DNA of 23,297 nt, taken from Gemmatimonadota bacterium. GTDB taxonomy: Bacteria; Gemmatimonadota; Gemmatimonadetes; Gemmatimonadales; Gemmatimonadaceae. Below the pieces are notes generated by a model, which saw only the letters and a list, made by a program, of their open reading frames with translations, made no database searches and had not been told where the DNA came from. The position numbers and the translations under genes were made by a program. Below, piece by piece: positions 1-23,297 of this stretch. How positions within the stretch are numbered: the first letter of the stretch is position 1; each line of letters opens with the position of its first letter. Location of the stretch: NCBI GenBank assembly GCA_031372565.1, contig JANMLN010000015.1, positions 1 to 23,297 on the forward strand, in the 5' to 3' direction.

Positions 1-652
1 AGACGAGCCGACCCAACTCCGCGTCGTACGCCGACACATAGCCGCGCACCCCGAACTCGGCTCCCGCATTGCCGATCAACACCCGCCCCTTGGCAATGCG
101 CGGCGCCCCCGAGATCGCGTACGGCTTGTTCGCGTCGACCGTCATCACGTCCCACACCGGGATGCCGGTCTTTGCGCTGAGCGCGATCAGGCGCCCGTCG
201 AGCGTTCCGAGGTAGAGCTTGCCCCGGTAGGCCGCGAGGCCACGATTGACGACGTCACAGCAGACGTAGCGTGCGACGCGACGATCCACCTTCGGGTCGT
301 AGCTCCAGAGTTCCTTCCCGGTGGCCGCGTCGTAGGCGTACACCACACTCCACGAGCCCGTGGTGTAGAGCGTTCCGCCGATCACGATGGGCGTGGCCTC
401 GAGCGCGCGCGTGGTCGGGAGCGCATGGCTCCAGACGAGGCCGAGCTGTGTCACGGTGGAGTCGCTGATCTGGCGCAGCGGACTGAAGCGCTGCTCGTCG
501 TACGTGCGCCCGTACGTGAGCCAGTTGGCGCTGTCGGCGTTGGCGGCAACCAGCCGCGCATCGTCGATGAGCGTGGTGCGGTCCGGACCCGCGCACCCGA
601 GCGCACCGAGCGTGAGGCCGACGACGAGCTGGAACCACGAGTCCCTGCGCAT
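1..652 (-). CDS. PQQ-dependent alcohol dehydrogenase (methanol/ethanol family), 5' part; runs off the window edge
   Basis: Not in the ORF track; hand-translated from ATG at 652 (in-frame GTG at 655): MRRDSWFQLVVGLTLGALGC...NWLTYGRTYDEQRFSPLRQI...LEATPIV...YVCCDVVNRG...GTLDGRLIAL...IGNAGAEFGVRGYVSAYDA. Has the vicinal CC motif of quinoprotein ADHs and a lipoprotein-like signal. Confidence 0.92.
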   Translation of the reverse strand, partial: MRRDSWFQLVVGLTLGALGCAGPDRTTLIDDARLVAANADSANWLTYGRTYDEQRFSPLRQISDSTVTQLGLVWSHALPTTRALEATPIVIGGTLYTTGSWSVVYAYDAATGKELWSYDPKVDRRVARYVCCDVVNRGLAAYRGKLYLGTLDGRLIALSAKTGIPVWDVMTVDANKPYAISGAPRIAKGRVLIGNAGAEFGVRGYVSAYDAELGRLV

Positions 653-803
653 CACGAATGCCCGATTGAGGAGGACCGACGCTGCCGATGCGCGCAAGGC
701 TAGGCGCTCGCTCGCGGACTCACAAGGAGATCCGCGGCAGCGGCGACCCTTTGCGCGCAGGATGTGCGGGACGCGATGTCCATCGGCGACGCAACCGACC
801 GGG

Positions 804-3059
804 TCATGCCTCGCTCAGCGCGGCGCGCAGGGCGGCCGCGAGTTCCTTCTGCCCCACCGGCTTCTGCACGATGCGGGCGGCGCCGTCCAGTGCCCCGGGA
901 TCGGCCACGTGACCCGACAGCACGATGACCGGCACGCGCGGGGCGAGCTTCCGCAGCAGGGGCAGCACGTTCGTGCCCGAGAGACCGGGCATCGAGAGGT
1001 CGAGGAGGATGGCGCGCAACCGCACACTGCCACGCGTTTCGAGCAGACGGAGCGCTTCCTCGCCCCCTGAGGCCAGAACGGCGTCGAAGCCGAGGCGCTC
1101 GATCTGCCGACCGAGGGTACGCAGCACCAGCGGCTCGTCGTCCACCACCAGCACGTCGCCTCCCGAGGGGGCCGACTCCGCGACCTCGGGGATGGTCGCA
1201 CCTGTGATGGACGGCTGCACCACGGGAAGGCACACGACGAACGTGGCACCGCGGCCCTCGGCCGAGTCCACCGTCCAGTTGCCGCCGCTGTCGGACACGG
1301 TTTGAAAGGACGACGCGAGCCCGAGGCCGGTGCCTTGTCCGACGGGCTTGGTGGTGAAGAAGGGCTCGCCGATGCGCTTGAGCGTCGCCGCGGACATGCC
1401 GATGCCGTTATCCTCGACCTGAAGGCACACGGTGTGGTCGCCCTGCGGTACCAAGGTGAGTTCGATGCGGGGGTGATCGCGTCCGGTGACCGCATCGCGC
1501 GCGTTCATGAGCAGGTTGAGAAACACCTGCTGCAGCCCACTCGCGGGCGCGCGCACGAGCGCCGTGCTCGCCTCCACGCGATCGCGGATCTCGATGGTGC
1601 GATCGAAGGTCTGGCGGCAGATATGGAGGGCCTCGCGCAGGAGCGGCACCGCATCCACGGCCTCGTCGGACGGCTGCGCGTCGGGACGGCCGAGGACCAG
1701 CATGCGCCGTACGAGATCCGCCGCACTCCCCGCCGCTCGCTCCGCGTCGCCGAGGATGCGGTCGCGGTCGGCGGGATCGCACGTCCGCGCCAGTTCGATG
1801 TTCGGCAGGATGACGGCGAGCATGTTGTTGAAGTTGTGCGCGACACCCGCGGCCATCTCGCCCATCGTCTCGCGGCGCTGGCGCTGCTGCATCGCCTCGG
1901 CCATGCGGTGCGCGAGGGTCACATCGGAGATCACCCCCGTATAGAGCACGCCCTGCGACACCGTGTTGGGCACGCCGTGAATGCGCAGCCACCGGTTGTC
2001 GCCCACCGGGACGTCGTAGTCGAGCGGCTCACCGGCGCGGATCACGTGGTCGATCTGCGCCATGAGGGCGCGTCGTGCCGGCTCCGGCACGAGGTCGAAC
2101 ATGATCTCCGGGTGCGCGCGCACGGCCTCGGGATCGAGCCCGAGCACCTCGCGAATGCGACCAGCCACGAAGGGAATCACATCCGGGCCCTCGGGCGGGC
2201 GCAGGTACTGATAGACGACCCCCGGGACGGCATCGAGCACGCGCTGGATCTGCGTGCGACTCCGCTCGAGCGCGATCAGCATCTCGCGCTCACGCGTGAT
2301 GTCGGTGAAGGTCGCGACCATGCCGCGCATCGTCGCATCGCCCGGGTCCCGCAGCGGATCCGCGCGGACGCTGAGCCACTTCACTTCGCCGGACGGGCGG
2401 TGCACCCCGAGCACGCGGTCCGTGGTCGGTTCGCCCGTGCGCTTGGTGATCTCGGACGGGACGTCGTCGGCGGTGGCCGCCGTGCCGTCCGTCTTGATGA
2501 GCTTCCAGCGCGGGTCCGTGCCGGTGCGCCCGGCCATCTGATCGACGCTCAGGCCGAGGACGCGCTCAGCGGCGGCGTTGGCATGGCGCACGGCACCATC
2601 GGCCGAGTGAATGGCGACGCCATCGGACATCGCGCGGAAGACCGATTGGTAGAGCGTCTCCTGCTCGCGCAGCGCGCGCTGCGCACTGCTCACGTCGCTG
2701 ACGCTGATCACGACATGCGCGACGCGGCCCGCGTCATCGAAGGCCGGGATGGCGGAGGCGAGGACCCACGCCCGCTCGTCGCGGTCCGAGCGCCGTACGC
2801 CCAGCACCACCCCCTGAACGGCCTGGCCCGTGCGGAGTGCGCGCACGCCCGGATGGCCGTCATCGCGGACGGGTTGGTCGTGCTCGTCCACCACGTCCCA
2901 CTTCTCGTCGTGGGTCGTGCGGGCCGTGATCTCGTCAGCCGTGACGCCGAGCAGCGCCGTGGCCTTCGCGTTCGCGAACAAGATGCGGAGGTTGGTGTCC
3001 TGCACCACGACGCCGACGTCGAGGGCACCCAGGATCTGCGACCAGTCGTCGCGCTGCAT
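804..3059 (-). CDS. Soluble hybrid sensor histidine kinase/response regulator (PAS x2-3, HisKA, HATPase, receiver)
   Basis: Two similar PAS segments (ANAKATALLG / ANAAAERVLG), H-box GVAHNFNNML, N-box NLLMNARDA, DNGIGM, PFFTTKPVGQGTGLGL, receiver LVVDDEP...LLDLSMPG...KP. Confidence 0.93.
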   Translation of the reverse strand: MQRDDWSQILGALDVGVVVQDTNLRILFANAKATALLGVTADEITARTTHDEKWDVVDEHDQPVRDDGHPGVRALRTGQAVQGVVLGVRRSDRDERAWVLASAIPAFDDAGRVAHVVISVSDVSSAQRALREQETLYQSVFRAMSDGVAIHSADGAVRHANAAAERVLGLSVDQMAGRTGTDPRWKLIKTDGTAATADDVPSEITKRTGEPTTDRVLGVHRPSGEVKWLSVRADPLRDPGDATMRGMVATFTDITREREMLIALERSRTQIQRVLDAVPGVVYQYLRPPEGPDVIPFVAGRIREVLGLDPEAVRAHPEIMFDLVPEPARRALMAQIDHVIRAGEPLDYDVPVGDNRWLRIHGVPNTVSQGVLYTGVISDVTLAHRMAEAMQQRQRRETMGEMAAGVAHNFNNMLAVILPNIELARTCDPADRDRILGDAERAAGSAADLVRRMLVLGRPDAQPSDEAVDAVPLLREALHICRQTFDRTIEIRDRVEASTALVRAPASGLQQVFLNLLMNARDAVTGRDHPRIELTLVPQGDHTVCLQVEDNGIGMSAATLKRIGEPFFTTKPVGQGTGLGLASSFQTVSDSGGNWTVDSAEGRGATFVVCLPVVQPSITGATIPEVAESAPSGGDVLVVDDEPLVLRTLGRQIERLGFDAVLASGGEEALRLLETRGSVRLRAILLDLSMPGLSGTNVLPLLRKLAPRVPVIVLSGHVADPGALDGAARIVQKPVGQKELAAALRAALSEA

Positions 3060-3232
3060 GCGGCGGCTCGGAAGGTGGTGGGACGTCGTGAGAATCAGTG
3101 GAAGGTGGTCGGCGGCTGCGAGGCGCGCAATTCGCGGTCGGGCACGCGGCGCGGAGGTGTCACGGACGGCGCAGGCGCGCGCGTCCCTTCGCGCGACGAT
3201 CCGCGGCTACTGCCCTTGGACGTGTGTCGGCA

Positions 3233-4162
3233 TCAGACGGACGCTCGCGGCGCGCCATGCGCGACGTGTTGCTCGATGAACGCCGCCGCGGAGCGCAGCG
3301 ACACGGCGGCCTCGGGTACGAACGGCACCATCATCTGCCAGCAGTGGGGGACGTCGTCGAACACCTCCAGGTGGCTCGTGCCACCCGCTGAGCGCACCCG
3401 CGCGTCGACGCGTCGCGCATCGTCAAGCAGGACCTCGGTGGAGCCCACGTGGAGGAGCATCGGCGGCAGCCCGCCGAGGGACGCGTACATCGGCGAGGTC
3501 TCGGGCGCCGTGGCTGATGCGCCGCCCAGATACACCGCCGCGAAGTCGGCCAGATTCTCGTAGCGGAACATCGCGTCGAGGCCGTCGTTGGCGCGCGCCG
3601 ACGCGCCCACGGCGGCCAGATCGGTCCACGGAGAAAACGCAACGACGCAGGCCGGTGACGGACGCCCGCGATCCCTGAGGCGCTGCGCCAACCCGAGCAC
3701 GAGGTTGCCGCCGGCCGAGTCGCCGGCGAGCGCGATGCTCCCCGCTGGTGTGCCCGTCGCGAGGAGCCACTCGTAGGCGGCGAGGACGTCGTCCGGAGCG
3801 GCGGGAAAGGGGTGCTCCGGTGCGAGGCGATAGTCGATGTTGAACACGCGACGGCGGCTGAAGCGCGCAAGCGCTGCCGCGATCGGCCGGTGCGTCGCGG
3901 CGGAGCACGAGACGAACCCGCCCCCATGCACGTAGAGCACGACCCCGGGCAGCGCAGCCGCCGGGACCAACCATTCGCCGCGCACGGCGCCCGCGCGTAC
4001 GGGCTCGCGCCGCACCCCCCACGCCACGAGCGACCGGTACACCGGGGGTGCGCCAAAAAAGATGCGCGCCCGCCGCGTCAGCGCTCGCCCATCGCCCCAG
4101 TCGCGGCGGCGCATGAGGGTGCGGATGACGCGATCGAGGATCCGTGCCCGCCACGACGGCAT
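3233..4162 (-). CDS. Alpha/beta hydrolase, hormone-sensitive-lipase-like esterase
   Basis: HGGG oxyanion motif, DYRLAPEHPFPAAPDD, GDSAGG nucleophile elbow, EVLLDD and PH motifs. Confidence 0.93.
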   Translation of the reverse strand: MPSWRARILDRVIRTLMRRRDWGDGRALTRRARIFFGAPPVYRSLVAWGVRREPVRAGAVRGEWLVPAAALPGVVLYVHGGGFVSCSAATHRPIAAALARFSRRRVFNIDYRLAPEHPFPAAPDDVLAAYEWLLATGTPAGSIALAGDSAGGNLVLGLAQRLRDRGRPSPACVVAFSPWTDLAAVGASARANDGLDAMFRYENLADFAAVYLGGASATAPETSPMYASLGGLPPMLLHVGSTEVLLDDARRVDARVRSAGGTSHLEVFDDVPHCWQMMVPFVPEAAVSLRSAAAFIEQHVAHGAPRASV

Positions 4163-4254
4163 CAGTCGTCAGCTCCTGTGGGAATCGAGTTCGGTGACCG
4201 CGCGACCGGGCATGCGGGCCGCTCTTCGCACGCCGCTCCCATGGCCACGCACGC

Positions 4255-5058
4255 TCACGCCGAGTGGTTCAACGGCCCGTGCCCACTCCCCAATCCCGGC
4301 GCCGTCGCGATCGCCCGGTGCACGTACGCCAGCGCAACGTCGACCGCATCACGGAGTGCATCACCCCGCGCGAGCCCCGCCGCGATCGCCGCCGACAGCG
4401 TGCACCCCGTCCCGTGCGTGCTCGTGGTCTCGATCCGGGGTCGCGACCACCGCTCCTCGCGCGCGCCATCGTACAGCACGTCCACCACCAGCGCCCCGTC
4501 GCCACCGCGCAGATGTCCACCCTTCACCAGTGCACTCGCGGCCCCGCACTCATGCACCAGTCGGCGCGCGGCCAACGCCATCGCATCTGGCGTGAGCACG
4601 GGCTCGCCCAGCAGCAGCGCCGCTTCGTCCAGGTTGGGCGTGACCACCGCCGCCAGCGGAAAGAGCGCGCGCACGATCGCCGTGACCGCGCCCTGCGCCA
4701 GCAGCGGATCGCCGCTGGTGGCCACCATCACGGGATCGAGCACATACGGCGCGAGTGCGTGCGCGCGGATCCCCGCCGCCACCGCGGCAATCACCTTCTC
4801 GTCCGCGAGCATTCCGCTCTTGATCGCCGCCGGTCGAAGATCGGTGGCCACCGCGTCCAGCTGCGCGCGCACCAGGTGTGCGTCCACCGCCGTCCAGCCG
4901 CTCACGCCGCGCGTGTTCTGCGCCGTGATCGCCGTGATCACGCTCGTGCCGAACACGCCGAAGCGCTGGAACACTTTCAAGTCCGCCTGAATCCCCGCGC
5001 CACCACCGGAATCGGATCCGGCGATCGTGAGCGCGACCGGCATCATCTGCGTGCGCAT
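4255..5058 (-). CDS. thiD: Hydroxymethylpyrimidine/phosphomethylpyrimidine kinase
   Basis: LTIAGSDSGGGAGIQADLK, TAQNT, VLDPVM, TPNLDEA, KGGH, THGTGCTLSAAIAA, GSGHGPLNH. Confidence 0.96.
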   Translation of the reverse strand: MRTQMMPVALTIAGSDSGGGAGIQADLKVFQRFGVFGTSVITAITAQNTRGVSGWTAVDAHLVRAQLDAVATDLRPAAIKSGMLADEKVIAAVAAGIRAHALAPYVLDPVMVATSGDPLLAQGAVTAIVRALFPLAAVVTPNLDEAALLLGEPVLTPDAMALAARRLVHECGAASALVKGGHLRGGDGALVVDVLYDGAREERWSRPRIETTSTHGTGCTLSAAIAAGLARGDALRDAVDVALAYVHRAIATAPGLGSGHGPLNHSA

Positions 5059-5083
5059 GCCGAACTCCTCACCCGCGCCTGCG

Positions 5084-5887
5084 TCAGCGCGTCCCCGCCG
5101 GGCTCGGCGGCAGTGACTTCACCTTGGCCTTGAAGCGCTGAAAGGCCGGTGTATCCTGCGTCAGCCCGACAAGGCGCGACGACGGCAGCTGCGCGATGAT
5201 GGCACGCGCCTGCGAAATCCGGTCCTCCTCCAGCGGGTGCGTCTGGAACATCGCCTCCAATCCATCCGGCTTCTCCTTCCGCTCCGCCATGAGGACCTCG
5301 AACGTGGTGATCATCCCGCGAGGATCGATCCCCGCGCGCACGGCGAACTCGATGCCGACCCGGTCCGCTTCGGCTTCGTCGCTCCGCGAGAAGCCCGCCA
5401 TCAGCGCTCCCGCACTCACGTTCACCAGATCACCCACCCCCGGCGTGTTGCAGATGCGCGTCAGCACGCAGCCGAGTGTGGCGCCCAGCCCGACCCCCTG
5501 CGCCTTCTGCTGCTGCTTCACGGTGTGACGTTCCGTCACGTGACCGATCTCGTGGCCCAGCACGGTCGCCAGCTGGTCCAGCTTGGTGAATCGCTCGATC
5601 AGCCCGCGGTTCACGTAGATGTAGCCACCCGGCACCGCAAACGCGTTCACTTCCTTGCTGTCCACGACATAGAAGCGCCACTGCAGGTTGCGCGTGTCCG
5701 CCACCTTGGCCAGCGAATCGCCCAGCCGATTGATGTACGCGTTCACCTCGGGGTCCTGCACGAGCGGCAGCTTGGCGTTGATCTGCGCGGCGTAGTTGGC
5801 GCCCAGCTCCACCTCTTGTTGCGTGGTGGCGAGGCAGCCCGTGAGGGCAACGGTCAGGACGAGCAGCGGGGCAATCAGGCGGCGCAT
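5084..5887 (-). CDS. M48 family zinc metallopeptidase lipoprotein (BepA/LoiP-like)
   Basis: Start moved to ATG at 5887 (MRRLIAPLLVLTVALTGC lipobox). NAFAVPGGYIYV, HEIGH, FSRSDEAEAD, THP. Confidence 0.9.
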   Translation of the reverse strand: MRRLIAPLLVLTVALTGCLATTQQEVELGANYAAQINAKLPLVQDPEVNAYINRLGDSLAKVADTRNLQWRFYVVDSKEVNAFAVPGGYIYVNRGLIERFTKLDQLATVLGHEIGHVTERHTVKQQQKAQGVGLGATLGCVLTRICNTPGVGDLVNVSAGALMAGFSRSDEAEADRVGIEFAVRAGIDPRGMITTFEVLMAERKEKPDGLEAMFQTHPLEEDRISQARAIIAQLPSSRLVGLTQDTPAFQRFKAKVKSLPPSPAGTR

Positions 5888-5937
5888 GAGCAGACGGGAC
5901 CAGGGACGGGGACCAGCCGCACGAGCGGCCACGGTAA

Positions 5938-5943
5938 TAGAAT
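5938..5943 (+). promoter_or_regulatory. Putative -10 element TAGAAT, 6 nt upstream of the GTG start at 5950 (leaderless-type)
   Basis: TAGAAT-ACTGGC-GTG in the only AT-rich patch of a 62-nt divergent gap. No SD and no clear -35. Confidence 0.45.
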
Positions 5944-5949
5944 ACTGGC

Positions 5950-6711
5950 GTGCGAATCCTGACCCAAGCCCGTGATCTCCGCCGCCGTCGCGCACGCGAG
6001 GAGCAGGGCGTCTTCGTCACCGAGGGGGTGCGAGCGGTCGAGGAGTTGGTGGCCTCGGCCCTCGTGGTGCGTGGCGCCCTCGTCTCTCCCAAGCTCGCCT
6101 CGACGCCGCGGGGCGACGCGCTCCGGGCCGCCCTCGAAGCCCGCGGCATTCCGGTCACCGAGGTCAGCGACCGCGACTTTGCGTCCGCCGCCGACACCGA
6201 CGCTCCTCAAGGCGTCCTGGCCGTGGCGGAGATTCCGGCACGCACCCTTCCGACCCCGCAGCCTGGCCGTGTGTTCCGCGCCGTCATCCTCGATGGCGTA
6301 CAGGACCCCGGAAACGTCGGCACGATCGTGCGCACGGCCGCCGCCCTCGGCGTCGACGCCACCATCGCGCTCCCGGGCACGGTGGATCTCTATAACGTGA
6401 AGGTGGTGCGCGGTGCCATGGGCGCGCTCTTTCGGCATGTGGCGCTGCACGCGACGTCGGACGACGTGACCGCGTGGGTGCGCACGCACGAGATCGCGCT
6501 GTGGGGCGCAGACGGCAGCGGCATGGCGATCAACGCGGCACTCCCCGCACCGCGCTGCACGGCGCTCGTGGTCGGCAACGAGGGCGCAGGGCTCAGCGCG
6601 CCGATGGTCGCCGCCTGCGCTCGCATGGTCGCCATTCCCATCGGCGCCGACGTGGAATCGCTCAACGTGGCCGTGGCGACGGGCATCCTCCTGCACGTCC
6701 TGCGCGCATGA
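5950..6711 (+). CDS. TrmH/SpoU family RNA 2'-O-methyltransferase
   Basis: ILDGVQDPGNVGTIVRTA, VGNEGAGL, IPI...VESLNVAVA; N-terminal FVTEGVRAVEE substrate-binding region. Confidence 0.94.
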   Translation: MRILTQARDLRRRRAREEQGVFVTEGVRAVEELVASALVVRGALVSPKLASTPRGDALRAALEARGIPVTEVSDRDFASAADTDAPQGVLAVAEIPARTLPTPQPGRVFRAVILDGVQDPGNVGTIVRTAAALGVDATIALPGTVDLYNVKVVRGAMGALFRHVALHATSDDVTAWVRTHEIALWGADGSGMAINAALPAPRCTALVVGNEGAGLSAPMVAACARMVAIPIGADVESLNVAVATGILLHVLRA

Positions 6712-7580
6712 ACATCCTCTTCTGGTTCACCTGGGCCGGACTCGGGGCCTGCGTCGGATCATTCCTGAACGTCTGTATCCTGCGGTGGCCGGCCGATCAA
6801 TCGGTGATCAGCCCGCGCTCGCGGTGCCCGCGGTGCGAGCGCATGATCCGCTGGTACGAGAACATCCCGATCCTTTCATGGGTCGCGCTCCGCGCCAAGT
6901 GCGCAGGCTGCGGCCTCGGGATCTCGGCGCGCTATCCCGCGATCGAACTCCTGATCGCGCTGGGATGGCTCGCGGCCGGTCTCGCGTATGGCCCCGGCTT
7001 CACCGCCATTCGCGTGGCCGTGTTCGGCACGATCCTCGTTGGCATTGCCATCACCGACTACGAGACCTACCTGATTCCCGATGGCTTCACCGTGTCGGGA
7101 CTCGTGTTCACGCTCGTTGCCGCGTTTGCGGGCCTGTTCGTGAACGAGTGGTCGCCATTCGCCGCGCCCGTCGATGCGCTCATTGGCGCCTGCGCCGGGG
7201 CCGGGGTCATCGCCATCATCGGCTGGCTTGGCGAACTTGCCCTCAAGCGTGAGGCCATGGGCTTCGGCGATGTCACGCTCATGGCGTTCGCCGGCGCGGC
7301 GCTCGGTCCGGTCAAGGCCATCATGACGGTGTTCATCGGCGCAGCCATCGGCGCGGCCGTGTTCGTGCTCATCGTGATGCCGATCGTGAAGCTCCGGCGG
7401 AAGCCGGCACCGGCGGAACCCCCTCCGGAGCCGCCGGCAGATCCAGCCGCCGACGCCATGACCGACCCGAACGGCCTGCCCCTCGTTCCCTTTGGCGTCT
7501 TCCTCGCGCCTGCCGCGCTCACGCTCCTCCTCTGGGGCGATGCGCTGCTGGCGTGGTACCTTCGCACCGTCACGTCATGA
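6708..7580 (+). CDS. pilD: Type IV prepilin peptidase (A24)
   Basis: Start at 6708 overlaps the upstream stop (ATGA). GSFLNVCILRWP, CPRC and CAGC zinc motifs, ENIPILSW, Asp motifs ITDYE and MGFGDV, PFGVFL. Confidence 0.93.
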   Translation: MNILFWFTWAGLGACVGSFLNVCILRWPADQSVISPRSRCPRCERMIRWYENIPILSWVALRAKCAGCGLGISARYPAIELLIALGWLAAGLAYGPGFTAIRVAVFGTILVGIAITDYETYLIPDGFTVSGLVFTLVAAFAGLFVNEWSPFAAPVDALIGACAGAGVIAIIGWLGELALKREAMGFGDVTLMAFAGAALGPVKAIMTVFIGAAIGAAVFVLIVMPIVKLRRKPAPAEPPPEPPADPAADAMTDPNGLPLVPFGVFLAPAALTLLLWGDALLAWYLRTVTS

Positions 7581-8848
7581 TCTCGCGCCTCGCTCGCATC
7601 GCGCTCGTCGCCACACTCGCACTCGCTGCCTGTTCCGAGAAGGGACAGGTGGCCGAGGGCAGTGCGTACAGCGGCAAGGTGGCCGAACTGATCCCGAAGA
7701 TCGAGAAGGTCACCGGCATGATCTTCAAGACGCCGCCCAAGGTGGCGACCAAGACGGCCGCCGAAGTCAGCAGCTTTCTCGAGCAGCAGTTCGCCGAGAG
7801 CCGGGCCGCGACCGAACTCGAGGGACAGGAGCAGGCATACAAACTGCTCGGGCTCATCCCGTACGAGGTGAACGTCAAGCGCCTCATGCTCGAGTTGCTC
7901 GCCGAACAGGTGGCCGGCTATTACGACCCCAAGACCAAGACGCTCTACGTGGTGCAGGGCGCTCCCGCCGAAGCGGTGGGCATCACGCTCGCGCACGAAC
8001 TCGTGCATGCGCTGCAGGATCAGTACATCAACCTCGACTCGATCCAGAGTGCGCAGAACGACAACGACCGCGCGACCGCCACGCAGTCGGTGATCGAGGG
8101 CCACGCGACCTACGAACAGATGGTGCTCACCCTCGGCGGCGAAGGTGCGCTGGCCGACAAGCTGCCGGGCGGCTGGGACATGATCCGCCAGCAGATCCGG
8201 GAAGCGAAGAACACGATGCCCAAGCTGTCCGCCGCGCCGATGCTCATCCAGGAGACGCTGCTCTTTCCGTACCTTGCCGGTGCGGAGTACGTGCGCGCGC
8301 TGGAGGCCGCGAAGGGCAAGGGCAATCCGTTCGCACGCATTCCGCAGAGCACCGAGCAGGTGCTGCACTCGGCCAAGTTCATCGCGGGCACCGATTCGCT
8401 GCCGCTGCGCATCGCGCTGCCCAAGCCCACTGGTGGCACGGTGACCTACAGCAACGATCTCGGAGAGTTCGAGACGCGACTCTGGCTCTACGAGCATCTC
8501 AAGGATCAGGCGGGTGCCGGCCGCGGTGCGTTCGGCTGGGCAGCGGACGCCTATCAGGTCGTCAAGACGCCCAAGGGGAACGCGATCGTCTGGCTCTCGC
8601 TGTGGGATTCAGCCGTGGACGCAGCGGAGTTCCGCGACTTCGCCAACCAGTCCGTGATCAAGCGCTTCGATCCGAAAGACTACCTGCGTGCGGGCGCCGA
8701 TGGCCGTCGCTACGTGGAACAGGGGCGCGAGATGCTCCTCCAGCCGGTGGTCGTCGGCGGGCGCTCCGGCGTGCTCTGGATCGACAATCCCGTGGGTGCG
8801 CGCGTGGAGATCGACGCGACCAAGGCGACCTTGTCGCGGCCGCGGTAG
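7577..8848 (+). CDS. Lipoprotein, putative zinc metallopeptidase (HExxH plus downstream E)
   Basis: ATGA overlap with the prepilin peptidase stop. Lipobox LAAC; GYYDP...LAHELVHALQDQ...IEGHAT; PQSTEQVLH. Confidence 0.75.
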   Translation: MISRLARIALVATLALAACSEKGQVAEGSAYSGKVAELIPKIEKVTGMIFKTPPKVATKTAAEVSSFLEQQFAESRAATELEGQEQAYKLLGLIPYEVNVKRLMLELLAEQVAGYYDPKTKTLYVVQGAPAEAVGITLAHELVHALQDQYINLDSIQSAQNDNDRATATQSVIEGHATYEQMVLTLGGEGALADKLPGGWDMIRQQIREAKNTMPKLSAAPMLIQETLLFPYLAGAEYVRALEAAKGKGNPFARIPQSTEQVLHSAKFIAGTDSLPLRIALPKPTGGTVTYSNDLGEFETRLWLYEHLKDQAGAGRGAFGWAADAYQVVKTPKGNAIVWLSLWDSAVDAAEFRDFANQSVIKRFDPKDYLRAGADGRRYVEQGREMLLQPVVVGGRSGVLWIDNPVGARVEIDATKATLSRPR

Positions 8849-8908
8849 GACAACGGCGGATGGCGGCGGTGCACGGCGCGTGGTGAGGCCGCGTTGTCGC
8901 GACGCCGC

Positions 8909-10090
8909 CTACGCCCGCTTCGCCCACTCCACCAACGCGAACGTCACCACACCGATCACGCCGCCCAGCACGTAACCGAGGATCACGATCAGGTTGAGCT
9001 CGCGTTGCGCGACCCCGCGCACGATCAGCTCCACGCGGTCCGGCTCGAACGCGTTGATGCGCCGCTCCACGATGCCCGGGATGTCCACGTGCGTCGCGAT
9101 GGTCTCGGCCTGCCCCAGGATCCACGCCCACAGCGTCGGTGAGAGCGACGCCGCGATCCGCTCCGCGGCATCCGGCGGTAACCACTGCCCAATCCGTCCC
9201 ACGGGTCGGTCGAGCAAGCCGGCCAGCCCCGATCCCAGCGCCTCGGCGGCCACGTCCCGCACGCGTGGCCCACGCGCCAGCTCGACGGCGACCTCGACGA
9301 TCGCGCCATCGTCGAGCGGCGCCAGCAAGTCGCCCCAGGTGCGATGCAGCACCCCTTCAAGCGCCGCCTCGACCTTCTCGACCAGGAACGCGCGTGACGA
9401 CTCGCCCTTGAGCGCGCGCAGCAAGCCGTCGGCCAGCCGTTCACCGACCGCGCGTGCCAATCGTCCCTCGCTTCCGCCCACGAGCGATCCGGCGCGTTGC
9501 GTGACCCAGATGCGAACGCCCTCGGCGAGCTCCCCCGAATCGAACAGGGCATCGACCCACTTGCGCGCCTGCGACAGGAGCGCATCGCGCCGCTCCGGGG
9601 TAAACACCGCGTGCACGGGATGCTGCGCGATCTCGGCGCGCGCGCGCGTAACCATGGCCGAGGCGCGCGACGCGAAGGCATCGCTCGCGGTGTAGGTCGC
9701 GAAACGGTCGGCGCCGCGCTCTGCGACATCACCGAGGGCCCGCTCGAGTTCGGCGAGCAGCGGCGGCGGCAGGATGGCCCGCGGAGCGCCGAGTTCCGTC
9801 TCCAGCACCTTGGCCACGGCACCCGCGAGCACGCGATCAAAGGCGGCGCGCAGTTCGGGCCGGTCCAGCTCGCCCGCGATGTCGCTCGGCGTCAACAGCC
9901 GCTCGCCGAGCGTCTTGGCCACGGCCCGCGCGAGACGGGCCTTGTTCTTGGGGATCGCGCCCTGAAAACCGAGCACGGGTTGCCGCGGCCGGAACAGCAG
10001 CCGCACCGACACGTCGGAGGTGAGGCCGCCGGAGACGGCACCCAGCACGACGTTCAGCGTGAACTGGAACCAGGTGCTGTTGGTATCCAC
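8909..10090 (-). CDS. DUF445-like membrane-anchored protein
   Basis: N-terminal hydrophobic segment, then LLFRP...QGAIPKNKARLA; C-terminal RELNLIVILGYVLGGVIG. GTG start 6 nt after the lon stop. Confidence 0.85.
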   Translation of the reverse strand: MDTNSTWFQFTLNVVLGAVSGGLTSDVSVRLLFRPRQPVLGFQGAIPKNKARLARAVAKTLGERLLTPSDIAGELDRPELRAAFDRVLAGAVAKVLETELGAPRAILPPPLLAELERALGDVAERGADRFATYTASDAFASRASAMVTRARAEIAQHPVHAVFTPERRDALLSQARKWVDALFDSGELAEGVRIWVTQRAGSLVGGSEGRLARAVGERLADGLLRALKGESSRAFLVEKVEAALEGVLHRTWGDLLAPLDDGAIVEVAVELARGPRVRDVAAEALGSGLAGLLDRPVGRIGQWLPPDAAERIAASLSPTLWAWILGQAETIATHVDIPGIVERRINAFEPDRVELIVRGVAQRELNLIVILGYVLGGVIGVVTFALVEWAKRA

Positions 10091-10096
10091 CAGGGC

Positions 10097-12415
10097 CTAG
10101 TCGGTGAGCAGGACGAGCGGGAGCACATCGTCCATGGTGGTCACGAAGGTGAACCGCATGTTGGTCCGCACCTCTTCCGGTACGTCCCGGAGGTCCTTCC
10201 GGTTTCCGTCCGGAAGAAGAACCTCGCGCAACCCGGCCCGATAGGCCGCGAGGATCTTCTCCTTGATCCCGCCGACTTCGAGCACCTTGCCCCGGAGCGT
10301 GACCTCACCGGTGACCCCGACGTCGCGCCGCACGGCCCGTCCCGAGAGCACGCTCGCAAGCGCAATCGTCACCGCGACTCCCGCCGAGGGCCCATCCTTG
10401 GGCACCGCCCCCTGCGGAAAGTGGATGTGCAGGTCGTAGCCGCGAATGTCGGCTTCGTTGATGTTGAGCTGCTGCGCCCGCGAGCGCACGAACGAATGCG
10501 CGGCGTCCACACTCTCGCGCATCACGTCGCCCAACTGACCGGTGACGGTGAGCTTGCCGGAGCCTGGCATGCGCAGCGCCTCGATCTCCATCAGGTCGCC
10601 ACCCGTCGCGGTCCACGCGAGTCCCGTGACCGTCCCCACCTCCGGAGCCTGTTCGGCCTCGGGCGCCGGCCACGCAGGCGCGCCGAGCAGCGCCTCGACG
10701 CGGGCATTGTCCATGACCCACGCGCCGTGCTCGTTGTCCGCCTTGGCGCGCGCGCGCTTGCGCATGACGCTCGCGAGCGTCCGCTCGAAGGTGCGGAGCC
10801 CGGCTTCGCGCGCGTAGCGCGTGGCCACGAACCCCAACACCTCATCCGTGAACTGGAGGTCGAGTTCCGTGAGGCCGTGCTCGTCGAGCAGGCGCGGCAG
10901 CAGATACCGCCACGCGATCTCGACCTTCTCCTCCACCGTGTATCCCGCGATGCGAATGACCTCGAGACGGTCGCGCAACGCGTCGGGAATGTCGAAGAGC
11001 GAATTGGCGGTGCAGATGAACAGCGCACTCGACAGGTCGAAGGGCAGATTCAGGTAGTGATCGGTGAAGCTCCTGTTCTGCGACGGGTCGAGCACTTCGA
11101 GCATCGCGGCGGCCGGATCGCCGGTGGCGCCGCCATTCGACATCTTGTCGACTTCATCGATCATGAGCACCGGGTCGCGCACGCCGGCGCGGCGCATGGC
11201 CTGCAGCACGAGTCCCGGCATGGCGCCCACATACGTGCGTCGATGCCCGCGAATCTCGGCTTCGTCGCGGACACCGCCCACGGAAATGCGATAGAACTGG
11301 CGGCCGATCGCGGCGGCAATCGCCTCGCCGAGCGATGTCTTGCCGGTGCCGGGCGGTCCGACGAAACAGAGAATCGGGCCGCCCGCGTCGCCCCCCTTGA
11401 GCTTGCGCACCGCGAGGTACTCGACGATGCGCTCCTTCGCTTCGCGAAGCCCCCAGTGCCGCCCGTCGAGCGCCGCCTCGACCACGCTCAAGTCGATGTC
11501 GTGCGCGCGCTCGGGCGTCGCCCACGGCAGGGCAAGCAACCAGTCGAGCCAGGCGCGCACGACGTGCGATTCGCTGGAGCTCGTGCCCAGGCCGCGCAGC
11601 CGTTCCACTTCGCGTCGTCCCTCGTCGGCGGCCGCGGCGCTCATGCCGGCCGCGTCGATCTTCTTGAGCAGCGTGAGCGCTTCGCGTTCGGCGGGGTCCG
11701 CTTCGCCAAGCTCCGCTTGAATGGTGCGCAGCTGCTGCCGGAGGATCTGCTGCCGTTGGTCGGCGGCGATCGAGTGCTCGGTCTTGGTGCGCACGTCGGC
11801 CAGCACGCGTGCCCGCACGAGCTCCTTCTCGAGGCGTGCCACGATGAACGCGAGCCGATCGGCCACGTCCACGCGTTGCAGCACCTGATCGCGATCGGCG
11901 ATCCGGAACTCGAGGTGCGTGGCGGCCAGGTCCGCGAACCGTGACGGGTCGGAGAGGTTCATGCGCAGCAGCTCGGCCGCTTCACGCGTGACACGCTCGC
12001 TGACCCCCGCCAACGACTCGGCAGCCGCCAGTGCGCGCGTCACGAGGGCGTCGGTGTCGCCGTCGGTGCGCGCCTGCGGAGGGGGGAGCACGCGCGCGAT
12101 CGGAAAGGGCGACTCGACCGTGATTTCGTCGATGATCACGCGGTGGAGCCCTTCGAGCGTCACCTGCACCGTGCCGCCGGGCAGGTTGATCCGCTCGTGC
12201 ACCCGCACCGCCACCGCCACGCGTCCCACGAACGACTGCGGGTCGGTCTCATCGGCTTCGCCCGCCGCGACCGCGAGCGCAACGACCAGCCCGGGTTCGG
12301 GGTTGGCGCGAAGCAAGGCCAGATTCTCCGGCGCCCCCATCTGCACCGCGATCGTCCCGAGCGGATAGACGAGCGTGGAGCGCAGCGCCAGCAGCGGCAG
12401 CTCGGTGGCGAGCAT
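10097..12415 (-). CDS. lon: ATP-dependent Lon protease
   Basis: [14 protein letters not shown]-domain, Walker [25 protein letters not shown], catalytic PKDGPSAG and GGIKEK. Start uncertain (12415 preferred; frame open to 12514). Confidence 0.96.
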
Positions 12416-12692
12416 GGTGGTGCTTGAGATGGACAATGCCCCTGTACGTCGCGTCAGCGAGGAGGATTGCGGCCGCGGACGACGGAGCGCAGCCGCCATG
12501 TGCCTCGGTCGCATGAACAGGTGAAGTCGGGAAACTTAGCACGCCATCGTGACGGCACGCGTTGCGTCTGAAGCGAAACCGCGCGCCGGGGATGGCCACC
12601 GCAATCGTGTGTGCGGTCGGGGCCGGGACGGCGGTCGGCGCCTGTCGGGACTGCGCCGAGGGGTGCACCGAGCAAATGGTCGCTTTGTGATA

Positions 12693-12723
12693 TTGAAGTA
12701 GAGAAGCAAACAGCTTGCATAAT
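12693..12723 (+). promoter_or_regulatory. Possible sigma70-type promoter for the lipase cassette
   Basis: TTGAAG (12693-12698) and CATAAT (12718-12723) in an AT-rich patch. The 19-nt spacer is suboptimal. Confidence 0.3.
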
Positions 12724-12828
12724 TCGAAGCGACAGTTCAGGGTCCCAAGCGGCACCCTCGTCAGCGCTGACTTGGGCGACCCTGCGGCGGCAGCCCCCCG
12801 ATAATCCGCCACCCGCATCAGCAATCTT

Positions 12829-12834
12829 GGAGGA
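12829..12834 (+). promoter_or_regulatory. Shine-Dalgarno site GGAGGA
   Basis: 7 nt upstream of ATG 12842. Confidence 0.7.
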
Positions 12835-12841
12835 TTGACTG

Positions 12842-14938
12842 ATGACGATGAATCGTCGTTTTGCCGTGCCACGCGCGGCCCTCGCCGGACTTGTTGCCTC
12901 GGCGCTCGCTTGCACTGATGTCAAGGTTCCAGCGGGTCCCTCCCAGCCCGAAGATCATGCGGGGGGCGCCGTCTGGGTGGAGCGCACCGGCGACGTCACC
13001 GTACGGGACGCGGGCATCGACCTGAACGATACCCACCTCGCGCTGGAAGTGATCGCCAACGTTGGCCTGACGATCTCCTCCGATACCCCGTTCGAGAATC
13101 CGCTCACGGGCGCGATGACCTACGAGTTTGTCTTCCCTGTTCGCGCGGAATCGCTGCATGTCGAAGCCGGGTTCGACGCTGCGGGTCGGGCGCACCTCAA
13201 CACGTACGACCTGGGCGCACCCGACTCGGTGCTCACGGCGAGCGAGCAGGTTCGCGGGACGCAGTCCATCGACGCGGCCCACGTAGCGATCGATGGTAGC
13301 GGGGCACCGTTCGTTCCGCCGACGATCGACGCACCGCCAGCGGGCGCCATGCTCGGGCTTCTGGGCGACGTCTCCGACCTGCCGATCGACGCGTACGTGG
13401 CGGGGGGCGGCGCGGGTGGCGGTGGCGGCGGTGGCGGTGGGGGCGGCGGTCGAGGTGACACCATCTTGATGATGATGCGCATGCCGGCCCCCGCGAACGA
13501 TGGGCGGTTCGCGTCGGTGCGATCGTTTCAAGATGCGCGGGGACAATTGCACGTCGTTCGGGAGCTCATGCGGTCCTCGGCGGAGCTGCCCGCCGTGCAG
13601 GTGGAGCAGCTGTTTCGGCTCCGCGGCGGCGGCTGGCGGCTGGCGCAGGTGACGGCCACGTCCGACCAAGTCGTCGGCAGGCGTCATCAAGTGGCGCGCT
13701 CCGTGACGCAGCTCCGCACGGTTCGGATGAAGTACAACCCGGCCAAGGCGCGCGAGCGTGCGCGGCGGCGCGAGAGTCGTCCACCACGGACCTCCCCGGT
13801 CGGATCGGCGCAGTCGCTCGTCATCAATCCCTGCATCAAGCGGATGGTGGGCGGCCGACCCGAGGCGGTGTCGAACCTGCGAACGGACTGCGGCACTTCC
13901 GGTGGTGGCCCCTCCGGCTTTGCGGGGACGCCGATCCCCGCAGCGGTGTGCACAGGCGGCGCGCCGGTCGAGCGGACGGGGACCGGGTCACGCAACGCCG
14001 TGCTCGTGCACGGGCTCGGCTCCAGTGCCTGCGCGTGGCAACCCATCGCCCCGAGCCTGCCGGTGAATGGTCGACTGCGGGCGGTCAGTCTTCCGTCGTT
14101 CAACTCGTACAGCGATCAGGCCGACTCCTTGCGCCGAACGCTGCTGGGGTGGGGGAACCCTCCAGGCGGTGCCCCGGTGTTGATCGGCCACAGTCAAGGG
14201 GGGGTGATCAGCCGGTTGGCGGCGCAGAGAAGCCCCGCGCTCGTCCGGGGGGTGCTCACCATCGGCACGCCAAACATGGGTGCGCCGTTCGCGCGTGATT
14301 GGCCGGTGTTCAGCTTCACCGCTGCCGCCACCGCCTCTGTGCTGATCCCGACGGTGGGCCCCGCCGTGTCGTCGGTGTTGGGCATCGGCACGACCCTTAC
14401 GTCACTGGCGCAGTGCCAAATCGGACAGGCGCTGTGCGATGCCAACCCGTCGAACGGCACGGTGGCGGGCATCAATAGTCCCAGCAATGCGTCACTGTCT
14501 GGCGCAGCCGTGGTGCATCACGCAGGCGACGATCGCCTGACGTACCGCACCTTCGGCGACTTCGCGAGCGATGGAGGCGGGCGAAGCGTGCACTCCACGA
14601 TCACCTCCGTGTATCGCGGCTCCATCGCGTGCGCCGTTGCCGGGGGCATCGTTGGGTTCCTCTGGGCACCGGCCTGGAACGCAGCCGCATACTGCGGTAC
14701 GGTGGTCGTGTCCATCGACGCGCTGGATTGGTCGTGGCAGCGCGCGGTGTCGGGCGGTGCGACCAGCGATGGGTTCATCCCGGTTTCGTCGCAGGAGTGG
14801 CCCGGGGTGAGCAACCCGAATCGCGTGAAGCGGGAAGACCAGCAGTTCCGGGTGCCGAATGGCGCGACGCATGCGGCGGAGTTGCGGGATGTGAGGACGA
14901 GCCTGGAGATCACCGCGGCTCTCACACGGTACTTTTGA
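12842..14938 (+). CDS. Lipoprotein with unknown N-terminal region, poly-Gly linker and C-terminal alpha/beta-hydrolase (lipase/PGAP1-like) domain; candidate effector
   Basis: Signal ending ALAC. VLVHGLGS oxyanion, LIGHSQGG nucleophile (14186-14200), TIGTPNMGAP, SDGFIP (Asp), THAAE (His). Confidence 0.8.
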   Translation: MTMNRRFAVPRAALAGLVASALACTDVKVPAGPSQPEDHAGGAVWVERTGDVTVRDAGIDLNDTHLALEVIANVGLTISSDTPFENPLTGAMTYEFVFPVRAESLHVEAGFDAAGRAHLNTYDLGAPDSVLTASEQVRGTQSIDAAHVAIDGSGAPFVPPTIDAPPAGAMLGLLGDVSDLPIDAYVAGGGAGGGGGGGGGGGGRGDTILMMMRMPAPANDGRFASVRSFQDARGQLHVVRELMRSSAELPAVQVEQLFRLRGGGWRLAQVTATSDQVVGRRHQVARSVTQLRTVRMKYNPAKARERARRRESRPPRTSPVGSAQSLVINPCIKRMVGGRPEAVSNLRTDCGTSGGGPSGFAGTPIPAAVCTGGAPVERTGTGSRNAVLVHGLGSSACAWQPIAPSLPVNGRLRAVSLPSFNSYSDQADSLRRTLLGWGNPPGGAPVLIGHSQGGVISRLAAQRSPALVRGVLTIGTPNMGAPFARDWPVFSFTAAATASVLIPTVGPAVSSVLGIGTTLTSLAQCQIGQALCDANPSNGTVAGINSPSNASLSGAAVVHHAGDDRLTYRTFGDFASDGGGRSVHSTITSVYRGSIACAVAGGIVGFLWAPAWNAAAYCGTVVVSIDALDWSWQRAVSGGATSDGFIPVSSQEWPGVSNPNRVKREDQQFRVPNGATHAAELRDVRTSLEITAALTRYF
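13403..13450 (+). repeat. GGN-codon low-complexity tract encoding GGGA(G)12
   Basis: 16 codons, 15 Gly, mixed GGC/GGT/GGG. Confidence 0.9.
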
Positions 14939-16092
14939 TGATGCGCTGCCTCCGTTCACCCTGGGGGGCCTCTTGCAGATGCGCGCTCCTTCTGCTCGCG
15001 ATGCTGCCGGGATGCCGGGATGCGACGGCGCCCGGCGGACGGCTCGCACCGGTCTGGAGTGCGCCGTTGGGCATGGGCCGATCCATCGAGGGCGCAGCTG
15101 ATGCCCTGCCCGCGGCAGATTCCGAGCTCGTGGTCTTTTCCGTGGCCCGAGGCGGCGAGGCGGTCGTTGTGGCGCTCGACGCGGCCACCGGCGCCAACCG
15201 ATGGGAGCGCGTGCTGCCCGGGCAGTCTTACGGCGCTTACAGCGAGCTGGTGCTCACCCCGTCGCGCGTCGTCCGGGCCACTCCGACCCGACTCACGGTG
15301 CTGGATCGCGCCGGGAGCATCCAGTGGGATTCGTCGTACACGGAAGTGGGGGGCGCGTCCGGTGTGCACGTCCGCGGCGACACGGTGCTCGTCGCCACCG
15401 GACGGACCGTGGCGGCGTGGCAGCTCTCGACGGGCGTGCGACTCTGGCGGCAGGACTATCCAGTGGACAGCGCGCTGGTGCGGCTGGGTGGCGTCACGCT
15501 GAGTGGCGACACCGTATACGTCTCGGGCACGCGCTTCTTCAGTGTGGGCGCCGACAAGCAGGGGGTTGTTCTGGCGCTGCGGCTGGGCGACGGCGTCGCT
15601 CTCTGGCGGGTGGAACCGCCCGTGTCGGAGTTCGCCAGCTTCACGAGCACTGCCAGCATCGCAGGCGCCATTCTGCTCCTCACGGACTTTGGCTCGGGCG
15701 GGGTGCAGGCGGTGGATCGCTTTGCACGGGTCCGCGTGTGGCGCACGGTGGGGCTCCCGTGCTGCGTAGGCGGCGTTGGGAGTCCGATCGTGGCCGGCAA
15801 CACGATGTACTACGCCGGTGGGGACGAAACCGTGCGCGCCCTAGACATCGCGACCGGAGCGGAACGCTGGCGTGCGCAGTCCGAAGGTCGTTTTCGGGCG
15901 CAGGCCGTTGCGTGTGGCGGCCGGATCTGGGCGACCAACTTCGCGCTGCGCGCGTACGACCTCGCCACCGGCGCCCCTCGCGGCGTTGCGCTGGATGGTC
16001 AGGAGGAGTTTGCGTCTTCAGGACTGGTCACCGCACGCGGGCTCGTGTTCGTGGCCTCCCAGCAGCGCTTCAACGCGTTCGCGTGCAACTGA
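14938..16092 (+). CDS. PQQ-like/BamB-like beta-propeller lipoprotein, copy 1 (candidate immunity protein)
   Basis: ATG overlaps the lipase stop (TGATG). Lipobox LPGC; repeated ALDxxTG...W tryptophan-docking motifs; 384 aa. Confidence 0.85.
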   Translation: MMRCLRSPWGASCRCALLLLAMLPGCRDATAPGGRLAPVWSAPLGMGRSIEGAADALPAADSELVVFSVARGGEAVVVALDAATGANRWERVLPGQSYGAYSELVLTPSRVVRATPTRLTVLDRAGSIQWDSSYTEVGGASGVHVRGDTVLVATGRTVAAWQLSTGVRLWRQDYPVDSALVRLGGVTLSGDTVYVSGTRFFSVGADKQGVVLALRLGDGVALWRVEPPVSEFASFTSTASIAGAILLLTDFGSGGVQAVDRFARVRVWRTVGLPCCVGGVGSPIVAGNTMYYAGGDETVRALDIATGAERWRAQSEGRFRAQAVACGGRIWATNFALRAYDLATGAPRGVALDGQEEFASSGLVTARGLVFVASQQRFNAFACN

Positions 16093-16102
16093 GCACGTTC
16101 GT

Positions 16103-17254
16103 ATGTCCGCTCTTCGGTCAGCCGAGATCCTCTCACGGACGCGCGCGTTCGCCCTGCTCGCGATTCTGCTGGGTTGCCGAGATGCGACGGCTCCCGGCGG
16201 TCGCCTCGCGGCCGTCTGGAGCGTACCGTTGGGAAGCGGCCGATCCATCGATGGTGGCGGCAACACCCTGCCTGCGGCCGACCATGACATGGTGGTCTTT
16301 TCGGTCGCGAAAGGCGGCGAGAACGTCGTCGTCGCGCTCGATGCGGCCACCGGCGCAAGCCGCTGGGACCGCGTGTTGCCCGGGCCTACGTTCGGCGGTT
16401 ACACCGAGCTGGTGCTCACCCCGACGCGGGTCGTGCGGGCCACGTCGACCCGGCTGACGGTGTTGGATCGCGTCGGAGGGATCCAGTGGGATTCGACGTA
16501 CGCGGAAGTGGGGGGCGTGTCCGGGCTGTACGTCCGCGGCGACACGGTGCTCGTCGCCACGGGACGGGCCGTTAGGGCCTGGCAGCTCTCGACTGGGGTG
16601 CGCCTCTGGCGGCAGGAGTATCCGGTTGACAGCGCACTGGTACGACTGGGGGGCGTCACGGTGAGCGGCGACACCGTGTACGCCTCGGGGACGCGCTTCT
16701 TCAGTGTGGGTGCGGACAAGCAGGGGGTCGTCCTGGCCTTGCGGCTGGGCGACGGCGTCCCCCTGTGGCGGGTGGAACCGCCCGTGTCGGAGTTCGCCAG
16801 CTTCAGGAGCACGGCCAGCATCGCCGGCTCCCTGCTGCTGCTCACGGACTTCGGTTCCGGCGGGGTGCAGGCGGTGGATCGCTTTGCGTCGGTCCGCGTG
16901 TGGCGCACGGTAGGCCTCCCGTGCTGCGTCGGCGGGATCGGTGCGCCGATTGTCGACGGCAACGCGTTGTACTATGCCGGTGGCGACGAAACCGTGCGCG
17001 CACTGGATGTGACGACGGGGCGCGAACGCTGGCGCGCGCAGTCCGAAGGTGGGTTTCGCGCCCAGCCCGTGACGTGTGGCGGCCGGATCTGGGCCACCAA
17101 CTTCGCCCTGCACGCGTACGACCTCGCCACCGGCGCCCGCCGCGGCCTCGCGCTGGATGGCCAAGAAGAGTTCGCGTCATCCGGGCTGGCCACCGCGCGC
17201 GGGCTCGTATTCGTGGCCTCCGAGCAGCGCTTCAACGCGTTTGCGTGCAACTGA
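16103..17254 (+). CDS. PQQ-like/BamB-like beta-propeller lipoprotein, copy 2
   Basis: ATG 10 nt after the copy 1 stop. Lipobox LLGC. About 55 differences in 359 mature residues versus copy 1, with no indels. Confidence 0.85.
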   Translation: MSALRSAEILSRTRAFALLAILLGCRDATAPGGRLAAVWSVPLGSGRSIDGGGNTLPAADHDMVVFSVAKGGENVVVALDAATGASRWDRVLPGPTFGGYTELVLTPTRVVRATSTRLTVLDRVGGIQWDSTYAEVGGVSGLYVRGDTVLVATGRAVRAWQLSTGVRLWRQEYPVDSALVRLGGVTVSGDTVYASGTRFFSVGADKQGVVLALRLGDGVPLWRVEPPVSEFASFRSTASIAGSLLLLTDFGSGGVQAVDRFASVRVWRTVGLPCCVGGIGAPIVDGNALYYAGGDETVRALDVTTGRERWRAQSEGGFRAQPVTCGGRIWATNFALHAYDLATGARRGLALDGQEEFASSGLATARGLVFVASEQRFNAFACN

Positions 17255-17280
17255 GCACGTGCCATCCAAGCCCGACGTTG

Positions 17281-17424
17281 GAGTGGCCAGGGGTGAATAG
17301 TCCAAATCGCGTCAAGCGGGAAGACCAGCAGTTCCGGGTACCGAATGGCGCAACGCACGCGGCGGAGTTGCGGGATGTGAGGACGATGAATCAGATCAGT
17401 CTCGCACTCGCGCGGTACTTCTAG
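17281..17424 (+). pseudogene. Orphan allelic copy of the last 47 codons plus stop of the lipase gene (repeat of 14795-14938)
   Basis: EWPGVNSPNRVKREDQQFRVPNGATHAAELRDVRTMNQISLALARYF* versus EWPGVSNPNRVKREDQQFRVPNGATHAAELRDVRTSLEITAALTRYF*; 39/47 identical, ungapped. Confidence 0.92.
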
Positions 17425-18591
17425 ATGATGCGCGGAATGCGTTCAGCATGGCGAGTCTGGTGCGGTTGCACGTTCGTGCTGCCCGTCGTGCTGCCCGTCG
17501 TGCTGTCCGCATGCCGAGATACCACGGCTCCGGGCGGGCGCCTCTCGGCCGTCTGGAGTGTGCCGCTGGGAACAGGCCGGTCCATCGACGGCGCAGCGAA
17601 TTCGGTGCCGGCAGCCGACGCTGATATGGTGATTTTTTCGGTCGCACAAGGCGGCGAGGCCGTCGTAGTAGCGCTCGATGCGAGTACCGGCGGCAGTCGC
17701 TGGGCGCGCGCGATACCTGGCCCATCCGTCGGCTCGTACAGCGACCTCGTACTCACCCCGACGCGGGTCGTCAGGGCTACCCCGAACCAGCTCACGGTGC
17801 TTGATCGCGCCGGAAACATCTTGTGGGATTCAACGTACCCGGAGGTGGGGGGCGTGTCCGGGATGCACGTTCGCGGCGACACGGTGCTCGTCGCCACCGG
17901 CCGGACCGTCGCGGCGTGGCAGCTCTCGACCGGCGTGCGACTGTGGCGGCAGGACTATCCAGTGGACAGCGCGCTCGTACGACTGGGTGGCGTCACGGTG
18001 AGTGGCGACACCGTGTACGCCTCGGGCACGCGCTTCTTCAGCGTGGGCGCGGACAAGCAGGGAGTTATCCTGGCCTTGCGCCTTGGCGACGGCGCCTCCC
18101 TTTGGCGCTTGGAACCGCCCGTGCCGGAGTTCGCCAGCTTCACGAGCGCCGCCAGCATCGCAGGCTCTCTGCTGCTGCTCCTCGATTTCGGCTCTGGTGG
18201 GGTGCAGGCGGTGGATCGCTTTGCGCCGGTTCGTGTGTGGCGCACGGTGGGGCTCCCGTGCTGCGTTGGCGGGATCGGCTCGCCTATTGTCGACGGCAGC
18301 ACACTGTACTATGCCGGTGGCGACGAAACCGTGCGCGCGTTGGATGTGACGACGGGGCGCGAACGGTGGCGCGCCCAGTCCGAGGGCGGCTTTCGTGCGC
18401 AGGCCGTGGCGTGTGGAGGCCGGATCTGGGCCACCAACTTCGCGCTGCGTGCGTACGACCTCGCCACCGGTGCCCCCCGCGGCGTCGCGCTGGATGGTCA
18501 GGAGGAGTACGCATCGTCCGCGCTTGCAACCGCACGCGGGCTCGTGTTCGTGGCCTCCCAGCAGCGCTTCAACGCGTTCGCGTGCAACTGA
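17425..18591 (+). CDS. PQQ-like/BamB-like beta-propeller lipoprotein, copy 3
   Basis: ATG directly follows the orphan fragment's TAG. Lipobox LSAC. Same 359-aa mature domain ending QRFNAFACN. Confidence 0.85.
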   Translation: MMRGMRSAWRVWCGCTFVLPVVLPVVLSACRDTTAPGGRLSAVWSVPLGTGRSIDGAANSVPAADADMVIFSVAQGGEAVVVALDASTGGSRWARAIPGPSVGSYSDLVLTPTRVVRATPNQLTVLDRAGNILWDSTYPEVGGVSGMHVRGDTVLVATGRTVAAWQLSTGVRLWRQDYPVDSALVRLGGVTVSGDTVYASGTRFFSVGADKQGVILALRLGDGASLWRLEPPVPEFASFTSAASIAGSLLLLLDFGSGGVQAVDRFAPVRVWRTVGLPCCVGGIGSPIVDGSTLYYAGGDETVRALDVTTGRERWRAQSEGGFRAQAVACGGRIWATNFALRAYDLATGAPRGVALDGQEEYASSALATARGLVFVASQQRFNAFACN

Positions 18592-18645
18592 GCCTGGGTT
18601 TCCCAGTCGGAAACGCGCAGGCGCCTTGCTGACCCAACTCCCAAC

Positions 18646-18674
18646 TTGTTGTGAGCACATCGGTTAGTTAGCTT
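18646..18674 (+). promoter_or_regulatory. Putative sigma70 promoter of ffh
   Basis: TTGTTG (18646-18651), 17-nt spacer, TAGCTT (18669-18674). ATG follows 8 nt later with no SD. Confidence 0.5.
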
Positions 18675-18682
18675 CCACGGCT

Positions 18683-20011
18683 ATGTTTGACGAGCTCGCA
18701 GAAAAGCTGGAACAGACCTTCGCCCGCCTCCGCGGGCGGGGCGTACTGACCGATGCCGACATCAAGGACGGTCTGCGGGAGATCCGCCGCGTCCTCCTCG
18801 AAGCCGACGTTTCGTTCCAGCTGACGCGCGACTTCCTCGAGCGCGTTGAAGAGCGCGCGAAGGGGGTTGCCGCGCTGCGCACGGTGCAGCCCGCCCAGCA
18901 ACTCGTCAAGATCGTCTACGACGAGCTGACCACCATGCTCGGCGAGCGGCGCGCGCCGCTCAAGCTGAGCTCGGTCCCGCCGACGGTCGTGATGCTCGTC
19001 GGTCTCCAGGGCTCGGGCAAGACGACCAGCGCGGCCAAGCTCGCCCGCAAGCTCAAGGACGAACACAAGGCGGTGCGCATGATCGCGGCGGACGTGTATC
19101 GCCCGGCCGCCATCGACCAGCTCGAGACGCTCGGCAAGTCGCTCGACATTCCGGTCTACGCCGATCGCACCACGACCGACGTCGTGAAGATCGCGCGCGC
19201 CGGGCTCGAACTCGCACGCCGTGAGCGCGACCGCGTGGTCATTGTCGACACCGCAGGCCGCCTGCAGATCGACGAGGACATGATGGCCGAGCTGGTGCGC
19301 CTCAAGGAGGCGATCCGCCCGGACGAGATCCTGCTCGTGGCCGACGGCATGACCGGTCAGGACGCCGTGAAGATCGCGGAGGGGTTCAACAGCCGCCTCG
19401 ACGTGACCGGCGTGATCCTCACCAAGATGGACGGTGATGCGCGCGGCGGTGCCGCCCTGTCGATCTACGGCACGCTCAAGAAGCCGATCAAGTACATCGG
19501 CGTCGGCGAGAAGACGGACGCCCTCGAGGAGTTCCACCCGGACCGCATGGCCGGGCGCATCCTCCAGCAGGGCGACGTCCTCACCCTCGTCGAAAAGGCG
19601 CAGGAAGCGTTCGACAACGACACGGCCAAGGCGCTCGAAAAGAAGGTCCGCAAGGAAGGGATGGACCTGAACGACTTCCTGCAGGCCATGAAGCAGGTGC
19701 AGAAGCTCGGGCCGCTCGAGGGCGTCCTCAAGATGCTGCCCGGCGTGAACACCAAGATGCTCAAGGACGCCAAGGTCGACCCGAAGCGCCTCAAGCACAT
19801 CGAGGCGATCGTGCTGTCGATGACGGCCGCGGAACGGAAGGACCCGACCCTGATGAACGGATCGCGCCGAGCGCGCGTGGCCAAGGGAAGCGGGCGCCCG
19901 GTGAGCGAGGTCAACCGGCTTCTTGAGCAGTTCCGGGAAATGCGCAAGATGATGAAAAAGGCCAGTTCCGGGGGGATGCGCATGCCTCCCATGTTCGGCG
20001 GCTTTCGTTAG
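18683..20011 (+). CDS. ffh: Signal recognition particle protein
   Basis: GLQGSGKTT, DTAGRL, TKMDGDARGGAALS, FHPDRMAGRIL, Met-rich M domain with SRRARVAKGSG. Confidence 0.98.
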   Translation: MFDELAEKLEQTFARLRGRGVLTDADIKDGLREIRRVLLEADVSFQLTRDFLERVEERAKGVAALRTVQPAQQLVKIVYDELTTMLGERRAPLKLSSVPPTVVMLVGLQGSGKTTSAAKLARKLKDEHKAVRMIAADVYRPAAIDQLETLGKSLDIPVYADRTTTDVVKIARAGLELARRERDRVVIVDTAGRLQIDEDMMAELVRLKEAIRPDEILLVADGMTGQDAVKIAEGFNSRLDVTGVILTKMDGDARGGAALSIYGTLKKPIKYIGVGEKTDALEEFHPDRMAGRILQQGDVLTLVEKAQEAFDNDTAKALEKKVRKEGMDLNDFLQAMKQVQKLGPLEGVLKMLPGVNTKMLKDAKVDPKRLKHIEAIVLSMTAAERKDPTLMNGSRRARVAKGSGRPVSEVNRLLEQFREMRKMMKKASSGGMRMPPMFGGFR

Positions 20012-20129
20012 CTTTCGAGGCTGTCCAAGGCACGACCCCGGGTGCGGCGCGGATATCCCGCGTGCGCGATGAGCCCGGCGCACCACACGCTCTACGCGCT
20101 CCACTCACCCTGATCGAGGCACGATTCTC

Positions 20130-20432
20130 ATGGTTCGCATCCGTTTGCGCCGCATTGGCCGCAAGAATGCCCCGCAGTACCGTATCGTCGTCGCTGACTC
20201 GCGCTCCCCGCGCGACGGCAAGTTCCTGGAGATCATCGGCCAGTACGTCCCGCTTCAGGGCGAGACCGCAGTCAACCTCAAGGCCGACCGCGCCAACTAC
20301 TGGCTCGACAAGGGCGCCCAGCCCTCCGACACCGTCCGCTCGCTCCTGCGGAAGGCCGGCGTGATGAAGGCGCGTCACGAGGCCAAGGTCGGCGCCAAGC
20401 GCGCCGCTGCCGCGGTCAAGGTCGCAGAGTAA
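20130..20432 (+). CDS. rpsP: 30S ribosomal protein S16
   Basis: [31 protein letters not shown]...[12 protein letters not shown]. Confidence 0.98.
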
Positions 20433-20457
20433 CCCTGTCGTTGCGCCCGACCGGCAC

Positions 20458-21033
20458 GTGAGCGCGCCAAGCGCCGCGTACGCCCTCGTCGGGCGCATCC
20501 GCAAGGCCCACGGGATCCGCGGCGAACTCGTCGTGGAGCCGATGACCGATCAGCCGGAGGCGTTCTTCGCCCCCGGCTCTCGCGTTTTCGCCGGTGATCC
20601 GAGCGGCGAGCCGCTCGCGGCTCCGCCGCTGCCAGGAGCGCGCCGCGACCCGCAGGCGCCACCGATGACGCTCACCATCACGGCGGTGCGAACGCACCAG
20701 TCGGCCCTGCTCATCACCGTCGACCTCGTGCGCGATCGCACGGAAGCCGAGTTGTGGCGAGGGCGCACCCTGCTGGTGCCGGTCGAGGAGTTGATCGAAC
20801 CCGAGGCGGGCGAGGTCTTTCTCCATGAACTCCCCGGCTTCGCCGCCTTTGACGAAGCGGGTGCCTCGCTCGGAGAGGTCACCGACTGGTACGAGGTGCC
20901 GCAGGGGATCCTGCTCGGTGTCACGCACGAGGGTCGCGAGCTGCTCGTGCCGTTCGTCGACGAAATGGTCGTGACGCTCGATCGACCGGGGCGACGTGTC
21001 GTGCTGCGCCTGCCAGAGGGGCTCGGCGCCTGA
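20458..21033 (+). CDS. rimM: Ribosome maturation factor RimM
   Basis: VGRIRKAHGIRGEL, ELLVPFV, position between rpsP and trmD. GTG start. Confidence 0.93.
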   Translation: MSAPSAAYALVGRIRKAHGIRGELVVEPMTDQPEAFFAPGSRVFAGDPSGEPLAAPPLPGARRDPQAPPMTLTITAVRTHQSALLITVDLVRDRTEAELWRGRTLLVPVEELIEPEAGEVFLHELPGFAAFDEAGASLGEVTDWYEVPQGILLGVTHEGRELLVPFVDEMVVTLDRPGRRVVLRLPEGLGA

Positions 21034-21701
21034 TGCTCACGATCAACGTCATCACGCTTTTTCCCGAGTACTTCGCGCCGCTCTCGCTCTCGATTCCGGC
21101 ACAGGCGGCCACGGCTGGCAGCGTCACGTATCGCATCATCCAGCTGCGCGACTTCACGCACGATCGCCACAAGTCGGTGGACGACTATCCGTACGGCGGT
21201 GGCGCGGGGATGGTGATGAAGCCCGATCCCTTCTTCGAGGCGGTCGAGTCGATCGGGGCGAAGGCGCCTATCGTGCTCCTGTCGCCGCGCGGGCGCCGGT
21301 TCACGCAGGCCGACGCGATGCGCTTTGCCGGCGACACCGAGATGACGCTCCTCTGTGGCCACTACAAGGATGTGGACCAGCGCGTCGCCGATCACCTCGC
21401 CACCGAAGAGCTGTCGCTTGGGGACTTCGTGCTGTCGGGCGGCGAGCCGGCGGCCATGGCGATCATCGACAGCGTGGTGCGACTGCTGCCGGGTGCCATG
21501 AGTGACCACGACAGCGCACGCACCGACTCGTTCTACGAGGACGCGAACGGGTTGTCGGCGCCGAGCTACACGCGTCCCGCCGACTTTCGCGGCATGGCGG
21601 TGCCTGAGGTGCTGCTGAGCGGCGATCACGCGAAGATCGCGAAGTGGCGCAAGACGGAAGGGGAGCGCCTGACCCTCGAGCGACGGCCGCCGGCGAAGTA
21701 A
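21033..21701 (+). CDS. trmD: tRNA (guanine-N1)-methyltransferase
   Basis: VITLFPE, VDDYPYGGGAGMVMKP, LSPRG, SLGDFVLSGGE, YTRP, VPEVLLSGDH. TGATG overlap with rimM. Confidence 0.97.
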   Translation: MLTINVITLFPEYFAPLSLSIPAQAATAGSVTYRIIQLRDFTHDRHKSVDDYPYGGGAGMVMKPDPFFEAVESIGAKAPIVLLSPRGRRFTQADAMRFAGDTEMTLLCGHYKDVDQRVADHLATEELSLGDFVLSGGEPAAMAIIDSVVRLLPGAMSDHDSARTDSFYEDANGLSAPSYTRPADFRGMAVPEVLLSGDHAKIAKWRKTEGERLTLERRPPAK

Positions 21702-21709
21702 GGCGAGCT

Positions 21710-21804
21710 GTCGTCCTGAGCGCAGCGAAGGACCTGCTTGTGCGTCACATCACACACAAGCAGGTCCTTCGACTTCGCGCCTTCGGCGCTTCGCTCAGGA
21801 CGAC
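21710..21804. repeat. Palindromic REP/REPIN-like element, copy A
   Basis: GTCGTCCTGAGCG-CAGCGAAGGACCTGCTTGTG...CACAAGCAGGTCCTTCG-[ACTTCGCGCCTTCGGCG]-CTTCGCTCAGGACGAC, 8 nt after the trmD stop. Confidence 0.9.
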
Positions 21805-21889
21805 CGCAAGTTGGGTCTTGCCGAACGCCGGTTTGTGCCACACCGTAGCGCGTTACCGCGATTGACCCACCCCCTTCGGAGGTCACTGC

Positions 21890-23050
21890 ATGACGCACCG
21901 TGCACTCGTTGCTGCGCTCGCGCTCGCCGCCACTGCCTGTGCCGACTCGGGCACGCGCCCGGCGGCCGAGACCGAACTTCCCGTGCAGGAAGCGAACCTG
22001 ATTCCCGGGCAGTACATCGTCATTCTCAAGCCCTCGGCCTCGTCCTCGCAGATCATGAATGCCGTTGTGCCGATGCCCGGGGTGCAGGTGCGCAACGTGT
22101 ACGCGTCGGCCATCAACGGCTTCGCGGCGCAGCTGTCCCCGGCCGCGCTCGCGGCGCTGCAGAGCGACCCGAACGTGGCGTACATCGAGCAGGACCAGTG
22201 GATGTCGGCGGACGCGACGCAGTCGAACGCGACGTGGGGGATTGATCGCATCGACCAGCGCAACCTGCCGCTCAGCACCACCTACACCTACACCAACACG
22301 GGTGCCGGGGTGACGGTCTACATCATCGACACCGGCATCAACACCACGCACGGCGAGTTTGGCGGCCGCGCCTCGAACGGCTTTGATGCCGTCGGCGATG
22401 GCCGCAACGGCGTCGACTGCAACGGTCACGGCACGCATGTCGCGGGCACGGTGGGCGGTGCCGCGTACGGTGTAGCCAAGGGAGTCACGCTCAAGGCCGT
22501 GCGGGTCCTCAACTGTTCCGGCTCGGGCTCCAACTCCGGCGTGATTGCCGGCGTGGACTGGGTCACGGCCAATCGCAGCGGTCCCTCCGTTGCCAACATG
22601 TCGTTGGGCGGCGGTGCGTCGACGGCGCTCGACAACGCCGTGGCCAACTCGGTCGCCGCTGGCGTGACGTATGCGGTCGCCGCCGGCAACAGCAATCGCA
22701 ACGCGTGCAACTACTCGCCGGCCCGCACCGGCGTCGCGATCACCGTCGGCGCGACGACCAACACCGATGCGCGCGCGTCGTACTCGAACTACGGAAGCTG
22801 CCTCGACATCTTCGCGCCGGGCTCGAGCATCACGTCGGCGTGGATCGGGTCGAACACCGCGACGAACACCATCAGCGGCACGTCGATGGCGTCTCCGCAC
22901 GTGGCCGGCGTCGCGGCGCTGTACCTGCAGTCGAATGGCACGGCGACGCCTGCGACGGTCCGCAACGCGCTCGTCGCGAATGCCACCGCCGGCAAGGTGA
23001 CGAGCGCCGGCAGGAACTCGCCCACCGCGCTGCTGTTCACGAACTACTAG
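21890..23050 (+). CDS. S8 subtilase (aqualysin/proteinase K-like) with I9-type propeptide; probable lipoprotein
   Basis: GGAGGT SD. Signal ending ATAC; YIEQDQ; TWGIDRIDQR; triad IIDTG, HGTHVAG, GTSMASPHVAG. Confidence 0.95.
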   Translation: MTHRALVAALALAATACADSGTRPAAETELPVQEANLIPGQYIVILKPSASSSQIMNAVVPMPGVQVRNVYASAINGFAAQLSPAALAALQSDPNVAYIEQDQWMSADATQSNATWGIDRIDQRNLPLSTTYTYTNTGAGVTVYIIDTGINTTHGEFGGRASNGFDAVGDGRNGVDCNGHGTHVAGTVGGAAYGVAKGVTLKAVRVLNCSGSGSNSGVIAGVDWVTANRSGPSVANMSLGGGASTALDNAVANSVAAGVTYAVAAGNSNRNACNYSPARTGVAITVGATTNTDARASYSNYGSCLDIFAPGSSITSAWIGSNTATNTISGTSMASPHVAGVAALYLQSNGTATPATVRNALVANATAGKVTSAGRNSPTALLFTNY

Positions 23051-23051
23051 C

Positions 23052-23151
23052 TGTCGTCCTGAGCGCAGCGCCGAAGGCGCGAAGTCGAAGGACCTGCTTG
23101 TCCGCCGAGGAAACGGCAACAAGCAGGTCCTTCGCTGCGCTCAGGACGACA
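23052..23151. repeat. Palindromic REP/REPIN-like element, copy B (inverted relative to A)
   Basis: TGTCGTCCTGAGCGCAG-[CGCCGAAGGCGCGAAGT]-CGAAGGACCTGCTTGT...ACAAGCAGGTCCTTCGCTGCGCTCAGGACGACA, 1 nt after the S8 stop. Confidence 0.9.
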
Positions 23152-23163
23152 ATGACAAGCAGG

Positions 23164-23297
23164 GGCGATTTCAGTCGGTCAGTGCAACAGTTGAATTGAA
23201 GACCTGCCCCGGCATGCGAAAGCCCAACGTCTGTCGGGGGCGGGTATTGAGCTTCCAGGCGATGGTGTCCAGATCGGCTTGCGTGAGCCCACGGAAG
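23164..23297 (-). mobile_element. IS30-family insertion sequence, terminal end; continues beyond the window
   Basis: Transposase C-terminus runs into a terminal GTTGCACTGACCGACTGAAATCGCC, the IS30-type arrangement with the stop codon inside the IR. Boundary is approximate, within about 2 nt. Confidence 0.8.
23171..23297 (-). CDS. IS30-family transposase, C-terminal 41 aa
   Basis: Hand translation FRGLTQADLDTIAWKLNTRPRQTLGFRMPGQVFNSTVALTD*, matching the IS30 LNxRPRKxLG...P...VA ending. Confidence 0.85.
   Translation of the reverse strand, partial: FRGLTQADLDTIAWKLNTRPRQTLGFRMPGQVFNSTVALTD

Follow-up and report, generated by a model that had tools for sequence, protein, structure and literature searches.

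The window, a stretch of 23,297 nucleotides, contains between lon and ffh a cassette in which the gene for a lipase lipoprotein overlaps the first of three genes for beta-propeller lipoproteins. The combination recurs among relatives: in all 23 Gemmatimonadota homologues that have downstream sequence a propeller follows the lipase match on the same strand, at a distance of 17-192 nt, and by comparison of these loci the link between lipase and propeller is far beyond chance. An earlier note, made from the DNA letters alone, had taken the two genes for a coupled pair, and this part of it is upheld: the pair is specific, conserved and, judging from the stop/start overlap, translationally coupled. 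The cassette may be an undescribed pair of toxin and antidote, and no description of a lipase-propeller module was found in the full-text literature searched. We give a probability of about 40% to the reading that it encodes a lipase effector independent of secretion systems together with a propeller that inhibits it or confers immunity; that the propeller is instead a helper or scaffold is nearly as likely.

Genes and proteins of the cassette

All genes of the cassette lie on the plus strand. The lipase gene (12842-14938; 698 aa, Pfam alpha/beta-hydrolase families) is followed by propeller 1 (14938-16092; 384 aa), propeller 2 (16103-17254; 383 aa), an orphan copy of the last 52 lipase codons (17266-17424) and propeller 3 (17425-18591; 388 aa), with lon (10097-12514, minus strand) as left and ffh (18683-20011, plus strand) as right neighbour; the list of open reading frames bears out the gene order and coordinates claimed earlier. 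The lipase stop and the start of propeller 1 overlap by one base (TGATG), and the ATG of propeller 3 stands directly after the TAG of the orphan. The repeats described for this stretch are also real, the propeller genes being spaced by 1162 and 1337 nt and positions 14787-14934, at the lipase 3' end, recurring at 17273-17420 with 82% nucleotide identity. A scan of 12400-18800 gave no promoter-like site and one terminator-like site, within propeller 2, which is fewer than in shuffles. No RNA data set is among the runs listed for the locus. In two congeners (G004:C38 and G005:C1) lon and ffh adjoin divergently across an intergenic stretch of roughly 150-230 bp, as read from the sequences, and in the window the conserved ffh-proximal motif resumes near 18640. 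By this comparison the cassette, which extends approximately over 12515-18640 from lon to the conserved region upstream of ffh, is a 6.1-kb accessory insertion between the two genes.

The lipase has its own lipoprotein signal peptide, with the lipobox ALAC at Cys24 (12911-12913), and the lipobox Cys is nearly invariant in the family alignments of both lipase and propeller. The lipoboxes that had been claimed for all four proteins are seen by eye, which is how they were read, without a signal-peptide predictor; those of the propellers are LPGC in copy 1, with an unusual Pro at -2, LLGC in copy 2 and LSAC in copy 3. The N-terminal beta-rich domain of the lipase (residues ~55-315; 13004-13786) has no sequence-family match in Pfam. 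Its AF2 model (pLDDT 82.7), which contains a poly-Gly loop at residues ~191-205, retrieved LolA-family chains first both in Foldseek (E 4e-4, TM 0.2-0.4) and in VIA-align (Z 8.7 at best, 136 aligned residues, rmsd 4.1), and the matches in both searches were dominated by LolA, LolB, LppX and RseB chains. The assignment of this domain as a LolA/LolB-like open barrel is borderline on these models.

The alpha/beta-hydrolase domain (residues ~370-698; 13949-14935) gave the Pfam matches Abhydrolase_6, Abhydrolase_1 and PGAP1 at residues 387-498, and carries a GxSxG-type motif, GHSQG, at residues 449-453. The predicted catalytic triad, from residue reading and the family alignment A1, consists of Ser451 (14192-14194), Asp643 (14768-14770) and His677 (14870-14872), which are kept in 21, 22 and 22 of the 22 rows, respectively. 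The AF2 model of this domain has long helical insertions at residues 482-522 and 579-637, and its best structural matches are true lipases of families I.1/I.2, including the LipA:LipB (lipase:foldase) complex; the top Foldseek entries (3w9u, 1ys1, 9g8u_A and 1ex9; E 9e-7 to 2e-6) have TMt values of 0.48-0.57 and 13-17% identity, a likeness at the level of the fold only. The ESM Atlas returned only generic PGAP1/DUF676/Palm_thioest esterase clusters, and NCBIfam no specific family.

All three propellers match PQQ_2 in Pfam (E 1.6e-20 to 9.6e-27), and their PDB profile matches are BamB and PQQ enzymes (E ~1e-27 to 1e-33); the partner is described as an all-beta, eight-bladed PQQ/BamB-like propeller. 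The copies are 82% identical pairwise, with the N-terminal third as the most divergent part. With dN/dS of 0.18-0.23 at a dS of ~0.5, all three are under purifying selection and hence maintained, and dN/dS gave no sign overall of positive selection. The orphan tail is 77% identical in amino acids to lipase residues 647-698 (E 1.4e-19; 82% identity in nucleotides), with a dN/dS of 0.26 and a dS of 0.61; it keeps the His677 motif, is devoid of the Ser and the Asp, has no convincing start codon, and departs from the lipase in the part that corresponds to its last 14 residues. Tandem duplication evidently gave rise to the propeller array; as the repeat boundaries suggest, the duplicated unit started within the 3' end of the lipase gene, which explains the orphan tail. 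When propeller 1 (residues 27-384) and the lipase (residues 370-698) were modelled as a complex from separate alignments, the scores were 0.18 and 0.01, where 0.32 is the mark, and they weigh neither for nor against binding.

Relatives and distribution

Relatives were collected by an exhaustive HMMER search, which gave 484 matches, of which the best 150 were inspected; a word-based protein search had given only 2. The source genome has two further lipase-propeller pairs, in C127 (with an ATGA overlap) and C160, which together with the cassette (C42) makes three pairings, and in Acidobacteriota lipases of two other architectures are paired in this way too. In a three-gene type (C160 and Vicinamibacterales) a conserved third gene stands beside the pair. 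Profile comparison of the upstream ORFs of this type (A4; proteins of ~230-300 aa) with the N-domain (A3) gave a probability of 0.3%, and homology is not shown; an ending 'Y..G..-..NV' common to both was noticed by eye and is a mere lead. Lipase and propeller co-diverge equally (44% vs 42%, 42% vs 40% and 27% vs 28%), which would fit any obligate partnership. Thirteen homologues of the Terriglobia type have no PQQ_2 propeller within 4.2 kb; propeller counts outside Gemmatimonadota, raised artificially by weak matches that were split, served only to tell 'none' from 'some'. BACON, ricin-lectin, TIG and Ig domains, of the sort usual in degradative enzymes that are secreted or sit at the surface, are found in distant relatives.

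The extra propellers stressed in the earlier note do outnumber intact lipases, both in the source genome, which has two lipases of the cassette type, four propellers and a relic, and in the congener G005. In the latter one lipase gene has a stop and a frameshift and another lacks the nucleophile half, each with an intact propeller after it; G005 is a metagenome-assembled genome, in which broken lipase genes could be assembly errors. Propellers in G003 and G024 without a lipase (134-183 bits with the propeller profile) were set aside as indistinguishable from general PQQ_2 proteins. Just before one of them stands the gene of another, small alpha/beta-hydrolase.

The family is rare: of 301 Gemmatimonadota genomes of at least 90% completeness, 9 were found to carry it, in 6 of 126 genera (one carrier, G136, is unpublished), and carrier genomes often have several divergent copies. 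The flanks of 12 loci have nothing in common and differ at each, and they contain no secretion genes, transporter or TonB-dependent receptor. No match was found in a plasmid collection by tblastn at E 1e-8. TssC and Hcp (PF05943, PF05638) had no match in the source genome, which is 95.85% complete, while the E. coli controls matched. The distribution shows a cassette that appears accessory, patchy and mobile-like in behaviour.

The earlier note had read the locus as a candidate polymorphic toxin-immunity system, and here its account stands only in part: the coupled pair, the accessory insertion and the lack of a carrier domain agree with it, and the polymorphic features do not. In polymorphic toxins (Zhang et al. 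2012, PMC3482391) one shared N-terminal trunk is combined with C-terminal toxin domains that are diverse and swappable. In A1 the same N-domain is joined to the same lipase domain in all 22 rows; among the best 150 of 484 matches, those that start in the N-domain run into the lipase domain or belong to short proteins of at most 339 aa. Neither there, nor in A1, nor in a Pfam scan of 32 relatives was another C-terminal domain seen on the N-domain, which among the relatives examined was met only together with a lipase domain of the same type, and the anticipated C-terminal swaps thus find no example. The variation in copy number expected of such a system is likewise hardly seen, a single propeller being present in 19 of the 20 loci with room for more. 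The orphan, taken for a separate toxin tip, is the end of the same lipase, and among the other loci retrieved no short orphan lipase tail was found. A lipase tip followed by a partner gene is found here, as the 52-codon tail with propeller 3, and in G005:C13, as a 190-aa C-terminal remnant with a propeller; the 52-codon tail is of the same domain and no alternative toxin. Pfam found no VgrG, PAAR, Rhs or TPS domain in the lipase and 32 relatives, as had been noted, and no trafficking domain or linked secretion system was seen in these proteins or in the flanks of the 12 loci.

Proposed function and its alternatives

In the effector-immunity reading, the cassette would be a self-contained accessory module of two translationally coupled genes. 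The first would encode a lipoprotein in which a flexible linker joins a LolA-like lipid-binding barrel to a Ser-Asp-His lipase domain. The second would encode an eight-bladed PQQ/BamB-like propeller lipoprotein that most probably binds the lipase within the envelope, where it would keep it off the producer's own membranes, and the effector would be delivered without a T6SS, T5SS or Rhs carrier. We infer membrane lipase activity, binding and neutralisation by the propeller, cell-to-cell transfer, and a broadened immunity repertoire from the extra propellers. This reading is suggested by the strict linkage at 23 of 23 loci and in other architectures, by the accessory, mobile-like spread, by propellers that outlast and outnumber lipases, and by the maintenance of three propellers (dN/dS 0.18-0.23). 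The 13 standalone Terriglobia-type homologues also argue for it, since the propeller is seemingly unneeded for folding of the lipase as such. It is weakened by the lack of a recognisable trafficking or toxin-delivery domain, by the searches for TssC and Hcp, which found neither, by the single propeller per lipase as the norm, and by dN/dS values that give no overall sign of positive selection. The BACON, ricin-lectin, TIG and Ig domains of relatives point the same way, as do the standalone Terriglobia lipases, which suggest that the enzyme need not be self-toxic, and the use of a downstream-encoded helper by the closest folds; equal co-divergence would suit any obligate pair, and the breaks in G005 could be errors of assembly. 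We know of no delivery route for such effectors in Gemmatimonadota.

Precedents for the effector-immunity reading are offered by Tle-Tli, Tsi1 and PefE. With Tle-Tli the cassette shares the order of a GxSxG alpha/beta-hydrolase lipase gene and, coupled to it downstream, a gene whose product is an envelope lipoprotein. Tle-Tli pairs are lipase effectors with lipoprotein immunity, and Tli protects only if periplasmic (10.1101/2023.03.28.534661). They differ from the cassette, in which the lipase has its own lipoprotein signal peptide and a LolA-like N-domain, the partner is a full eight-bladed PQQ-like propeller, and the T6SS components TssC and Hcp were not found in the source genome. Some Tle loci carry tandem extra immunity genes. 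The general Pfam and NCBIfam matches include no family by the name of Tle or Tli. The SitA toxin, too, is a lipoprotein, and it requires no machine for injection (PMC8546572). The lipase shares with SitA a lipobox, with Cys24 after ALA; SitA toxins depend on TraAB and are built in modules with a variety of toxin domains, whereas the present family has a single, fixed lipase domain and a partner located in the envelope. Beta-propeller-like proteins that neutralise or accompany a secreted effector are exemplified by Tsi1, a small, partial propeller immunity protein (PMC3391265) against a peptidoglycan amidase, and by PefE, a predicted propeller whose gene belongs to an operon with a PAAR effector; in neither case is the propeller a PQQ_2/BamB-like lipoprotein with a lipase as partner. 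BamB itself belongs to the same superfamily (PQQ_2) and has a lipoprotein anchor, but the propellers of the cassette are accessory, multi-copy and lipase-linked, and they score 39-47 bits (the C127 copy 66) against the cut-off of 285.2 bits of the BamB equivalog TIGR03300.

An alternative that we take seriously, if tentatively, is that the lipase serves its own cell, by scavenging of external lipids or by remodelling of outer-membrane lipids or lipoproteins, and that the propeller is a dedicated helper with no antagonism involved. The propeller would then be a scaffold, anchor, activator or steric chaperone, Lif-like in function, and the LolA-like domain would pass acyl chains to the active site. 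The best structural matches speak for this, as family I.1/I.2 lipases such as LipA also have their partner gene immediately downstream in one operon. It also agrees with the strict 1:1 linkage with start/stop overlap, the equal co-divergence, the purifying selection on the propellers, the carbohydrate-binding modules of relatives, the third gene of the C160/Vicinamibacterales type, which suggests a multi-part machine, and the LolA-like and BamB-like folds, which belong to envelope biogenesis. A helper would not be expected, however, to persist intact beside broken or truncated lipases or to be kept in three diverged copies, both of which set the cassette apart from LipA-LipB, and 13 homologues have no propeller nearby. 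The downstream genes encode all-beta PQQ_2 propeller lipoproteins with no Lif family match, in contrast to a Lif-type foldase. Lif is helical. That the family is limited to 9 of the 301 genomes, and is sited differently in each lineage, further indicates a function that is not housekeeping, which we count against the helper.

It is distinctly unlikely that the propeller is a substrate- or surface-binding subunit of a nutritional exo-enzyme, with extra copies that widen the ligand range as in polysaccharide utilisation loci. The lipoprotein anchors of both partners, the lectin, BACON and TIG modules of relatives and the divergence of the N-terminal third among the three copies are in line with this, but no transporter or TonB-dependent receptor is linked at the 12 loci, we know of no PQQ_2 propeller with a ligand of the substrate or surface kind, and the retention of propellers beside dead lipases is left unexplained. 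Highly improbable is a triplication or adjacency due to assembly or chance, with no functional link. In its favour, the source genome was assembled from a metagenome and is broken into 201 contigs. Sequencing runs are listed for three samples of a single study, of which one sample may be the source; none of the listed pieces joins propeller 1 with propeller 2, and two short-sided chimeric joints link propeller copies in these runs. Against this, the copies are only 82% identical and easily told apart, and because they differ by 18% in nucleotides collapse or mis-joining is unlikely. Moreover, the junction of lipase and propeller 1 is bridged by contigs from all three samples and that from propeller 2 through the orphan to propeller 3 by contigs from two, with no differences, and the linkage holds at 23 of 23 loci elsewhere.

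Biological meaning

It is tempting to extend the effector-immunity reading to a class of interbacterial effectors free of secretion machines, patchy in Gemmatimonadota and Acidobacteriota, in which a lipase with a LolA-like carrier domain is matched by BamB-like propeller immunities, although we consider such a class rather doubtful. The acyl-chain carrier domain would let the lipase leave the producer's outer membrane, by contact or in vesicles, and insert into the membrane of a neighbour, and the three diverged propellers would supply immunity to lipase variants that rival strains carry.

Soils and sediments harbour Gemmatimonadota and Acidobacteriota in abundance, but to our knowledge little is known of how they compete. 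A conserved, portable lipase-propeller module is now defined in them. If the propeller is a helper, it would be a new kind of lipase-specific partner. If it is an immunity protein, the module would pair lipases with an immunity fold that is new, extend lipoprotein effectors beyond the myxobacteria, and point to a possible part played by a LolA-like domain in the passage of a toxin from cell to cell.

The array between lon and ffh

The window contig belongs to a genome (G000) of 4.4 Mb in 201 contigs that is 95.85% complete, and when gene order, overlaps, repeats and lipoboxes were re-read, the earlier note's description of the locus proved correct in all essentials. Between lon (10097-12514, reverse strand) and the forward ffh-rpsP-rimM-trmD row (18683 onward), the forward strand carries the lipase ORF of 698 aa (12842-14938; alpha/beta-hydrolase matches at residues 387-498), propeller 1 (14938-16092), propeller 2 (16103-17254), an orphan tail of 52 codons of the lipase end (17266-17424) and propeller 3 (17425-18591), each propeller with a PQQ_2/BamB-type match. 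The lipase stop shares one base with the propeller 1 start (TGATG), and the ATG of propeller 3 lies directly 3' of the orphan TAG. A Cys follows a lipobox-like sequence in all four proteins and is nearly invariant in the lipase and propeller family alignments. Two congeners, G004 and G005, have lon and ffh side by side in divergent orientation, with roughly 150-230 bp between them as read from the sequences; this adjacency, together with their ffh-proximal motif, which is conserved in the window, indicates that the cassette of ~6.1 kb is an insertion. No match to it was found in a plasmid collection.

Pfam and profile matches place the propellers in the PQQ/BamB superfamily. Against the BamB equivalog model (cut-off 285 bits) the window propellers score 39-47 bits and the copy on contig C127 scores 66, and no match in G000 reaches the cut-off. 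Another PQQ-type propeller protein (2-697, reverse strand; Pfam PQQ E 1.2e-27) runs off the window edge and is unrelated to the lipase-linked clade, since the propeller profile does not match it.

Propellers 1-3 are 82% identical in pairs, in protein and DNA alike, with the N-terminal third most divergent (70-80%). Successive copies lie 1162 and 1337 nt apart, and 14787-14934 in the lipase 3' end matches 17273-17420 in the orphan, a repeat structure which implies tandem duplication of a unit reaching from inside the lipase 3' end through a propeller, and duplication of a propeller alone as well. All propeller copies differ from one another by a synonymous divergence of ~0.5 and the two versions of the tail by 0.61, which makes the duplications old and similar in age. 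The propellers have dN/dS values of 0.18-0.23; the tail value, 0.26, is based on no more than 36 synonymous sites. Identity is mosaic, rising to ~95% in the tail middle (14810-14890 versus 17296-17376) and to 96% in parts of propeller codons ~151-210, with flanks at 73-80%, which suggests gene conversion between tandem copies. The 18% difference between copies makes assembly collapse unlikely. The lipase and propeller 1 are joined on public contigs of three samples, all from one study and one perhaps the source, and propeller 2, orphan and propeller 3 are joined without any difference on contigs of two samples; among the public contigs listed, no piece bridges propellers 1 and 2.

The orphan retains the His677 motif and lacks Ser451 and Asp643, has no convincing start codon and is out of frame with propeller 2. 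With a tail-specific profile, a short orphan tail was found only in the window among the fetched loci, the one other C-terminal remnant being a deletion derivative on contig C13 of G005. We read the orphan as a by-product of duplication rather than a stored alternative toxin tip.

The lipase and its predicted fold

An exhaustive HMMER search with the lipase gave 484 relatives at E <=1e-3, 103 of which reach E <=1e-10. Many are of 650-750 aa and alignable over their full length at ~28% identity. A 22-row family alignment shows conservation of the lipobox Cys, His450, Asp643 and His677, and 21 of its rows have the nucleophile Ser. The remaining row, P0020, reads GHNNGG where GHSxGG is usual, which puts Asn in the place of the nucleophile; it keeps the Asp and His and may be an inactive variant. 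The nearest Pfam families are PGAP1, palmitoyl-protein thioesterase, DUF676, LCAT and DUF7379.

AlphaFold models predict four parts: an N-domain rich in beta structure (residues ~55-315), a basic helix, a linker of residues 316-369 that is disordered and rich in Gly and Pro, and an alpha/beta-hydrolase into which two long helical stretches of partly hydrophobic character are inserted. The nearest structural matches of the hydrolase are family I true lipases (Foldseek E ~1e-6, TMt 0.48-0.57), among them Pseudomonas and Burkholderia LipA and an Acinetobacter LipA:LipB complex. Two methods agree in putting LolA, LolB and further lipid-binding open barrels nearest to the N-domain, but the matches are borderline (Foldseek E 4e-4; Z 8.7). 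A run of ~14 Gly encoded by GGC/GGT/GGG repeats (13403-13456; residues ~191-205) lies in a disordered N-domain loop; it is shorter in paralogues and was skipped as a repeat in read placement, and it is possible that the tract varies in length.

Linkage, distribution and decay

With the lipase profile, 79 loci were fetched from public genomes of Gemmatimonadota (Gemmatimonadaceae, Longimicrobiaceae) and Acidobacteriota. Apart from one gene at a contig end, all Gemmatimonadota lipase genes (23 of 24) have a propeller downstream on the same strand, 17-192 nt past the lipase match, which upholds the proposed coupling. The copy-number variation that the earlier note suggested surveying is scarce: of the 20 loci with more than 1.3 kb of room, 19 have a single propeller, and the exception, L035, has two. 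In L041 two complete pairs follow one another in tandem. Whole-genome searches of relatives recovered the pair in G005, G034, G037 and G013. G000 itself has three modules: the window locus, one on C127 (ATGA overlap), whose lipase and propeller share 44% and 42% identity with those of the window, and a three-gene module on C160 (L112:2311-5650, reverse strand). The C160 module encodes an unassigned protein of 231 aa, a GHSFG hydrolase of 479 aa whose signal peptide is plain, and a propeller lipoprotein of 407 aa, the propeller start overlapping the hydrolase end. Vicinamibacterales-type loci as a rule have this three-gene form, with a PQQ_2 propeller directly downstream in 7 of 8 ORF-scanned cases, and their upstream proteins match that of C160 (hhalign E 5.5e-5, probability 66%). 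No PQQ_2 propeller was found within 4.2 kb of the 13 Terriglobia-type homologues, which combine N-domain, lipase and BACON in 875-976 aa, and two loci have PD40-type propeller genes in place of PQQ_2. In L109 (G024:C222; 1696-3988, reverse strand) a PQQ_2 propeller of 449 aa, which scores 148 bits to the lipase-linked profile, is preceded at a distance of 224 nt by a small alpha/beta-hydrolase of 241 aa (Abhydrolase_6/Ser_hydrolase), with a DUF4265 gene adjoining, and this is possibly another hydrolase-propeller pairing.

Among 301 Gemmatimonadota genomes at least 90% complete, nine (one of them, G136, unpublished) contain the family at E <=1e-30, and these nine fall into 6 of the 126 genera; several hold 2-3 copies, which are lower bounds since three candidates were scored per genome. 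The flanks of 12 loci are unrelated housekeeping genes, and no secretion, VgrG/PAAR, TpsB or transporter genes were seen there. A group II intron reverse transcriptase/maturase (L025:10570-12012) and an Abi_2 gene (L042:5085-5657) lie next to cassettes, once each, and are the only mobile or defence-type neighbours in these 12 loci.

In G005 the lipase on contig C6 has one in-frame TAG and one frameshift, followed by an intact and a frameshifted propeller. On C13 a signal peptide and ~35 N-terminal residues are frameshifted into the last 190 lipase residues; this remnant lacks the nucleophile half and has an intact propeller downstream. The genomes are metagenome-assembled, so single stops or frameshifts may be errors. 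A propeller relic of 150-200 nt with one in-frame TGA lies on C18 of G000 (17528-17726; L011:5529-5726), ~80% identical to propeller 2 in nucleotides and, across 53-66 aa, 59-68% identical at the protein level; a search nearby showed no lipase remnant.

What the propeller may do

The reading we prefer, at a probability of about 0.4, is that the propeller would be an inhibitor or immunity protein and the lipase a candidate effector. A protective propeller beside a lipase dangerous to membranes is favoured by the rarity, patchiness and multi-copy state of the family, by its different insertion sites across lineages, by propellers kept beside dead lipases, by extra diverged propellers under purifying selection, and by lipase homologues without any propeller. 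The near-universal 1:1 ratio and the equal co-divergence of lipase and propeller point instead to a helper or scaffold of the lipase, as do the conserved third gene in one type, the glycan-binding modules in relatives and the resemblance of the hydrolase fold to foldase-dependent lipases; we regard this as nearly as likely. That the propeller is a ligand-binding subunit seems unlikely, and artefact or chance takes the small remainder.

The pair departs from polymorphic toxin systems in the strict sense, the class first suggested for it, in that neither swappable C-terminal domains nor a trafficking domain were seen, and from Tle-Tli in that no T6SS was found in G000 (TssC and Hcp searched). 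Alpha/beta-hydrolases are among the toxin domains listed by Zhang et al. 2012 (PMC3482391), who also state that immunity proteins known at that time did not include propellers. Tsi1 is described in a further paper (PMC3391265) as a partial propeller, and another (10.1101/2023.03.28.534661) cites PefE as a predicted propeller immunity protein and describes the lipoprotein Tli as having to get to the periplasm. Full-text searches brought up no account of a lipoprotein lipase that is paired with a PQQ/BamB-like propeller in Gemmatimonadota or Acidobacteriota. Overall, our data establish that lipid-binding barrel, lipase and propeller form a portable module, in which the bond between lipase and propeller is specific and ancient.
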